Notes under the pieces: generated by a model
What the model was told of the DNA's origin: nothing
The model's database searches: none
The model's input: the letters and a program-made list of their open reading frames with translations, nothing else
Source: a virus
Virus record (IMG/VR): IMGVR_UViG_3300025872_000001
Length of the DNA stretch: 64,000 bases
Strand: one strand, 5' to 3'
Position numbers and translations under genes: made by a program
Shown: in pieces, positions 1 through 64,000 of the stretch
Layout of the letters: every line of letters starts with the position of its first letter
How positions within the stretch are numbered: the first letter of the stretch is position 1

Positions 1-2585
<2,585 letters not shown>

Positions 2586-2625
2586 AAAAAATTGAAAAAT
2601 ATCTTTTGAGAAAATATCATTGTTT

Positions 2626-3189
2626 GTGATAACAAACTATGTTTTATTTCCAGAAACTTTAACAGAAAAATTCTGTGATCTTGTATGTGAAGTCGCTTAC
2701 CAATATCCAGAGCAAGAGGCTACGCTATATAAAGAGAGATCGGTAAATAAAAATTTTAGAAGCAGCACAGTCAGATGGATAAATGAACACAAGCATCCAG
2801 AGATTAATCTTATATTAAACTCATATGTAAATAGTGCAAATTTAAAACATTTTGGGTTTGATATTTCTCTTGGGCCAGCTGCATTTCAATATACAGAATA
2901 TAGAGGAGAAAGCAATGATCATTTTAATTGGCATATAGATTGTCTATATGATAATAATCCAATTTCAGATAGAAAATTAACTTTATGCGTTCTTTTGAAC
3001 GATCCTTCAGAATATGAAGGTGGGGTATTTTATTTAGACAATGTAGTTCCAAAATTTGATCCAAATGAGTATTCTAAAAAGGGTTCTATGGTAATATTCC
3101 CATCTTACTGTAGGCATTGTGTAACAAAAGTAACAAAGGGAATCAGAAAAAGTTTAGTGATATGGTATCATGGCCCAAGATTTAGATAA
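2626..3189 (+). CDS. 2OG-Fe(II) oxygenase (prolyl-4-hydroxylase/PKHD-like)
   Basis: Motifs WHID (HxD), RKLT, YEGG, FPSY..HCV and RKSLVIW. A GTG start at 2626 is preferred from promoter spacing (ORF track gives 2620). Confidence 0.88.
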   Translation: MITNYVLFPETLTEKFCDLVCEVAYQYPEQEATLYKERSVNKNFRSSTVRWINEHKHPEINLILNSYVNSANLKHFGFDISLGPAAFQYTEYRGESNDHFNWHIDCLYDNNPISDRKLTLCVLLNDPSEYEGGVFYLDNVVPKFDPNEYSKKGSMVIFPSYCRHCVTKVTKGIRKSLVIWYHGPRFR

Positions 3190-3190
3190 A

Positions 3191-5008
3191 ATGACTCCTA
3201 AATTTAGTATTGTTTTAATAGCCAGGAACGAAGAAAAAACTCTTCCAAAACTAATAAATTCACTTTCTGAATTTAAACAAAGAGGTGGGGAGGTAATTTT
3301 AGTAGACACTGGATCAAATGATAATACTGTTAATATAGCTAAAGAACTTGGCTGTAAAGTAACAGAAGTTGGAGAGAAATTTATTAAAATTATTGATGAA
3401 GATTTAGCTAAAAAAATCAATAAAAAGTTCATTGTTGATGGTGAACCGGAAGTCGTTAAACCAAATTCAAAAGTTTTTGATTATTCAAGCGCAAGAAATT
3501 TCGCCGCAGAATTAGCGTCTAATGATTTTATAGCGATGCCAGATTGCGATGAACAATATACAAAATTAAATATAGATGAAATTAATAAAAAAATAGAAGC
3601 TGGAGAAAAGCAATTTGATTATAATTTTGTTTATAGTCATGATCGCAATGGTAATGAAGCAATAAAATTTATTCATTCAAAATTTTATAATAGAAAATTT
3701 TTAAAATGGGTTGGCATAATTCATGAGGTTTTACAAGGCAATGTAAAGAGGCATTTCTTTAATGAGAATATTATTAAGTTAGAGCATTGGCAAATTCCTT
3801 CTGAAAATAGATCTAGATATTTATCTGGTTTGGCTTTAGATTGTTATCTAAATCCAGATAAAGATAGAAATTCTCATTATTTTGCGAGAGAAATGTTCTA
3901 CAATAAAATGTGGAAGTCTGCCTCAAAAGAATTTGAAAGACATATAGCCATGAATAAATGGCAGACAGAAAGAGGACAGTCTATGGTTTTTCTTGGTGAC
4001 TGTTTGATAAATTTAAATAAAATAGAAGAAGGGCTTCAGCAATATCATAGAGCAATAATTACTGGGCCACAAAGAAGAATAGCTTTTCTTAGACTGGCTG
4101 CTTTTATGATGAAAAATAAAGATTTCATAAGAGCTATAGCTTATGCAAAAGCCGCATTAGAAATCCCTTATTTAGCTTCTTATACTGAGTCTATGGCTAA
4201 CTATAGCCATGAGCCGCATTATTATCTATATCATTCTTATGGTTGGGTTGGGGGTAAAGTAAAAGAAGCCAAATATCATAATAATATTGCTATAGATTTA
4301 GATATGCAAAATGAAAAATATCTTCGAGACTGGAAATATTATAATTACTGTCCTAAAGTATCTATCGTAATTCCAACTTTAGGTAGAGAAGATTCTTTAA
4401 ATAAATTATTAGAAGCAATTAAAATAAATGCTAATTACGATAATTATGAAATAATTATAGAAAGAGATTCGTTTGAAAATAGGCGGGGAGTTTGTAAAAC
4501 ATTTAATTCTGGGGTAGAAAAATCTACTGGTGAATTAGTAATGTTTTTGGGTAATGATTGTTTGCCGCAAAAAAATTTCTTAATTCACGCGATCAGAGAT
4601 ATGAGTAAGAATTTTAAAAATTTTGATGGCATGGTGGCTTTAAAAACTATATTCAAAGCTAAAGATGGTTACAAACAATTTATTGATGAAAATAGCTCTC
4701 ATTTTTTAATTTCTAAAAAACTTTTACCTCATTTTAATAATAATTTTTTTAATTTAGCATACGATCATTATTTTTGTGATAACGAATTAGCTGAGAGATG
4801 TAAAGCGATAAATAAATTTGCAGAATCTGAAAATTGTGTAATTTTACATTCCAATCCCCATCGCGGACTAGAGGTAGAATATGATGATGTTTCAAAAATT
4901 TCTCATTCTTTTTTTGAGAAAGATAGAAAAACATTTATAAAAAGAATGAAAGATTTTGGTTTTCATAAAATTTTAATTGAGAAATATTTAAAATTAATAA
5001 ATATTTAA
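3191..5008 (+). CDS. Glycosyltransferase: GT2 domain, TPR region, second GT2 domain
   Basis: FSIVLIARNEE, VDTGSND, DYSSARNFA, DCDE, IHE; a helical TPR-like middle; then VSIVIPT...FLGND. Confidence 0.88.
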   Translation: MTPKFSIVLIARNEEKTLPKLINSLSEFKQRGGEVILVDTGSNDNTVNIAKELGCKVTEVGEKFIKIIDEDLAKKINKKFIVDGEPEVVKPNSKVFDYSSARNFAAELASNDFIAMPDCDEQYTKLNIDEINKKIEAGEKQFDYNFVYSHDRNGNEAIKFIHSKFYNRKFLKWVGIIHEVLQGNVKRHFFNENIIKLEHWQIPSENRSRYLSGLALDCYLNPDKDRNSHYFAREMFYNKMWKSASKEFERHIAMNKWQTERGQSMVFLGDCLINLNKIEEGLQQYHRAIITGPQRRIAFLRLAAFMMKNKDFIRAIAYAKAALEIPYLASYTESMANYSHEPHYYLYHSYGWVGGKVKEAKYHNNIAIDLDMQNEKYLRDWKYYNYCPKVSIVIPTLGREDSLNKLLEAIKINANYDNYEIIIERDSFENRRGVCKTFNSGVEKSTGELVMFLGNDCLPQKNFLIHAIRDMSKNFKNFDGMVALKTIFKAKDGYKQFIDENSSHFLISKKLLPHFNNNFFNLAYDHYFCDNELAERCKAINKFAESENCVILHSNPHRGLEVEYDDVSKISHSFFEKDRKTFIKRMKDFGFHKILIEKYLKLINI

Positions 5009-5584
5009 ATGCAAAAGGCAATAGTCGTCGGCAAAGGCAAAACCGCCAAATTTATAAAAAAACAAGATTATCAAAATGATATTTTGGTTGGCATTAATCA
5101 GGCAGCTTTATTTTTAGATTATCCAGATTTTGTTTTTGCAAATGACATTGAAGGTTTAGATGGAATTTCAGAAGAAAAATTTTTAAATATAAAAAATTTA
5201 GCAATTCCAGAGTATCCTCATTATAAATTAGGACCGCATTTAAATATTAAATATGATGTGATTTTGCCTAAATGTAAAAATAATTTAATTATATATAACA
5301 TATGGTCTTGTCCGCAGAAAACTGATAATTTTCCATATATTGATCATGATGTTGTGTCTAGCGGCGATACAGCAATTGCTTTTTTAGCAAAATTTTATAA
5401 TATAAAAAACTTTGAATTATATGGTATAGCAAATGAACCAGAATATCATCAGAATGTTATTGATAATTTACCCAGTAATCTTAAAAATTTTTCTAAAAAT
5501 TGGAACTCATCTAATGTAAGTCGAGTAAAAAGTAGTTTAGAAAAATTAAAAGTAAGTTATAATTTAAATATACAAATTAATTAA
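5009..5584 (+). CDS. Sialyltransferase-like/Maf-like (GT42/DUF115-type fold) protein
   Basis: AIVVGKGKT, GINQA, DFVFAND, SSGDTAIAFL and ELYGI resemble the GNGPS...SG...IYLxGxD pattern. Confidence 0.5.
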   Translation: MQKAIVVGKGKTAKFIKKQDYQNDILVGINQAALFLDYPDFVFANDIEGLDGISEEKFLNIKNLAIPEYPHYKLGPHLNIKYDVILPKCKNNLIIYNIWSCPQKTDNFPYIDHDVVSSGDTAIAFLAKFYNIKNFELYGIANEPEYHQNVIDNLPSNLKNFSKNWNSSNVSRVKSSLEKLKVSYNLNIQIN

Positions 5585-5585
5585 T

Positions 5586-6140
5586 ATGAAAACAAGTATT
5601 ATTGTTGTTGATAATTTTTATTCAAATCCAGATTCTGTTAGAAAATTTGCCTTGTCTCAGAAATTTGATGTTAAAGGAAACTTTCCTGGATTTAGGACAA
5701 AAGATTTTTTATCTGAAGACGTAAAATCATGTATACAAGAATTTGTAAAACCATTCACTGGAAAATTTATTGGCTTTTCAAAAATGTATAGCGGAAGTTT
5801 TCAAATAGCAACTGCTAAAGATAGAACTTGGATACATGCAGATTACACGACAACGTGGGCTGGAGTCTGCTATTTAACGCCTAATGCTCCACATACTGGA
5901 GGGACAGGTTTATTTAGACACAAGGCAACAGGAGCATTTTCATCTTCTGAATTACCAAAAGGTAAAAATATAGAAGGTTTTGATTATACAAAATGGGATT
6001 TAGTAGATACAATTGGAAATAAATATAATAGGCTTGTCATGTATAGAGGAGATTTATTTCATGCATCATTAGATTATTTTGGAGATACGAATGAAAATGG
6101 TAGATTATTTCAACTTTTCTTTTTTGATACTGAATTTTAA
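5586..6140 (+). CDS. 2OG-Fe(II) oxygenase-like protein (DUF6445-like)
   Basis: IIVVDNFY.NPD.VR, FPG.RT, WIHAD, GVCYLTP, GT, YNRLV.Y....FH, RLFQLFF. Confidence 0.8.
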   Translation: MKTSIIVVDNFYSNPDSVRKFALSQKFDVKGNFPGFRTKDFLSEDVKSCIQEFVKPFTGKFIGFSKMYSGSFQIATAKDRTWIHADYTTTWAGVCYLTPNAPHTGGTGLFRHKATGAFSSSELPKGKNIEGFDYTKWDLVDTIGNKYNRLVMYRGDLFHASLDYFGDTNENGRLFQLFFFDTEF

Positions 6141-6530
6141 TCAGTCATATTCTACTTTAACTTTGTTTGATTCATAACTCTTTTTCATAATTAAAGAAGG
6201 ATGCTTTTTTCCTTTTGTTTTCTTAGAATAGTCGTTTAAGAATTTTTCTTTAATTGGATCTTGACCACCATGTTCTTTTGCGCGTTTTTCACTAAGTTCG
6301 TTACTCTTATCCAATAAGTCTCCATAAGTACCTTTCTTATTCTTTGTCGCGTCAATAAATGCCACTGGATTATTGGCGTCTATTTGTGAGTCTACGGCGG
6401 CATTGGGTACTTGGAATACCCTTTTCCATTCAAGCCCATTTTCGTCAGCATATGTATGCTTCTCGTTCATTCCTTGAAGCACATCGATTGTTTCTCCGGT
6501 CTTTGGGTTTTCGTAGGTATAAAGTGGCAT
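6141..6530 (-). CDS. FmdB-like small protein (lacks the Zn-ribbon cysteines)
   Basis: The N-terminus MPLYTYE...GE...V.Q.M is typical of the FmdB family. Confidence 0.55.
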   Translation of the reverse strand: MPLYTYENPKTGETIDVLQGMNEKHTYADENGLEWKRVFQVPNAAVDSQIDANNPVAFIDATKNKKGTYGDLLDKSNELSEKRAKEHGGQDPIKEKFLNDYSKKTKGKKHPSLIMKKSYESNKVKVEYD

Positions 6531-6544
6531 ATTTTATATTAACA

Positions 6545-6570
6545 AAAAAGCCGCTTTTTCAAGCGGCTTT
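6545..6570 (-). terminator. Rho-independent terminator after Hsp20
   Basis: Minus strand reads AAAGCCGCTT-GAAA-AAGCGGCTTTTTT. Confidence 0.8.
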
Positions 6571-6574
6571 GAAT

Positions 6575-6901
6575 TTATTCAATTTTAATTGTCCTTGGTC
6601 TAGTTGATTGCTTATATGGAATTTTAATTTTAAGCTCGCCGTCTTGCATTGCCGCAGTGGCTTTTGTCAAATCAAATGAATCGCAAACATCATAAGTCTC
6701 TTCGTATTTATCATTGCCTTTCTTAGCTTCAATTTTAAATGAAGAGTTAGACTCTGTATAAGTGATATTTACGTTGTTTTTGGCAAAGCCAGCAAGGGCC
6801 ACTGTTACTTCTGCGCCTTCATCTGTAATGGTTGGCGAAGAATAGTTCCTAAGACGGAAGTTACGAGACGAATTAGTTGTATAAGTTAATGTTGTGTACA
6901 T
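6575..6901 (-). CDS. Small heat-shock protein (Hsp20/alpha-crystallin)
   Basis: VALAGF.K..V.I, A.M.DGEL.IKIP, and C-terminal IKI (IXI motif). Confidence 0.8.
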   Translation of the reverse strand: MYTTLTYTTNSSRNFRLRNYSSPTITDEGAEVTVALAGFAKNNVNITYTESNSSFKIEAKKGNDKYEETYDVCDSFDLTKATAAMQDGELKIKIPYKQSTRPRTIKIE

Positions 6902-6950
6902 GGTTTATAGGGTTAGGCTTATTAAATAGCAAACGCTATGCCATACAGCT

Positions 6951-8063
6951 TCAGAGGGAGCCGCCAGCAACTTTCTCTAAAACTGGAACAATTTGGCTCA
7001 CAGTATTGGCATAAGTGAACTTTTTGCCCAATTCGATACCATTCTCATTCTTTCTGCCAGCTTCAACCATAGCAATCGCTACTTCCATTTTATAAATAGC
7101 TTCTTCTTCGTCAAAATCGTATATTGACCCTTGATTAAAATCAGATCCCTTCTTAAAGAAGATTCCATCATAAGCTTCTATTTTGTTTGAAGGCTTAACT
7201 AGTAATGCATTATCAGAATTAGCCCAATCGGTATGACTAGTCGCATTTAAAACAATACTCCATTTGCCTAGACAGGTTGCATTAAAAGCTGGTAGACCCC
7301 AACCTTCAGCGCCAGAAAGGCCACTTAAATCAATATCAGCAGAATTTAAAACGTCATTTACTTCAGAGTTTGTAGCAACATAAGGTAAAATATTAATATT
7401 CGAAGCAAGAGACTTATACCCAATCAAAAGCTTTTTCATCAATTCTTTATCCAAAAAAGGATTAAGTATAGAACAAGAAAGCTGATATTTAGGGTTGTTG
7501 CCAAATTTTTTGGCCCAAAGTTTAATTATTTTGTCTGTATGCTTTCTTTTTTCAAATTTACCCATTAACAAAAAGTGAATTTTACCTTCTAGATATTTTT
7601 TGTCAGTAGGTTTAAAACATTCGTCAAACCCCAGCGGCACAGAAAAAGTATTTTTAGCTCCGTTTGTCTTAAACGTTTCTGCCGCATAAGAACTGGAAAA
7701 AATAGTCGCATCTTGAAGATTGACCAACGACTTTTCAATATCAGTTGGTTGGTCAAGCTCATAGAAAGAAAATAAAACCTGCTTTGAAGAAATCCTCTTC
7801 TCGGCCCCATTAATGTGCCAAAGTTTTAACGATATGGCATCTTTCGATAATTTAGAATACTTTGCTTCAATAAGCGATTTAATCCACTTATGGAACTCAG
7901 AATCTTCCTTATCAAAGGCGCTAAGATCTGGATTGCTTATTGGATAATAAGCAATCTCAAAACTTTGATCTCGTTGATTTAGCCTATAAAGCTCACGAAG
8001 AATATTATAGGCTACATTTCCAAACGAAATTTGGTTTAATGGGGCTTCGAAGATAATCTTCAT
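6951..8063 (-). CDS. Glycosyltransferase (GT-B, GT4-like)
   Basis: FLLMGKFEKRKH, SGAEGWGLP. Confidence 0.8.
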   Translation of the reverse strand: MKIIFEAPLNQISFGNVAYNILRELYRLNQRDQSFEIAYYPISNPDLSAFDKEDSEFHKWIKSLIEAKYSKLSKDAISLKLWHINGAEKRISSKQVLFSFYELDQPTDIEKSLVNLQDATIFSSSYAAETFKTNGAKNTFSVPLGFDECFKPTDKKYLEGKIHFLLMGKFEKRKHTDKIIKLWAKKFGNNPKYQLSCSILNPFLDKELMKKLLIGYKSLASNINILPYVATNSEVNDVLNSADIDLSGLSGAEGWGLPAFNATCLGKWSIVLNATSHTDWANSDNALLVKPSNKIEAYDGIFFKKGSDFNQGSIYDFDEEEAIYKMEVAIAMVEAGRKNENGIELGKKFTYANTVSQIVPVLEKVAGGSL

Positions 8064-8500
8064 CAGATTGGAATATCGTCGTCGTCTTGTTGAGAAGAAG
8101 CTTTTGCAGCGGGTTTTGAATAAGACTTCGCTGCTGTTTTGGCCGCTGGGCGTGGACCATCCACTTCCTCATCCGCAGATTCAGCGTCTTTCTTTTTGCC
8201 GCTATTAACAAAGTTAATCTTTTCTGCGACAATAGAAATCTTGCTTTGCTTTTGTCCGTCTTTTTCCCAAAGATCTTGCTTAAGTCGGCCAACAACAGAA
8301 AGAAGACTTCCCTTCTTTACATGCTTTTCCGCGAACTCTGCTTGCTTTTCCCAAACATCAACATCAATAAAAAGAACTTCTTTATCGTTGAGTGGATTGT
8401 TTACTGCCATACGAACAGAAGCGACCTTCTTGCCAGAGTTAGTGGCGCGAACAATTGGGTCGGCTACGGCGTTTCCTGCGATTGCTACTACGTTAATCAT
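8063..8500 (-). CDS. ssb: Single-stranded DNA-binding protein
   Basis: N.V.I.GN..ADP, FIDV.VW.KQAE, KG....V.GRL, and acidic tail DDDDIPI. Confidence 0.95.
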   Translation of the reverse strand: MINVVAIAGNAVADPIVRATNSGKKVASVRMAVNNPLNDKEVLFIDVDVWEKQAEFAEKHVKKGSLLSVVGRLKQDLWEKDGQKQSKISIVAEKINFVNSGKKKDAESADEEVDGPRPAAKTAAKSYSKPAAKASSQQDDDDIPI

Positions 8501-9074
8501 ATTTTTTTTGATAGGTTTTCTTCAGCTTTTTGAAGGCTGAATTGTGGATATTTATACAGCCTTGAATGGATAAGTCAAGCTCTTTTGCGATTTTTCTCCA
8601 AGGTGTTAGTTTTTTTCTGCCATTTAAATATCTCATTTTAAATATTTTTTCGATACGTTTGTCGTCAAATGATTCAATGTAAGAAAAAATTTCATTTAAA
8701 ACTTGATTCTCTGTTTGCTCTTCATTTTCGCTGGTCTCAAAAGCACAATCAAAATTCTCATCCATTTGTTGGTGGCGTCTTTTATTTGAAGAATTTAAAC
8801 AAAGCCATCTTGTGCAATTACCAAGATACGTTGAAAATTTTATATTTCGTTTTTCGTCATAAGACTGAATCGCATCGTATATATGAGATTCTTTACTATT
8901 TAATAAATCGTAAAAATTATCAACCGCAGTTTCTCTTGGAGCATAGCTATGTATCATCTGAAGATAAATACCAGAGTGGCGATTTACAATCTCCTTAAAA
9001 CAAATGCTGTCGCCATTTGATCTTACCTCTTCGATAAGCTCAAGGTCATTCATTTGTTCTGGCATTAATCTCAT
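8493..9074 (-). CDS. Phage RNA polymerase sigma factor (sigma70 family, regions 2 and 4)
   Basis: A..YD..RN.KFSTY (region 2) and IFKMRY....TPWRKIAKELDLS (region 4 HTH). Confidence 0.82.
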   Translation of the reverse strand: MRLMPEQMNDLELIEEVRSNGDSICFKEIVNRHSGIYLQMIHSYAPRETAVDNFYDLLNSKESHIYDAIQSYDEKRNIKFSTYLGNCTRWLCLNSSNKRRHQQMDENFDCAFETSENEEQTENQVLNEIFSYIESFDDKRIEKIFKMRYLNGRKKLTPWRKIAKELDLSIQGCINIHNSAFKKLKKTYQKKYD

Positions 9075-9538
9075 GAGCCAGTCCTTTCGCCAAAGCCAGC
9101 CAAGCCGCGATCAGATTCGTCAAGCGATTCTGTTTGATGCGCAGAGAATGCGAACATTGGCATGAATATAAGCTGCCCAATCTTATCTCCCTTTTGATAA
9201 ATCAGAGAGTTTTTAGAAAACTTCTTTCCAAGAAATCTAAATCTAAGCTTTATCGTATTTCTGTAACCAGCATCAATAACTCCAACTGAATTCGCCAAAG
9301 CTAACTCGTACTTGCTAATGCTAGAACGCGGAAACAGTAAGGTATAAAATCCATTTGTTGGTTGAAGCACGACACCAGTATCATATTCGATATACAAAAT
9401 ATTTTTCTTTTTGTCGTCAGAATAAACAATTTCTGGATCGCAAGAAGCAACCAGATCCCAGCCAGCATCTCCTTTGGCTGGGGCAATCAAATTGTTTTCG
9501 AATCCATTTTTTAAAACTTTGAACGATGTTTGTTCCAT
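9071..9538 (-). CDS. dut: dUTPase (trimeric)
   Basis: GDAGWDL, PRSS, GVIDAGYR, GDKIGQL, RG..GFG. Confidence 0.93.
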   Translation of the reverse strand: MEQTSFKVLKNGFENNLIAPAKGDAGWDLVASCDPEIVYSDDKKKNILYIEYDTGVVLQPTNGFYTLLFPRSSISKYELALANSVGVIDAGYRNTIKLRFRFLGKKFSKNSLIYQKGDKIGQLIFMPMFAFSAHQTESLDESDRGLAGFGERTGS

Positions 9539-9573
9539 GACTTGAATTTCGCACAGATTCTAAAAGTTGTCAA
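9539..9573 (-). promoter_or_regulatory. Sigma70-type promoter for the dut-sigma-ssb operon
   Basis: TTGACA on the minus strand at 9573-9568, 35 nt upstream of the ATG. Confidence 0.65.
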
Positions 9574-9590
9574 TCCGTTTTCAACAAATC

Positions 9591-9730
9591 GCGCAAAGCG
9601 CAATAAAAATACGAAGTATTTTTATTAAGAAAGGGGGATGGGGATCAAGGGATAGTTTGGGGGGATAATAGGGGGGGGAGTCTGAGGGGGGGGGAAGAGG
9701 GGGGGAAAGAAAGGGATAAGGGGAAGGGGG
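9591..9730. other. Intergenic hairpins plus purine-rich poly-G tract (G-quadruplex-prone; candidate origin or regulatory element)
   Basis: Perfect 11-bp inverted repeat AATAAAAATAC-GAA-GTATTTTTATT at 9602-9626, then ten G runs of 3-9 nt at 9633-9730. Confidence 0.6.
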
Positions 9731-9752
9731 AAAACAGTGTAAATTTAAAATT

Positions 9753-10439
9753 ATGGCTAGTTTGCATAAGAAACCTATAATTATTTTTATAGTAACATTT
9801 TTTATAAGCAGCGCGCTTTTTTATCAATTTCATTGGAAGAATTATATCGTAAGTAATTTGTTCAAAAAGTATTGCGCATCAGACGAGGCGAAACCTATAA
9901 TTATAAGGGATTCTAATCCAAATATTGAATTAAATATGGGTAGTTTAAAGTCTGACCCACAGCCGAAACATGCTTTCATAAGCGATTCTTTTGAAGCTGA
10001 AAAACTAGAAGATCTTCTTTTTTTATTTGGGTTACCTAAAACAGCAACAATTTTATTTAGAGATGAAAAATATTCACTTGTAACACTCGAATATCTTGAT
10101 CGATATAGCAAATGGTGGATTGAATTTTTAGATAAAAATAAATTAAAATTCCACGAAAACTACTTTGATTGCGACAATTATTCAGATCTTTTTATGGTAT
10201 TATTTGTTTTGTCTAGCAGGCGGTATGAACTTTCTCAAAAATCTCAAATTGCTTGTGGAACATTGATAGTTGAAACTGTTGAGGCTTTTGCTGGAATACC
10301 TGCTAAAACTAATGCTTGGCATTCATTAAATATTATATGGACCGATGCTGGGTGGTTTGTTATAGAACCTCAAAATGGAGTTTATATAAGTCTTAGCTCT
10401 TATCCTAACAAAAACGGCATAAAGGCGGTAATATTTTAG
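9753..10439 (+). CDS. Membrane-anchored papain/transglutaminase-like protein (MOA agglutinin C-terminal-like)
   Basis: N-terminal hydrophobic helix; FDCDNYS, WHSLN and IEPQ form a Cys-His-Glu-type pattern. Confidence 0.55.
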   Translation: MASLHKKPIIIFIVTFFISSALFYQFHWKNYIVSNLFKKYCASDEAKPIIIRDSNPNIELNMGSLKSDPQPKHAFISDSFEAEKLEDLLFLFGLPKTATILFRDEKYSLVTLEYLDRYSKWWIEFLDKNKLKFHENYFDCDNYSDLFMVLFVLSSRRYELSQKSQIACGTLIVETVEAFAGIPAKTNAWHSLNIIWTDAGWFVIEPQNGVYISLSSYPNKNGIKAVIF

Positions 10440-10455
10440 TGTAAATATATATATT

Positions 10456-10920
10456 ATGGAATTAGATTTTTCTAAAAAAATCAAAACGCAATCTAATGCA
10501 GCTATGCTACCTGGTTTAGCAGAGATTGCAGCATCTTATAGAGCCGCACAGTTTATTGCTCATAATTTTCATAATCTTGTAAAAGGACCAACATTTCTTG
10601 AAGACCACGAATTTCTTGGTGAGTTATATGGCAAATATGAAGGAGCTTATGATGGATGTATTGAGCGTATTATTGCTTTTACTGGAGCCGCAGATGTCAC
10701 AGGAATAACATCTAAGGCTTGTGCAGCCGCCGCTCAAATTAATCCAAACGCTAAATCTTCTTCAGAAATGTTCGCTATAATCCTTACCCTTGAAAAAGGA
10801 TTTTGCGCTTTAATTAAAACAATTGTTCCCGATTGTACAGATGGAACGCAAAATTTCCTTCAAGGTTTAGCTGATGAATCAGAAATGAGACAATATAAAA
10901 TTTCACAAAAAATTCGTTAA
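10456..10920 (+). CDS. Ferritin/Dps-like protein
   Basis: AHNFHNLVKGPTFLEDHEFLGELY....D..IER matches the Dps HW.V.G..F...H..L.E.Y pattern. Confidence 0.75.
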   Translation: MELDFSKKIKTQSNAAMLPGLAEIAASYRAAQFIAHNFHNLVKGPTFLEDHEFLGELYGKYEGAYDGCIERIIAFTGAADVTGITSKACAAAAQINPNAKSSSEMFAIILTLEKGFCALIKTIVPDCTDGTQNFLQGLADESEMRQYKISQKIR

Positions 10921-10921
10921 T

Positions 10922-11698
10922 ATGGAACTAGACTTTTCCAAACAAATCTCCGAAGCTGGCAAAACTGGTCTTTGGGAAAATATAAGAAAAAAGAAAGAAA
11001 GAATGGGCAAGAACTATCGTCCAGCTAAACCTGGCTCTAAAGATAGACCAAGCAAAGAAGCTTGGAAAAAAGCTCAAGCGGCAATCGAGGCCACATATAC
11101 TGAGGCCGAAAAGAAAACGCTTAACAAGCCATTCCGTCTTCCTTCTGGTTCTAAAAAGAAATTCGGCGTTTACGTTAAGAACCCAAAGGGTAATGTTGTG
11201 ATGGTAAAGTTTGGCGATCCAAATATGGAGATCAAACGTGATGATCCAGATCGTCGTAAAAATTTCCGTGCTCGCCATCAATGCGACACCAATCCTGGTC
11301 CTAAATGGAAAGCTCGCTATTGGTCGTGCAGAATGTGGGAGGGTGGCAAATCAGTTACCCAAGTAACAAAAGGCTCTTTGGCTCAGGAAATGATGCAAAT
11401 GGAAGATGATGTTTACGAACAACAAAATCTTTTAAACCAAAATCCAAATCTTACTGAAGCTCCAGAGGTTGAAGATCCAAATGAAGAGATGGTCGATTAT
11501 CACGAAGAGGCCGTAGAAATGGCTATGATTAATGTTTCTTCAATGATGAAAAAGCTTCAAGAAATTCAAGCTATTATTGAAGGCGGTGGTGAAGCTTCAA
11601 TGGAAGCTACTGAAGCTTGGGTTGCTGCGAAATTAACGATTGCCGAAGATTACATCTCTACGGTGCATACTTATCTTTCCGCTGAAAACTCGGAATAA
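10922..11698 (+). CDS. Conserved phage protein (basic N-terminal modules, acidic C-terminus), possibly virion-associated
   Basis: Basic domain LNKPFR...KKF.VYV...VKFGD...FRARH.C...ARYWSC; C-terminal EAWVAAKLT.A.DY. Confidence 0.55.
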   Translation: MELDFSKQISEAGKTGLWENIRKKKERMGKNYRPAKPGSKDRPSKEAWKKAQAAIEATYTEAEKKTLNKPFRLPSGSKKKFGVYVKNPKGNVVMVKFGDPNMEIKRDDPDRRKNFRARHQCDTNPGPKWKARYWSCRMWEGGKSVTQVTKGSLAQEMMQMEDDVYEQQNLLNQNPNLTEAPEVEDPNEEMVDYHEEAVEMAMINVSSMMKKLQEIQAIIEGGGEASMEATEAWVAAKLTIAEDYISTVHTYLSAENSE

Positions 11699-11732
11699 GT
11701 AGAATTTTTCTTCCATGTGATAATATTATTAC

Positions 11733-12320
11733 ATGGAAGAAAAATACCCTAATTGGTTTAAAGTAACAGCTGAATATAATTTCAGTAAATTTTTGGCTCA
11801 TTTCAAAAATGAACCAAATTTAAATTTTTTACAACTTGGCGTTTATACAGGAGATGCCAGCGTTTGGATTATTGAAAATATTTTTTGCAATCAAAAATGT
11901 TTACTCACAGATGTTGATACATGGCTTGGATCAGATGAAGAGGCTCATTATGGAATGAATTTTGATGAAGTTTTTCATATATATAAAAATAAAATTCAAA
12001 AATATTCTTCTTTAGTAAATATAAAAAGACAAGATACCATTTCTTTTTTACGTTCTAATACAGACGCTCAGTCAAACAATTTTTACGATTTTGTGTATAT
12101 TGATGCAGATCATAAAGCCGCAAGTGTTTTAATTGATGGTGAATTATCATGGAATTTATTAAAAAGCGGAGGGATAATGGCATTTGATGATTATGATTGG
12201 GCTATGCATTTGCATGAATTTCAAAGGCCCAAATTAGGCATAGATATGTTTTTAAATAAACATTTTAAAGAATTAGATATTTTATCTATAAATAAACAAG
12301 TTTGGGTAAAAAAACATTGA
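11733..12320 (+). CDS. Class I SAM-dependent methyltransferase (Methyltransf_24-like)
   Basis: LQLGVYTGDAS, DVDTW, YDFVYIDADH, LKSGGIMAFDDY. Confidence 0.85.
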   Translation: MEEKYPNWFKVTAEYNFSKFLAHFKNEPNLNFLQLGVYTGDASVWIIENIFCNQKCLLTDVDTWLGSDEEAHYGMNFDEVFHIYKNKIQKYSSLVNIKRQDTISFLRSNTDAQSNNFYDFVYIDADHKAASVLIDGELSWNLLKSGGIMAFDDYDWAMHLHEFQRPKLGIDMFLNKHFKELDILSINKQVWVKKH

Positions 12321-12350
12321 ATGTTTTAAAGGTTTTAATATGATTTCTGT

Positions 12351-13370
12351 ATGCGTAGTTATTCCGATATCACTTTAATTCCACGTTTTTTTGGCGGTAG
12401 AAGCAGATCAGAAATTGATGTTTCTTGCCACTTTTTAAATAAGCAGTTTAAACTGCCAGTAGTTCCATCAAATATGTCCTCTGTCATTAATGAGCATATT
12501 GCTAAGTATCTTTCTTTTGAGAATTACTTTTATATTATGCATAGGTTCTTCAAAGAACCTGATGGCAATATTAAATTACTCAGAAGAATGAACGAACAGC
12601 TTTGGCCGATTATTAGTATCAGCGTTGGCGTTCAGCAAAGTGATAAGGACTTTATTAAAGAAATTGCTAAAGAGAAACTAAAGGTTGATTATATCACTGT
12701 AGATATTGCTCATGGAGACAGTCAATTGATGAAGAATATGATTTGGATCATTCAAGAATATCTTCCTCAAGTTAAGATTATTGCTGGCAATGTCTGCTCA
12801 ACAGAAGGCGCTTATGATCTTATGGAATGGGGTGCGCATTGCGTTAAGATTGGAATCGCTCAGGGCGGCGCTTGTTCAACTTACGGCAAAACAGGGTTTG
12901 GACTTCCAATGCCATTAACAGCTTGGCATATTTATAAAGACTGGAATAAAGATAGATTTCCTATCATTATTGATGGCGGCGTAAAAACAAATGGAGATAT
13001 TCCAAAAGCAATCGCTCTTGCATATCAAGCTGCCTCTAAAATGCCCACAAATAAAGATGGAGTTATTCTTGACGTAAAAAGAAGTTTGCCGCAAGTTATG
13101 ATTATGGCTGGATCTCTTTTTGCAGCCTGTGACGATTCACCAGCAGATAGAGATGATTATGGTCAAAAGTATTATTATGGTTCTGCTTCGGCAAAGCAGA
13201 AAGGTCACAATAAGAATGTAGAAGGTTTCGAGGTCGCGCTTCGTGGCAACGGCATGACTTACGCAGAGAAACTAAAAGAAATCGAACAAGATTTGCAAAG
13301 CGCCGCTTCTTATGCTGGCGGCGATTTATTTGATTTATGCAATGTTGAGATAGTTAATCTAAATCAATAG
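12351..13370 (+). CDS. guaC: GMP reductase
   Basis: PVVPSNM, YIMHRF, ISISVGV, TVDIAHG, IAGNV, KIGI..G.AC.T, DGG, NVEG. Confidence 0.88.
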   Translation: MRSYSDITLIPRFFGGRSRSEIDVSCHFLNKQFKLPVVPSNMSSVINEHIAKYLSFENYFYIMHRFFKEPDGNIKLLRRMNEQLWPIISISVGVQQSDKDFIKEIAKEKLKVDYITVDIAHGDSQLMKNMIWIIQEYLPQVKIIAGNVCSTEGAYDLMEWGAHCVKIGIAQGGACSTYGKTGFGLPMPLTAWHIYKDWNKDRFPIIIDGGVKTNGDIPKAIALAYQAASKMPTNKDGVILDVKRSLPQVMIMAGSLFAACDDSPADRDDYGQKYYYGSASAKQKGHNKNVEGFEVALRGNGMTYAEKLKEIEQDLQSAASYAGGDLFDLCNVEIVNLNQ

Positions 13371-13380
13371 TTTCTATAAA

Positions 13381-14067
13381 ATGAAATTTGGAACCAGATC
13401 GGCTGGTCTTGGCGATACTCTACTTTTAACTTCTGTATGCAAATATTTTCCAAATAAATTTATAATACAGCTTGATGAAAAACAAGCTCGGTTTAAACCG
13501 TTATTTTTTGGTTTAGCTAATGTTGAGATATGCAAAAAAGAAGATATCTTTGAGCTAAAACAAATCGGAGACGATCATTATGCCACAAGAAAATTAAGAA
13601 ACTTCTTTGGAGAAATAGTTGATGGCTTAGACAATCGCCCATTAGTTCTTTATACCGATATGGATTCAGAAAAATGGGCTTTTGAATTTTTAAAAGATAA
13701 GCCTAATCCATTAATATTTGTTCCTACATGCTCAAAACAATGGTCTAAAGTTAGAGATATTCCCGACGAGGTTGTTGCTGAATTAATTGATAGTTTTAAA
13801 AAAACAAATAGAACAGTAATAACCTGTCAATCTTCTTCTAATTATAAAAATATAGGCGGAATAGACCTAATAGATTTAGACTTAAAAAAATATATTTGTC
13901 TTCTAAGAAGAGTTGGTTTTTATATTGGCGCAAATACTGGGGACGAACATTTGGCTACTGCATTAGGATGCAAGACTGTTGTTTATCAACCAAAAGATGG
14001 TAATGGATTTTTTAGTCGCGAATGGAATTATAAACATTTAAATTCAGATTATTTTATTTGGCAATGA
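13381..14067 (+). CDS. GT9 (heptosyltransferase-like) glycosyltransferase
   Basis: GLGDTLLLT; FYIGANTGDEHLATALG. Confidence 0.72.
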   Translation: MKFGTRSAGLGDTLLLTSVCKYFPNKFIIQLDEKQARFKPLFFGLANVEICKKEDIFELKQIGDDHYATRKLRNFFGEIVDGLDNRPLVLYTDMDSEKWAFEFLKDKPNPLIFVPTCSKQWSKVRDIPDEVVAELIDSFKKTNRTVITCQSSSNYKNIGGIDLIDLDLKKYICLLRRVGFYIGANTGDEHLATALGCKTVVYQPKDGNGFFSREWNYKHLNSDYFIWQ

Positions 14068-14408
14068 TAAATATAAATGTAGATGAAGGATATGCCTATG
14101 ACTTTTTGGCGATTCTAAATGTTAAAAAGAATAAAGCATTAAATAATTCAGAAGAAGCCTTTAAATCTTGCTTTGAACAGATAGAGGCGCAAGTTGGCTC
14201 GTCTTTACATTTTACTATTTTAAATTCCAATGAATATAAATCTTTATTAGGAGCTAATGAAGAAACTTTTGATGCTGTAGAAAAAGCAAGATATGGATCA
14301 ATCTCTGCTAAAGAAGTTGATAATTTAAACATGAAAAGATATCATTGTAAAATATTATTACAAAATAAATTTTTTCCCAAAACTAAAATTTTAGAAACAA
14401 AAACGTGA
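14061..14408 (+). CDS. Hypothetical protein (DUF6165-like)
   Basis: I.V..G...D.LAIL.VK...N.KRY..K..L...F......EK pattern. Confidence 0.45.
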   Translation, partial: AMININVDEGYAYDFLAILNVKKNKALNNSEEAFKSCFEQIEAQVGSSLHFTILNSNEYKSLLGANEETFDAVEKARYGSISAKEVDNLNMKRYHCKILLQNKFFPKTKILETKT

Positions 14409-15469
14409 AAACTGTAATTGTAACTGGAGTAACAGGTCAGGATGGCAGTCATATGGTCGATTATCTATTAGCCAATACCGATCACAAAATTATCGGAGTA
14501 GTGAGAAGGCTGAGTGTCCCTAACCATGAAAATCTTAAACATATAAATGATAAAAGATTTATTTTGGCAGACGCAGATATTTGTGACCCACAAAGCATCA
14601 CGACTTTAATTCAAAAATATAAACCTGATTATTTTATTAACTTTGCCGCTAATTCTTTTGTAGGATCAAGCTGGGAAATGCCATTGAATCATATGACGAC
14701 AAATTGTTTGGCAGTTATGTTTCAGCTTGAGGCTATTAGAAAGTTCTCGCCATCTTGTCGTTATTATAACGCAGGTTCTTCTGAAGAATTTGGAGATGTT
14801 TTGTACATACCTCAAGATGAACGTCATCCATTGCGCCCAAGAAGCCCATACGGAGCTTCAAAAGCTGCGGCTAGACATATTGTTAAAGTATGGAGAGAGT
14901 CTTATGGCCTTTATGCTATACAGGGCTGGCTATTTAATCATGAAGGAACCCGCAGAGGGCTAGAATTTGTTACTCGCAAAATTACCTCTAACGTCGCAAG
15001 AATTAAAAATGAAATTACTCTCGGGCTTGGAGCAGGTCAAATACTAAAGCCAAAACCGCTTGAGCTTGGTAATCTTTTATCAAAAAGAGATTGGAGCGAT
15101 GCAGAAGATTTTGTTGTTGGTGTTTGGTTAATGCTTAATCAGGATGTTCCTAGAGAATATGTATTATCGTCAAATGAAACTCATACCGTAAAAGAATTTG
15201 TTGAATTAGCTTTTGCAGCGGCAGAAATAGAGGGTGTTTGGCTTGGAGATCCAGGAACAATTAATGAAGTATTTATCCACAAGGAATATAAATATCCATT
15301 GGTGGTTGTTAATCCTGCGTTTTTTAGACCAGCAGAAGTTGATGTACTTTTAGGAGCTTCGGATTCCGCTAGAAAAGATTTAAATTGGAGACCGCAAACT
15401 TCGTTTTATAGACTAGTTAAAAAGATGGTAGACAGTGACTTACAAAAGTTAGTTGACAAAATAGATTAA
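14405..15469 (+). CDS. gmd: GDP-mannose 4,6-dehydratase
   Basis: TGVTGQDGS, NFAANSFV, SSEEFG, PRSPYGASK, FNHE, FVTRKIT, RDW, RPAEVD. Confidence 0.95.
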   Translation: MKTVIVTGVTGQDGSHMVDYLLANTDHKIIGVVRRLSVPNHENLKHINDKRFILADADICDPQSITTLIQKYKPDYFINFAANSFVGSSWEMPLNHMTTNCLAVMFQLEAIRKFSPSCRYYNAGSSEEFGDVLYIPQDERHPLRPRSPYGASKAAARHIVKVWRESYGLYAIQGWLFNHEGTRRGLEFVTRKITSNVARIKNEITLGLGAGQILKPKPLELGNLLSKRDWSDAEDFVVGVWLMLNQDVPREYVLSSNETHTVKEFVELAFAAAEIEGVWLGDPGTINEVFIHKEYKYPLVVVNPAFFRPAEVDVLLGASDSARKDLNWRPQTSFYRLVKKMVDSDLQKLVDKID

Positions 15470-15489
15470 GGGTGTAAAATCTTGAACGT

Positions 15490-17007
15490 ATGAATAAGAT
15501 TAATAATATTAATTCAAGTAAACTGTTTAAGGTTTTTGCGCTTCTCGCTGTATTAGCTGCTTTTTCCAGTCAGTCTGGCGCAGTTCCAAGCGTAGCTTCA
15601 ACAAATTTGCAAACAACTCCTGGAGTATCTATTACTCAGCAGGGCAACACATTAAACTTTACTGCTCCAGACCGTTCAGTGTTAAACTGGAATAATTTTG
15701 GTTCTGGTGCTGATGGAATTAATGCTGGAGATACATTGTCCTTTGCTCTTCCAAACTCTAATGCCTCAATTCTTAATGTGGTTCTCGGCACCAATCAAAC
15801 TGCTATCAATGGCACAATTGAATCTAATGCTAAGGTTTTTATTTTAAATCCTAATGGTATTGTTGTTGGCTCTGGCGCAAGAATTGATACTGCTCAACTT
15901 ACACTTTCGACTGTCGATAATCCATTTGCTGCCCAATTTAAATATCTTGCTGATGGAACTATTCCATCTCAAAGTGGAACTCGTACAGCAAGTGGTACGA
16001 CGACCATTCAATCAAATGCAATTATCGCAAGCCCTAATGTGACCATCCTCACCAAAGATATCACTATTGGTGGCGCACTTACAGGAGGTAATTTAAATGT
16101 TATTGCGGATGGTTCAGTTACTTTAGGATCAGCCGGTTCAACTACTTGGGTTTCTGGTAATCTTTCAGTTACTAACCCAACTGGCTCAACGACAGTTGGC
16201 GTACCTACTGCAAATGTTGGAGCTAATGGCAGCATTGTTATCGATTCGGTCTCTGGAAACATTGTGAATGCCGTAGGCTCTCGCGTAAACGCCAAAAGCT
16301 TAACAGCCACTACAACAAGTGGAGATATTTCTTTGGGTGCAGTAGCCGCAACAAATGTTACAGCTAGTGGTAAAAATGTAACCGTCGCTTTTGAAAACAA
16401 TCCAAATGCTAATTTTAGTGGCGCTGCGACAAATGGATCTATGACAGTTTCTGCTCCTACATTTTTAAATCTTGTTGACGTGAAGGGCAATAGTGCTGGT
16501 AATTTTTCATTTACTGCTGGAGCTACCTTGACTCTTAATAAGGTACATCTTGATGTAACCGGAAATACATCTTTTGCTGGAACTCGCGTTGTTGACTCTA
16601 CAGATGGAGTATTTGTATACGGACCGACATCATTCACCGCAACATCTGGAGATGTAGCTGTAACAAAAGCCAATCATAGTTTTGGCCCACTCAGCGCATC
16701 TGCGTCAGGAAATGTTACAGTTTTTGAAAATGGCGCAATTAACATGAATGTTATTCGCGGCACAGATGTTAGTCTTAAAACAGCAGAGTTTGCATTTCAA
16801 ACTCCAACCACGGCCTCAATTCTCGCTACTAAATTCTCATTGGCTGCGGCAAAAGATGTCATTTTTTACACTGGAACAATTTCTAATGGCCTTACCATTA
16901 ATACACTTGGCAATGTTGATCTTGGAAAACTTAGTTTAGCAACTAATCTTAATAATGTTGCAGCTACTATAACTACAACAGGAACAGTAACAAATCCTAC
17001 GCCGTAA
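15490..17007 (+). CDS. Secreted filamentous-haemagglutinin/TPS-domain beta-helical exoprotein
   Basis: Signal peptide; LNWNNF, ILNVV, INGTI.SN..VFILNPNGIVVG.GA.I (TPS secretion domain); Gly/Thr/Asn-rich beta repeats. Confidence 0.85.
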   Translation: MNKINNINSSKLFKVFALLAVLAAFSSQSGAVPSVASTNLQTTPGVSITQQGNTLNFTAPDRSVLNWNNFGSGADGINAGDTLSFALPNSNASILNVVLGTNQTAINGTIESNAKVFILNPNGIVVGSGARIDTAQLTLSTVDNPFAAQFKYLADGTIPSQSGTRTASGTTTIQSNAIIASPNVTILTKDITIGGALTGGNLNVIADGSVTLGSAGSTTWVSGNLSVTNPTGSTTVGVPTANVGANGSIVIDSVSGNIVNAVGSRVNAKSLTATTTSGDISLGAVAATNVTASGKNVTVAFENNPNANFSGAATNGSMTVSAPTFLNLVDVKGNSAGNFSFTAGATLTLNKVHLDVTGNTSFAGTRVVDSTDGVFVYGPTSFTATSGDVAVTKANHSFGPLSASASGNVTVFENGAINMNVIRGTDVSLKTAEFAFQTPTTASILATKFSLAAAKDVIFYTGTISNGLTINTLGNVDLGKLSLATNLNNVAATITTTGTVTNPTP

Positions 17008-17010
17008 TTA

Positions 17011-17772
17011 ATGAAGATCATTTTTAGAGCTTGCGACGTTGTAAATAGTCTTCATGGAAGTGTTGACGGGTCTTTTAATCCAAGACCATTCAATCTGCCC
17101 AAAAAAGAAATTATAAAAATTGCCGCTAGATCTTTAAAAGAATCTGTCGAAGGCTCTAATCATGAATTTTATCTGGTTGGTGATAGGGTATCAGATGATA
17201 CATGGTCATTCTTGAGCAATCTTTTAAATCCAGTTTATTCTTTTAACTCTAAAGAAAAACTTGGAGACGGAGGTAGTCTTTTGCATTGCTCAAGATTGGC
17301 TATGAATTTTGCAGATGAAGATTTAATTTATTTCGCTGAAGATGATTATCTTCATAACCCACAAACATTTTTATCTAAATTAAATGCTTTTTTTAAGTTT
17401 GCCGAAGGCAATCTTTCTAATCCTTGGTTTATCCATCCTACTGATTATCCAGATCAATATGGCAGATTGTTGAATAGATGCTATATCTTTCAAACGGAAA
17501 CTGGATATTGGCGAGAGGTATTTAATACTACTCATACATTTATGGTGAGAAAAAAGGACTATGCAAAGTTTGTGGATTTCTTTAGAGAATGTCATGCTGA
17601 AGATGGTAACGATGGCAAGCTCTCTACGATTTTTGGCAAAGATGCCTTTTGTTTCTCTCCTCTTCCTGGGATAGCTACCCATATGCATAGCGGAACATAT
17701 TCTAATTATGTTGATTGGGCGACAATGATCAAAGATTTCGCTTCCGAAGGTATTGACTTTAATCAGAGCTAG
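17011..17772 (+). CDS. Glycosyltransferase (GT-A-like)
   Basis: IYFAEDDYLH, DYPDQY, TT.TF, SPLPG.ATH. Confidence 0.65.
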   Translation: MKIIFRACDVVNSLHGSVDGSFNPRPFNLPKKEIIKIAARSLKESVEGSNHEFYLVGDRVSDDTWSFLSNLLNPVYSFNSKEKLGDGGSLLHCSRLAMNFADEDLIYFAEDDYLHNPQTFLSKLNAFFKFAEGNLSNPWFIHPTDYPDQYGRLLNRCYIFQTETGYWREVFNTTHTFMVRKKDYAKFVDFFRECHAEDGNDGKLSTIFGKDAFCFSPLPGIATHMHSGTYSNYVDWATMIKDFASEGIDFNQS

Positions 17773-17787
17773 TGCTATCCATTAGGG

Positions 17788-18414
17788 ATGGACAGATCAA
17801 ATAAAGTTCAACTTATCGGAATTTATGGCGACGACCTTACTCACGCTTGTTCTGCTTGGACATCAACCAGCAGAGAGATTAATGAAGAAAAGAAAGGCCG
17901 AGTGGGCGATCTACTCAAGATGCTTGCAGAGAATGGACACCATACCCCCTTTGAAAAATCCTCCCTCCATTTTCTAGTTAATACCGACATCGCGTCTCAT
18001 ATTCATATTATCAAGCATCGCATTGGCGTTTCTGTCAATGGCGAGTCTGCGCGTTACAAAGAGATTAAAGAAGATGAATTTTTAATTCCAGAAGATTGGC
18101 CCGATTCTTGGAAGGAGATTCTTGCCTCTTATACTGAAAGAGGTCTTGATTTGTACCATAAATGCATTGAAGATTTGGTACAAAATCACGGCTTCAACCG
18201 TAAGAGGGCTAAGGAATCGGCTAGATTTTTTAGGCCGTATAATACGCAAATTGCTGCTGATGTGATGTTTAACTGGCGATCTTTTGCGCACTTTTTAAAT
18301 CTCAGAAACAAGCCAGACGCTCAAAAAGAAATTAGAGACATTGCTGCACAAATGCTTGCCTTAGTTAAGGAAACGAATAAGTTCCCTTTGACTATACAAG
18401 CCTTTGGGGTGTAA
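17788..18414 (+). CDS. thyX: FAD-dependent thymidylate synthase
   Basis: H.TPFE, KHRIGVSVNGESARY, KESARF, LR....AQKEIR. Confidence 0.93.
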   Translation: MDRSNKVQLIGIYGDDLTHACSAWTSTSREINEEKKGRVGDLLKMLAENGHHTPFEKSSLHFLVNTDIASHIHIIKHRIGVSVNGESARYKEIKEDEFLIPEDWPDSWKEILASYTERGLDLYHKCIEDLVQNHGFNRKRAKESARFFRPYNTQIAADVMFNWRSFAHFLNLRNKPDAQKEIRDIAAQMLALVKETNKFPLTIQAFGV

Positions 18415-18422
18415 AATAGTAT

Positions 18423-18857
18423 GTGCCTACAGAACTGATAAGCCTAATGGGTGGAGCCGCTACGGGCTTCATCTTTCGTTTGATTGCTGCTAAGGCAGAA
18501 GAAAGCAGGGCTAGATTTGACCGTATGATGAAGGCTATAGATAAAGCCGATGAATCTGCTGATAAGGCGTCAAAAAGAGATGGCGATGTAGGTAAAATCG
18601 TTAGACAGTTTATCGTAGTTTCTGTTATCTTTTCTATAGTTATATCTCCGTTTGTTATGGCTATTTTAGGCATTCCAACTTACCTTGAAGTTGATTATAA
18701 CAATGGCGGCAGCGTTTTAGGTATGATTGGTGATGACGTAACTAGTAAGGCATTCGTTGAAATCTCTGGTAATTTAATTACAGCGGAGATAAGACAGTGC
18801 CTTATCGCTATTACTGGATTTTATTTCGGATCAGCGTCGGCCTCAAACAAATCATAA
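18423..18857 (+). CDS. Membrane protein (possible holin)
   Basis: Two to three hydrophobic segments; C-terminal AITGFYFGS. Confidence 0.5.
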   Translation: MPTELISLMGGAATGFIFRLIAAKAEESRARFDRMMKAIDKADESADKASKRDGDVGKIVRQFIVVSVIFSIVISPFVMAILGIPTYLEVDYNNGGSVLGMIGDDVTSKAFVEISGNLITAEIRQCLIAITGFYFGSASASNKS

Positions 18858-18898
18858 CAGGTCTTGACAAACCTTCTCCGACCTGCTTAACTAAGAGC

Positions 18899-19228
18899 GT
18901 GAAGGAAAAGATTAGTCGCACCAATGTTATCAAGTCTCTTGTTGAGATTCCTGCGAAAGCCGATAGACGCTTTTGGCAAAAAGAGATGGTTCTTCTTAAA
19001 AAGCTTGAGAAGATTTACGGTATAGACTTTTTGTCGCAAATCCAAGAAGATAAGAAGGTTCCAACATTAGCTTTCTTCTTTGCTGATTGGAAGAAGAAGT
19101 TACTTGACGTTGACTACAAGGAGTACTATTATACTCGCCTTCACCAACAAGATCTTTCGTCCCAAGAAAAGATCGGTAAAGATGCAGAAGTTAAAACCAA
19201 AAAAACACTTAAACAATTTTTATCATGA
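18899..19228 (+). CDS. Hypothetical protein
   Basis: GTG start inferred 35 nt after TTGACA at 18864; overlaps the recA start. Confidence 0.6.
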   Translation: MKEKISRTNVIKSLVEIPAKADRRFWQKEMVLLKKLEKIYGIDFLSQIQEDKKVPTLAFFFADWKKKLLDVDYKEYYYTRLHQQDLSSQEKIGKDAEVKTKKTLKQFLS

Positions 19229-20382
19229 GCAAAAAAGCAAAAGAACAAGAACAAGTTCAAGAAGCTTCGTCGTCAAAGACGTTTTTAAAATCCTTTTTAA
19301 AGGATAAGGCAGAGCATCACTATAACTTTGAAGAGTCTATTAACTATAGGGTATCTACTGGTTCATTAAATCTTGATATGCAAACTGGTGGAGGATTAAG
19401 CCCCGGTTTGCATCGATTTGTAGGCTTTACAGAGGGAGGTAAAACTTCAGCTTCGCTTGAGGTCATGAAAAACTTCTTGGCTACAATTCCTAATTCAAAA
19501 GGATTTTATGTTAAAGCTGAAGGTCGCCTTTCTGATGAAATGCAGAAGCGTTCTGGAATTAAATTTGTTTTTGATCCAGAAGATTGGGATGTTGGAACCT
19601 GTTTTGTTTTTGAATGCAATATCTATGAGACGGTTGTAGAAGGCATGAAAAACTTGGTCATGAGCAACGAAGAGAAGATCAAGTACATGTTTGTGGTTGA
19701 TTCTGTTGATGGTCTTGTCGCGCAGAATGATGCTGGCAAATCATTTAACGAAGCTCAAAAGGTTGCTGGTGGCGCAGTTATCGCTGGCGCGTTCATGAAA
19801 ATGACTTCGACCCCTCTCAGCAAGAGAGGCCATATGGCTATTTTTATTTCTCAAGTCAGAAGCGATATTAAGATCGATCCGTATACCGCCGCCCCAATCC
19901 GTCAAACTTCAGCGACTGGTGGTAACGCTCTGCTTCACTTCTCTAATTTTATCCTAGAGTTTGAACCACGTTTTGAAGGAGATATTATCTTGAAAGACCC
20001 ATCAATCAAGAAAAGCGATCCTATTAAAAACCCAATCATTGGACACTGGTGTAAGATTTGCATCAAGAAAAGCCCAAATGAAAAGAGTAAGGTTAGGATT
20101 ACTTATCCTATTAAATATGGTCGCGTCAATGGCACCTCAGTTTGGCTAGAAAAGGAAATCGTTGATATGCTTATGATGTGGGAAATGGTAACCCGTTCTG
20201 GCGCTTGGTATTATTTATCTGATGATTTTGCAGCCATGCTCAAAGAAAATAACTTTGAAGCTCCAGACAAGTTCCAAGGCGAAAATGCAATTTTTGAGTT
20301 TGTGGAATCTAATCCAAATCTTGTAAAGTTTCTGCACAAGTATTTTGTAGATATGATCTCTGCAAAACCAAATGAAGTTTAA
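19225..20382 (+). CDS. recA: RecA/UvsX-like recombinase
   Basis: STGSLNLD..GGG, Walker A G..EGGKT, VVDSV, FISQVR, GGNALLH, GAWY. Confidence 0.9.
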   Translation: MSKKAKEQEQVQEASSSKTFLKSFLKDKAEHHYNFEESINYRVSTGSLNLDMQTGGGLSPGLHRFVGFTEGGKTSASLEVMKNFLATIPNSKGFYVKAEGRLSDEMQKRSGIKFVFDPEDWDVGTCFVFECNIYETVVEGMKNLVMSNEEKIKYMFVVDSVDGLVAQNDAGKSFNEAQKVAGGAVIAGAFMKMTSTPLSKRGHMAIFISQVRSDIKIDPYTAAPIRQTSATGGNALLHFSNFILEFEPRFEGDIILKDPSIKKSDPIKNPIIGHWCKICIKKSPNEKSKVRITYPIKYGRVNGTSVWLEKEIVDMLMMWEMVTRSGAWYYLSDDFAAMLKENNFEAPDKFQGENAIFEFVESNPNLVKFLHKYFVDMISAKPNEV

Positions 20383-20776
20383 AACATTAAATGGCAAAGA
20401 ACGTTTGCTCAAGAATGCTAAAAAATATATTATTAATTGGCAATCTGAATCTAAAAGCAAACTGCAATGGAGAGTGAAGCAGCACTTGTTTCCATTTTGG
20501 AAGCATGATGTTGTTTTTGAGGAGCTTAGAATTGTTGGCAGTAGGCTTTCCTTGGACTTTTATAATGCAAATAAAAAGATTGCAGTAGAAGTTCAAGGCA
20601 AGCAGCACCAAACTTACAACCCATATTTTCACGGTTCAAATAGGCAAAACTGGTTGTCTCAATTAAAAAGAGACGATTTAAAGCTTCAGTTTTGCTTGAC
20701 AAACGGTATTAAACTGGTAGAGGTATATGAGTCCGACGCATTGTCGGATGAATTTTTTAAGCAGCTTTTTTTATGA
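20372..20776 (+). CDS. Endonuclease (DUF559/Vsr-like PD-(D/E)XK)
   Basis: LDFY, AVEVQG.QH, RD..K. Confidence 0.7.
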   Translation: MKFKTLNGKERLLKNAKKYIINWQSESKSKLQWRVKQHLFPFWKHDVVFEELRIVGSRLSLDFYNANKKIAVEVQGKQHQTYNPYFHGSNRQNWLSQLKRDDLKLQFCLTNGIKLVEVYESDALSDEFFKQLFL

Positions 20777-21030
20777 GCAAAAAACAAAAAGAAGAAAAAG
20801 AAGAGCCAAAAGACTTTTTATTTCCAACTGAACTTGTTGAACAAGTTTATGAAATTTCTGGTGGCGCAGATTCTTACAAAGGCGTAATTCTTTGTGTCTG
20901 CTCTCCGAAAGGAACCCCTCAAATTTACACAAGATTTGATTCTATTATAACTTCACTTGGTATGAAGACAGCGCTTGACCAGTGGCTGTCGGATGAACAA
21001 GATAAGGTCACGGCTACAGATAACGACTAA
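20773..21030 (+). CDS. Hypothetical protein
   Basis: 85-aa ORF coupled to both neighbours. Confidence 0.65.
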   Translation: MSKKQKEEKEEPKDFLFPTELVEQVYEISGGADSYKGVILCVCSPKGTPQIYTRFDSIITSLGMKTALDQWLSDEQDKVTATDND

Positions 21031-22547
21031 TGCTTTATTCACTAGAAGTAGAGAAGCAGTTCCTAGCGGGGCTGATTCAGTATCCAGAGACTTACTCTGA
21101 AATTTGCGATTTCGTTTCGGAATCAGATTTTTATTCCGAAGATACAATCGTTCACAAAACGATTTATCATATTATTCGCAAATGTCTAGAGGGCAACGAG
21201 AAAGTCGATGAGATCATTATCGCCCAAAGAATCAAAGAGATCGGCATTTGTTTTAAGGACAATATCGATGTTTTTGATTATTTGAGGTCTTTAGCTATCA
21301 GAAAGACAAACAAGACTACAGCCATCTCTGCCGCCAAGGAGATTAAAAAGTATTCTATCAGGAGAGCCATTCATGAGTCTGCTCTTGAAGTAGCGGAGAA
21401 GATGAAGAAGATCGCTCCAGACTCTTCTTATCAAAAGATTGTCGAAGAAGCCGACACAACATTTAACAAGATTATAAATATTTATGAGAACAATGAAGAA
21501 AAACCAGTCAACATCTTTGAAGAGATGGAGGCTGTCATTGAAGAACGTGGCAACAATCCTATTACTGAATTTGGCTTCATGGGTCCATTCCCCACAGTTA
21601 ATAAGATTTATGGATCTCTTCTACGCCCCGGTAACATTACTGTTGTCGTTGCGCGTTCTGGTGTAGGCAAAACATTACTTGCTCTAAATTATACTACCAA
21701 AGTTTCGGCCCAGCACGATGTACCTGTTCTCCATTTTGATAACGGAGAAATGAGCAAGGAGGAGGTTATCATGCGTCAATGCGCTGCTCTCAGCCATGTT
21801 CCAATGCATTTGCTTGAAACTGGCCTTTGGCGTAAGGCTGGCGAAGATGTAGTTCAAAGGGTTCGCTCTACTTGGGATAAGATTAAGAAGCTTAAATTTT
21901 ATTATTATAATGTCGGCGGTATGACCACCGATCAGATGATCAATAATCTTAAGCGGTTTTATTATTCTAAGGTTGGTCGCGGCAATCCTCTTATCTTTAG
22001 CTTCGATTATATCAAGCCTTCTGCTGACGCTGATGGCAATAAGCCAGAATGGCAAGTGATTGGCGATATGTTGAATAAGTTTAAAAAGACTATTCAACGT
22101 GATATCGTACAGGATCAGAAGCCCATGATTACAATGTTTACTTCGATTCAATCTAATCGAAGCGGCATTACTACAAACCGCAATTCTGACGCCATCAATG
22201 ATGATGAGGGTATCGTATCAATGTCTGACCGTATTACGCATTATTGCTCTCATATGGCTATCTTGCGACCCAAGACAGCCGATGAAAGACAAGAGGAGGG
22301 ACCAAACTTCGGTTCTCATAAACTTATCTTCGTAAAAAATCGCTTCCTTGGTTCTGATGTTGCTGGTGCAGTCGAATTGGTTAGAATGCCAGATGGCACA
22401 CTTAAGAAGAACTTTATCAATCTTCAATTTGAAAATTTTGACATCAAAGAGCGCGGCGATCTTCGTGATATCGTAAATCAGGCGGATACTAACGCAACAA
22501 CCCTAGAAAATTCTGGTGAAGACGATAATGTCCCAAGTTTCAATTGA
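21030..22547 (+). CDS. dnaB: Replicative DNA helicase (DnaB family)
   Basis: N-terminal E...LAGL...DFY...H..IY; Walker A ARSGVGKT; EMS; FDYI; Q.NR; KNR. Confidence 0.92.
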   Translation: MLYSLEVEKQFLAGLIQYPETYSEICDFVSESDFYSEDTIVHKTIYHIIRKCLEGNEKVDEIIIAQRIKEIGICFKDNIDVFDYLRSLAIRKTNKTTAISAAKEIKKYSIRRAIHESALEVAEKMKKIAPDSSYQKIVEEADTTFNKIINIYENNEEKPVNIFEEMEAVIEERGNNPITEFGFMGPFPTVNKIYGSLLRPGNITVVVARSGVGKTLLALNYTTKVSAQHDVPVLHFDNGEMSKEEVIMRQCAALSHVPMHLLETGLWRKAGEDVVQRVRSTWDKIKKLKFYYYNVGGMTTDQMINNLKRFYYSKVGRGNPLIFSFDYIKPSADADGNKPEWQVIGDMLNKFKKTIQRDIVQDQKPMITMFTSIQSNRSGITTNRNSDAINDDEGIVSMSDRITHYCSHMAILRPKTADERQEEGPNFGSHKLIFVKNRFLGSDVAGAVELVRMPDGTLKKNFINLQFENFDIKERGDLRDIVNQADTNATTLENSGEDDNVPSFN

Positions 22548-23607
22548 TCCAGTAGTTCTAAAAAGCTCGCTTGAGTCTTTAGGTTATCAGCTTAAAGACT
22601 ATGGTAGCTATTGGAGAACAAGAGCTTTATATCGCGGTGGCGATAACTCTACTGCATTAAAAATCTATAAGAATACTGGAGTATGGACAGATTTTGCTGC
22701 TGGTAGTTCAAAAAGCTATCCGTTTCAAAGGCTTGTTGAATTAACCCTTGATACCAAAGATTCTTATGTCATAAATAAGTATGTAAAATTTGATCCTCAA
22801 AATATCATCCATGTACAAAACAAGGAGAAGATTGAGATGGAGAAAATTTACCCAGAGTCGATGCTAGAGAATCTATTGCCACATCTTGATTTTTATTCCA
22901 AAAAGATGATCAGCAAAGATACGTTGGATTTTTATAAATGCGGCTATGCCACATCTGGGCAACTGTTTAGAAGAATCGTATTTCCTATCTACAACCAATT
23001 TGGTCAGATTCACGGCTTTTCTGGTCGAGCCGTTTTCTGGGAAAAGGATTCCGAGTTTCCAAAATGGAAGCATATCGGCAAGAAAGCGGATTGGGTTTAT
23101 CCAGTTAATCTAAAGCGAAATGATGTTTGTGAAGTAAAGGATGAAATCGAAAAGCGGCGTTCTGTTATTATTGTAGAAAGCATTGGCGATAGCATGGCCT
23201 TGTTCGAACATGGATATAAAAATAATGTAGTTACTTTTGGCCTTGGCATTTCGTCCAAACTCTCTTCTGCTCTTATCGCACTCGACCCAGATAAAATCAT
23301 TATCGCATCTAATAATGATTCTGATGGAGAGACCAATCACGGTTTAATTTCTGCCTGTAAAACATTTCTTCAGCTTTCTTCAATTTTTGATTATTCAAAA
23401 TTACAGATTAAGCTGCCGCTAAAGAATGATTTCTTCGATATGCACCTTGCAACATTTGAAGGCGAAGATAAGATTTTTGAGGAATGGAATTCAAAGACCA
23501 TAAATATGGATACTCAAATCAAAAAGATCCATGAAGTTGCAGTTGCTAATAAATTTCCAGATAGCCTTATTAATAGGGCTGAAAAAATTCTGAATGACGC
23601 AGCCTGA
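22528..23607 (+). CDS. DNA primase (DnaG/Toprim)
   Basis: RIVFPI....G.I.GFSGR, KW.H, IIVES.GD..AL, and N.D in the Toprim region. Confidence 0.85.
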   Translation: MSQVSIDPVVLKSSLESLGYQLKDYGSYWRTRALYRGGDNSTALKIYKNTGVWTDFAAGSSKSYPFQRLVELTLDTKDSYVINKYVKFDPQNIIHVQNKEKIEMEKIYPESMLENLLPHLDFYSKKMISKDTLDFYKCGYATSGQLFRRIVFPIYNQFGQIHGFSGRAVFWEKDSEFPKWKHIGKKADWVYPVNLKRNDVCEVKDEIEKRRSVIIVESIGDSMALFEHGYKNNVVTFGLGISSKLSSALIALDPDKIIIASNNDSDGETNHGLISACKTFLQLSSIFDYSKLQIKLPLKNDFFDMHLATFEGEDKIFEEWNSKTINMDTQIKKIHEVAVANKFPDSLINRAEKILNDAA

Positions 23608-24631
23608 GATCAAACATGTTGCCTTGTCAGCTAGTCGAATCAAAACACTCGAAAAGTGTAGTTGGTCGTATTGGTGTAACTATGTTTTGAAACTGCCAGA
23701 GAAGTCTAATGATGGAGCGAGCAGAGGAAACGTAGTTCACCTTGTACTTGAGTGTCTCGCAAAGCAAAAGAGAAAGCCTTATGTCGATGCTATCCTAAAT
23801 GCTGGTGATATTTTTGCGATTAGATCTATTAAAAAACTCGCATTGAAGCACGCAAGAAAGCTTAAAGTTTCTGATCCAGATAATGTTGAACTCATTAGAG
23901 AAATGACATTGACCGCTCTAAAGTATGACTTTTGGGGCGATGCTGAAAAGTCTCCCACGCAAGACTTGCAAGAAAGAGACTTTGACATAACGGTAGATAA
24001 AAAAGATAAAAAATATCGAATCAAAGGGTTTATTGATCGTCAATTTATTTACGATGATGGCACTTCCGTAGTAAGAGACTACAAAACTAGCAAAGCTGTA
24101 TTTGCTGGTAAGGACGCAGAAGATAACATGCAGCATATGATTTATATTCTTGCGTCTAAGAAACTTGATCCAAAACACAAGGCTTCAATGGAGTTCTTGT
24201 TTCTTAAGTTTGATTTAAAGGACAAGACTAAGAATGGCGGCTTATTAAAGATGGAGCCTCCTAATAAAAATGAACTAAGCGAGTTTGAAAACCATTTAAC
24301 TGAGGTTCAAAAGGTTGTTGATAATTTTTCTGAACCCGATGCTTATTCTAATTTTGCAGCCGATAAGCCTATGCCGTCAGACGGCTCGTTTAGCGGCAAA
24401 TTAGCTTGTGGCTTTGCCAAATACAAAGGGCAATTAAAGAAGGACGGGAATCCGATGTGGCACTGCCCATACAAATTTGGATTTAATTATTATGCTTTGA
24501 GAGATAAGGATAATAAAATAATTAAAACTTTCCTAGAAGAAGACGTAGACGAAGCATTTAAAATTGCAAAGCAAGATGAGAAAGTGACCAAAGAAACTTA
24601 TCTTGGATGTCCAAAGCACTTGACATCCTAG
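23594..24631 (+). CDS. PD-(D/E)XK nuclease (RecB/AddB/Cas4-like)
   Basis: LSASRI....C, G..VH..LE, GFID, DYKT, Q...Y, C-terminal cysteines. Confidence 0.82.
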   Translation: MTQPEIKHVALSASRIKTLEKCSWSYWCNYVLKLPEKSNDGASRGNVVHLVLECLAKQKRKPYVDAILNAGDIFAIRSIKKLALKHARKLKVSDPDNVELIREMTLTALKYDFWGDAEKSPTQDLQERDFDITVDKKDKKYRIKGFIDRQFIYDDGTSVVRDYKTSKAVFAGKDAEDNMQHMIYILASKKLDPKHKASMEFLFLKFDLKDKTKNGGLLKMEPPNKNELSEFENHLTEVQKVVDNFSEPDAYSNFAADKPMPSDGSFSGKLACGFAKYKGQLKKDGNPMWHCPYKFGFNYYALRDKDNKIIKTFLEEDVDEAFKIAKQDEKVTKETYLGCPKHLTS

Positions 24632-24653
24632 ACAAAGATGGTAGGATAGTGGT

Positions 24654-25391
24654 ATGATCCCACTATTCAAGTCGCACTTCTCATTCGGCAGAAGCATCCT
24701 TACTCTGAATGAGCCCGAGAAGCAAAAGCAGGATGGTCCCGATAGCATCATCTCAATCGCCCTTGATAACGGACTAAAGGAAATTTACTTGGTTGAAGAT
24801 TCGTTGACTGGCTTCTTGACTGCGTTTAAGAACTGTCAAAAGCACAATATCCAGTTAAAGTTTGGACTACGGATTCGAGTTTGTAATAGCTACGAATCTG
24901 CTGATTCATCTACCCACAGGCTTATTTTGTTTGCTTTGAACGATTCTGGATTCAAAGACATTAATAAGATTTACACTTTTGCCAATACAGAAAAAGAATC
25001 AGTTATTTGTAATAGCGATTTAGTTGAACGATTGACGAGCAATATTTTAATCGCTGTTCCATTTTATGACTCGTACATCTGGAAAAACAGATATACGTTT
25101 TCAAATTGTATGCCTGACTTTCTTGATAAGAAAGAAGTTATCTATTTTATAGAAAATAATAAATTGCCATTTGACAAGATTACGGCTGACTTTATTCGCT
25201 CTAGCCATAAAGATAAAACTATAGAATCTAAAACAATTTATTATAAAAATAGAGAAGACTTTCCAGCTTGGGTTACTTATAAAATAGCTTGCAACAGAAA
25301 CATGGGCAAGAATCAAAGTTTGTCTGCGCCAGAACTTGGCGGCTGCGGAAGCAAAGAATTCTCTTTTCAGTCTTGGAAGGAGGCGTCATGA
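24654..25391 (+). CDS. Stand-alone PHP domain of DNA polymerase III alpha
   Basis: KSHFS.G.SIL, L.ED, F....K..I.LKFG, LILFA.N..GF..I.K. Confidence 0.82.
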   Translation: MIPLFKSHFSFGRSILTLNEPEKQKQDGPDSIISIALDNGLKEIYLVEDSLTGFLTAFKNCQKHNIQLKFGLRIRVCNSYESADSSTHRLILFALNDSGFKDINKIYTFANTEKESVICNSDLVERLTSNILIAVPFYDSYIWKNRYTFSNCMPDFLDKKEVIYFIENNKLPFDKITADFIRSSHKDKTIESKTIYYKNREDFPAWVTYKIACNRNMGKNQSLSAPELGGCGSKEFSFQSWKEAS

Positions 25392-26014
25392 ATAATCTTT
25401 TAAAACAAAAAATTAATCAGAAGTTCGTAGTATTTGATACGGAAACAGAAGGTTTGTCTTTAACTGATTCTCGTCCTTGGCAGCTATCTTGGATCGTCTG
25501 CAAGGGAGAAGAAATTCTAGAAGAGCATGACGAATTTGTATTCTACGATGATCTTAATGTGTCCGAAGAAGCGGCTAGGATAACAGGATTCAATAAAGAA
25601 AAGTACATTTCCAAGGCGAAGCCTCCAATGGAGGTATGGAAGAAGTTTGCTAATTATCTTTACGATAACAATAATATTCTTGTTGGTCAGAATGTTCTTG
25701 GTTATGATATTTATATTTTAAATACGATGATGCGTGGCATAGGCATTCAAAATGATTGGAGTTTTGTCAATAGAATGCTTGACACCAAAGCTTTAGCTAC
25801 GGCATTGTTCAAGGACATAAAGCCATCTGGAGACTTGCTCTCTTGGCAAATGAAACTCATGAATCACAGAGAGAAAGGCTTAAAAACAAGTCAGGGCTTT
25901 TTGCTCAAACAGTTTGGAATTGACCATGATCCATCAAAGCTGCACGATGCTTTGTACGATATTCAGATGAACTATAAAATTTTCCGTAAGCTAATTATGC
26001 AGGTTGACGTATGA
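25388..26014 (+). CDS. DEDDh 3'-5' exonuclease (DnaQ/epsilon-like)
   Basis: FDTETEG, GQN..GYD, LDT, HDALYD. The start at ATG 25388 overlaps the PHP stop. Confidence 0.88.
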   Translation: MNNLLKQKINQKFVVFDTETEGLSLTDSRPWQLSWIVCKGEEILEEHDEFVFYDDLNVSEEAARITGFNKEKYISKAKPPMEVWKKFANYLYDNNNILVGQNVLGYDIYILNTMMRGIGIQNDWSFVNRMLDTKALATALFKDIKPSGDLLSWQMKLMNHREKGLKTSQGFLLKQFGIDHDPSKLHDALYDIQMNYKIFRKLIMQVDV

Positions 26015-28575
26015 ATAATCTATTAAACTCTTTTCAAAAATATCAGCATCCTGTTCCTCCTGGTGTTCGCCTTCCAGAGATTAAAATTGATGCCAGATAT
26101 TATGAGCAACTTGGTATCGACCCTTCGGTTTCAAATGTAGAATTCTTGCGTCAGCTTTGCTTAAGGGCGGTCAGAACAAAAGGCATAGATAAATTATCTA
26201 ATAAAAAAGACTATTATGAAAGAGCAAAATACGAATTGGCAATCTTTGAAGAACTTGGTTTCGTTGATTACGTTCTGCTTAACTGGGACATTCTTAATTA
26301 CGCTCATGAGCACAATATTCCTACTGGCTATGGTCGTGGTTCTGCGGCTGGCTCTCTCATTCTTTTTCTGATTGGTGTTACAAATGTAGATCCCATTAAG
26401 AATGGATTGTTCTTTGAGCGATTCGTTTCAAAGAGTCGCGCTAAGAAAATTGTAGTGGATGGGATTACCTATCTTGACGGATCGTTGATGCCTGACGTTG
26501 ACAATGACATTGAGTTTTCAAAGCGTCAGGATGTTATTAATTATATTAAAACAAAGTACGCAGGTAAGACTTGTAAGATTCTTACCATGAATACTCTTAC
26601 TGGCAAACTCTGTATTAAAGAGTGTGGCAAAATTGTAGGAGAGATGTCAGAGGACGAAGTTAATGCCGTCAGCGATATTATCCCAAAGCAATTCGGTAAG
26701 GTATTTGCTTTAAAGGATGCTTACGAAGAAAGTGAGCAATTCAAAGCATTCTGCGACAAGAACCCAAAGATTTACAAGATCGCCAAAAAGATAGAAGGAC
26801 TAAACAAGAATACTGGCGTTCACCCATCTGGCATTTCAATCTCATATTACAATAATGAAGATATCATGCCTTTGCAAAAGACAGGTGATGGTGAAATCGT
26901 TTCGGCTTATGACATGAATAACGTGTCAGAAATTACTGTCAAATTCGACATCCTTGGGCTTAGAACTTTGACTGTTGTTTACGATACTTGCCAGAGACTC
27001 GGTTTAGATTTTAAGAATCTTGATTTCGATAATTTGTCTACATATAAATTCTTACAAGATCTATCTAATCCCAAGGGTCTATTTCAAATTGAAGCCAATA
27101 CTAATTTCCACGTTTGCAAAAAAGTAAAGCCAAGAAACATGCTTGAGTTGGCATGTGTGCTTTCGCTTGCACGCCCTGGTGCTTTGGACTTCCTAGATCA
27201 ATACGCAAGATATATCGCTACTGGCCAGTTCCAATCAGTGCATCCTTTCTTTGACGATATTCTTGGTATTACTGGAGGTATTCCAATCTTCCAAGAGCAG
27301 TTAATGAAGATGATCGTTAAGGTTGGCTTTACTCTTGATGAAGCTGAAACTGTGCGCCGTATCGTAGGTAAAAAGAAAGTTAGTGAAATGCCAGCTTGGC
27401 AGCAGAAGATTAGAGAAAAGGTTGCGTCCAATAATCTAGAACCAGCAATTGCTGATGTTCTTTGGAAGGTCGCAGAAGATAGCGCGAACTATTCTTTTAA
27501 TGCTTCTCATGCTGTATCTTATGCTACTCTTTCTGCCTTAACTACTTATCTTAAGTTTAATCATCCAAAGGAATTCTTTCTTGCTTTGCTTAGATCTTCA
27601 AAGCATGAGCCAAATCCACATGAAGAAATTGAAGCAATCTCACAAGAGCTTTCGTTCTTCAATATCAGGCTTTTGCCACCAGATCTTTCTAAGTCAAAAG
27701 CCGACTTCGAAATCGAAGGTGATAATATTCGATTTGGTTTAAATGCCATCAAAGGAGTGTCTGATAAAGTACTAACTCATTTGCTTGAGTTTAGACAAGA
27801 AGAATTCGCCAATAAGATCGATTGTTTTGATGGGGCTAAAGAGGCTGGCGTCAACATTGGCGTCTTATCATCTTTGATTCAAGCAGGTACTCTTTCTAGT
27901 TTCAGTGAAAAACGCTGTCGCCTAGTTCTTGAGGCTCAGACCTATAATGTCTTAACAGATAGAGAAAAGCGTAATGTTAAACTTGTCTCTCCAAAGTATG
28001 ACCATGATGTATTAAATACTATTGCTGATTTAGTTAAAAATAAATCTGTTGGAGATGATGGCAAACCATTTATGAAAGAAAGTCGCTTTGAAACATTTAA
28101 AAATAAGTATGAGCCATATAAAAAGATCTATGATATGAATAAAAAATACGAGAAGTTTGCTAATTGGTTTTTTGAAAAGCGCCTTCTCGGTTATAGTTAT
28201 ACTCACAAATTAAAAGAAGTTTTTAATGATGGTGAGGATAGACTTCACAATACTTATGAGGCTTCTCAAGTTGATTTGCGCCAGAATGTAAAAATGGTTG
28301 GAATAGTTAAAGAGGCTCGTAAAAAGGTCAGCCGCGCTGGTCGTCCATATTTATTAGTTAAAATTTCTGACGAGTATGGCCAAATGACTTGTCGCTTGAC
28401 GGATGGAGGCAGAGACGATAAGTTTACCCAGTATTACGAAGGTGGAGGCAAGACTCCTAAAGAAGATGACATTGTGGTTATCTATGGCTCAAAGGCCGAT
28501 GATTCAATCTTCTTAAATGGCTTGACAATCCTCACAGAAAAGATATACACAAAGCTATCGCAGATTGAAACTTAA
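26011..28575 (+). CDS. dnaE: DNA polymerase III alpha catalytic core (lacks PHP)
   Basis: GRGSAAGSL, FERF, PDVDND, HPSG, KFDILGL, FQIE, RPG, QEQ.M, YSFN.SH, and a C-terminal OB fold. Confidence 0.95.
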   Translation: MNNLLNSFQKYQHPVPPGVRLPEIKIDARYYEQLGIDPSVSNVEFLRQLCLRAVRTKGIDKLSNKKDYYERAKYELAIFEELGFVDYVLLNWDILNYAHEHNIPTGYGRGSAAGSLILFLIGVTNVDPIKNGLFFERFVSKSRAKKIVVDGITYLDGSLMPDVDNDIEFSKRQDVINYIKTKYAGKTCKILTMNTLTGKLCIKECGKIVGEMSEDEVNAVSDIIPKQFGKVFALKDAYEESEQFKAFCDKNPKIYKIAKKIEGLNKNTGVHPSGISISYYNNEDIMPLQKTGDGEIVSAYDMNNVSEITVKFDILGLRTLTVVYDTCQRLGLDFKNLDFDNLSTYKFLQDLSNPKGLFQIEANTNFHVCKKVKPRNMLELACVLSLARPGALDFLDQYARYIATGQFQSVHPFFDDILGITGGIPIFQEQLMKMIVKVGFTLDEAETVRRIVGKKKVSEMPAWQQKIREKVASNNLEPAIADVLWKVAEDSANYSFNASHAVSYATLSALTTYLKFNHPKEFFLALLRSSKHEPNPHEEIEAISQELSFFNIRLLPPDLSKSKADFEIEGDNIRFGLNAIKGVSDKVLTHLLEFRQEEFANKIDCFDGAKEAGVNIGVLSSLIQAGTLSSFSEKRCRLVLEAQTYNVLTDREKRNVKLVSPKYDHDVLNTIADLVKNKSVGDDGKPFMKESRFETFKNKYEPYKKIYDMNKKYEKFANWFFEKRLLGYSYTHKLKEVFNDGEDRLHNTYEASQVDLRQNVKMVGIVKEARKKVSRAGRPYLLVKISDEYGQMTCRLTDGGRDDKFTQYYEGGGKTPKEDDIVVIYGSKADDSIFLNGLTILTEKIYTKLSQIET

Positions 28576-28583
28576 GTGTAAAA

Positions 28584-30995
28584 ATGAATACAGTGCAAGA
28601 CATCAACTTTACTCCTAAAGTAAGAAGAGCTTTAGATGTTGCTAAACAGCGCTGTGCTGAAAATAATCAGCCAGAGATAACTGATGAATTTTTATTACAT
28701 GCGGTCTTATTCTCGGAGTCAATGATTGTAAATCTTGTTTTTCAATCTATCTCCGTTGAAATCAAAGATGTAATTTTAACACTGTCCAAAACACTTCCTT
28801 CAAATAGGAAAAAGATAGCTCTTAGTTCAATTAAATATAGCCCAAATGTAGTTAAGATAATCAATGAGTCTTATACAATCTCACAGAGCTTTAAGCAAAA
28901 TTATACTGGCATAGAACATATCTTTTTGTCTCTGCTTCGTAATTCGGAGGCGGTCAGAAAATTCTTTAAAAAGAATGGTGTTGATGTAGGCTTCATTTCC
29001 GAAAAGGTTGAGAAAGAATGCAAAATGCTTTCTAATCCAGTAAAGAAGCCTATACAACAAAGGGGCCAGTCTCAGCAGAGTAATGCTATATCTGCATTTT
29101 GTTCAGACTATAATCAAATGGCTACCGATGGAAATTTTGACAATATTTTCTTTAGAGAAAAAGAAGTTGCTAAAATGTCCGAAGTGCTTTGCAGGAAGCA
29201 GAAGAAGAATGTAATTTTAATTGGAGAACCTGGCGTTGGTAAGAGCGCGGTGGTAGGATTATTGGCTAAAAAGATTGTCTCTTGTGAATGTACAGAGTTT
29301 CTTTTAAATAAAAAGATTATATCTCTTAATCTTTCTGCTCTTATCGCTGGAACGAAACTTCGCGGCGAATTTGAGGAGCGTCTAGTTAAGACGATGGATG
29401 AAATCAAGAACATGGGTAATGTTATTGTCTTCATTGATGAAGTTCATAATGTTATCGGCATGGGTAACGATGCTGGTTCTATGGATGCTGCTAATATTTT
29501 AAAACAGTATCTTACTGCCGACGAGATGGGGTTTATCGCTGCCACAACACAGACTGAATACGAAAAGTACTTTGTTAAAGATGGGGCAATGAACCGGCGC
29601 TTTGAACCGATTTTTGTTTGTGAGCCTTCAAAAGAGGAAACATTTAAAATTTTAAAGTCCTTAAAAGGATTCTATGAAAAGTTTCATATGATCCATTATA
29701 GTGATAATGTTATTACTGATATAGTTAATTTATGCGAGAAGTATATTCCTTCTCGCAGATTCCCAGATAAAGCTATCGATTTGATGGATCAGGTAGGATC
29801 AAAGGTGAAGATCAAGTCGTTTTCCCGTCCACAAGAAATCAAAGACGTTGAAAAACTTATCGTTGAATTTGAAAAGCTTGCTCCAGACGATGTAAAAGAA
29901 AATCACCTTACTGATATTATCAAAGACTATGAAGTTAAGTATGATGATTGGGTAGAATCAATAAAAGGCAGAATCTTTAAAGTTAAGACTAAAGATGTTT
30001 ATGAGGCGCTGTCAGATAAGATTGGTAAGTTCATAGACAATAAATCAAACAACGATGGAATTAAAAATATTCTATCTAATCTAAAGAAGCATGTTTTTGG
30101 TCAGGACGAAGCCCTCAAAAAGATTTCTGACTGTGTTCTTAGAAGTTCTTTTGGCTTGGCAAAGTCAACTAAGCCACTCGGCAACTTCATGTTTATCGGC
30201 CCAACAGGATCTGGTAAGACACACTTAGCTAGAACATTAGCGAAGCAGGGTTTTGGAGACGAAGCTAATCTTTGTGTTATTGATATGTCAGAGTTCATGG
30301 AGCAGCATTCAGTTTCCAAACTGATCGGTTCACCTCCAGGTTATGTCGGTCATGGAGAAGCAAGTATCTTATGGTCTCATTTGGACAAGCATCCTTCTTC
30401 GGTATTTCTTTTTGATGAAATCGAAAAGGCTCATCCAGATGTAGTTAATGTTCTTTTGCAGATTATGGATAGCGGTCAACTCACTGACTCTATGGGCAGA
30501 AAGATGAGCTTTAAGAACTCTATTATTATCATGACTGGCAATGTTGGATTCCAAATCAATGATAATAAAAAGATTGGATTTGGTGCGGCATCTAACCAAA
30601 AGCCAAGTAAAGACTCAGTTCTTGAGAATTTAAAAAGATTTTTTAGGCCAGAATTTCTAGCTAGACTTAATGATATCGTCATTTTTGACGAATTAAAGCA
30701 TGAGTCTTTGGTTAAAATTGCTGAAACGGAACTTAATCAAATTAAAGAATCATTGAAGCAGAATGAAACATCTATTTCATTTTCAAATGAACTTATTGAC
30801 TTTATTATTAATAATACGAAAGATAGCAATACTGGAGCCAGAAAGATTATCTTCTTTATAGAAAATGAATTAAAAACTAAGATAGTGGACATTCTTTCCA
30901 TCAATAATTATAATCAAATTAGAGTTTCTATTAAAAATAACGAAATTCATATAGATGGAAAAACAAAGAAATCATTTGCAGTTTGCAAAAACTGA
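28584..30995 (+). CDS. ClpA/ClpC-type AAA+ ATPase (true start possibly GTG 28593)
   Basis: Clp N repeats, GEPGVGKS, FIDEVH, RRFPDKAIDLMD, GPTGSGKT, SKLIGSPPGYVG, FDEIEKAH, and an IGF loop. Confidence 0.92.
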   Translation: MNTVQDINFTPKVRRALDVAKQRCAENNQPEITDEFLLHAVLFSESMIVNLVFQSISVEIKDVILTLSKTLPSNRKKIALSSIKYSPNVVKIINESYTISQSFKQNYTGIEHIFLSLLRNSEAVRKFFKKNGVDVGFISEKVEKECKMLSNPVKKPIQQRGQSQQSNAISAFCSDYNQMATDGNFDNIFFREKEVAKMSEVLCRKQKKNVILIGEPGVGKSAVVGLLAKKIVSCECTEFLLNKKIISLNLSALIAGTKLRGEFEERLVKTMDEIKNMGNVIVFIDEVHNVIGMGNDAGSMDAANILKQYLTADEMGFIAATTQTEYEKYFVKDGAMNRRFEPIFVCEPSKEETFKILKSLKGFYEKFHMIHYSDNVITDIVNLCEKYIPSRRFPDKAIDLMDQVGSKVKIKSFSRPQEIKDVEKLIVEFEKLAPDDVKENHLTDIIKDYEVKYDDWVESIKGRIFKVKTKDVYEALSDKIGKFIDNKSNNDGIKNILSNLKKHVFGQDEALKKISDCVLRSSFGLAKSTKPLGNFMFIGPTGSGKTHLARTLAKQGFGDEANLCVIDMSEFMEQHSVSKLIGSPPGYVGHGEASILWSHLDKHPSSVFLFDEIEKAHPDVVNVLLQIMDSGQLTDSMGRKMSFKNSIIIMTGNVGFQINDNKKIGFGAASNQKPSKDSVLENLKRFFRPEFLARLNDIVIFDELKHESLVKIAETELNQIKESLKQNETSISFSNELIDFIINNTKDSNTGARKIIFFIENELKTKIVDILSINNYNQIRVSIKNNEIHIDGKTKKSFAVCKN

Positions 30996-31944
30996 TAAGA
31001 CTCTTCTTCCAATTGAAGAAGAATTCTTGCTATCGGTAAAAAATAAAATCGAATCTCAAACTGGAGAAAAGATTTTAAAATGGGAAAAGTATTATACCCA
31101 TCCTATTTACGACTGCTTCTTAATCAATGTCAATAACCGACCTTTATTGACAAAGGTTAATCTTTCGCCAGACCTTCCAAATTTTTGGAAAGAGCTTTGG
31201 GATAACAAGTTTGAGTTCCACCCCAATATTATCTGTCACTCAGATGATTCTGATGAGTTTCAATTTATATGTTTTGAGGTGCCGAAAGGCATTTTCTTTT
31301 CAGACATATCTAATTATCCTCTTAGTAAAAAACTTGATATTCAAAAGCATTTTATCTCCACGGTAAGCTCCATGCATAAAATTAAATTACTTAACGTAGA
31401 TAATACATTAAGCACATTCGATTCTATGCTCCCAAGAGAATCTATGTCTTTATTCAAGACTTATCCTGTAGTAAGCTTATTCGCTTCTGCGAAAATTCTT
31501 TTCAAAAAAACGTATAAACCAAATACAGATCATTGTGGGCTTTGTCATTTTGATCTTGGATTAGAAAATATAATATATACTGGCACAGATATTAAATTAA
31601 TTAATTTTGAATACGCAGCGAATGCTAATATTTATTTAGATATTTTGTTAGCTAAAGAAACTCTTAACTGCTCTGATTCAGTATTTGATAATATAACGGA
31701 ATTAATGAGCAAAGACGCTCAAAAAGCTCTTTACGAATATAAAGAAGTGGCGCAGTTATTTAATTTTGCTTATTTTAATTCAAAAATCTTGGCCGAATAT
31801 ATGACCTTCGGATTGAGAAATCCTGTTAAACTTAAAGAATGGATTAATAAATCAGAAACATGCTATTTAAAGATTCAAGATAAACTTTTTGTTGACAAAT
31901 CTATTGACAAATTAATCAGAGACTTCTATTATGTTTGGCATTAA
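30955..31944 (+). CDS. Choline/aminoglycoside kinase-like phosphotransferase
   Basis: LCHFDL..ENI; KLINFEYA (variant of the DFE motif). Confidence 0.6.
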   Translation: MEKQRNHLQFAKTDKTLLPIEEEFLLSVKNKIESQTGEKILKWEKYYTHPIYDCFLINVNNRPLLTKVNLSPDLPNFWKELWDNKFEFHPNIICHSDDSDEFQFICFEVPKGIFFSDISNYPLSKKLDIQKHFISTVSSMHKIKLLNVDNTLSTFDSMLPRESMSLFKTYPVVSLFASAKILFKKTYKPNTDHCGLCHFDLGLENIIYTGTDIKLINFEYAANANIYLDILLAKETLNCSDSVFDNITELMSKDAQKALYEYKEVAQLFNFAYFNSKILAEYMTFGLRNPVKLKEWINKSETCYLKIQDKLFVDKSIDKLIRDFYYVWH

Positions 31945-31946
31945 CT

Positions 31947-32171
31947 ATGAATAATACACGCTCAAATCGCGCTCTTAATACGATTCGTCGCACTAGTGGA
32001 CGTTTCTTTGGCCTTGAAACCTCTACCGAGGTTATCAATGCTCGTCTTGTAAACTTTGGCCCCTCTCTTATCACTGTAGAGGACCGCAATGCTGGCTGCA
32101 ACCGCCGATTCGCCAAGAATCAAGTAAAGGCCGTAACATTCCGAGGGTCAAGATATACAAGTTCGCGATAA
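31947..32171 (+). CDS. Small basic protein in its own transcription unit
   Basis: TTGACA(31904)-17 nt-TATTAT upstream and a terminator downstream; Arg-rich. Confidence 0.7.
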   Translation: MNNTRSNRALNTIRRTSGRFFGLETSTEVINARLVNFGPSLITVEDRNAGCNRRFAKNQVKAVTFRGSRYTSSR

Positions 32172-32175
32172 CAAT

Positions 32176-32200
32176 AACCCCCGAGAAATCGGGGGTTTTT
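32176..32200 (+). terminator. Rho-independent terminator
   Basis: AACCCCCGA-GAAA-TCGGGGGTTTTT. Confidence 0.88.
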
Positions 32201-32227
32201 ATTAAATATTTGTGTAAATATATCTAT

Positions 32228-32440
32228 ATGCCAATCCCAACTCCCAGAAAGAATCAAGAAGAGGATCAATTTATTGCTTCCTGTATGTCTTCAGAAACTA
32301 TGCTGAAAGAATATCCCAATCAAAAACAAAGAGCCGCAATCTGCTATTCGCAATTTAGCCGCAAGAAGAAAAAGAATGAAGGTTCTATGGACGAGACAAA
32401 ATGGGATGAAAATGATGTTTCCAAAGTTATTATAGAATAA
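32228..32440 (+). CDS. Small conserved phage protein
   Basis: MPIP.P...EE..FI..CM.......EYP...QR.AICY; GTGTAA motif upstream. Confidence 0.65.
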   Translation: MPIPTPRKNQEEDQFIASCMSSETMLKEYPNQKQRAAICYSQFSRKKKKNEGSMDETKWDENDVSKVIIE

Positions 32441-32452
32441 ATTTAAACTACC

Positions 32453-32833
32453 ATGATCACTTATAGATGGGAATTTCCCGCTTTAGACTGCGCTCCACTT
32501 GAGAGTGGATTACCTGATGTAATTAAAACAATTCACTGGAGAATCACTGCCATTGAGCCAAAGAATACAGGAGAACTCGCTAGTGGCGAATCTCCCGAAT
32601 ACTATTTCGCTTCGAGCATTGGCACCGTGTCTCTTGATCCTGTAACTGATACAGGAGCTTTCGTTGCATTCGATGCAGTTACTACTGGAATGGCCGCAGA
32701 TTGGGTTTCGTCAAAGATCAATGTAACTGGTGAATTTGGCATTCAATCTGGCCTTGCCGCAGAAATTGAGCGTCAAAAGAATCCTCCAATTGTTCGCAAG
32801 CAGATTGGCGTTTCTGGCTCCTTCCCTGTTTAA
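32453..32833 (+). CDS. Phage protein, probably tail-fibre-associated
   Basis: Y.W....LD...VI..IHWR...F..F..VT......WV...I..QKNP pattern. Confidence 0.55.
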   Translation: MITYRWEFPALDCAPLESGLPDVIKTIHWRITAIEPKNTGELASGESPEYYFASSIGTVSLDPVTDTGAFVAFDAVTTGMAADWVSSKINVTGEFGIQSGLAAEIERQKNPPIVRKQIGVSGSFPV

Positions 32834-32855
32834 TATAAATATCTAAATAGACCTT

Positions 32856-32884
32856 AAAGGCGCACAGAAATGTGCGCCTTTTTT
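32856..32884 (+). terminator. Rho-independent terminator
   Basis: AAAGGCGCACA-GAAA-TGTGCGCCTTTTTT. Confidence 0.9.
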
Positions 32885-32933
32885 GTTTATTTGTGTTTAA
32901 TTATAACTGTGGTAGTTTATAATTTTGACTACT

Positions 32934-33398
32934 ATGCGCCTTAACTTTTATAAACCTAATAGATCAAATACTGGAACTGCATTATCATTTAATGTATCAT
33001 ATAAAGACAAAGATCAAACAAAGGGAGAAGGCCCAGATCTTTATGTCAGTTTTGTAAAACAAGCTGGATGGAATGACGAAACAAAGAAGGGTTCTTTTTC
33101 TGAAAATGCAAAGAATCCAGAAAAGACCGCTGCCTTAAAACTCAATCAGGTTGAGGCGGCATCAATGATTCGGGCCGTTAGACAATCAGCCAAATTTTCT
33201 ACTGTTCATGCTTACCAAGGCTCCACGACTTCAATTATGTTTGGACCTTATGTAAAAAAGAGTGGAGATAACGCCTTTTCATTTTCTATTAAAAAGGGAG
33301 AGCAATCTTTTCTAATTGGATTTGAACTTGGTGAGGCTGAACTTGTCGCTCAATATCTAGAGAACTATCTTCGTAAAAGCTTTGAAGTTTCCGAATGA
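32934..33398 (+). CDS. Hypothetical protein (possibly Whirly/PC4-like ssDNA-binding)
   Basis: Duplicated beta-beta-beta-beta-alpha-like pattern ending KL...EA and EL.EA; the fold assignment is tentative. Confidence 0.45.
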   Translation: MRLNFYKPNRSNTGTALSFNVSYKDKDQTKGEGPDLYVSFVKQAGWNDETKKGSFSENAKNPEKTAALKLNQVEAASMIRAVRQSAKFSTVHAYQGSTTSIMFGPYVKKSGDNAFSFSIKKGEQSFLIGFELGEAELVAQYLENYLRKSFEVSE

Positions 33399-35296
33399 AA
33401 AAAACTGTAGTATTCCACAGTAATCACAGCCGAATTTTTACAGGTTTCGGCAAGAACATGAAAAATGTTCTTAGATATCTTTATAAGACTGGTAAATACA
33501 ATCTTATTGAATTTGCTAATACAAAATCAAAAGATGCGCCAGAATTAAAAACATTACCTTGGAAAGCTGTAGGAACGCTACCAGATTCAAATAAACTTCA
33601 AGAAATTGCGTCAGATCAATCTAAATTAAGGATAGCTACATATGGACTTAACGAAATAGATTCTCTGATCAAAGAATTCAAGCCAGACTTTTATATTGGA
33701 ATAGAAGATATTTGGGCCTTGTCGCCATTAGTTGAAAAGAAATGGTGGAATGATAATTGTATGATTTGGACAACTCTTGATTCAGTACCACTTTATACAG
33801 ATGCAGTAAAGATTATTCCAAAGGTTAAAAATTATTATGCTTGGGCTTCTTTCGCTGGTAAAGAAGCAGAGCGCCTTGGATATCCTAAAGGCTCCATTAA
33901 AACATTAAGAGGAGCCACAGAAACTTCCTCGTTTTATAGATTAAGCGATGAAGATCGCCTTTCTCTTAGAAAAGAATTTGGTCTTTCTGATGAATTTATT
34001 ATTGGGTTTGTTTTCAGAAACCAATTGAGAAAAAGCGTTCCTAATCTTTTACAGGGATTCAAATTATTTAAAGAAAAGAATCCTAAATCAAAAGCTAAAC
34101 TTTTATTGCACACTCACTGGGCCGAAGGCTGGGATATCCAGAAACTTATCAAAGATAATGAATTAAAAAATGAAGATATTTTAACCACATATTTTTGTAA
34201 AAAGTGCAAACAGTTTGAAGTTAAACCCTTTGAGGGTCAAAAGATTAGCTGCAAATTTTGTGGCGGCAAAGATACTGTAGAAACAACAAATATCACAAAT
34301 GGAGTAAGCGAGGCCCAACTTAATGAAGTTTACAATCTAATGGATGTATATTGCCATCCATTTACAAGTGGTGGGCAAGAAATTCCCGTTACAGAAGCTA
34401 AACTAACCGAATTGATTACTCTTGTTACTAATTATTCGTGTGGAGAAGACTTTTGCACAGAAGAAAGCGGAGGTATGCCTTTGAGTTGGAAACCTTATTA
34501 CGAACCTGGCACTAACTTTATAAAAGCTACCACCTTACCCGAATCTATTTGTGAAAAGATTGAACGAGTCTATAAGATGTCTTTTTCAAAAAGAAAAGAA
34601 ATGGGCAAAGTAGCCAGACAATTTGTGCTGGATAATCTTTCCGCTGAAGTTATCGGAAAGAAGTTAGAAGAAATAATTGATAATGCTCCACAAGTAGAAT
34701 GGAATTATAACTCTGATTTTGTACAACGTAATCCAAATTATAATCCTCCCGATATAGAATCAGACTCAGATTGGCTGATCAATATCTATAAAAATATTTT
34801 GCAAATGAATGTTGATGCTAATGACGATGGAGTAAAAAGCTGGATAAGTCAAATTAAAAGCGGCAGAACTAGAGATCAAGTTTTAGAATACTTTAGAAAA
34901 GTAGCGGCAAAAGAAAATAATGAAAATGCTAAAACAGAGTTCTCTGATTTACTTGACAAAGACGACAAGGGCAGAAGAATATTGTTTGTGATGCCTCAGA
35001 GCGCGGGAGATGTTTTTATGTCAACTTCTCTTTTACCATCTATTAAAAATCTGTATCCAGACTACAATATTTATTTTGCCACTAAACAAGAGTATTTAGA
35101 TATACTTGACTGCAATCCATTTATTCACAAAAAACTTATTTTTAATTCTTTTATGGAAAATCTTTTGACAATGGAAGGACATGCAAATGGAGATGGTTAT
35201 TTTGATATTGCCTTTTTGCCGTATATAGGTACGCAAAAAGTTTTTGATTATCAACATAACGGCAAAGACAAATTACAATTTAATACCAAGAACTAA
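33395..35296 (+). CDS. GT4-like glycosyltransferase with a CxxC/CxxC insertion and a C-terminal GT9 N-domain
   Basis: TGFG, RNQLRK..P.L, CKKC..CKFC, YN.MDVY.HP..SGG.E.P..EA; C-terminal ILFVMPQSAGDVFMST. Confidence 0.8.
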   Translation: MKKTVVFHSNHSRIFTGFGKNMKNVLRYLYKTGKYNLIEFANTKSKDAPELKTLPWKAVGTLPDSNKLQEIASDQSKLRIATYGLNEIDSLIKEFKPDFYIGIEDIWALSPLVEKKWWNDNCMIWTTLDSVPLYTDAVKIIPKVKNYYAWASFAGKEAERLGYPKGSIKTLRGATETSSFYRLSDEDRLSLRKEFGLSDEFIIGFVFRNQLRKSVPNLLQGFKLFKEKNPKSKAKLLLHTHWAEGWDIQKLIKDNELKNEDILTTYFCKKCKQFEVKPFEGQKISCKFCGGKDTVETTNITNGVSEAQLNEVYNLMDVYCHPFTSGGQEIPVTEAKLTELITLVTNYSCGEDFCTEESGGMPLSWKPYYEPGTNFIKATTLPESICEKIERVYKMSFSKRKEMGKVARQFVLDNLSAEVIGKKLEEIIDNAPQVEWNYNSDFVQRNPNYNPPDIESDSDWLINIYKNILQMNVDANDDGVKSWISQIKSGRTRDQVLEYFRKVAAKENNENAKTEFSDLLDKDDKGRRILFVMPQSAGDVFMSTSLLPSIKNLYPDYNIYFATKQEYLDILDCNPFIHKKLIFNSFMENLLTMEGHANGDGYFDIAFLPYIGTQKVFDYQHNGKDKLQFNTKN

Positions 35297-35297
35297 T

Positions 35298-36494
35298 ATG
35301 CACTTACTTGATCGTTACGCATTGTCATGCGGAGTTAAAATTGATACTCCGTTTATTTTAGAGCATTATTATCCAATAACCTTAGACAAATATGTTGCAT
35401 TTCAAACCAGTGGTAAAGGAAACTCTAGACAGTATGATTATTGGGGGAAAGTATTTTCTTTTATTAAAGAATATGCTCCAGAATATAAAATAGTTCATGT
35501 CGGTGTAACTTCTGATCAATCTGTTGCAGGTGTAGACCTTGATTTGAGAGGAAAGACAAACATAAAGCAGTTAGCTTATATTATTAAAAATTCCTCTCTT
35601 TATCTTGGAATTGACAGTCTCTCTACTCATTTAGCCGGTTATTATGACAAGAAAATTGTAGCTTTGTATTCTTATTGTTATGCTCAGAACTGTGCTCCCG
35701 TTTGGGGGAAAGAAGAAAATAAATCTTTAATAGAAGTTGATTGGGCAAAACATGGTAAGCCGTCTTTTTCTCTGAAAGAAGACAAGAAAAAAATAAATAC
35801 AATCATGCCAGAAACCATTGCTAAGTCTGCGCTGGATAAACTTGGAATTGCAAACCAGTTGGACAAAGTTAAAACTTTACATATTGGTAACAGTTATCAT
35901 ACTCCCGTTATCGAACTAATTCCAAATGGTGGGCCATTACCAGCAGTAATTAAAGATAAAATCTGCAACGTAAGAATGGACTTGTTCTTTAATGAAAAAA
36001 TTCTTTCCGGTTTAGCTTCTATTTGCAGTTTAAATATTATTACTGACCAAGAAGTCTCTCTTGAGATTTTAAATAAAATTAAATCAAAGATCGCCGCTTT
36101 GACGATTGTAGCTTCAGATAAAATCTCAATCAAATATCTTGAAGAAGCAAAAACTCTTGGAATTAAAATAATTTTAATTGCCGACGATAACAACGAGTGG
36201 GGAAGATTAGCCGAAAAATTCTTTGATTTTGGTCTTGACAAAGAAGATAAATTTGGTAAAAAGGATATAGAAAACTCAGATCAGATAAACGAACAATGTA
36301 TCTTTTCCTCCGAAAAGATTATTGTTTCGGATGGAAAAGTCTATGCTTCAAAATTATCATGGAAAAATGATCAGCCAAAGCTTGACAGATATTCAAAAGT
36401 AGTAGATGATCCAGACTTCTGGGAAGAGGCAGAACACTTCTATATTCTTAAAGATGAGCGAAACAACAAAAACTATCAGACCAACAGTTCGTGA
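35298..36494 (+). CDS. GT9-like glycosyltransferase (C-terminal domain plus extension)
   Basis: DLRGKT.IKQLAYII.NS.LYLGIDS...HLA. Confidence 0.72.
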   Translation: MHLLDRYALSCGVKIDTPFILEHYYPITLDKYVAFQTSGKGNSRQYDYWGKVFSFIKEYAPEYKIVHVGVTSDQSVAGVDLDLRGKTNIKQLAYIIKNSSLYLGIDSLSTHLAGYYDKKIVALYSYCYAQNCAPVWGKEENKSLIEVDWAKHGKPSFSLKEDKKKINTIMPETIAKSALDKLGIANQLDKVKTLHIGNSYHTPVIELIPNGGPLPAVIKDKICNVRMDLFFNEKILSGLASICSLNIITDQEVSLEILNKIKSKIAALTIVASDKISIKYLEEAKTLGIKIILIADDNNEWGRLAEKFFDFGLDKEDKFGKKDIENSDQINEQCIFSSEKIIVSDGKVYASKLSWKNDQPKLDRYSKVVDDPDFWEEAEHFYILKDERNNKNYQTNSS

Positions 36495-37218
36495 TGAGCG
36501 CGGACTTCTCAACGGAGTAAATTACATCTTCAATAAAGATGGCACTATCAATTGGCGCGCAATGGTCAATCCAGCGCATCTTTACCCAAATAAGGATTGG
36601 TTTAATCGCAGAAATCAAGCTATCCCAGAGACTGCGGATGGACTACGCGACGAACAACTTTTAATTAAGTTGGGCGGCATCAAGGAGGTTGCAAAACTTC
36701 GCGGTTACTCCCGCGTCCACTTTCAGTTTCCAAAACTTGAAAGAGATTATGTTGTTGCTACATGCACAATTGATTGGATCAGTAGTTTTGAAACAAATGT
36801 TAATTCAACTGAAGATGAATGGAATGCTATTTCGTCTATGGATGTCGCAAATGCGACTTCTGAAAATACAGATGGCTTTGGCCAAAAGTTTCTTGAGACT
36901 ATCGCGGCCAATCGCGCATTTGTTCGTACAGTAAGAAATTATCTTGGCATCCATATCGTAGGCGAGGATGAAATCGCCAAAGGTAATGGCGCAAAGGCTG
37001 CCGCCTCGGCGGTAGATGGATCTGCCGATGTTTCTCCGCAAGGTATTCTTTCCAAGAAGTTTGCAGAAAATATTGGGGGCGAATTCTCTGATTTCAAAGT
37101 TTGGCTCCGTGAACTTTGGAAGTCTGAGTCTTATCGAAATGAAGAAGCGGCTAATTGGAAAGTCTGGTCTGATATTCCAGCCAAGGAAGCTCGCGCTCTG
37201 CTAAAGTTCATCAAGTAA
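36454..37218 (+). CDS. Putative ssDNA-annealing protein (Rad52/ERF/Sak-like)
   Basis: VVATC.I.W...A.A......F...IA.NRAFVR.VR.YLGI pattern. Confidence 0.5.
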   Translation: MSETTKTIRPTVRDERGLLNGVNYIFNKDGTINWRAMVNPAHLYPNKDWFNRRNQAIPETADGLRDEQLLIKLGGIKEVAKLRGYSRVHFQFPKLERDYVVATCTIDWISSFETNVNSTEDEWNAISSMDVANATSENTDGFGQKFLETIAANRAFVRTVRNYLGIHIVGEDEIAKGNGAKAAASAVDGSADVSPQGILSKKFAENIGGEFSDFKVWLRELWKSESYRNEEAANWKVWSDIPAKEARALLKFIK

Positions 37219-37688
37219 TGGTCAAGAGAATCTTAGATATCAAAGAACTCCGCTCCATCTTAACTGAGATGGAGCAGGGTGATTTGCTTAAAAAAGTTTT
37301 AAGCAAGCAGCGTCATATTGCTGGCGACTGGAATATCGATCATCTCAAGGATCAGATTTATCAGATTCTTCTGTCTTTTAAAGAGAATGCCGTTATATTT
37401 GTTTATTTTCAAAATGACAAGCCGGTTTCTATTTTTGTTGGTATTGTTACCCAAGATTGGGCTTGCGGCAAGATGGGCCTAAATGAAATTATTTGGGTTT
37501 CGGTTGGCAGGTCTAGGATAGGTGGCTTCAAAGTTATTGAGGCCGTTGAGCAGCATATTGTGGCAAAAGGTATTGACTTTTTGTCATGCCAGTATATGTG
37601 TAATGGCGGTGATCCAAGAGTCCAAATGTTTTATATGAACAGCGGATTTAATTTGGATACACTAACTTTTGTTAAGCGATACAAATAA
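37218..37688 (+). CDS. GNAT-like protein
   Basis: E..WVS...R.GGFK.I...E; FY...GF. Confidence 0.5.
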   Translation: MVKRILDIKELRSILTEMEQGDLLKKVLSKQRHIAGDWNIDHLKDQIYQILLSFKENAVIFVYFQNDKPVSIFVGIVTQDWACGKMGLNEIIWVSVGRSRIGGFKVIEAVEQHIVAKGIDFLSCQYMCNGGDPRVQMFYMNSGFNLDTLTFVKRYK

Positions 37689-37760
37689 TTCTAGCGCCAA
37701 ATTTTCTTTTTGGGCTAATGATGGTTTTCATGTAAAACCATTTACCACTTTTTACTTTTT

Positions 37761-40061
37761 ATGAAAAAACTAATGACAGTAAAGAAGAGAAGCGGAGAAA
37801 TTGAGAAATTCGACGCTGACAAGATCAATAAAGTTTTAGAATGGGCTTGCACTGGCATTCACGACACCTCTTTCGAGGAAGTCGCGATGAACGCGAACCT
37901 TTCTTTCTTTGATGGAATATCTTCCAAAGATATTCACAATACATTGATTGAGGCTGCGGCTGGATTGATCTCTGAAGAAAAGCCTCAGTATCAATATGTT
38001 GCTTCTCGTCTTTTAAATTATCAGTTGCGTAAAGAAGTTTGGGGCGGCAAGAATGCTCCAAAACTTATTGATTTCGTAAAAGATAATATTAAAAATAAAG
38101 TCTATGATCCCGCCATTCTTGAGTGGTATGATGAGCGGGAGTTTCATAAGTTTGACGAGTGTCTTCGTCATGATCGTGATTTTAATTTTACATACGCTGG
38201 AATTAAGCAACTTTGCGAGAAGTATCTGGTTCAGAACAGAACTACCAAGAAGCTCTACGAAACCCCGCAATTTGCTTATATGCTGATTGCAATGACCTTG
38301 TTTAAGGATTATAAGGGAGAGCGTACCAACTACATCAAGAAGGCTTATAATTATTTTAGTCAACACAAGATTAATCTGCCTACACCTATCATGGCAGGGG
38401 TAAGAACTACTCTAAAGTCTTATGCTTCTTGCGCTTTGTTTACTGTAGACGATTCTCTTGACTCTATCTTTGCGAACAATAGTGCCATTGGATTTGCTAC
38501 CGCAAACCGTTATGGTATCGGTATTAATGCAAGTCGCCTTCGCGCCGTCAATGCTCCCGTTAAGGGCGGCATGGTTAGCCATACTGGCCCAGTTCCATTC
38601 CTTAAGATGTTTGAGTCTACCGTAAAGTCTTGCCATCAAAACGGCATTCGCGGTGGATCTGCAACAGTAAACATGGCTTGGTTCCATCATGATATCGAAG
38701 ACATTCTTGTATTAAAAAATAATGCTGGCACAGACGACAACCGTGTTCGCAAGCTCGACTATTGCATTGGATTTGATCGCACATTCTATGATCGTCTAGT
38801 TAAGAACGAAAGCATCACTCTGTTTTCTTATCATGAAGTTCCAGAACTTTGGAACAGCTTTGGTATGCCAGAATTCAAGGAGCTTTATGAAGCGGCAGAA
38901 AAAAACAAAAATCTTAAATTTAAAAAGACAATTAATGCCCGTGATCTTTTCTTCTTATTCTCTAAAGAGCGCGTAGAGACTGGTCGCATTTATTTGATGA
39001 ATGTTGACCATGCTAACTCGCATGGCTCTTGGAACGCTCAAGTAGACACTAGCAATTTATGCCTTGAGGTCAATCATCCCCTCAAGCCAATCAAGGACTT
39101 AAACGACCCCAACGGAGAAATCGGCGTTTGTATTTTGTCTGCCGTTAATCTCCTTGAGGTTGTGAAAGACGAGATGGAACCTGTATGCGAAATTATTGTT
39201 CGTATGCTTGATGCTCTGATCGATCATCAAAACTATTTCGTTCCTGCTGCTGCAAACTTTGCAAAGAATCGCCGCAGTCTTGGAGTTGGCGTTACTAATC
39301 TTGCTGGCTACCTTGCTAACATTGGAGTCAAGTATACCGACAAGAATGCCGCCAACAAAGCTGCTGCTATCATGGAGCTTGTGAGCTATAATCTCATTAA
39401 GGCTTCAGTTAAGATGGCTCAAGAGAAGGGGCCATGCGCCTTATTCTCTGAAACAAAGTTCTCAAAAGCCATTCTGCCAATCGATACTTATTGCAAGAAT
39501 ATTGATGAGTTTGTTACTGAGAAGCTGCATTGCGATTGGGAAGAACTTAGAAAGCAAATTAAAGCTCATGGTATGCGTCATAGCACCTTGACTGCTTTGA
39601 TGCCTGTTGAGTCTAGCTCTGTCATTCAGTCATCGACAAATGGCATTGAACCTCCTCGCTCCTTGATTTCTTATAAGCGTTCAAAGGCTGGAGTTATTCC
39701 TGTTGTTGTTCCTCACATCAAAAATAACAAGGATAATTATACCCTAGCATTTGAAATGCCCAACAATCAGGGGTATTTGAAGGTAGTTGCCGCTCTCCAG
39801 AAGTTTGTTGACATGAGCATCTCAACTAATCTTTATTATAATGCGACTCGTTATGCAAACAAAATCCCAAGTCAAGGAGAACTTGTCGGTGACTTAATGC
39901 TGGCTTATAAGTATGGAATTAAAAATCTTTACTACACAAATACATTTGACGGCGACACGCAGACCGCATTACATACGAAGCAGGAAGTTAAACAAGAAGT
40001 AAAAACTGAAGAACCGCAAGACGACACCCAAGGCTGCGCGGGTGGAGCTTGCACCCTATAA
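37761..40061 (+). CDS. nrdA: Ribonucleotide reductase class Ia, alpha subunit
   Basis: ATP cone (VKKRSG.IE.FD.DKI), TPIMAG, SC, RGG, SNLCLE, MPVESSS, C-terminal CAGGAC. Confidence 0.96.
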   Translation: MKKLMTVKKRSGEIEKFDADKINKVLEWACTGIHDTSFEEVAMNANLSFFDGISSKDIHNTLIEAAAGLISEEKPQYQYVASRLLNYQLRKEVWGGKNAPKLIDFVKDNIKNKVYDPAILEWYDEREFHKFDECLRHDRDFNFTYAGIKQLCEKYLVQNRTTKKLYETPQFAYMLIAMTLFKDYKGERTNYIKKAYNYFSQHKINLPTPIMAGVRTTLKSYASCALFTVDDSLDSIFANNSAIGFATANRYGIGINASRLRAVNAPVKGGMVSHTGPVPFLKMFESTVKSCHQNGIRGGSATVNMAWFHHDIEDILVLKNNAGTDDNRVRKLDYCIGFDRTFYDRLVKNESITLFSYHEVPELWNSFGMPEFKELYEAAEKNKNLKFKKTINARDLFFLFSKERVETGRIYLMNVDHANSHGSWNAQVDTSNLCLEVNHPLKPIKDLNDPNGEIGVCILSAVNLLEVVKDEMEPVCEIIVRMLDALIDHQNYFVPAAANFAKNRRSLGVGVTNLAGYLANIGVKYTDKNAANKAAAIMELVSYNLIKASVKMAQEKGPCALFSETKFSKAILPIDTYCKNIDEFVTEKLHCDWEELRKQIKAHGMRHSTLTALMPVESSSVIQSSTNGIEPPRSLISYKRSKAGVIPVVVPHIKNNKDNYTLAFEMPNNQGYLKVVAALQKFVDMSISTNLYYNATRYANKIPSQGELVGDLMLAYKYGIKNLYYTNTFDGDTQTALHTKQEVKQEVKTEEPQDDTQGCAGGACTL

Positions 40062-40063
40062 AA

Positions 40064-41119
40064 ATGAAAACTGTACTCAACACTGTAAACGTCGATTCTC
40101 TTAAGCAACCGCTCTTTCTTGGTGAAGACTTGGCGATTCAGAGATATGATCGCCTAAAGTATCCTAAGTTCTATGATCTTTATGATCAACAGATTAATTT
40201 CTTCTGGCGACCACAAGAAGTTAATCTGACAAAGGATGCGGCTGATTATAAGAATCTATCTCCAGAAGAGAAGTTCGTTTTCGATAGCAATCTTCGGTTT
40301 CAAACAATGACAGATTCGATGCTCTCCCGTAGCATTAACTCTCTTTCTGATTATGTCAGCAATCCAGAACTTGAGATCTGCATGAATGTTTGGTCATTCT
40401 TTGAAACTATTCATAGCAATAGTTATACATACATCTTGCAGAATGTTCATCCTGACGCCACAAAGTTCTTCGACTCTATTTTGGATGACAAGGAGATTGT
40501 CAAGAGGGCGCAGTTTATCTCCAACAAATACGACGCCTTGCTTAATACTAAGAGTAATGATCCAAGGCAGCAAATCTTTGATGCGCTTCTTTCTACTCAG
40601 ATCACTGAAGGCGTAACGTTTTATGTTTCTTTTGCTTGTTCGTTCTACTTTGGATATCGTGGAAAGATGGAAGGGAATGCTAAAATTATTAATTTAATTT
40701 CGCGTGACGAAAACCTTCACGTTGCAATTACTCAGAACATCATGAAGATTCTCCGCGATCAACCAAAGGAAGGCTTCCAAGATATCTTTAAGAAGAATGA
40801 AGATCGCATCTATGAGGCTTATCGCATGGCTGTAGATGCAGAAAAAGATTGGGCCGATTATTTATTCTCAAAAGGTAGTTTGATAGGTCTTACCGCTGAT
40901 TCGCTCAAGCATTATGTCGAGTGGCTTGCCGATAATCGTCTTACTTCTATGGGATATAAGAAGCTATACAACGCAAAGGGCAATCCTATTGCTGGATGGT
41001 TAGACAGCTTCTATGATAGCAAGAAGATTCAAGTTGCCCCACAGGAGACTGAGATTTCTTCTTACGTTAAAGGCGTAGATAGCAAGATTGACGAATCAGT
41101 GTTTGATATTAAATTCTAA
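40064..41119 (+). CDS. nrdB: Ribonucleotide reductase class Ia, beta subunit
   Basis: FFWRPQE, ETIHS.SY, EG..FY.SF, RDENLH, VAPQETE. Confidence 0.96.
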   Translation: MKTVLNTVNVDSLKQPLFLGEDLAIQRYDRLKYPKFYDLYDQQINFFWRPQEVNLTKDAADYKNLSPEEKFVFDSNLRFQTMTDSMLSRSINSLSDYVSNPELEICMNVWSFFETIHSNSYTYILQNVHPDATKFFDSILDDKEIVKRAQFISNKYDALLNTKSNDPRQQIFDALLSTQITEGVTFYVSFACSFYFGYRGKMEGNAKIINLISRDENLHVAITQNIMKILRDQPKEGFQDIFKKNEDRIYEAYRMAVDAEKDWADYLFSKGSLIGLTADSLKHYVEWLADNRLTSMGYKKLYNAKGNPIAGWLDSFYDSKKIQVAPQETEISSYVKGVDSKIDESVFDIKF

Positions 41120-44100
41120 TTACTCAAGCGACAGTATAGAACCTCTAGAGTCGAGCCATTCCGTTTGATCGCGGAATATCTCGGCTCTTTCATTTGGTCT
41201 GATAATAGAGATCTCATTTCCTTCTGCATCCAATATATGTAGATTATGAGATGATCCTCTGTTCACGATTACAACGGAGTTGCCCTCTGCAACATCTGCT
41301 GGCATAACAATAGAGGAGTCTGTTCTTGGGGTAATTAAATTAATAGAATTCAATTTATCTTCTGGAAGCTCATATTCAGACTCTATTCTTTTTGCTTTTC
41401 CGCCACTACCTATTATTGTTGTGCCGTTGTATGTAAATTTTACTCCAATTGTTGCTGATTCTGCACCAATAGCAGTCCAATTGACGCTTGAGCCTAAAGC
41501 ATCTATTTGATAGTTAGCCCCATTTACAAGAGAATTAGTATGAATATTAAATGAATCTTGATCTTCATTTCTGCCCCCATCTACTTCAAATCGATTTGCT
41601 ACTGGATTAATTCTTTCAACAGGTTCAATTTCAAGATAACCACTTACGACATTTGAAATATCACCGGGACCAAAATCATCCCAAGGTCTAAATCTAAAAT
41701 AGTGCCATTTACCAGTTTCTAGACCTTCTGCTAATCTAATTGTATTTACATAACTTCTTGTTTTGTCGAGATTGACATAATTAAATTGATTGGTATGATC
41801 TACAATATCAGCTTCAAACACTCTTTTTACTTGTGCATCGCTACCGTTTATTGCTGTTCCATTGTATTCGAATTCTGTTCCAATAATAGGTGTTTGAGAT
41901 GGGCATCCAATAGCTTTCCAATTTACGCTGGAGCCGACATTCATAATTTCATACCAATTTCCATTAGCCATACCAGTATGATCAATAATTTCTGGAAAAC
42001 CTTGTCCAGTATATACATCAACGCTATAAACATCTTTATTTGATGTAGTATTATAACAGTTAAATATAATTTGGCCTTTTGAAACATCCTCTGGCAAAAC
42101 TGTAAATGAAATACCAGAAAATCCTGTTGTATTCGCAGCAGTTATAGTTTCGAGGTTGGCAATTCCAAGTGGATTTCCTTTAGTAGAGGGAACTTTTCTG
42201 CCCTCTCCACTACCATAAGCAGTAAAATGTTCTAGTCCCCAATCCTCAATCGATGTAGCCTTATCTACATTATCATTATAGTATTTGATTAAATCTTCAT
42301 AAGCATAAACATAGGCTTCATAATCAGCTTCTCCAGTTCCTTTATAATTAATTCCTACTCCAGCGCGCTCTGCCGTAGAAGTTATTCCAGTTCCATTATA
42401 ACCAGTTGCTGTTAAAAATGCTCCAGAAATATCCCTAAATGTTAATGGAACAGAATCATCTTCACTTCTAATTAATTCTCCATTTAAATCTCTAACTCCA
42501 GATCCAGATATTGTTCCTGTAGTAGTATTGTTTTCTGGATTCCATAATGCTATTCCAGTAAATGTGCTGTGGCCATAGTAGCCAGAAAGCACATAATACG
42601 GAGAGTTTTGATAAGAATCAATTACTTGAATCTTGTTATAATATGGATATTGATTATGGGCATAAAATGTACCTGTTTTAGTTAGGTTAGTATTATCTTG
42701 TACTATTACTCTTAAACCAAGTGATCTTGAGTATTCTACATTCTTTGCAGATTCAGTTTCTCTACTGAATAACTCTCCATTCATTTTTTGAGTTACTGTA
42801 TAAGATAAACCTTGATAATTTTCCTCTTGTTTTAATATTTGTCCAGCATTATCCAATATTTGAACTGTAACTTTTTGAGGAAGATCAACGAATGGATTTT
42901 CTAAAATTTGTTCCTTGGTTGACATAACCCCACCAGTAGGATCTATATATTTCCATCTGAAGGTAACATCCGCAGATGTAAAGTTGCCAACTCCCGCTCC
43001 AGCATAAAGTCCTCCTCCTAAATGAGCGATTTGATAATTAACTGAATTTTTATCAGCAGTATCAATTGTAAAGCCACTTGGTATTGTTGAAGTTATAGTA
43101 TAACCTCCTTGACCAGTTAAGGTCGCACTCGGCAATATGATTGCCCCAGTTTGGGCAGCGTCAATTGATAATAATTTATATAAAACCCCTTGAGAATAAA
43201 CATCAAAATCATACTGACCATAAGCTCCGCTTATTGGAACAGTTAATGTAGTTATGCCAGAAGCTACTGTATAAGCATCAGTTATAGAATCATATTCATC
43301 TCCAAGAGTTGAATAATCTGGTCTACTGACATAAACCTTGTAGCCTACAATTGGGCTACTTGTGCCTGACCAAATAATATGGACTCCAGTTCCTCCATAT
43401 CCGCTTACACTAACTATTCCAGATGGAGGATTTGGCTTGACGACTACATCGTATGGCCCTTGAACATAATAGCTAGGCGAAGTATCCATCATATCTTTTT
43501 CGATGAATTCTTCTTTGTCGCGCAAATATTCTATTCCTACAACAGAATATTGATTAGCCTCTTCTTCTTTTGTCGCAATAGTTTTATAAAGTTTCGGTTC
43601 TATTCCAGAGCCACTCAAAACATAAAGAGAACCTTCTGATATTAAATCAAGATTTTTAGGAGTTGTATCTACAGTTAGATTATAAAATCCTTTTTCATAT
43701 CCAGTTCCGTATATCAAACCGCTATAACCAATTCCATTTTCTTGAGCAAGTAATCTTAAATCACTTTGGCCCAAAGTCCCACCTCCAACATAAACATTTA
43801 AACCAAGAGCATTAAAAGCATTAGATACATGGGTAGATGTTAATGCTGAATTTGTATATATTTTTTCAGATCCGTAAAATCCTTTTGGCATTCCAACTGT
43901 ATAATATCCTAAAGAATTACCTTTTGACCATTTTGACTGAGCGGCATTACCATCAATAAAATCACTAGTAAATGCTAAAGCTGATTTTGTATGAGCTTTT
44001 GTGCAAATATAAGTTTCTGAATTATACTTGATAATATTACCAACTGCATACTCTCTGCCAGATTGCCATTCTTCGTAATTTGATTCGGCGCGATTACCAA

Positions 44101-46906
44101 AGTCAGCTTGAACAAATGTGTAATATGGTCTTAATCTTGTAAAGGCAAGAAGATCTCTATAAGTAAATACTAAACTTCCAGTATCATTTGAAGTTTTAGA
44201 TGCACGCTCAAGTATTCTGTAATTGCTATTATTGGCGCTTGTATCATTTTTTATTAAAGCGGCTAAATAACTACCAGCAGTAGCACTATCAGCGCCTAAT
44301 TTATAAATTTCTGTAGCAGCATAAGATGCAAATACAGATGGTACAGCTGTCTGCCAAGCAATTGGACTTCCATTAGATACTATTACAATCACTTCTCCAT
44401 TGTTTCTTCCTTCTATAAATGAGCCTATATCCGCTAAAGATGCACTAGTTGAACTTTGAGCAACAAAAGCTCCAGCGGAATTTAAAGCTATGGCTGTTAA
44501 GTTTGATGCCGTAGTTCCTCTCTGAACTCCATCTACATTAACTATACCATTTGATCCAGAAATATAACAAGTCCAATTAGGTTCAGAACCGATTACTTGA
44601 CCAGTTCCATCGATACCAGAAAAATTAATATCAATCTCCAAATCTGATAAAACTCCAGATACATTAGAGAATGTTAATGAATCCCATTTAGGATTGCCGG
44701 TTGCTACAGTATGTTCTGGGAAATAGTAAACCTCTCCAGTTAAAATAGTTTGACCAGTATATGACGCCCCAGATATTCTACCCTCTACTGGATAAACGTC
44801 AGTTACTACTGACTGCAATAGAAAATCACCAGTAAGTGTTAATGTGGCCCCATAAGAATTATCAACAACAGTATGTAAATTAAATTTTCGTGTTTGTCTT
44901 TGCCTTCTAGCTCTAATTTGCTCAAGCGTTCCAGTAAATCCTCCGTCGCTTCCAGTTAATGAATTTAAATCTGAAACAGAAAAATTTCCAGATGGAACAT
45001 GAATATATATTCCAGAAGCTAAATCTGGATGGAATTCTCCATCAATTTTAATTGTTTTAGCGTTTTCATCTATTTCAAGTATTCTTCCAAACGATCTTCC
45101 TACGTTTCTTACCTCATCGCTTACTCCGAAAATATCTCCTGGTTGTAGATATGCGCCCTCTAATCCCGCAGTAAATGTAACGGTATCAGATTCAAACATT
45201 GAACTGCATATAATATATCTACCAATTCGTCTTGCTTCTGATCGTGAAGTGCAGCCAGCAGCATTAACTTTAAATGGATTTAAACCAAAATTTCTTATTC
45301 CATCGACATCTTCAATGAATTCAACTTTAGTTTTAAAGTCATCGTACTTATCGTTGTAAGTTATTTCTACACTTGTGTATCTTTTGTTTTTAGCTGTTTC
45401 AGTATATACAAATGCTCCATCTTTAACATTAACATTGGCAAAATAAATGATTGGATCTTTTTTCTTGTCAGCGAAGAATGAAAAACCTTCAGTGTTCCAA
45501 TATATAATTCCTTTAAATATTGCCGCAACATCTTTAAGGATATTGTATGCTTCGTCTTTATTATAATAAATAATATTGCATGTATATCTTGGCTCAAGAC
45601 CGCCCTTGCCATCAGGAACGCCTCTAAATCTGCCATCATCATCTACGGCGTCACAATATCTACCAATATCATATAAAGTCCATTTATCTATTGAACTGTT
45701 GTCAATATAATTACCAAGACCATAATTATAATCAGTAACAATATCATATAAAATCCAAGCTGGATTATCTGTCCACGCTAATTTAAATGTGCCATCCCAA
45801 TCTCCGTAATAAATTTTATTACTATCATAAAAGTTTCTATCGCAGAATTGTTGTAACTTTATATCAGAATCGCTGGCGAGATTAAATTTTGCACCTCCAG
45901 TGTCTTCAGCTAATTCCCTTAAAGTTCTAGTACCAGAAAAATCAGGATCAGCGTGGAGATAATAAAATTGAATTCCAGCCTCTCTCGCTCTGTTCAATGA
46001 GATTTGATAAGTTTCTGGAGCCATTACTTCTGGTATATGACCAGAAAAATATATAACCTTTCTAACAGTATTGACCCAAAGTTTTTCTGTTACAGCTTCT
46101 TCTCCACTTTTACCGACTTCATCCGTTATACTAAATTGGGTTTTTCTAAAAAAGAAATTCGCAATACTTGTTTCTGAAGGATCGACTGTAGGCGATAAAG
46201 GAGATGCTGCTAGGGCATCGTCAAGTAATTTAATTAAATTTGTTTGATTTGCGCCGGTAGAATCTGGCGTCTCCATCTCAGAAAAGTTACTTGAAGAATA
46301 ATATGTAAAATTATTTATGGTCTCTTTTGTTGCTTCATTAACAATGAAATTAGTATTATTTGCTGCTGTTTGCCATATAGAAAATCTTACATTAGTATAG
46401 CCAGAAACAAGTTTAAAGATAAACTCTTTTAAATTTCTTCTTAATAATTTTCTGCTTCGTTCATTCATGTTTTGGTCAACCATGAATATAACATCAAGAG
46501 TATTTGGGTTTGCAGGATAATCTGGATTTGCAAAAACATATCTCCTATCTAAACCATTACCACCAAGAGGAAAATAGTTAGAAGGCACTTTAACCTTCTT
46601 CATTTTAACATCATACTGTCTTTCTGGGATACTGCTAAATGTTCTAGAATCAAATTTTAATCCAACATGCGCGGTTAATGGATAAGAAAAGTTTCTGTCT
46701 ACAACTTCATATATTCCATCTAATGAAACATCTCTTTTTACCAAAGGTGAAATAGTTTCTGGACTTCTCTTTTCTATAGTAATGTATCTATCTCTTCCAT
46801 TTTCCGAATCTGGAAGAACAAGTTCGTTTGATGTAATTAGCCCAGCTTGACTAACAATATTTGTATCAATTGTGTCGTCTTCTGTATTGTCGCCGTTTGG
46901 AGTCAT
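41120..46906 (-). CDS. Tail tip/host-specificity protein J-like, main C-terminal part (with vWA and other insertions)
   Basis: YP.TA.VG...DS..F, VKVPSNY, Y.G.WDGTFK.AWTDNPAWILYD, YGLG, IDKW.LY.IG.YCD, EPRYTCN, GCTSRSEARR.GR. Confidence 0.9.
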   Translation of the reverse strand: MTPNGDNTEDDTIDTNIVSQAGLITSNELVLPDSENGRDRYITIEKRSPETISPLVKRDVSLDGIYEVVDRNFSYPLTAHVGLKFDSRTFSSIPERQYDVKMKKVKVPSNYFPLGGNGLDRRYVFANPDYPANPNTLDVIFMVDQNMNERSRKLLRRNLKEFIFKLVSGYTNVRFSIWQTAANNTNFIVNEATKETINNFTYYSSSNFSEMETPDSTGANQTNLIKLLDDALAASPLSPTVDPSETSIANFFFRKTQFSITDEVGKSGEEAVTEKLWVNTVRKVIYFSGHIPEVMAPETYQISLNRAREAGIQFYYLHADPDFSGTRTLRELAEDTGGAKFNLASDSDIKLQQFCDRNFYDSNKIYYGDWDGTFKLAWTDNPAWILYDIVTDYNYGLGNYIDNSSIDKWTLYDIGRYCDAVDDDGRFRGVPDGKGGLEPRYTCNIIYYNKDEAYNILKDVAAIFKGIIYWNTEGFSFFADKKKDPIIYFANVNVKDGAFVYTETAKNKRYTSVEITYNDKYDDFKTKVEFIEDVDGIRNFGLNPFKVNAAGCTSRSEARRIGRYIICSSMFESDTVTFTAGLEGAYLQPGDIFGVSDEVRNVGRSFGRILEIDENAKTIKIDGEFHPDLASGIYIHVPSGNFSVSDLNSLTGSDGGFTGTLEQIRARRQRQTRKFNLHTVVDNSYGATLTLTGDFLLQSVVTDVYPVEGRISGASYTGQTILTGEVYYFPEHTVATGNPKWDSLTFSNVSGVLSDLEIDINFSGIDGTGQVIGSEPNWTCYISGSNGIVNVDGVQRGTTASNLTAIALNSAGAFVAQSSTSASLADIGSFIEGRNNGEVIVIVSNGSPIAWQTAVPSVFASYAATEIYKLGADSATAGSYLAALIKNDTSANNSNYRILERASKTSNDTGSLVFTYRDLLAFTRLRPYYTFVQADFGNRAESNYEEWQSGREYAVGNIIKYNSETYICTKAHTKSALAFTSDFIDGNAAQSKWSKGNSLGYYTVGMPKGFYGSEKIYTNSALTSTHVSNAFNALGLNVYVGGGTLGQSDLRLLAQENGIGYSGLIYGTGYEKGFYNLTVDTTPKNLDLISEGSLYVLSGSGIEPKLYKTIATKEEEANQYSVVGIEYLRDKEEFIEKDMMDTSPSYYVQGPYDVVVKPNPPSGIVSVSGYGGTGVHIIWSGTSSPIVGYKVYVSRPDYSTLGDEYDSITDAYTVASGITTLTVPISGAYGQYDFDVYSQGVLYKLLSIDAAQTGAIILPSATLTGQGGYTITSTIPSGFTIDTADKNSVNYQIAHLGGGLYAGAGVGNFTSADVTFRWKYIDPTGGVMSTKEQILENPFVDLPQKVTVQILDNAGQILKQEENYQGLSYTVTQKMNGELFSRETESAKNVEYSRSLGLRVIVQDNTNLTKTGTFYAHNQYPYYNKIQVIDSYQNSPYYVLSGYYGHSTFTGIALWNPENNTTTGTISGSGVRDLNGELIRSEDDSVPLTFRDISGAFLTATGYNGTGITSTAERAGVGINYKGTGEADYEAYVYAYEDLIKYYNDNVDKATSIEDWGLEHFTAYGSGEGRKVPSTKGNPLGIANLETITAANTTGFSGISFTVLPEDVSKGQIIFNCYNTTSNKDVYSVDVYTGQGFPEIIDHTGMANGNWYEIMNVGSSVNWKAIGCPSQTPIIGTEFEYNGTAINGSDAQVKRVFEADIVDHTNQFNYVNLDKTRSYVNTIRLAEGLETGKWHYFRFRPWDDFGPGDISNVVSGYLEIEPVERINPVANRFEVDGGRNEDQDSFNIHTNSLVNGANYQIDALGSSVNWTAIGAESATIGVKFTYNGTTIIGSGGKAKRIESEYELPEDKLNSINLITPRTDSSIVMPADVAEGNSVVIVNRGSSHNLHILDAEGNEISIIRPNERAEIFRDQTEWLDSRGSILSLE

Positions 46907-46922
46907 TATATTATAATAAATT

Positions 46923-47495
46923 TTAACCTGTTATTGTAAATGTCCTTGTGTACCAAAATTTTTCCCTTGGATCACTTGGAGTTGAACTGGCAGACAATCT
47001 TACTGGAGCGTTATCTGGAGACGCAGCATCTATATAAACATAGTGTGTACCAATACTTAATTGTTGTGTTACCTCCGCTGGGATAACAAAAGAAAACTGT
47101 CCAACTCCATTTACTGAAATTTCAGATCCAGTTGCATAAACTTGATAAGGAATTAAATTTTTATCTACATTTTGTAAACCCACATCAATCTGAGCAACAA
47201 CCATTGTTGCTGGTTTAGTAATGTGTGAGCCTCCTCCGCTTAACAAATAAGTAGCTGTTCCACTTAATGTTATAGTCCCACCTCTTGCACAACTTGAATT
47301 AGATATTGTATTGAACACTGCGGCTGCTCCATCTCCAACTACACCAGGACTATAAATAATTCTTTCTGGAGCGGATGGAAAATAGTCTTTCTTTTCACGC
47401 TTTCTTAAATTATATATAATAGGCAATACCGCAGAATAATTTCTAGGATTAATTTGGGAAGCCATAACCTCCTCATATGTTTTTTGTAATGGCAT
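46923..47495 (-). CDS. Ig-like/beta-rich hypothetical protein inserted between the J fragments
   Basis: 190-aa ORF with GQFSF.IP...L..G.H.VY. Confidence 0.65.
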   Translation of the reverse strand: MPLQKTYEEVMASQINPRNYSAVLPIIYNLRKREKKDYFPSAPERIIYSPGVVGDGAAAVFNTISNSSCARGGTITLSGTATYLLSGGGSHITKPATMVVAQIDVGLQNVDKNLIPYQVYATGSEISVNGVGQFSFVIPAEVTQQLSIGTHYVYIDAASPDNAPVRLSASSTPSDPREKFWYTRTFTITG

Positions 47496-47496
47496 A

Positions 47497-48399
47497 TTAG
47501 ACCTCTTGTACTTTGGTTATAACGTCAGCTAAAACTGTATCCCCAGATACTCCCACTAATCTTGCGCCTCTACTTCCAGCTACTATTGAATTTGTATTCA
47601 ATACGGCTCCACCTGTCGAAGAAGCAGAACCAACGTAAGATGCTGAATTGAATTGACCAAGTGGTTCTCCAAGCATACAGGCATATGGGCTTGTAACTGT
47701 TCCAAATATAGAATATTCTTTTACAATTATTTTGTTGCTGCCTTCAACTCCACAAGTTACAGATATTCTTAAATCTGTTGATCTGTTCATGCCCATTTTG
47801 CCTTGCTGCCCAGGACCAGAACCTTTATCAACTGTATCAAATAAAGATTCAATAATTAAACTTAATCTAATTTTTTTGACATCTTTATTTTTTATATGAT
47901 GCGTGTATACAAATGGATCTTTAGCTTCTGTAGGCCAGCCAGTTGCCCAACCTGTAAAATCTCTTATGGAACCATTGTTTGGATCTTGTCTATGGTCTGG
48001 AGATCCTGCTATTCCAGCATTATTAACGACTATTGGGCCTAGTAATTTAAAACTAGCTGGCTTCCATATATAAACATTTTTGAAGTTCTCCAAAGGTTTT
48101 TGATTTTCAGTTCCGAGGTTTATTTCCATTACTACGCTTCTAAAATTATATTTTCCATCATAGTTCATGACAGGAACTTTATTTAAATAAATTCCCTTTA
48201 ACATATCAAGACCGTAAACTTTTTTGCCAAATTGATCAACTAATCCATAAATTGGCCCTTCGCAAAGCAAATCAACAGACTCTGAAATAGAGATAGACTT
48301 CAACAAAGTTTGATCGGCTGGAGCGACTAAAGCTGGAATTGGCGCTTTATCTCCACCGCCTTTGCCTTTATAAAATCTATATGGATTTAAAATTTTCAT
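47497..48399 (-). CDS. Tail tip protein J-like, N-terminal fragment
   Basis: GKGGG, L.S....VDLLCEGPI.GL, IYLN.VPV, GTENQ, G...SPY, matching the lambda J N-terminus. Confidence 0.82.
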   Translation of the reverse strand: MKILNPYRFYKGKGGGDKAPIPALVAPADQTLLKSISISESVDLLCEGPIYGLVDQFGKKVYGLDMLKGIYLNKVPVMNYDGKYNFRSVVMEINLGTENQKPLENFKNVYIWKPASFKLLGPIVVNNAGIAGSPDHRQDPNNGSIRDFTGWATGWPTEAKDPFVYTHHIKNKDVKKIRLSLIIESLFDTVDKGSGPGQQGKMGMNRSTDLRISVTCGVEGSNKIIVKEYSIFGTVTSPYACMLGEPLGQFNSASYVGSASSTGGAVLNTNSIVAGSRGARLVGVSGDTVLADVITKVQEV

Positions 48400-51041
48400 T
48401 AGGCGGTCTGAACTTTTTGAGAAAGAACTGGGTTGCCAATTCCTTTAAATGTAGTTGATGTAGATAGGAATTGAACGTTTATTTTCACGGGAGCAGAATA
48501 CAATGTTTGTTTATTATTTATATTAACTTTACATCTGTATCTAGCCTTATAAGAAGAATATCCACTTGATTTTGCTCCGCTCAATTCTGGGCGCTCCGCA
48601 ATAAATCTCACAATTCTATTAGAATCGGAAGATTTTTCTTCAGAGTATGTTATAAAATCTTCGACGACCTTTCCTGTGCCAGTTGCTGATGTTGAGTTTT
48701 TGACAAAAACGCTTTGGATATTATTTATCGGAGAGCCAATTGAAGTCCAATTGGTTGAATCTAATGAATGTATTTTATATTCTTCACCAGCAATCATTGA
48801 CGACACATCTAATACTCTTTTACCTATATCTGAAAACTTTTGATTTTTGGGGGTACTTGGATCAGGAAACCCGTGAAATAATTTTTCTTTTGGAACAGAT
48901 TGCCAATCAGAAAAAACACCATCTCTATTTGTGTCGTATCTATAATATATGCTGATTCCTTCGCTACCTCTTAAATCTTGAACTCTAGCTAATAAACGGT
49001 GATAACCGGCTGTCAAATACAATGTCGTCGTTGAAGAATTTAAAGCCGCAATTTCTGCATTAGATGGTTTTTGAACCCAAGGAGGATTCGCAAAACCAGA
49101 AAACATTCCATGCCCACTATAATATGCGCTTGCCAAAGTTGAATCTATATATAAATCTGAAGCATCATCTGAATCAAGTTTAAATTCATATGCTCCCACC
49201 AACATTACTCTGCCATTGCCTGTTCCTTGGGTTGAATTTTTATAAAATGTAGACCCAACTCTAGGAACTATAGCCGCACCATTTAAACCAGTGAATCCTA
49301 ATCCGCTCCATTGACCAGTATCTCCAATTTTTATAATTTCATATAGGCCAGTAGCAGTTCCAATTTCATATACATCTTTCACAAATGATTTACCGTCGCC
49401 ACCAACTGTTGGAACATAGAAGTACCCAATTAACTCCATACCATAATTGTCAACATTAGAATTAGAACCATTTAATGACTGCTCATTTAATGCGCTAACT
49501 TCACCAATATACGGCCCAGATTGATTTTTATAAGCTGGATAATCATTAAATAATGTATCCATCTCCGCAGTTGTTGTTGGACTCTCTACTCTAGTCCAAT
49601 ATGCGGATTCAGCAACAGGCGCACCACCAGCTAATTCTCCAGTTGTGGGCAAATGACCGGAAACTGGTGCGGTGCATTTATATAAATACTCTAAATTTGG
49701 AGGTAGAATTTTTCTCCAATATGCTGAATTAATTGTTAAACCATCTCCAGTTGGCGATTCTCCCGAAAATCCTGCTGCAACGATAGCTTGAAAGTATGTA
49801 TTTGTGTCTGATCCTGTTGGATAATTTACCAATTCTCCACTAAAATAATTATACCCACTATCCCAAACTCCAAATTTTAAATTATAAAATTGCGTAGGCC
49901 CGAACTTAACCAAATCTCCAACAGAATATTTTTGGAAATAACCAGTTTCATTGCTTTTTAAGTTCGCAAAATCTGATTGTACTTTAAAATCTGGAGTATG
50001 GTATGATCTCATAATCAAACCAGATTTTACTGCATATGGATTTTCTATAAAAACTTTCTTTCTTGAACTGTCATTGCTTAACTCCTCCCATTCATAAGTA
50101 ACATCTTCGTCAAAAGTAGTTAAATCTGGATTTGAAATAATCTCATTATTTCTTTTAACGACTACTTCTACTGGATTAGAAATAACTTTCGACGCACTAT
50201 TTGTTACTATATCTATATAAGAATTTAAAACATTGACGGAACAAAAAGTTACCGTATCTTCCATATCAACAGCTTGATTCGTAGAGAATTTATCTACTAC
50301 TGATCCAGCCGATTCAGCTTCATTTTCTGCAATCAATTCAATATAATCATTAGTTGGCTTATCAACAGGAGTCATCAATTGCTTAATATCAGTATTTAAA
50401 GCGTAATGGTCGATACTAGAACTAATTTGAGAGTGACCGATCTTTAATCGGCCATAGCCAACTGGGATCGCCTGTCCTTGGGCCGTATTAGATGGTTTAT
50501 TACCAAATAAATAAGACTTACCACCAGCTTGAACTTCTTGATTGAAATCTGGTTTAGGTGGTGGGAATAATAATCCCATTACTCCTTGTAAAGCTATACC
50601 TACGCCAAGGCTAAATAAAGCCGTACCTAATGCAGAAAATGAACCTGCGCCAGCAGCGCCCATTACTGTAGTCGATCCAATTCCTCCAAGTACGCTACTA
50701 AATCCAGCGCCCAAAAATCCTGCTGCTCCAGCAGTAGCGATGGTCAACGCTAATCCAACTGCAATTAAAGCTCCATTTTTTCCTGCACCCCAAACAATTG
50801 GTACAATATGAATTTCTTTTGGAGCTTTTTGAACTTCAATTTCTTTAGGATGCTGAATAACATTATCATCGACAACTATTCTATAATGAACTCCTTGTAT
50901 TGCTAGTCTCTTTATTTCATCTAGAAACCCCCTTCTGTTTGAATTGATCGCAAGAAAAGCTTCTTTAGGAGAATTTATATTAAATCTAAATTCCTCACCA
51001 AATTTATTTCGCAATTCGCCGTATAAATATACATTAGTCAT
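48399..51041 (-). CDS. Tail assembly protein I-like with a long PA14/carbohydrate-binding extension
   Basis: V.LYG.L..KFG, IHIVP...GA, SYLF....N...QG..IPVGYGR; PA14-like YEF.L.SDD.S.LYI...L.AGYH. Confidence 0.85.
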   Translation of the reverse strand: MTNVYLYGELRNKFGEEFRFNINSPKEAFLAINSNRRGFLDEIKRLAIQGVHYRIVVDDNVIQHPKEIEVQKAPKEIHIVPIVWGAGKNGALIAVGLALTIATAGAAGFLGAGFSSVLGGIGSTTVMGAAGAGSFSALGTALFSLGVGIALQGVMGLLFPPPKPDFNQEVQAGGKSYLFGNKPSNTAQGQAIPVGYGRLKIGHSQISSSIDHYALNTDIKQLMTPVDKPTNDYIELIAENEAESAGSVVDKFSTNQAVDMEDTVTFCSVNVLNSYIDIVTNSASKVISNPVEVVVKRNNEIISNPDLTTFDEDVTYEWEELSNDSSRKKVFIENPYAVKSGLIMRSYHTPDFKVQSDFANLKSNETGYFQKYSVGDLVKFGPTQFYNLKFGVWDSGYNYFSGELVNYPTGSDTNTYFQAIVAAGFSGESPTGDGLTINSAYWRKILPPNLEYLYKCTAPVSGHLPTTGELAGGAPVAESAYWTRVESPTTTAEMDTLFNDYPAYKNQSGPYIGEVSALNEQSLNGSNSNVDNYGMELIGYFYVPTVGGDGKSFVKDVYEIGTATGLYEIIKIGDTGQWSGLGFTGLNGAAIVPRVGSTFYKNSTQGTGNGRVMLVGAYEFKLDSDDASDLYIDSTLASAYYSGHGMFSGFANPPWVQKPSNAEIAALNSSTTTLYLTAGYHRLLARVQDLRGSEGISIYYRYDTNRDGVFSDWQSVPKEKLFHGFPDPSTPKNQKFSDIGKRVLDVSSMIAGEEYKIHSLDSTNWTSIGSPINNIQSVFVKNSTSATGTGKVVEDFITYSEEKSSDSNRIVRFIAERPELSGAKSSGYSSYKARYRCKVNINNKQTLYSAPVKINVQFLSTSTTFKGIGNPVLSQKVQTA

Positions 51042-51396
51042 ATTGTTTCTTTAATATATCTATATACTCTTTATTTACATGAGGCTTCTTGGGGAGCACC
51101 AGATTAAATTTTTTAGTTTCTTTGCTATAAATAACATAAGGTATGCAAGAATTTTCGCAATTAAATATATCAAACTTTGATTCGGCTTCGCCTGTTTTTG
51201 GATGAGTGTGGTAAATGGCGGCAAGTTTGCCACTTCTTATTTGTCTTAAAATTTCTAAAGGATGAATTTCAAATACATCATCTTTGTAAACTGCAACATT
51301 CTTTGCCGGTTCTGTTTTTAATTCGTCTCCATCGACAAATACAAAACCACAAACTTCGTTATCAGATGTATTAGCGTGATCAATTATAGATTGCAT
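51034..51396 (-). CDS. Tail assembly protein K-like (JAB/MPN domain only)
   Basis: EVCG, YHTHP......S..D; no NlpC/P60 domain. Confidence 0.82.
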   Translation of the reverse strand: MQSIIDHANTSDNEVCGFVFVDGDELKTEPAKNVAVYKDDVFEIHPLEILRQIRSGKLAAIYHTHPKTGEAESKFDIFNCENSCIPYVIYSKETKKFNLVLPKKPHVNKEYIDILKKQYD

Positions 51397-51397
51397 A

Positions 51398-52909
51398 TTA
51401 TGAGCTTATTGAATATTCTTCTGTACCAGGGAAGCCGCCGAATGGCAAATAATCTTGATTTCCAAATCTTAATCTGCATCCATCTATTGTTTTAGAGCAT
51501 TGATCTCCAGCCCAATGCTCTTTATTAAATGCGGGATGTTTTGCTCCGGTTGCGACATGAGTTTTGGCGCAAATATAAAATTTATACAATGGACTCCAAT
51601 TAGGATTTTCGTTTATATTTTTTTTAGCAACTTTAATATTTGTATTTTCAATGTAAACATATTCGCCAACTTTATAAGTTGCCCCATTTTGCCATCTACC
51701 ACGATTTAAACCGTCATTTAAAGCATCGTTGTTTAAACTTACCCAAGAAGAAATTTGACAAGAGTTAAAAAATCTTTCAGAAGTTGTTAATAAATTTTGT
51801 TCTCCCAAATCGTAATAAAATCTAGAAAAAGGAATGACTGCCCAACTTGAAGTGGTAACAGATGGCACTTTATAATAAACATTTAAACCATAACCTGGTC
51901 CTTCATGCTCGCGATGTCTTATGAAAATTCTATGATATCCCGCAGATAATGATACTGAGCCTTGCGTCCCTTTTGGAAGCACAGTTCCATTCGCAGGTCC
52001 AGGGCCATAATCAAAAGCAATTAATTTCCCATTTATCCACAGTTCCGCAGCATCATCTGGATTAAGACCAAATTCATAAACACCAGCTTGATCTACGTCA
52101 ACTTTAAAATAACCTATAAATTCATTTGCAGAATTAACAGTGCTTGAAACATTAAATGCTGACGCGATAGATTCAGACCCAGAAGTAAATGTAGCATTTG
52201 TGATTATACTTGTAAAAGTTGATGCTGTTGGCGTAACTCCACCAGCATTTGTATAATATCTTTTCAAAAGCCCAGCTTTAAAATCTAAGGCTTTTCTAAG
52301 GCGCATATCGTTTTCGTCAGCAACTGGCGGTCCCATATACCTACATCCATTGCCTCTGTAATGAAAAGAACAATATCTTGCCATTACTGTTCTTTTTGGG
52401 AAATTGACATTCTCTAACTCAAGTGGCGAAGCTAATTCAAATTCGACCAAAGCTCTACTTTCAGCCGACCTTCTTAGAATAAAAAACACCTGATCTTCTA
52501 ATCCAGCAGTAGAGTCTGCTGAACCGTATGGATTTTGATTATTAGAGAAATTTTGGTTATCTAGAAACTTAACAAAAGTTCTTTTTCTTACTATTTTGGC
52601 CCCAACTAAGTTGCTATAACGACGAATTAAGTTAGAAACGAAGAAATCTTGATTAGAAATGGACAATTTGGGTCTTGGTAAAGTACCATCTCCTTTACTT
52701 TCAAAACCCGAACTTTGTATTGGAAATGGCAGATACTCAACGCCTTGCCAATAAATCGACCCTCCTATACCGTTGGTGCCACCATGAACATAAAGTTTAT
52801 CGTCAGGTCTATTAATGTAATCATAGTAAATAACAAAAAACTCCAACAAAGCTGTTGGTTCCAGCGAAAAAAGCTCCGCATTAACTTTTTGATTAGAAGC
52901 CCTTGACAT
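51398..52909 (-). CDS. Minor tail protein L-like with PA14 insertion
   Basis: I.WQG..Y.P.PI...GFE..G.G..PRP.L, FELAS, C..YR..GC.Y, C.K...GC.LRF, FGGFPG. Confidence 0.9.
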   Translation of the reverse strand: MSRASNQKVNAELFSLEPTALLEFFVIYYDYINRPDDKLYVHGGTNGIGGSIYWQGVEYLPFPIQSSGFESKGDGTLPRPKLSISNQDFFVSNLIRRYSNLVGAKIVRKRTFVKFLDNQNFSNNQNPYGSADSTAGLEDQVFFILRRSAESRALVEFELASPLELENVNFPKRTVMARYCSFHYRGNGCRYMGPPVADENDMRLRKALDFKAGLLKRYYTNAGGVTPTASTFTSIITNATFTSGSESIASAFNVSSTVNSANEFIGYFKVDVDQAGVYEFGLNPDDAAELWINGKLIAFDYGPGPANGTVLPKGTQGSVSLSAGYHRIFIRHREHEGPGYGLNVYYKVPSVTTSSWAVIPFSRFYYDLGEQNLLTTSERFFNSCQISSWVSLNNDALNDGLNRGRWQNGATYKVGEYVYIENTNIKVAKKNINENPNWSPLYKFYICAKTHVATGAKHPAFNKEHWAGDQCSKTIDGCRLRFGNQDYLPFGGFPGTEEYSISS

Positions 52910-52939
52910 TTCCTTTTACCCTTAGATTATATTACACTC

Positions 52940-53422
52940 ATGGCTTTAAAAAACAAGATAAAAGTAGACTCATTTATCGTTGATAAGGTAAGAACCACCG
53001 ATATAACTCAGATATTGAGGCTTGCTGTGTTAGCTCAATCGTCTTTTGGTATAACCGACAAATCTGCTCCAACAGTATTTTTATATGAAAATAGCAACCT
53101 AATACGCAGAAATATGGATTTTTCCTTTGTTTTTCGAAATAGGATTGGTAATGTATTCGCGGCATTTATAATTGAACCTCAAACAACTGTTTCCGCTGAA
53201 TTAAAATTAGTTCTAACGGACCCAGATGTTCTTCACACTAAACTTCTTTACGATGAAGTTTATAAAAGTCTAGACTCAACCGGATTTAAAATGTTTTTTG
53301 TTAAGGTATATAAAAAACGTAAAAAAATTGATGCCTATTTAAAATATTTAAAAATTTATGGTTTCAATGAAACCTTAGAAGAAAATGATGAATTTGTGAC
53401 TGTGTGCCGCAAAAAGTCTTGA
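52940..53422 (+). CDS. Hypothetical protein (weakly GNAT-like)
   Basis: 160-aa ORF divergent from the tail genes. Confidence 0.5.
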   Translation: MALKNKIKVDSFIVDKVRTTDITQILRLAVLAQSSFGITDKSAPTVFLYENSNLIRRNMDFSFVFRNRIGNVFAAFIIEPQTTVSAELKLVLTDPDVLHTKLLYDEVYKSLDSTGFKMFFVKVYKKRKKIDAYLKYLKIYGFNETLEENDEFVTVCRKKS

Positions 53423-53453
53423 CATTTTATTTACCTCTGGCACATTACTGGTA

Positions 53454-53831
53454 ATGAAGTTCGAAAGGCTAATTCAACTTGCCAGAAATCTCATTATCTA
53501 TGACGATATTGAGCTTCGCTGCCGACACTTTGCATTTATTCTAAATAAGAATAAAATTGTTTCGATTGGCAAGAACTCCAAGAAATCGCACCCAATCAAC
53601 CAAAAATACGGTTATTTTGATGGTAGCGGACTTCACGCAGAGGCTTGTGCGGTAATCAAATCTGGCAAGATTGATCACACCAAACATACATTAGTTACAT
53701 TTCGTATTGACAGAAACGATAAGGTTGCTATGGGTAAGCCATGCAAATACTGCGAAAAGCTGTTGAAAGATGTGGCTTTCAAAGAAATATTCTATTCAAA
53801 TGAGCGAGGCGAATTCGAAAAATCCAAATAG
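53454..53831 (+). CDS. Zn-dependent cytidine/nucleotide deaminase-like protein
   Basis: G.N, LHAE, KPCKYC. Confidence 0.82.
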   Translation: MKFERLIQLARNLIIYDDIELRCRHFAFILNKNKIVSIGKNSKKSHPINQKYGYFDGSGLHAEACAVIKSGKIDHTKHTLVTFRIDRNDKVAMGKPCKYCEKLLKDVAFKEIFYSNERGEFEKSK

Positions 53832-54123
53832 ATTAGATGATGGTTTCGGTAATATCTGGTACAAATGCAACCTCAATGAAGATTGTGGCTTGCATATTGT
53901 ACGACCCGGCAAATCCCAATGCTGGTGCGACTCTATCGAAAAACTCTATTATGAATTTGATCTTGAGCGTTTTGGTTGGGCTGGCGACGGCTGGTACTTC
54001 TGGAATGATAATAGAAACATTTGTTATGGACCATACTCAAGTGAAGAAAACGCAAAGCGCCAATTTCTTAAATATTTAAAATTACTAGACAATGAACATT
54101 CTGATAATCGAAGCGACCAGTAA
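53800..54123 (+). CDS. Hypothetical Cys/Trp-containing protein
   Basis: ORF with C..C..C.C and GWYFW...GPY motifs; start uncertain. Confidence 0.45.
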   Translation: MSEANSKNPNRLDDGFGNIWYKCNLNEDCGLHIVRPGKSQCWCDSIEKLYYEFDLERFGWAGDGWYFWNDNRNICYGPYSSEENAKRQFLKYLKLLDNEHSDNRSDQ

Positions 54124-55084
54124 GCGAAAGCCTCTTGCAGAAGACTACAGTGATACATCTATTGTTCACTGTCGCAATAGTCTCATTTTGAAGAAGGCTT
54201 TGGGCGCAGACCTTCTCGACGGCGAATACTTCTTGCCAGAGGTATTAAAGAAACAGTACGATGTTATCATCTGCTGCTATGCTTCGCCTTATATGCCTCA
54301 CGTTCCTTATCGTCAAGTTCTAGAAAAGAACCCAAAGGCTCGTTACATCTGGTTGGTAAACGATCACGATGTTGAAGATAATCAGCTTTTGCGTTGGGGC
54401 ATTCAGAACATGGGATTGAGTTATGATATGATTTGCAATAATCCCAGAGAAGGTTATCGTCATTGGATCTTAAACAAGAACATTGCTGGTAAAAAACTTA
54501 ATGACTTTATTAACAAGTGGCTTACTGTTAATTTAAATTCATTAATTATGGACGACACTAGAACGCCAGTTGACATTTCAAATAAGAATGGCGTTATTTA
54601 TTATGGTACTTATCGTAAATGGCGCGCCGATTCATTTCAAAAGTTTTTGACTGAAGGAGTATTTCTTTCTGCGTCCAATAAGAATTGGAAGAAGTTCGAA
54701 GCTCTTGGCTGCAAATGCAACTACATACCAAAACTTGAGTGGCAAAAGAACAATGAGGATTTGCGCAAATTTAAATATTCAATTTATATTGAAGATGAAC
54801 ATACTCATACTCATTATGCTTTTCTTGCCAACCGCTTTTACGAATCTCTCATGTCTGATGTCGTGATGTTATTTGATGCCGACTGCTCCAATACAATCAA
54901 GCAGTGTGGTTATGTTATTCCAGAGTGCGTTATCGTTGACGATAGCAAACTTAAAAATGGTATAAATAATTATGCAAATTCTCTTGCCTTTCAAACTAAT
55001 CTGATGTATCAACAGACATTCTTCTCTCAAGCGATGGACGAAAAGACTACCGCAATCAATCAAATAAAAGAATTCATCAAATGA
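54092..55084 (+). CDS. GT-B glycosyltransferase resembling T4 DNA beta-glucosyltransferase
   Basis: VIYYGTYR and IEDE.....FLANRFYESLMSDVVMLFD parallel the T4 BGT motifs IYGGSFR and IGD.....FITLRVWETMASDAVMLID (recalled from memory). Confidence 0.6.
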   Translation: MNILIIEATSKRKPLAEDYSDTSIVHCRNSLILKKALGADLLDGEYFLPEVLKKQYDVIICCYASPYMPHVPYRQVLEKNPKARYIWLVNDHDVEDNQLLRWGIQNMGLSYDMICNNPREGYRHWILNKNIAGKKLNDFINKWLTVNLNSLIMDDTRTPVDISNKNGVIYYGTYRKWRADSFQKFLTEGVFLSASNKNWKKFEALGCKCNYIPKLEWQKNNEDLRKFKYSIYIEDEHTHTHYAFLANRFYESLMSDVVMLFDADCSNTIKQCGYVIPECVIVDDSKLKNGINNYANSLAFQTNLMYQQTFFSQAMDEKTTAINQIKEFIK

Positions 55085-55356
55085 AATTTATAGCCCGATT
55101 CGTTATCCCAAACGTATCCGCTCAAAAAACGGGTATTGACACTACTAAAACCTATATCTCTGACATTGGAAGTCATAAAGCCTTGCGTAATTTTGTTGTG
55201 ATAACTTCTTTTGATTTAGAAAGGCCAATCTTGATGGAAGTATCGGAGTTTGAATATCTTGAAGATAGAATTGTATTTCGTGGCTGGCTAAATTATAATT
55301 ATACTGGTGAATCTTATTTATGCAAAGGCGCAGTTGAATTAAGATCATTTCTATGA
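55081..55356 (+). CDS. Hypothetical protein
   Basis: ATGA-coupled ORF. Confidence 0.6.
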   Translation: MKFIARFVIPNVSAQKTGIDTTKTYISDIGSHKALRNFVVITSFDLERPILMEVSEFEYLEDRIVFRGWLNYNYTGESYLCKGAVELRSFL

Positions 55357-55580
55357 AATATTATAAGCCATTATGTACGTTTGAAGTAATTGCCGATAAT
55401 TATTATTATGGAGCAAAATCTCAAAAAGTTTTTCTTTACAAAGATCAAACGTTTAGCGTTTGGAACAAACAAAAAGATATGTTTGATTCTGAGTGCGAAC
55501 ATTGGGCTACTTATGATGGCTGGCTTCTTAAAATAGAGCGTCATCATTTAGCGCATCTTGAGGAAGTTAATAGTTTATGA
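55353..55580 (+). CDS. Hypothetical protein
   Basis: ATGA-coupled ORF. Confidence 0.55.
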   Translation: MKYYKPLCTFEVIADNYYYGAKSQKVFLYKDQTFSVWNKQKDMFDSECEHWATYDGWLLKIERHHLAHLEEVNSL

Positions 55581-56260
55581 TGACCATCAAAGAACAGGAA
55601 GATAAAGTTTTTGAAGAGATTACGAAAGTAAAATCTGAAATGGAAACAATTGTAGGCTTTAAGGTCACAAAGACTAATTTTAAAAAGGCCATCATTGAGA
55701 TGACAAAGAGGGCGGCGAATAAAGGTGATGTTTTATCTCAGTTATCCCCAGAGTCCCAAGAGAAGATCCAAAACTTCTTTTCTGTTTGTCAGCAATTTCT
55801 TGGCGAAGTTATTTGGCAAAATATAACTGATAAAAATATTAAGATTTATATTTCATATAAAGATAAGCCTTTAACTTCGTGGAATATTCCAATAGATGTG
55901 TTTTGTGGGAAACAAGAAGCGTATGACTTATCTCTCGCTATGATGGCAAAGAGTTTAACAGATTGCTTCTGGGCTTATTTTATATCTCCCACTCTTAGAG
56001 AAGCTGTAATGCAAGGAGACGAAACGGCAGTTAAAGCTATTTATCAATCTTTTAGCCGACCATCTATGGCGTCTGCCTTGAATAATCTTATAATGCTAAA
56101 AGAAAACTTTCCTGATTTTTATGAACACATTACCACCAAACTCGACATTATGACTGTTGAGAATATGGAGGAATTTATTAATAATAAAAATGAGCCTAGA
56201 AAAAGCAATAAAGCACGGCAAGGAAAAAAGAAAACCATATCAAGGATCAAAAAGGTTTGA
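55577..56260 (+). CDS. Hypothetical protein
   Basis: 227-aa coupled ORF. Confidence 0.65.
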   Translation: MMTIKEQEDKVFEEITKVKSEMETIVGFKVTKTNFKKAIIEMTKRAANKGDVLSQLSPESQEKIQNFFSVCQQFLGEVIWQNITDKNIKIYISYKDKPLTSWNIPIDVFCGKQEAYDLSLAMMAKSLTDCFWAYFISPTLREAVMQGDETAVKAIYQSFSRPSMASALNNLIMLKENFPDFYEHITTKLDIMTVENMEEFINNKNEPRKSNKARQGKKKTISRIKKV

Positions 56261-56384
56261 TCGGACTTGCAGGAATCATGGTTCTTGCAAGTACTGCGAA
56301 AACAATAGATTACATTCTTCAAAAAGAAGAAGGCGTTCTGCTGATGAGCAGTTAGAGGAATATTTTGACGATCAAAGCGATTAA
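56190..56384 (+). CDS. Small basic Cys/His phage protein
   Basis: MSLEKAI.HGKE.RKPY..SK.FD.TCRNHG.C.YC..NR. Confidence 0.6.
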   Translation: MSLEKAIKHGKEKRKPYQGSKRFDRTCRNHGSCKYCENNRLHSSKRRRRSADEQLEEYFDDQSD

Positions 56385-56405
56385 ATAAATTGTGTAATGT
56401 ATATT

Positions 56406-56861
56406 GTGAAAACTATCACATGTATATTACAAAGCTGCTTGCTTTTCACTAGCTTATGTGCTAGTGATATGGTTCATTCTTTCAAGTCTCCAGCATTCAA
56501 TGGAGTAAACTTTTCTGGTCACGCTATTACAATTGAAAACCTAGCTAGAACTAGAAAACAGTCAATAAAAGATATTGCTAAGTCTGAACTTGAGCAAGAA
56601 AAAATATTAGCCCAAAATACACCATTAAATAATTTTATAAATAACTTACAGGCAAGGATTTACTCTCAACTTGCCTCTCAAGTTACAGATCAAATTTTTA
56701 ATGCTGGAGGCGCCAATTTTGGCATCATTAATTTACAAGGAGGAGCAACCGTTACATGGCAAAAAAACGGAGATATGGTTACTCTTTTCATTGTTGACCC
56801 CGCCACAGGAAACACAACCCAAATACAAGTTCCTGTTGGCGTCTTAGCTCCAACTCCTTAA
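56406..56861 (+). CDS. csgF: Curli assembly protein CsgF-like
   Basis: Signal peptide then SDMVHSFKSPAFNG (compare CsgF M.F.F.NP.FGG), F...LQ.RIYSQL, D..TG.TT.I.VP. Confidence 0.8.
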   Translation: MKTITCILQSCLLFTSLCASDMVHSFKSPAFNGVNFSGHAITIENLARTRKQSIKDIAKSELEQEKILAQNTPLNNFINNLQARIYSQLASQVTDQIFNAGGANFGIINLQGGATVTWQKNGDMVTLFIVDPATGNTTQIQVPVGVLAPTP

Positions 56862-57664
56862 TGAGATGGCTGGCAAGCCTCTTATTGCTTAGTTTAGTTG
56901 GATGTGCGTCTCTGCCAGAGAGACCAAATATCATAACTTTACCTAAATTGCAGACTTCTCCGCTTGAGGAGCAGCTTAAAAATTTACCTACGCCAGATAA
57001 CCCCAGAATGACAATCGCAGTTTATGCGTTTGCCGATAAAACTGGACAGCGCAAGACAGTTGATGCTTATGCTTCCTTTTCGTCAGCCGTAACTCAGGGT
57101 GCAGAAAGTTGGCTGATAGATGCATTGCGAATTGCAGGAGATGGCAAATGGTTCCAAGTTTTGGAACGCTCTAATCTAGATAATGTTATAAGAGAACGCC
57201 AACTTATAAATCAAACTAGAGAATCATTTCAAGGCAAAGACGCAGAAAAACTTATGCCGATGTTATTTGCTGGCATAATTGCAGAAGGAGGAATAATTGG
57301 CTACGATACTAATATTTTAACTGGTGGTGCCGGTGCCAGCCTTCTTGGTATATCTGGCAGCACTCAATATCGCAAAGATGTTGTAACTGTTTCATTACGA
57401 TTTGTCAGCGTTCAAACTGGCGAAATCATTCTGAGCGTTGCAGTTACAAAAACAATTTCCAGTGTGGCAGCTTCGGGCAACTTGTTTAAGTTCTATGAAC
57501 ATGGAGTAACTCCAGCGGAATCAGAGCTTGGTTTCACTGCAAACGAACCCAATACTATTGCGGTTAGAAGTGCGATAGAACAAGCAGTAATAGAAATCAT
57601 TAAACAAGGTCAAGAGTGTAAACTTTGGAAACTAAAACCTCAACCCCAAAACAATGAAAAATAA
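56861..57664 (+). CDS. csgG: Curli secretion channel lipoprotein CsgG
   Basis: Lipobox LVGC; AVY.F.DKTGQRK, S.AVTQGA, WF.VLER..L....RERQ.I, EGGI.GYD.N, Y..D.VTV.LR.V.V.TGE, NEP. Confidence 0.92.
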   Translation: MRWLASLLLLSLVGCASLPERPNIITLPKLQTSPLEEQLKNLPTPDNPRMTIAVYAFADKTGQRKTVDAYASFSSAVTQGAESWLIDALRIAGDGKWFQVLERSNLDNVIRERQLINQTRESFQGKDAEKLMPMLFAGIIAEGGIIGYDTNILTGGAGASLLGISGSTQYRKDVVTVSLRFVSVQTGEIILSVAVTKTISSVAASGNLFKFYEHGVTPAESELGFTANEPNTIAVRSAIEQAVIEIIKQGQECKLWKLKPQPQNNEK

Positions 57665-58460
57665 ACTAATCGCGTTGTTTGTAACGTTGGTTTCCCTCGC
57701 TTTCGGGCAAAACCAACTTTACGTCAACCAGATCACAACCTCGGGAAATACAACCTTTGTACAGGTTGGATCTCTCAATAAAGTAGGTTCGTCTCAAACA
57801 CCCAGCAACATCACTGGAGACAATATCCTTTTCGAAATGAGACAAATGGGAAACAACAATACAACTGATTTCTCAATCATCGATGCCAACAATCTAAAAT
57901 TAGTTTCAGTATTCAATGGCAATACAAATACTCAAAAAATCTTTATGAGCGGCGCAAATAACAATATGAATTTACTGTTTAATGGAAACAATAATTCATT
58001 TCTGCTTAATAAAGATGTGACTGTTGACCATACATCCGATTCGGATACAACAAAAGCTACTGTTAGTTACAGCGACTTCAAGTTCAACGTAACTGGCAGT
58101 TCAAACGTATTTAAATTCGGCATTGAGAACGGCAAATATAATTATATTGATTATGAAGTAACTGGTAGCTCAAATACTATTAAATCTACCCAGATCGGTT
58201 TAGTAGCCGGTGGCTCAACAGCTAAAGATGGTCATGAACAAACTGTTACAATTACAGGTGGTTCTAATGATTTGACCATTTACCAAGCTGGATTGGAGAA
58301 ACAACTTTTTAATTATAATTTAACTGGTAGCAACAATACAGTTCGCATTGTTCAAACCACCACAGCATACTCACCATTAATGACGTTAAATACAAATAAT
58401 CAAAATGGTGTAGCTGGAGCGGCACAAACAACAGCGACAATTGTTCCTCCGACTAATTAA
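57654..58460 (+). CDS. Secreted curlin-like repeat protein (CsgA/CsgB-like)
   Basis: Signal peptide; repeated Q.G..N and V.G.SN beta-arc units; Asn/Gln/Thr-rich. Confidence 0.68.
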   Translation: MKNKLIALFVTLVSLAFGQNQLYVNQITTSGNTTFVQVGSLNKVGSSQTPSNITGDNILFEMRQMGNNNTTDFSIIDANNLKLVSVFNGNTNTQKIFMSGANNNMNLLFNGNNNSFLLNKDVTVDHTSDSDTTKATVSYSDFKFNVTGSSNVFKFGIENGKYNYIDYEVTGSSNTIKSTQIGLVAGGSTAKDGHEQTVTITGGSNDLTIYQAGLEKQLFNYNLTGSNNTVRIVQTTTAYSPLMTLNTNNQNGVAGAAQTTATIVPPTN

Positions 58461-59611
58461 TGAAAATAGCCGCTATATTTTTATTAGCGGCTTTATCTTG
58501 CTTCGCCTCTTCTGGTCAACTTACTGAAATAACTGGTCCGACGCAAATAACTAGAAAGAGCGAAAAAATCGAAGGTAAAGTCAGCGTTGGCGTCGAAATG
58601 AACGACGTAATAGAAACATTGCGAGGCCGCGCTGGCATTACTTTTGAAGACAATACTAAAGTTCAGATCACAGAATTTTCCAAGTTGAGGATAGACGAGT
58701 TTGTCTATGACCCCGCCAGTGGTAAAGGCAAACTGAATATGAAAGCAACATCTGGCACAGTTAGATATGCGTCAGGTCTAATAGCAAAGAATAGCAGAGA
58801 AAATATAAAAGTCCAAACTCCTACCGCAGTTGTTTCGGTTAGAGGTACAGACTTTTCAATGACAGTATCGGAGGACGGCAAGAGTTTAATTGTTCTTTTG
58901 CCGTCCATTCCGTTAGCATCTGGCATCAAGCCTGTCGTTGGTTCTATTGAAGTTGAAAATGCTGCTGGTAAAGTTGTTATGACACAACCATATCAGGCAA
59001 CCTTTGTCAACTCTAGTTTTAACGCTCCAACCGCTCCCGTCATTTTAAATTTCCAAGACGAATCGAAGATCAACAATATGATATTGCTTGAATCGCCCAA
59101 GTCAGTTACCCAAGGCAGTAAAGTGACCAAAAAGGAAACAAAAGAGAAAACTGATGACGGAAAGAAAGATGACGAGCCAAATAAAAAGAAAGAAACTAAA
59201 ACAGAGGTAGCTCAGGTAGAAAAGCCTAGCGAAGCTCCAGCGGAAACAGTTGTTGCACAAAATACACAGACTGAAACGCCAACTCAAGTTCCAGAAACTA
59301 AACTGGATATTAATGCAATCCAGCCGCAAGTTGTGCAAGCTGCGGCGGAAGAAGCAGTGGCAAAATCAACTCAACCTGCAACCCCAGCAGTTACAATAGC
59401 GCAACCCACCGCAACTTTAACTACAAACTTAGCTGTTAGCAAAGGATTTAAATCTAACGATGGCAAAACTGCCACACTTGAATTGCGAACAGAAAAAAGC
59501 GTAATAGTCTATACTGCTAGACTCAGCGACAACGTAAGCGTCAACGTCAACGGTGAGCCTTATGTATTAAATTTCGGAGAAAAATCAAAAGTAAACATTA
59601 CTCAAAAATGA
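58460..59611 (+). CDS. Secreted/periplasmic FecR-domain protein
   Basis: Signal peptide; D.I.T..G...ITF.DNT.V.I...S.L.ID.FVYDP, V.TPTA...VRGTDF; low-complexity stalk. Confidence 0.85.
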   Translation: MKIAAIFLLAALSCFASSGQLTEITGPTQITRKSEKIEGKVSVGVEMNDVIETLRGRAGITFEDNTKVQITEFSKLRIDEFVYDPASGKGKLNMKATSGTVRYASGLIAKNSRENIKVQTPTAVVSVRGTDFSMTVSEDGKSLIVLLPSIPLASGIKPVVGSIEVENAAGKVVMTQPYQATFVNSSFNAPTAPVILNFQDESKINNMILLESPKSVTQGSKVTKKETKEKTDDGKKDDEPNKKKETKTEVAQVEKPSEAPAETVVAQNTQTETPTQVPETKLDINAIQPQVVQAAAEEAVAKSTQPATPAVTIAQPTATLTTNLAVSKGFKSNDGKTATLELRTEKSVIVYTARLSDNVSVNVNGEPYVLNFGEKSKVNITQK

Positions 59612-61665
59612 GCAAATATAAATTATATTCTTTCTTGTTTTCATTCGCAGTTCTGCTGGGACTTGTTGCACTGCGCGTGAACGACCCATTTTTTATTGAG
59701 ACTGCTAGACTCAAAACTATTGATTATTATCAACGAACCCAACCAAAGCAAATAAGTGAAAACATTGTTGTGGTTGAGATAGACGAAAAGACTTTGGACA
59801 AAGAAGGTCAGTGGCCCTTTCCAAGACAAACGATTGCAAAAGCAATCAAAAAAGCATTCGATAACCAAGCGCAACTTGTTGTGCTGCCAGTTATCTTCGC
59901 AGAGAAAGATAGATTCAATGGCGACGACGAATTAACAGAAGTGTTAAAAACTTATCCTGTAATCTTGAGTCAGTCTGCCGCAAATAAAGGAAAAGGTCAA
60001 CCCGTTCCAAGAGGAGTTGCGACAATAGGAGAGAACATAAATGATTGGTTATTTGAATACAATGCGGCGATTGGACCGACAAAACAATTAGGTGAAGCTG
60101 CGGCTGGCGTTGGAATGCTTCTAACTGCACCAGAAGTTGATGGCGTAGTTAGAAGATTACCCCTAATCGTACAAATAAACAAAGAATTATATCCAACTAT
60201 ACCACTTGAGATGCTGCGCGTTTTGGCTGGCGATCCAAGCTACCAAGCTAGAATCAATGAAGCTGGAGTGGATGCAGTTAGAATACCCCAATTTAAAACA
60301 ATAAAAACAGATGAGCATGGGCGCGTCTGGATTAATTTTAAATACGAATTCCCATCCTTATCATTTGCTGATGCAGACTGGAGCAAGGTAAAAGACAAGG
60401 TTGTTATGCTTGCCCCTACCGCAGAGGGGTTATCAAACACTGTTGCAACCTCCGTAAATATAAGATATGGTTACGAAATACCGTTGTTTGTAGCTCAAAT
60501 GGTAGCAGATGACGCTAGACTAGAAAGACCCAGCCAATTTAATTTATATGAACTTTTGTATGGATCATTAGCAGGATTAGCCGTAATACTAATGCTTATT
60601 AGCGGACCTTATTGGTTAGCTGGGATTTTTTATGCAGTATTAGTTGCGGCTCCAGTTAAATTCGGATTCATGTCATTTGCCAAAGGTCAATTATTCGACT
60701 ATAGTTGGATAATTATTACGGTATCAGTGTTGTTTATGATCTCCGCTTTCTTGAGATTCATTAGCGAGTTCAAACAAAAACAATTAATTAAAAAACAATT
60801 CGGCACTTATCTTGCCCCAGCACTCGTAGAAAAGTTGCAGAAAAACCCAGGTTTGTTGCGTCTAGGTGGAGATGAACGCGAGCTTTCGATTATGTTTACC
60901 GATGTTCGCGGCTTCACTACAATCTCTGAACACTACGGTAAAAACGTTCAAGGCTTGACTATGATCATGAATAGGTACATGACTGCAATGACCGAATCGA
61001 TATTAAAAAATGACGGCACTTTAGACAAATACATTGGAGATGCACAAATGGCTTTTTGGAACGCTCCGCTTGACGACGCTAATCACGCCAAAAATGCTGT
61101 AAAGACAGCATTAGAGATGCTCAAGCGTCTCGACTCTTTCAATGAAGAAATCTCAAAAGAAGGCGTGCCGCCATTCGGCATGGGACTCGGAATCAATACT
61201 GGGAGCGTTGTCGTTGGTAACATGGGTAGTACACAGCGTTTTGATTATACTTGCTTGGGCGACCATGTTAATCTCGCCTCTAGATTAGAAGGGCAGTCCA
61301 AACCTTACGGAGTTAGAATTATAATCGGCCCCAGAACTGCCGAACATATTAAGAATGATTATCAAACACTTGAGTTGGATTTGATCGCGGTTAAAGGTAA
61401 AAAAGAAGGCGTCAAGATATTCACAGTTCTTGAAAACTCAATGGATGAAGATAAAATAAAACATATTTACAGAATGCACGATGGATTCCTTTGTGATTAC
61501 CGCACTCAGAAGTGGGACAATGCAATTGCTTTGGCAGAAAGCCTCCAGAAGAATAATCCAGAACTGAAAAAATATTACAGTATGATGATTGAAAGAATCG
61601 CGGAACTTCGTGAAAAAGGCTTGACAAAAGATTGGGATGGGGTATATGTTGCTACTTCAAAGTAG
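59608..61665 (+). CDS. CHASE2-domain membrane adenylate cyclase (class III)
   Basis: CHASE2 motifs VVEIDE..L...GQWP.PR and DGVVRR; transmembrane helices; cyclase motifs FTDVRGFT, DKYIGDA, G.GINTG, DYT.LGD.VNLASRLE (Lys/Asp ATP-specificity residues). Confidence 0.93.
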   Translation: MSKYKLYSFLFSFAVLLGLVALRVNDPFFIETARLKTIDYYQRTQPKQISENIVVVEIDEKTLDKEGQWPFPRQTIAKAIKKAFDNQAQLVVLPVIFAEKDRFNGDDELTEVLKTYPVILSQSAANKGKGQPVPRGVATIGENINDWLFEYNAAIGPTKQLGEAAAGVGMLLTAPEVDGVVRRLPLIVQINKELYPTIPLEMLRVLAGDPSYQARINEAGVDAVRIPQFKTIKTDEHGRVWINFKYEFPSLSFADADWSKVKDKVVMLAPTAEGLSNTVATSVNIRYGYEIPLFVAQMVADDARLERPSQFNLYELLYGSLAGLAVILMLISGPYWLAGIFYAVLVAAPVKFGFMSFAKGQLFDYSWIIITVSVLFMISAFLRFISEFKQKQLIKKQFGTYLAPALVEKLQKNPGLLRLGGDERELSIMFTDVRGFTTISEHYGKNVQGLTMIMNRYMTAMTESILKNDGTLDKYIGDAQMAFWNAPLDDANHAKNAVKTALEMLKRLDSFNEEISKEGVPPFGMGLGINTGSVVVGNMGSTQRFDYTCLGDHVNLASRLEGQSKPYGVRIIIGPRTAEHIKNDYQTLELDLIAVKGKKEGVKIFTVLENSMDEDKIKHIYRMHDGFLCDYRTQKWDNAIALAESLQKNNPELKKYYSMMIERIAELREKGLTKDWDGVYVATSK

Positions 61666-61687
61666 AACAACTTAACTGCAAATAAGT

Positions 61688-61939
61688 ATGAAATTTGAGA
61701 TTACTCAGGGTTGTACCGCATATGACTTTACTGTAGACGGAAAACGGTACAATGATCTTCCTTCGGAAGAAAAAGCAAAAATTATCGATCATGTTCTGGC
61801 AAAGGTGAAAGAGCAAATTCTTAATAATAATATGGCGTTTGAAGGAATCATGGAGCATTTTCAATATGATTATCATGAAATTGGCCCTAAATGCGGTCAA
61901 TGCGGAGACTCGGTAAGCAAAACAATCATTACTGTTTAA
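61688..61939 (+). CDS. Hypothetical protein with C-terminal CxxC
   Basis: ORF downstream of TTGACA at 61621. Confidence 0.6.
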   Translation: MKFEITQGCTAYDFTVDGKRYNDLPSEEKAKIIDHVLAKVKEQILNNNMAFEGIMEHFQYDYHEIGPKCGQCGDSVSKTIITV

Positions 61940-62476
61940 ATGATTAATAATGTTTATAAGTTGTCTGAGGAAGAGCGCGCACTTGCTAAAAAACTCGGCA
62001 ATGCTCGCAACAACGCAAAACATGAATCGTTCCGAGATAAAGATCGATTTAAAATTAACAGAGAAAGCGGTTACTCTCATATCCTTGGCATCTCTGCTGA
62101 GATCGCCTACGCAGCTTTAACTAACCAAGAAATCGATACTAAAATTTATGATCTTGGTGATGAGATTGATTTTGATGGTGTTGAAATCAAGGCTGCGACT
62201 TGGCCGCATAAGAATATTGAATTAAAAATTCCTTTTGAAGAATACGAGAAAAAGAATCCTAAAATCTATGTTCTCGCCAGAATCGACAAAAATTACACTA
62301 CAGTTGAATTCATAGGCTCAATCTCAAGAAAAACATTTGATAAGTTGAAGTATTGCAAGAAGCACACCCAAGTGAATAATTGGTGCGTCAACGAAGATCA
62401 AATGTCGAAAGTTCTCGCTTTCTTCAAGGACGGCAAGTACGAGCAAAAAGAATTTAATTCAAAAAAAATCTCTTGA
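61940..62476 (+). CDS. Putative PD-(D/E)XK nuclease-like protein
   Basis: G..AE.A, D....DF.GVEIK. Confidence 0.5.
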   Translation: MINNVYKLSEEERALAKKLGNARNNAKHESFRDKDRFKINRESGYSHILGISAEIAYAALTNQEIDTKIYDLGDEIDFDGVEIKAATWPHKNIELKIPFEEYEKKNPKIYVLARIDKNYTTVEFIGSISRKTFDKLKYCKKHTQVNNWCVNEDQMSKVLAFFKDGKYEQKEFNSKKIS

Positions 62477-62507
62477 CCCCGTTACATTTTGTGTCAGAGT
62501 AAGCACC
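62473..62507 (+). promoter_or_regulatory. Sigma70-type promoter of uvsE (leaderless geometry)
   Basis: TTGACC at 62473, a TGn-extended -10-like element, and ATG 35 nt downstream. Confidence 0.6.
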
Positions 62508-63413
62508 ATGCAACTCGCACTCTGCTGCATCTCCAACGTTCTTGCCGAGCAAGGTTACAAGTTCCAAACTATGACCTTGACTCGCTTCTTGTCGCTACCC
62601 CGTGCCGACGCTATTCGCACTCTCAGTGACCGCATCCTCAACAACTTTGTTGTCACCAATCGCATCATTCAGCATTGCGCCGACACCGGCATTGCTGGCT
62701 ACCGCTTGTCGTCCACGCTTACTCCTGTCATCGACCATCCTGACGTTAATCTTCGTCTCGACCAATTGCCCAACTGGTCTGACCTTCGCGCTGCTCTCGA
62801 CACCATCGCCGCTACTATCAAACGCACTGGTGTTCGCATTTCCGCGCATCCTTCAGAGTTCATCACTCTAACCAGCACTGACGACGCCGCTATCACCAAC
62901 AGCATTCGCGATCTCACTGCTCACGCTGACCTTTTCGACTTGCTCGACCTACCACTCGACTATCGCTCACCTCTCAACATTCATTGCCGTCAAGACGGCG
63001 ACCCTGCTGTTATCTCTGCTCGTTTCCTTTCCAACTTCAATCGTTTACCAGCCAATGTTCGCTCTCGTCTTGTGCTAGAGGTCAACGACAACGTTGACGG
63101 CACTTGGTCTGTATCCAACTTGCACAAGTATTTCTTCGTTCCTGCTGGCATTCCCATCACCTACGATTCCCTGCACCGTCAGTTCTGCAATCACGGCAAC
63201 GACGATGCCGCAGACTTTCACCTCGCCTACTCCACTTGGCCCACAATTCCTTTGTTTCATTATTCAGAAGGTATTGACAATACCCGCAAACACGCTATGA
63301 TGCCTCTCAATTCACCCAACAACTATGGCAAGCCCGTGTTCTTCGACGTAGAACTCAAAGGCAAAGACCATGCAATTTATCACATCCTCAACAATGCAAA
63401 CAAAAATCAATAA
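62508..63413 (+). CDS. uvsE: UV DNA damage endonuclease (UvsE/UVDE)
   Basis: LCCIS, YRLSS, RISAHPSEF..L.S, NIH, RLVLEVND, PITYD.LH, TW...PLFHYSE, H, DVELKGKD.A. Confidence 0.9.
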   Translation: MQLALCCISNVLAEQGYKFQTMTLTRFLSLPRADAIRTLSDRILNNFVVTNRIIQHCADTGIAGYRLSSTLTPVIDHPDVNLRLDQLPNWSDLRAALDTIAATIKRTGVRISAHPSEFITLTSTDDAAITNSIRDLTAHADLFDLLDLPLDYRSPLNIHCRQDGDPAVISARFLSNFNRLPANVRSRLVLEVNDNVDGTWSVSNLHKYFFVPAGIPITYDSLHRQFCNHGNDDAADFHLAYSTWPTIPLFHYSEGIDNTRKHAMMPLNSPNNYGKPVFFDVELKGKDHAIYHILNNANKNQ

Positions 63414-63738
63414 AGTTAGAGACCAAATTGTCAGTAAGCTCAATGAACTCGGTATCGAATTCTCCATAGAAGACATGGAGATCGAAAAGGCAGATTTTTC
63501 TGCCAAGCTAACTGGATACAAAATCGTTGCGACTAACTTGATGGGCTGTATCGTTCCAAACTTTCATAAGAAGCGCCCCGAATATTTAATCTTTAATGAC
63601 AAATTGGTTTCTCACCTCATTTCTGAAGGTTACGACGACACCTACATTGAGGAGCATGGCAAGATTTGGACTCACCTTTTCAAGCAGTCAGATTTCGTGG
63701 AAGTATTTAAGGAAGCCCATACATTTAAATTTAATTAA
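63394..63738 (+). CDS. Hypothetical protein
   Basis: ORF overlapping the end of uvsE. Confidence 0.6.
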   Translation: MQTKINKVRDQIVSKLNELGIEFSIEDMEIEKADFSAKLTGYKIVATNLMGCIVPNFHKKRPEYLIFNDKLVSHLISEGYDDTYIEEHGKIWTHLFKQSDFVEVFKEAHTFKFN

Positions 63739-63740
63739 AA

Positions 63741-63986
63741 ATGAATCGCACTCTTTTATTTTCCTCTGTCAACGTACAAGAGATTTACAAGCTCTACGAA
63801 ATTTTGAACGCTGAGTTCTTGAAGAGGTTCAAGTTCTCCGCAGAGTTCCGAATCACCACCGTTTCTTCCTCGCGAGAGTTTTCTCTTTCTGTGGAAGATG
63901 CTTCTGAAGAAGAGCGTAACTGGTTGAAGGACGCGACCTTAAAAATTCTCGAAAGAAAGTTTGAAAAAGTAGTTGACGAAACGTGA
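63741..63986 (+). CDS. Hypothetical protein
   Basis: 81-aa ORF; TTGACG of the next promoter is at 63973. Confidence 0.55.
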   Translation: MNRTLLFSSVNVQEIYKLYEILNAEFLKRFKFSAEFRITTVSSSREFSLSVEDASEEERNWLKDATLKILERKFEKVVDET

Positions 63987-64000
63987 TCCCTGTGGCATTC

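Follow-up and report, generated by a model that had tools for sequence, protein, structure and literature searches.

Curli-type export genes coupled to a FecR-fold protein and a CHASE2 adenylate cyclase: a known viral gene block on a new phage backbone

The window, by which we mean the whole analysed stretch of 64,000 nucleotides (IMG/VR virus record IMGVR_UViG_3300025872_000001), carries five intact + strand ORFs at positions 56397-61665, all of whose junctions overlap (by TAATG, 11 nt, TAATG and, between the FecR-fold gene and the cyclase gene, ATGA). The original prediction had placed five overlapping genes of named families at these coordinates, and the ORF list, Pfam, profile comparisons and AF2 models all agree with this assignment (Table 1). 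It had also pointed to a GTGTAA motif ahead of the block, which we confirmed as more than a chance occurrence: window-wide, 6 of the 15 + strand copies of the motif precede an ORF start by no more than 20 nt, where 3% would be expected by chance (P about 3e-6). In two close relatives (L003 and L007), the motif also precedes csgF, at a distance of 14-15 nt, and it is missing before csgF in the T4-like copies of the block. A scan for sigma-70 promoters and terminators gave scores no better than those of shuffled sequence.

Table 1. Coordinates and supporting matches of the five-gene block and its preceding motif in the window.
Feature	Position	Strand	Product length	Basis or remark
GTGTAA motif	56392..56397	+		overlaps csgF ATG; gene-start signal of the window phage backbone
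CsgF homologue, signal peptide	56397..56861	+	154 aa	Pfam PF10614, 1e-17
CsgG lipoprotein, predicted outer-membrane curli channel	56861..57664	+	267 aa	PF03783, 2e-51
Secreted curlin-repeat protein, CsgA/B-like	57654..58460	+	268 aa	orthologue profile, AF2 beta-solenoid
Secreted FecR-fold protein	58460..59611	+	383 aa	PF04773, 8.5e-11
CHASE2 receptor adenylate cyclase	59608..61665	+	685 aa	PF05226, 3.6e-39; PF00211 (Guanylate_cyc), 1.4e-21

The first two genes encode well-preserved members of the curli channel families. The PF10614 match of CsgF spans positions 6-132 of the 132 positions of the family model, and an alignment to E. coli CsgF showed that the N-terminal motif (F-x-x-P-x-F-x-G), the central helix and the C-terminal beta part are all kept, while a GTG at 56406 could be the true start of the gene. 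CsgG is covered over its full length by the PF03783 domain and matches the E. coli CsgG structures with an E-value of 2.6e-43 over residues 9-262. Its lipobox reads LVGC, and the cysteine at position 15 is invariant in 18 phage homologues.

The third product had been proposed to be curlin-like, and several lines of evidence now support this view. Taken alone, the window protein falls below the Pfam cut-off for curlin (PF07012), its orthologues in phage Melnitz and at locus L143 score above it, and a profile of 20 orthologues matches the solved curlins of Pontibacter (CsgA, 8c50; E 7e-13) and E. coli (CsgA, 8enq; E 1.4e-3). Units of the type Q-x-G-x-x-N / T-G-x-S-N are repeated along the protein and are invariant in these 20 orthologues. 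Consistently, the AF2 model (pLDDT 79.5) adopts a strand-turn-strand arrangement throughout, forming a beta-solenoid, and its top structural match is 8c50_A (Z 17.6, rmsd 9.4, 205 aligned residues, 19% identity), with the limit that curlin ranked first only in an exhaustive VIA structural search and that Foldseek against the PDB returned no significant match.

The FecR-fold protein consists of a signal peptide, a FecR domain (residues 19-210), a disordered linker (215-322) and a small C-terminal beta domain. The signal peptide is its only clear hydrophobic segment, a threshold stretch at 142-161 being located inside the folded domain. In the AF2 model, the N-domain reaches a pLDDT of about 90, and the FecR domain resembles the PupR CCSSD (6ovk_R, Z 15.2) and BDI_1681 (Z 14.2), with a further, modest match of residues 15-110 to the anchoring domain of MpIBP (5ix9, Z 6.8; VIA). 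For the C-terminal domain, only weak Ig/FN3-like matches were obtained (Z about 3). The idea that this domain is itself a curlin repeat was dropped, as hhalign gave a probability of 2% and only a terminal I-x-I-x-Q strand is common to both. The protein shares its fold with the periplasmic C-terminal signalling domain of the FecR/PupR anti-sigma regulators; in contrast to these, it has a cleavable signal peptide and lacks both the cytoplasmic anti-sigma domain and the transmembrane helix. Furthermore, Pfam searches of the ORFs neighbouring the block detected neither an ECF sigma factor nor a TonB transducer. The label “iron regulator” is unjustified; only the fold is shared with FecR-type anti-sigma regulators, and we rejected membership in this group.

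The last gene encodes a receptor cyclase with a transmembrane segment at residues 4-25, a periplasmic CHASE2 domain (PF05226 match, residues 16-312, between the N-terminal segment and the transmembrane bundle), three further transmembrane segments at 313-388 and a class IIIb catalytic domain at 420-610, a layout which fits the hydropathy. Among solved structures, adenylate cyclases come closest to it (6fht, CyaB 3r5g, 2w01, 1wc1). The catalytic motifs had been described as intact, and at the level of sequence this is what we found: D432, K474, D478, T548, N555, R559 and K598 are all present and, across 25 phage homologues with identities down to about 35%, invariant except for T548 (T in 21, S in 3, D in 1) and N555 (N in 24, S in 1). 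Following what is established for class III cyclases, we take D432 and D478 to be the metal-binding aspartates, K474 and T548 to specify adenine, N555 and R559 to be the transition-state residues and K598 to bind phosphate.

The five-gene block itself is not new, as it was published for marine SAR11/OM43 phages in 2022. That study described CsgF, CsgG, CsgA/B, FecR and adenylate cyclase as a single, conserved unit of marine podo- and myophages and found the marine block expressed in metatranscriptomes (PMC9599517). The original prediction, which limited prior knowledge to csgF and csgG in phages, thus understated what had been reported, including the FecR and cyclase genes. The window represents an uncultured large phage bearing this known viral block on a new backbone: a DnaE-type polymerase, lambda-like tail genes, RNR and UvsX establish the phage context, whereas the carriers of the known blocks are T4-like or HTVC023P-type, and tblastn searches with the polymerase and an 803-aa protease retrieved no close cultured phage. 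The window-type copies of the block form a single clade, which is nested among copies borne by T4-like phages. The window copy shows that the block has also reached a third kind of phage backbone, and has done so as a unit, which speaks for joint selection on all five genes.

A survey of the gene order, as suggested in the original prediction, underlines this coherence. Among 153 viral loci, profile searches identified 90 five-gene blocks, 11 six-gene blocks, in which curlin is encoded twice, and 5 arrangements with an inverted cyclase gene, as well as a further full block with a split cyclase (L047); the remaining loci are cut by contig ends, except for two cyclase loci (L096 and L104), where 1.5-2 kb of unmatched sequence lies upstream. 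The gene order is kept in 75 of 75 and in 90 of 90 viral loci with enough flank, and this synteny excludes a chance grouping. Co-occurrence of FecR and cyclase genes with csgFG, on which the predicted chain depends, was likewise seen in all of these contigs. The block is one of the accessory modules found most widely in aquatic phages: IMG/VR contains over 300 relatives of CsgG and over 590 of the cyclase, and 7334 relatives of the cyclase occur in the protein collection. The best 120 protein homologues listed are all metagenome copies with at least 63% identity and provide no bacterial context.

We tentatively read the block as fibre export joined to an envelope-to-cAMP sensor, and not as a pore alone, a reading to which we would give slightly less than an even chance. 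Export signals are found on four of the products, and the fifth is predicted to reside in the inner membrane, with its CHASE2 domain in the periplasm and its class IIIb cyclase domain in the cytoplasm. In such a cascade, CsgG and CsgF would form an outer-membrane channel in the infected cell, through which the curlin-repeat protein could leave to assemble into a beta-solenoid fibre. The FecR-fold protein might serve as a periplasmic protein-binding adaptor, positioned either under the CsgG channel, where CsgE is missing, or on the CHASE2 domain, and the cyclase would convert the state of the envelope or of secretion into cAMP. This cAMP may then act on Crp-type regulators, the receptor being assumed to belong to the host. 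We place the target there because no phage receiver was found: genes for cNMP-binding proteins were detected neither within about 4 kb of the block, nor in five fragments of the window phage lineage, nor in the complete genomes of Melnitz and HTVC008M. In favour of this reading are the family and fold assignments, the complete synteny, the overlapping gene junctions, the conserved catalytic residues, the reported expression of the marine block, the pairing of FecR-domain genes with CHASE2 receptors in bacteria and the known role of the FecR fold at outer-membrane channels; against it stand the missing phage receiver, the absence of clumping in Melnitz-infected cells, the modest 5ix9 match and the FecR-domain gene of S. 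meliloti described below. Of the complete envelope circuit initially proposed, the parts, their predicted locations and their co-occurrence hold, and none of the outcomes named there as refuting was observed, while the circuit connecting them is something we infer, with no cAMP receiver found; we regard an envelope-to-cAMP circuit as plausible.

An alternative option could be a mere fibre factory, in which curli-like fibres clump host cells (“sibling capture”) or shield the infected cell from other phages, and in which FecR and cyclase only tune expression or host physiology, with no role in sensing the envelope. This interpretation, put forward in earlier studies (PMC7029224; PMC9599517), is in line with the minimal type VIII secretion system (T8SS) of the block, which is complete with CsgG, CsgF and a curlin subunit. 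However, it leaves unexplained why the cyclase has a periplasmic sensor domain and why FecR and cyclase are so strictly tied to the pore genes, and no clumping was seen in cells infected with Melnitz (Buchholz et al., PMC9004378). We consider it possible, but rather unlikely.

Based on structural modelling and synteny, it was further proposed for Melnitz that the pore is what matters (PMC9004378), i.e., that CsgG, alone or together with CsgF, serves as a gated channel timing lysis in a pinholin- or secretin-like manner or importing nutrients, the remaining genes being accessory. The missing periplasmic gate would fit such a function, as CsgE, like CsgC and CsgD, gave no Pfam match at E-values up to 1 in the ten flanking ORFs (about 4 kb on each side). 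Judged from its lipobox and its match to the E. coli protein, CsgG is nevertheless probably an outer-membrane lipoprotein and not an inner-membrane holin; moreover, every full viral copy of the block carries a curlin substrate gene, and the CsgG-binding N-terminal motif of CsgF is kept in the window phage, Melnitz and HTVC008M, which speaks against a drifted CsgF. A pore-only function appears very unlikely to us.

In bacteria, the two halves of the block occur apart. Among the best 80 bacterial CsgG loci, the genuine ones feature no FecR or cyclase gene within 10 kb, and the five full-block matches in this set lie in MAG bins, four of which were shown to be phage-laden: T4-like major capsid genes were present in three of the four bins tested, and a fourth locus (L156) shows synteny to a viral contig. 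Conversely, of the 20 bacterial loci with the closest CHASE2 cyclases, 8 have a FecR-domain gene beside the cyclase and none has curli genes. This separation could suggest that a T8SS and a FecR-CHASE2 cyclase pair for host takeover are two unrelated accessory modules lying side by side, but as the genes overlap, are never apart in viral contigs with enough flank and moved jointly between phage lineages (see also PMC9599517), we deem this the least probable explanation.

Returning to fibre export joined to an envelope sensor, a more specific version concerns the FecR-fold protein. The FecR fold is known from proteins that contact outer-membrane channels from within the periplasm (6ovk, PupR; 5ix9, the retention module of LapA/MpIBP). 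In this version, the protein would replace CsgE at the periplasmic mouth of CsgG, much as the fold is positioned below TonB-dependent transducers and below the TolC-like pore used by LapA-type adhesins, and it would also bind CHASE2, so that the cyclase could report an occupied, pulled or blocked pore or fibre. We consider this version improbable as it stands. If true, it would represent a phage sensor of surface events, such as contact or a second phage, which rewires the infected cell via cAMP. Viewing “FecR” as an adaptor fold of the periplasm that is paired with a CHASE2 receptor provides a concrete hypothesis testable at the bench, and it would bear on what CHASE2 domains sense in bacteria.

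The closest described systems are the blocks of HTVC008M (KC465899) and Melnitz (MZ577097), which consist of the same five families in the same order, with tblastn identities to the window proteins of 35-39% for CsgF, 47% for CsgG, 22-26% for the curlin-repeat protein, 44-48% for FecR and 41-45% for the cyclase. They likewise lack CsgE, CsgD and CsgC. Unlike the pelagiphage region, the window copy is limited to five genes, with no second curlin gene between FecR and cyclase and no histidine kinase detected upstream. Compared to the curli system of E. coli, the CsgG channel, the N-terminal motif of CsgF and the beta-solenoid of curlin repeats are common to both, whereas the phage has a single large curlin-like protein with some 8-9 repeats instead of the CsgA/CsgB pair, features no CsgE, CsgC or CsgD and adds a FecR-fold protein and a receptor cyclase.

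For the signalling half, the NsrA-CyaD1/CyaD2/CyaK-Clr cascade of S. meliloti is instructive, in which CHASE2 cyclases receive an external signal via an outer-membrane beta-barrel and raise cAMP. Similar to the phage FecR-cyclase pairing, the FecR-domain gene smc02177 is located two locus tags from cyaD1 (SMc02176). In this only tested bacterial case, smc02177 was dispensable for signal perception (PMC5498481); the FecR-domain protein belongs to the output of the cascade, the outer-membrane partner is NsrA and not CsgG, and the Crp-type receiver Clr is encoded alongside, whereas none was found in the phage. Pairing of FecR-domain and CHASE2 proteins was also described in Burkholderia and Pseudomonas (PMC5192318), where the BiofilmReg operon of Burkholderia combines a LysM-FecR protein with a CHASE2 histidine kinase, i.e., with a kinase output and without curli genes. 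At two of the four closest bacterial loci (L240 and L243), a FecR domain heads a cadherin/Ig protein of 1465-1646 aa, and at another (L241) a LapG-type protease gene lies beside the FecR-domain gene. As a side observation, the FecR-headed protein of L240 contains RTX repeats, resembling a LapA-like adhesin beside a CHASE2 cyclase. The FecR protein of the phage is small and free-standing, in contrast to the large adhesin-like proteins headed by this domain at L240 and L243, where curli genes are absent. What phage and bacterial pairs have in common is an exported FecR-domain protein encoded beside a CHASE2 receptor.

Five ORFs, all on the plus strand, occupy 56397-61665 and were assigned by Pfam to CsgF (1e-17), CsgG (2e-51), FecR (8.5e-11) and a CHASE2 (3.6e-39) plus class III cyclase domain (1.4e-21) protein; the product of the third gene, taken alone, gave no Pfam match. 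The junctions along the block read TAATG, an 11-nt overlap, TAATG and ATGA, and because starts and stops overlap in this way, translational coupling of the five genes is plausible from the sequence. Together with the GTGTAA motif ahead of csgF, these ORFs and junctions bear out the original prediction of five overlapping genes behind such a motif. GTGTAA is tied to gene starts in the window, where an ORF begins no more than 20 nt downstream of 6 of its 15 copies (P about 3e-6). The copy ahead of csgF recurs in two close relatives, L003 and L007, and is missing from the T4-like copies. The motif may be a promoter or translation signal particular to this phage backbone. With an A/T-rich spacer behind it, it occurs at 9737, 10439, 15472, 18409, 28576, 32212 and 56392, and this arrangement stands 2-17 nt ahead of the start codons of many plus-strand genes.

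Coordinates of individual features in the window and in bacterial comparison loci
Feature	Locus	Position	Strand	Remarks
GTGTAA motif	window	56392-56397	+	ahead of csgF
1928-aa ORF	window	41120-46906	-	beside lambda-like tail genes
Giant LapA-like adhesin	L240	10365-15302		beside CHASE2 adenylate cyclase; N-terminal FecR domain, cadherin/Ig repeats
Giant LapA-like adhesin	L241	10955-17088		as L240
Giant LapA-like adhesin	L243	10560-14954		as L240

Previous work discussed csgF and csgG in pelagimyophages and in the OM43 phage Melnitz with no mention of FecR or a cyclase (PMC7029224, PMC9004378). The full block of CsgF, CsgG, CsgA/B, FecR, often a second CsgA/B, and adenylate cyclase was described in 2022 for podo- and myo-pelagiphages alike, including its global distribution and expression, with FecR taken as an iron regulator and bacterial T8SS operons noted to include neither FecR nor cyclase (PMC9599517).

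Among IMG/VR relatives (> 302 for CsgG, > 596 for the cyclase), we found the gene order kept in all 75 viral loci with >5.5 kb upstream of the cyclase and in all 90 with >6.5 kb downstream of CsgG, both sets being partly redundant. Profile HMMs applied to 153 viral loci revealed 90 five-gene copies, 11 in which an additional curlin gene precedes the cyclase, as in Melnitz and the Pelagibacter phage HTVC008M, and 5 with the cyclase inverted; L047 represents one further full block with a split cyclase. The remaining loci end at contig ends, save the cyclase loci L096 and L104, where 1.5-2 kb of upstream sequence had no match. Jumbo T4-like phages are among the members of the inverted subgroup (L066, L070, L071, L072, L078), in which the cyclase is encoded on the other strand, at 1-1.5 kb downstream of FecR. 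In L047 (10791-13667; a 297-kb IMG/VR record of a jumbo T4-like phage), the cyclase match falls into two pieces with ~790 nt between them, resembling a gene interrupted by an insertion, and a cNMP-binding gene lies at ~97.2 kb, ~14 kb from the block.

The window backbone carries a DnaE-type polymerase, DnaB helicase, UvsX, RNR and lambda-like tail genes. The block also occurs in jumbo T4-like phages of 197-364 kb, and the DnaE-type polymerase is missing from four long T4-like records bearing it. A CsgG plus cyclase tree of 71 loci unites the copies on the window backbone in a single clade (support 1.0) nested among T4-like-borne copies, which, given the midpoint root, fits a single acquisition of the whole block. 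Elsewhere in the window, the 1928-aa ORF probably encodes a tail fibre or host-specificity protein. In positions 1-2585, several long ORFs overlap one another on the two strands, and the first 2 kb have a G+C content of 57% (about 36% elsewhere); this points to a repetitive gene, or one of unusual composition, that runs past the window edge.

In species-representative genomes, five of the best 80 CsgG loci carry some or all other block genes, all of them in MAG bins and two on short contigs ending before the cyclase. T4-like capsid genes were present in three of the four MAG bins tested (L157 left out), and the fourth locus, L156, shares its synteny with a viral contig. The ‘Rhodobacteraceae’ bin G001, which contains L155, is largely viral, because its nine T4-type major capsid protein matches lie on nine different contigs; the other T4-like capsid genes were in two further block-bearing MAGs. 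No FecR or cyclase was found within 10 kb of the genuine bacterial CsgG loci among these 80. A CHASE2 cyclase occurs at E 1e-60 or better in 134 of 401 Pseudomonadota genomes; of the 20 closest bacterial loci, 8 have an adjoining FecR-domain gene, and curli genes are absent from all 20. Among the four closest, L240 and L243 have the FecR domain at the N-terminus of a cadherin/Ig protein of 1465-1646 aa (with RTX repeats in L240), and L241 encodes a LapG-type protease next to its FecR-domain gene. Such loci may represent an undescribed adhesin-to-cAMP link.

With regard to the pore, CsgG matches its E. coli counterpart at E 2.6e-43 with an invariant lipobox Cys in 18 phage copies, and CsgF is alignable with E. 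coli CsgF over its entire length, its N-terminal F-x-x-P-x-F-x-G motif being common to the window phage, Melnitz and HTVC008M. In the third gene product, Q-x-G-x-x-N and T-G-x-S-N units are invariant across 20 orthologues. A profile built from these picks up two curlins, 8c50 of Pontibacter, whose structure is solved (E 7e-13), and CsgA of E. coli (1.4e-3); the orthologues of Melnitz and L143 score above the Curlin_rpt threshold. The AF2 model of the third product (pLDDT 79.5) forms a solenoid of strand-turn-strand units with 8c50_A as top structural match among 48,161 chains (Z 17.6, rmsd 9.4, 205 aligned), and a Foldseek search with this model gave no significant match. Profile and model support the predicted curlin-repeat identity.

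By hydropathy, the periplasmic CHASE2 of the cyclase lies between a single TM helix on its N-terminal side and three TM helices, beyond which comes the cytoplasmic catalytic domain. Across 25 homologues, D432, K474, D478, R559 and K598 are conserved, as is N555 (Ser in one), and position 548 has Thr in 21 homologues, Ser in 3 and Asp in 1. The catalytic motifs are intact, as originally proposed. Its Lys/Thr pair is, among class III cyclases, the mark of class IIIb adenylate cyclases, and the nearest solved relatives are adenylate cyclases.

The proposed sensor chain is plausible but unproven. A precedent is NsrA-CyaD1/D2/K of S. meliloti, in which a barrel in the outer membrane signals to CHASE2 cyclases and CHASE2 loss leads to constitutive activity. 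Against the chain stand the dispensability of the FecR-domain neighbour for perception in S. meliloti and the failure to find a cNMP-binding gene close to the block, in five fragments of the lineage, or in the complete genomes of Melnitz and HTVC008M. In the phage FecR protein, a signal peptide precedes a FecR domain that is modelled well (residues 19-210, pLDDT about 90); a disordered linker spanning 215-322 then leads to a small beta domain at the C-terminus. FecR-type regulators have an anti-sigma domain and a TM helix; the phage protein has neither and is therefore ruled out as such a regulator. Its N-domain resembles BDI_1681 (Z 14.2) and, at Z 15.2, the periplasmic signalling domain of PupR, an anti-sigma regulator, and residues 15-110 match the MpIBP anchoring domain 5ix9 (Z 6.8, 73/76 residues), the template used for the LapA retention module.

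What the first reader, a model, noticed from the sequence alone, without database searches (positions are those of the whole stretch)
62508..63413. A UV-hardened UV-repair gene: the uvsE template strand is stripped of dipyrimidines
Seen in the sequence: composition changes abruptly at this gene. Purine-purine steps on the coding strand equal pyrimidine-pyrimidine steps (CPD/6-4 photoproduct sites) on the transcribed strand. Hand counts give only about 3-6 per 60-nt line across 62581-62820, against about 17-18 per line in the adjacent gene (61981-62100). Arg is encoded by CGY rather than the AGA common elsewhere in the window. The bias reaches the protein: only about 8 Lys and 5 Glu in 301 aa, in a genome whose proteins are typically K/E-rich. 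Several survivors sit in conserved UVDE motifs (HPSEF, LEVND, HYSE, ELKGKD). Established: template-strand pyrimidine dimers block RNA polymerase, non-template dimers largely do not, and UVDE incises at these lesions. Inference: selection reshaped both codons and residues so that a sunlight-damaged incoming genome can still transcribe its own repair enzyme. The gene has its own host-type, leaderless promoter, so no long upstream transcript has to be traversed.
Basis: partly seen in the sequence, partly recalled or inferred. Interest (0 to 1): 0.88.

Follow-up and report, generated by a model that had tools for sequence, protein, structure and literature searches.

The report
Phage UV-repair gene stripped of dipyrimidines
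A freshwater phage's UV-damage endonuclease gene is written with nearly the fewest possible purine-purine steps, which about halves the template-strand sites where sunlight damage could block its own transcription; the pattern is real and kept by selection, but that purpose is not proven.

Summary
ORF 62508-63413 is a true UvdE. Its coding strand has 13.6% purine-purine (RR) steps, against 23-40% in 67 other ORFs.

- **Size of the effect:** about half comes from amino acids (K+E 4.3%) and half from codons (R3 0.20; Arg 19/19 CGY). It survives shuffles that preserve GC3 class and shuffles that use early-gene codon usage (z -6 to -9).
- **Near the floor:** the gene has 122 RR steps. Synonymous recoding could give 108 to 294.
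- **Origin:** the trait is derived. It deepens stepwise in a nested freshwater-phage clade, is absent from basal and cellular uvdE, and persists through 28-57% turnover of four-fold sites. It is therefore selected, not an HGT relic.
- **Promoter:** relatives with the trait carry TTGAC 29-33 nt before the ATG, a leaderless-type placement.
- **T4:** the unrelated denV gene is the most RR-poor real gene of T4.

The UV-hardening reading is only partly supported.
- Depletion is not clearly graded by photoreactivity.
- The codon choices follow the phage's early-versus-late codon axis (r=0.71).
- The codon-junction biases are amplified genome-wide biases.
- 23 denV clusters show only a weak trend.

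UV target-size minimisation is my best reading (about 0.4). The rivals are expression or RNA-level tuning.

The parts
62473..62478 (+). TTGACC, a -35-like hexamer lying exactly 35 nt before the ATG
   Evidence: Read directly from the sequence. TTGAC ends 29-33 nt before the ATG in 42 of 45 distinct upstream regions of relatives with RR<0.27, and in none of the 5 basal ones. In the window, 9 of 67 ORFs have TTGAC at -32 to -37 from their start, where about 0.4 is expected.
62492..62500 (+). TGtCAGAGT, a weak extended -10-like element. It lies 16 nt after the -35 hexamer and ends 7 nt before the ATG, which implies a leaderless or near-leaderless transcript.
   Evidence: Sequence and spacing. The consensus scan did NOT call it, so this part is inferred.
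62508..63413 (+). uvsE/uvdE coding sequence (301 aa), UV damage endonuclease
   Evidence: Pfam PF03851 E=1.6e-34. Profile match to solved UVDE 3tc3 at E=1.5e-36 and to 2j6v. RR=0.136, R3=0.20.
62581..63240 (+). Core of the purine-purine depletion (70 RR steps in 659; 3-11 per 60 nt)
   Evidence: core counts AA 21, AG 13, GA 25, GG 11 of 659 steps.
63274..63301 (+). Promoter-like site TTGACA-16-TATGAT inside the 3' end of uvsE, probably serving the next ORF. The depletion fades here.
   Evidence: 11 of 12 matches. The RR profile per 60 nt rises to 11, 13 and 19 from 63241 on.
63370..63738 (+). Downstream ORF (122 aa, no family) overlapping the last 44 nt of uvsE. Its composition is ordinary (RR 0.296).
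61940..62476 (+). Upstream ORF (178 aa, no family) of ordinary composition (RR 0.340). It marks the abrupt 5' boundary of the bias.

Best explanation
The gene encodes a working-type UV damage endonuclease of a large freshwater tailed phage. It is transcribed by the host RNA polymerase from its own TTGAC-type promoter, probably as a leaderless mRNA.

Within one phage lineage, selection has pushed the coding strand to about the minimum number of purine-purine steps that the protein allows. It has also changed the protein: Lys and Glu are kept almost only at invariant positions and are replaced by Arg(CGY), Ala, Pro, Leu and Thr.

Each purine-purine step on the coding strand is a dipyrimidine on the transcribed strand. 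The change therefore cuts the number of template-strand sites where a cyclobutane dimer or 6-4 photoproduct could stall RNA polymerase by about 2.2-fold.

Most likely purpose (inferred, not shown): to shrink the UV 'target size' of the one phage gene that must be read from a still-damaged genome before phage-encoded repair can start. This is probably combined with tuning for immediate translation by host tRNAs, through avoidance of the A-ending codons that the late genes favour.

Shown: the gene family, the composition, that the trait is derived and maintained, and the promoter placement. Inferred: the transcription start, early timing, and UV as the selective agent.
For: 1. Extreme, strand-specific, gene-limited depletion that survives GC3 and early-gene codon controls. 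It reaches 92% of the attainable synonymous reduction.
2. It acts at three levels: amino acids, codons and codon junctions. Junction RR is 21 against 29.8+-2.4 (z=-3.75); the other 66 genes average +0.76+-0.98, minimum -1.49.
3. It is derived. On a tree rooted with cellular UvdE, RR falls stepwise from 0.29-0.30 to 0.22-0.26, then 0.18-0.21, then 0.14-0.16. A photoproduct-weighted template index falls from 9.1 to 7.7, 6.2 and 4.5, while the coding-strand index stays at 7.9-8.7 (the weights are from memory).
4. It is maintained. Crown members differ at 28-57% of four-fold sites, mostly C<->T, yet all keep R3 at 0.19-0.24 inside phages whose other genes have R3 of about 0.44.
5. Cellular uvdE genes and Bacillus phage SP-15 uvdE are unbiased. 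This fits the logic, because a cell already holds the enzyme when it is hit.
6. The depleted lineages carry a promoter placed for a leaderless transcript, so there is no purine-rich Shine-Dalgarno leader. Basal lineages have TTGACA-17-TATAAT plus a Shine-Dalgarno leader.
7. Convergence. T4 denV is a non-homologous UV-repair enzyme. It has the lowest RR of 208 T4 ORFs (0.210 against 0.300+-0.034) and the lowest position in its synonymous range (0.128, rank 1 of 208). It lies below all 86 length-matched ORFs.
8. Among about 1600 ORFs in 91 related loci, the lowest RR values are essentially all uvsE genes. The other low ones are spurious frames.
Against: - No clear grading by photoreactivity. Against basal relatives, AA is 0.50, GA 0.48, AG 0.44 and GG 0.65. 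After correction for base composition, only AG and GG are under-represented.
- At junctions, G|G and G|A are avoided but A|A and A|G are not. The larger effects (C|C and T|A avoided, C|A and T|C favoured) are not predicted by UV and are amplified forms of window-wide biases.
- The codon preferences correlate with the phage's early-minus-late codon axis (r=0.71).
- The generality test is weak. In 23 clusters of environmental denV genes the mean z for RR is -0.29 (Wilcoxon p=0.03; 18 of 23 negative), and the codon-level mean z of -0.22 is not significant. An earlier sample of nine had looked stronger.
- Contigs from RNA libraries run from the upstream gene into uvsE, so read-through transcription cannot be excluded.
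- The consensus scan does not recognise the promoter's -10 element.
- Any DNA-level reading predicts the same sequence as an RNA-level purine-avoidance reading.
Confidence: 0.4

Rival explanations
1. Expression-kinetics tuning without any lesion logic. The gene is an immediate-early gene hyper-optimised for fast translation by the host's own tRNA pool, before phage tRNAs appear, and for favourable codon pairs. The purine-poor strand is a by-product of choosing C/T-ending codons.
For: - uvsE codon preferences lie at the far end of the window's early(replication)-minus-late(tail) axis (r=0.71, p=3e-10). Examples are AGA 4.77 to 2.22 to 0, CGC 0.29 to 1.34 to 3.79, and TTA 3.15 to 1.37 to 0.18.
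- Its junction biases are stronger versions of genome-wide ones.
- An unchecked note from this scan reports a tRNA operon further along the same genome.
- There is no photoreactivity grading.
Against: - G-ending codons rise along the early-late axis (G3 0.09 to 0.17) but are avoided in uvsE (0.09). CTG, CCG, ACG, GCG, CGG and GGG total 3 uses.
- Translational selection does not explain the loss of Lys and Glu down to invariant positions, nor the amino-acid-only expectation being the lowest in the window.
- Even with early-gene codon usage as the null, z=-7.5.
- Neighbouring small early-type genes are ordinary.
Confidence: 0.25
2. RNA-level purine avoidance. The C-rich, G-poor, Shine-Dalgarno-free leaderless mRNA is selected for a property of the transcript. 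Candidates are escape from a purine- or GGAG-type endoribonuclease (as T4 RegB cuts early mRNAs), avoidance of internal Shine-Dalgarno-like sites, fewer G-dependent polymerase pauses, little secondary structure, or strong Rho loading.
For: - GGA, GGG, GGAG and AGGA each occur 0 times in 906 nt, where about 6 and 4 are expected for GGA and GGG from base composition.
- AG and GG are the steps under-represented after composition correction.
- C is 33.7% against G 16.8%.
- The leaderless promoter placement co-occurs with the bias.
- The sequence signature is identical to that of the DNA-level reading.
Against: - No such nuclease or factor is identified in the window.
- AA steps fall as much as G-containing ones, which Shine-Dalgarno or GGAG avoidance does not explain.
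- It is unclear why only the UV-repair gene, out of about 1600 ORFs in related loci, would need this.
- It is also unclear why T4 denV would share it.
Confidence: 0.15
3. Compositional relic of recent horizontal transfer from a GC-richer donor with different codon usage.
For: The gene's GC is 0.50 against 0.37 for the window, with abrupt boundaries. uvdE is patchily distributed and mobile among phages.
Against: - Every homologue at 55-99% identity lies in phage-like contigs. The only hits among 185,579 species genomes are 5 short MAG contigs.
- Cellular and basal homologues have ordinary composition.
- The bias increases stepwise inside the phage clade.
- It persists through 28-57% four-fold-site turnover in hosts of 35-47% GC.
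- G-ending codons are avoided, unlike GC-rich donors.
Confidence: 0.03

Closest known systems
UvdE/Uve1/UvsE UV damage endonucleases (Pfam PF03851; solved: Sulfolobus acidocaldarius 3tc3/4gle, Thermus thermophilus 2j6v)
   Same: Clear sequence membership, full-length alignment, and invariant His/Glu/Asp motif positions (HPSE, LEVND, HYSE, DVELK) are kept.
   Different: Cellular members sampled here, and basal phage members, have ordinary coding-strand composition (RR 0.24-0.30, position 0.48-0.54 in the synonymous range). This clade sits at 0.14-0.16 and 0.08-0.12.
Phage T4 denV (endonuclease V, pyrimidine-dimer glycosylase)
   Same: A phage-encoded first-step UV-repair enzyme. It is the most RR-poor real gene of its genome and the closest to its synonymous minimum.
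   Different: It is an unrelated fold and chemistry. The effect is much milder (RR 0.21, position 0.13) and mostly at the codon level. Its amino-acid-only expectation ranks 32 of 208.
UV target-size effects on transcription: classical UV mapping of transcription units, and short or compact damage-response genes in eukaryotes (from my own knowledge)
   Same: The same physical premise. Expression after UV falls with the number of template-strand lesion sites between promoter and gene end. An own promoter and a short transcript help.
   Different: Known cases change gene length or position. Here the density of lesion-prone steps itself appears to be lowered by recoding codons and residues.
Genome-wide dipyrimidine or TT avoidance and high GC proposed as UV adaptation (Singer and Ames 1970; haloarchaeal genome signatures; from my own knowledge). 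Transcriptional-strand asymmetry of TT in human genes (PMC8002178, title and abstract seen).
   Same: Sequence composition is read as lowering photoproduct yield.
   Different: Those are genome-wide or class-wide and mostly strand-symmetric. This is one gene and one strand, with amino-acid change, in an AT-rich genome.
Early-versus-late codon-usage split in tRNA-carrying phages
   Same: uvsE codon choices lie on that axis in this window.
   Different: uvsE lies far beyond the early genes, avoids G-ending codons as well, and has changed its protein composition.
Dinucleotide-rule early operon in another freshwater giant phage (scan note e1-5373761)
   Same: A gene-limited, strand-specific dinucleotide avoidance in an early phage gene, kept across relatives.
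   Different: That rule removes TC and CC from the coding strand. Here TC and CC are enriched about 2- to 2.7-fold on the coding strand and the depleted steps are purine-purine.

Membership tests
UvdE (UV damage endonuclease, PF03851) | Match to the family profile above the curated cut-off | tested here: met
   119.9 bits against a cut-off of 24, E=1.6e-34, residues 12-261.
UvdE (UV damage endonuclease, PF03851) | Homology to experimentally solved UVDE enzymes | tested here: met
   The profile of 20 relatives hits 3tc3 (S. acidocaldarius UVDE) at E=1.5e-36 over positions 29-291, and 2j6v at E=2.8e-14.
UvdE (UV damage endonuclease, PF03851) | Conserved metal-binding and catalytic His/Glu/Asp positions | tested here: met
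   H114, E117, H159, E191, D194, H223, H251, E254, D280 and E282 are invariant in 20 relatives. HPxxY, E-N-D and H motif positions align with 3tc3. Their assignment as metal ligands is from my own knowledge of the structures.
UvdE (UV damage endonuclease, PF03851) | TIM-barrel fold | not tested
   No structure was predicted, because sequence homology was judged sufficient.
UvdE (UV damage endonuclease, PF03851) | Incision 5' of CPD and 6-4 photoproducts | not testable with these tools
   Needs an enzyme assay.
Sigma-70-type promoter giving a leaderless mRNA | -35 hexamer at the right distance from the start codon, recurring in relatives and in other genes | tested here: met
   TTGACC lies at -35. 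42 of 45 depleted relatives have TTGAC 29-33 nt before the ATG. 9 of 67 window ORFs have it at -32 to -37, against about 0.4 expected.
Sigma-70-type promoter giving a leaderless mRNA | Recognisable -10 element and a transcript 5' end at the ATG | tested here: inconclusive
   Only a weak extended -10 (TGtCAGAGT) is present, and the consensus scan did not call it. Contigs from RNA libraries bridge 62225-62563 and 62378-62811. Contigs cannot show 5' ends.
Recently transferred compositional island | Close cellular or donor relatives share the composition, and the bias decays with residence time | tested here: not met
   Cellular and basal relatives are unbiased. The bias grows toward the crown of the phage clade and persists through 28-57% four-fold-site turnover.
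Translationally optimised (host-adapted) gene | Codon preferences follow the genome's expression or host-adaptation axis and nothing more | tested here: inconclusive
   The axis correlation is r=0.71. However, G-ending codons are avoided, the amino-acid composition has shifted, and z=-7.5 against early-gene codon usage.
UV-hardened gene (proposed kind) | Template-strand dipyrimidines depleted beyond amino-acid, GC and codon-class controls, and strand-specifically | tested here: met
UV-hardened gene (proposed kind) | Depletion graded by photoreactivity (TT > TC > CT > CC on the template) | tested here: inconclusive
   Against basal relatives: AA 0.50, GA 0.48, AG 0.44, GG 0.65. At junctions only G|G and G|A are avoided.
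UV-hardened gene (proposed kind) | Recurs in independent phage UV-repair genes but not in cellular ones | tested here: inconclusive
   T4 denV ranks 1 of 208. IC12 denV ranks 1 of 15 and LPST94 denV 2 of 23. But 23 denV clusters have mean z of -0.29 for RR and -0.22 for codons. Cellular uvdE is unbiased.

The most novel reading that the evidence does not exclude
Phages can harden the gene for their own first-step UV-repair enzyme against the very lesions it removes. Selection on lesion target size, not on the protein or on translation, rewrites codons, codon order, amino acids and the 5' leader of a single gene, so that a sunlight-damaged genome can still express it. T4 denV would be a milder, independently evolved case.
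Probability: 0.4. Interest if true: 0.9.

Novelty: new variant of a known kind. Interest (0 to 1): 0.75.

Why it matters
If UV is the cause, this is a new kind of selective force on coding sequences: damage-target minimisation strong enough to change a protein's composition. It would also explain part of how aquatic phages survive sunlight, which is a main cause of their decay.

It is directly testable with native and recoded genes.

Whatever the cause, the finding gives a clean natural example of a single gene held by selection within 8% of a dinucleotide optimum, over long divergence, in an otherwise ordinary genome. That constrains models of codon usage and shows that gene-level composition outliers need not be HGT.

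It also gives a practical design rule, if confirmed, for UV-robust expression cassettes.

Tried and rejected
- **Annotation and database searches.** The Rfam and tRNA scans of the window found nothing. There was no DNA match in the phage collection. No whole genome is held for the window.
- **Overlapping or antisense gene.** Rejected as the cause. The longest open stretches in the other five frames are 45-96 aa in the window. Their lengths vary from 24 to 185 aa among crown relatives and none spans the gene. They are by-products of stop-poor composition.
- **Other low-RR ORFs in 91 related loci.** Nearly all are spurious antisense or alternative frames. One real 108-aa gene is only mildly shifted.
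- **Coding-strand TT avoidance through C3/T3 choice.** Not present (TT 68 observed against 66.3 expected).
- **Rare-codon 'keep the nuclease low' idea.** Rejected. Rare C-ending codons are favoured while equally rare G-ending ones are shunned.
- **Transcription-associated deamination.** Rejected. It would raise T and G on the coding strand, not C.
- **Cellular comparators.** A search of 151 genomes of the phylum of one MAG hit gave nothing further. A second phylum gave four cellular uvdE in 301 genomes.
- **Generality.** The first sample of nine phage repair genes looked significant. The larger clustered sample did not sustain that at the codon level.
- **RNA-library contigs.** They are contigs only, so they cannot show starts, strand or expression level. 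Parts of the gene without cover are not interpreted.
- **Literature searches.** No prior description of such a bias in uvdE or denV was found. The library is incomplete.

Full report
**What the window is.** The window is part of a large tailed phage.
- It encodes J- and L-type tail proteins, a DnaB-type helicase, a Pol III alpha-type polymerase, ribonucleotide reductase and a Lon-type protease.
- GC is 37%. No relative at the DNA level is in the phage collection.
- Near-identical sequence occurs in freshwater metagenomes. About 60-70% of its sampled words occur in estuary, marine, drinking-water, wastewater and aquatic runs of at least six further studies.

**The gene.** ORF 62508-63413(+) is a UvdE. 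Pfam PF03851 matches at E=1.6e-34. A profile of relatives matches the solved UVDE of S. acidocaldarius at E=1.5e-36. The family's invariant His/Glu/Asp positions are intact.

- The gene has RR 0.136, YY 0.345, purines 39.6% and GC 0.50. The 67 other ORFs have RR 0.229-0.401.
- Third codon positions are 80% pyrimidine (C 48%, T 32%). Arg is 19/19 CGY and Gly 11/11 GGY. G-ending codons are avoided as much as A-ending ones. That already argues against ordinary GC-rich-donor codon usage.
- Lys is 2.7% and Glu 1.7%. Four of the five Glu, and K284 and K286, are invariant family positions.

**Controls.**
- With the protein fixed and codons drawn from the window's usage, RR is expected at 0.219+-0.009. 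The observed 0.136 gives z=-8.9.
- Keeping each codon's GC3 class gives z=-8.3.
- Codon usage of the replication genes, of the small neighbouring genes, or of the highest-GC3 quartile still gives z=-7.5, -7.6 and -6.4.
- The amino-acid-only expectation (0.219) is lower than for any other gene (0.308+-0.032, minimum 0.235). So about half of the effect lies in the protein.
- Dynamic programming shows that this protein could be encoded with 108 to 294 RR steps. The gene uses 122, position 0.08 in the range. Other genes sit at 0.45+-0.10 (minimum 0.26) and basal and cellular homologues at 0.48-0.54.
- Shuffling synonymous codons within the gene shows fewer R|R codon junctions than expected (21 against 29.8+-2.4). 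No other gene in the window does this.

**Evolution.**
- Homologues at 55-99% identity are numerous, and all lie in phage-like contigs from aquatic metagenomes.
- Among one genome each of 185,579 species, only five short MAG contigs match.
- Across 85 loci the bias is graded. The clade at 78% identity or more has RR 0.136-0.161 and R3 0.19-0.24, with flanking ORFs at RR about 0.30 and R3 about 0.44. The roughly 70% clade has RR 0.18-0.21. The 55-61% clades have 0.22-0.28. The basal lineages have 0.285-0.30.
- A tree rooted on cellular UvdE shows this as a nested, stepwise decline. The outgroup branches are long.
- Four cellular uvdE genes match their neighbours in composition.
- Within the crown clade, 28-57% of four-fold sites differ between members, mostly C<->T, while R3 stays low. 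The bias is therefore derived inside phages and held by selection. It is not an unameliorated import.
- The replacements from basal to crown are E -8, K -4, R +4, L +4, P +3.

**Promoter.**
- TTGACC lies exactly 35 nt before the ATG. A weak extended -10 (TGtCAGAGT) ends 7 nt before it.
- TTGAC ends 29-33 nt before the ATG in 42 of 45 distinct upstream regions of depleted relatives.
- One intermediate clade and the basal lineages instead have TTGACA-17-TATAAT with a Shine-Dalgarno leader, or nothing recognisable.
- In the window, 9 of 67 ORFs have TTGAC at -32 to -37, against about 0.4 expected. Leaderless-type promoters are therefore a class in this phage.
- Caveats: the consensus scan does not call the uvsE promoter, and contigs from RNA libraries run from the upstream gene into uvsE.
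- A strong promoter-like site (TTGACA-16-TATGAT, 63274-63301) for the next gene lies inside the 3' end. This is where the depletion fades.

**Does UV explain it?**

*In favour:*
- The logic is specific. Template-strand dimers stall RNA polymerase, which is established knowledge. The phage enzyme must be made from damaged DNA, whereas a cell already holds its enzyme.
- Accordingly the phage crown clade is depleted and cellular genes are not.
- With photoproduct weights recalled from the literature (TT 52, TC 21, CT 19, CC 7), the template index falls 9.1 to 4.5 along the tree, while the coding-strand index hardly changes.
- T4 denV is an unrelated UV-repair enzyme. It is the most RR-poor real ORF of T4 (0.210 against 0.300+-0.034) and ranks 1 of 208 for closeness to its synonymous minimum. 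The only lower ORF is antisense to gene 67.
- A rough estimate (inference): a normal 0.9-kb gene holds about 0.4% of the dipyrimidine sites of a genome of about 120 kb. At some tens of lesions per genome, halving the template sites changes the chance of a blocked repair gene by several percent per exposure. That is ample for selection in phage populations.

*Against:*
- The four RR steps fall about equally. After base-composition correction only AG and GG are low.
- At junctions G|G and G|A are avoided but A|A and A|G are not. The strongest junction effects (C|C and T|A avoided, C|A and T|C favoured) are exaggerated forms of window-wide biases.
- The codon preferences correlate with the early-minus-late codon axis (r=0.71).
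- Nine other phage repair genes gave mean z of -0.72. A larger set of 71 environmental denV loci in 23 clusters gave only z=-0.29 for RR (Wilcoxon p=0.03) and -0.22 at the codon level, which is not significant. SP-15 uvdE and NP1 denV show nothing.

**Verdict.** HGT, an overlapping gene, plain GC or early-gene codon usage, and rare-codon damping are all excluded as sufficient causes. UV target-size minimisation is the best single explanation (about 0.4). It probably acts together with tuning for immediate host-tRNA translation. RNA-level purine avoidance cannot be separated from it by sequence alone. I found no prior description.

Noticed in passing
window 1-2585 (+): A GC-rich (54-59%) collagen-like Gly-X-Y repeat gene (GYT, GWT, GDT, then GPQ/GPA units; periods of 9, 18, 45 and 63 nt). 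It is open in several frames on both strands because of the repeats. It is probably a collagen-like fibre protein.
   Followed up: partly
window: starts at 9538(-), 15490, 17788, 18423, 24654, 52940, 53454, 56397, 62508: Nine ORFs have TTGAC 32-37 nt before their start codon (about 0.4 expected), often with a TGn-extended -10. This is a class of promoters placed for leaderless or near-leaderless mRNAs.
   Followed up: partly
window 41120-52909 (-) against 19225-41119 (+): There is a strong early/late codon split. Tail genes use AGA, TTA, ATA and GGA (A3 37%, GC3 about 0.2). Replication genes use far fewer (A3 26%, GC3 about 0.35-0.4).
   Followed up: partly
window 62508-63413 and crown relatives (e.g. 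L001, L029, L039): Unexplained codon-junction rules occur only in the depleted clades. In the window, C|C is 19 against 38 expected, T|A 11 against 27, C|A 60 against 39, and T|C 38 against 26. CpG is 4-fold higher than in basal relatives.
   Followed up: partly
L031 17538-17864; also L038, L047, L078, and at about 54% identity L009/L010 17633-17917: A conserved 108-aa gene of no known family lies about 7 kb downstream of uvsE in related phages. It is also GC-rich (0.46-0.52) with lowered R3 (0.27-0.37) and RR (0.20-0.25). It is a second, milder composition outlier.
   Followed up: partly
L101/L103-L111 (phage T4, NC_000866) 64939-65355 (-): denV is the most purine-step-poor real ORF of T4 and the closest to its synonymous minimum (rank 1 of 208). 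I found no prior mention of this.
   Followed up: yes
window 63274-63301 (+): A near-consensus promoter (TTGACA-16-TATGAT) is embedded in the 3' end of uvsE, about 70 nt before the next ORF's start at 63370.
   Followed up: no
window 15490-17007 (+): A 505-aa protein with a TPS (two-partner-secretion) domain and a DUF4097 match, with unusual codon-position purine pattern (R1 0.73, R2 0.36).
   Followed up: no
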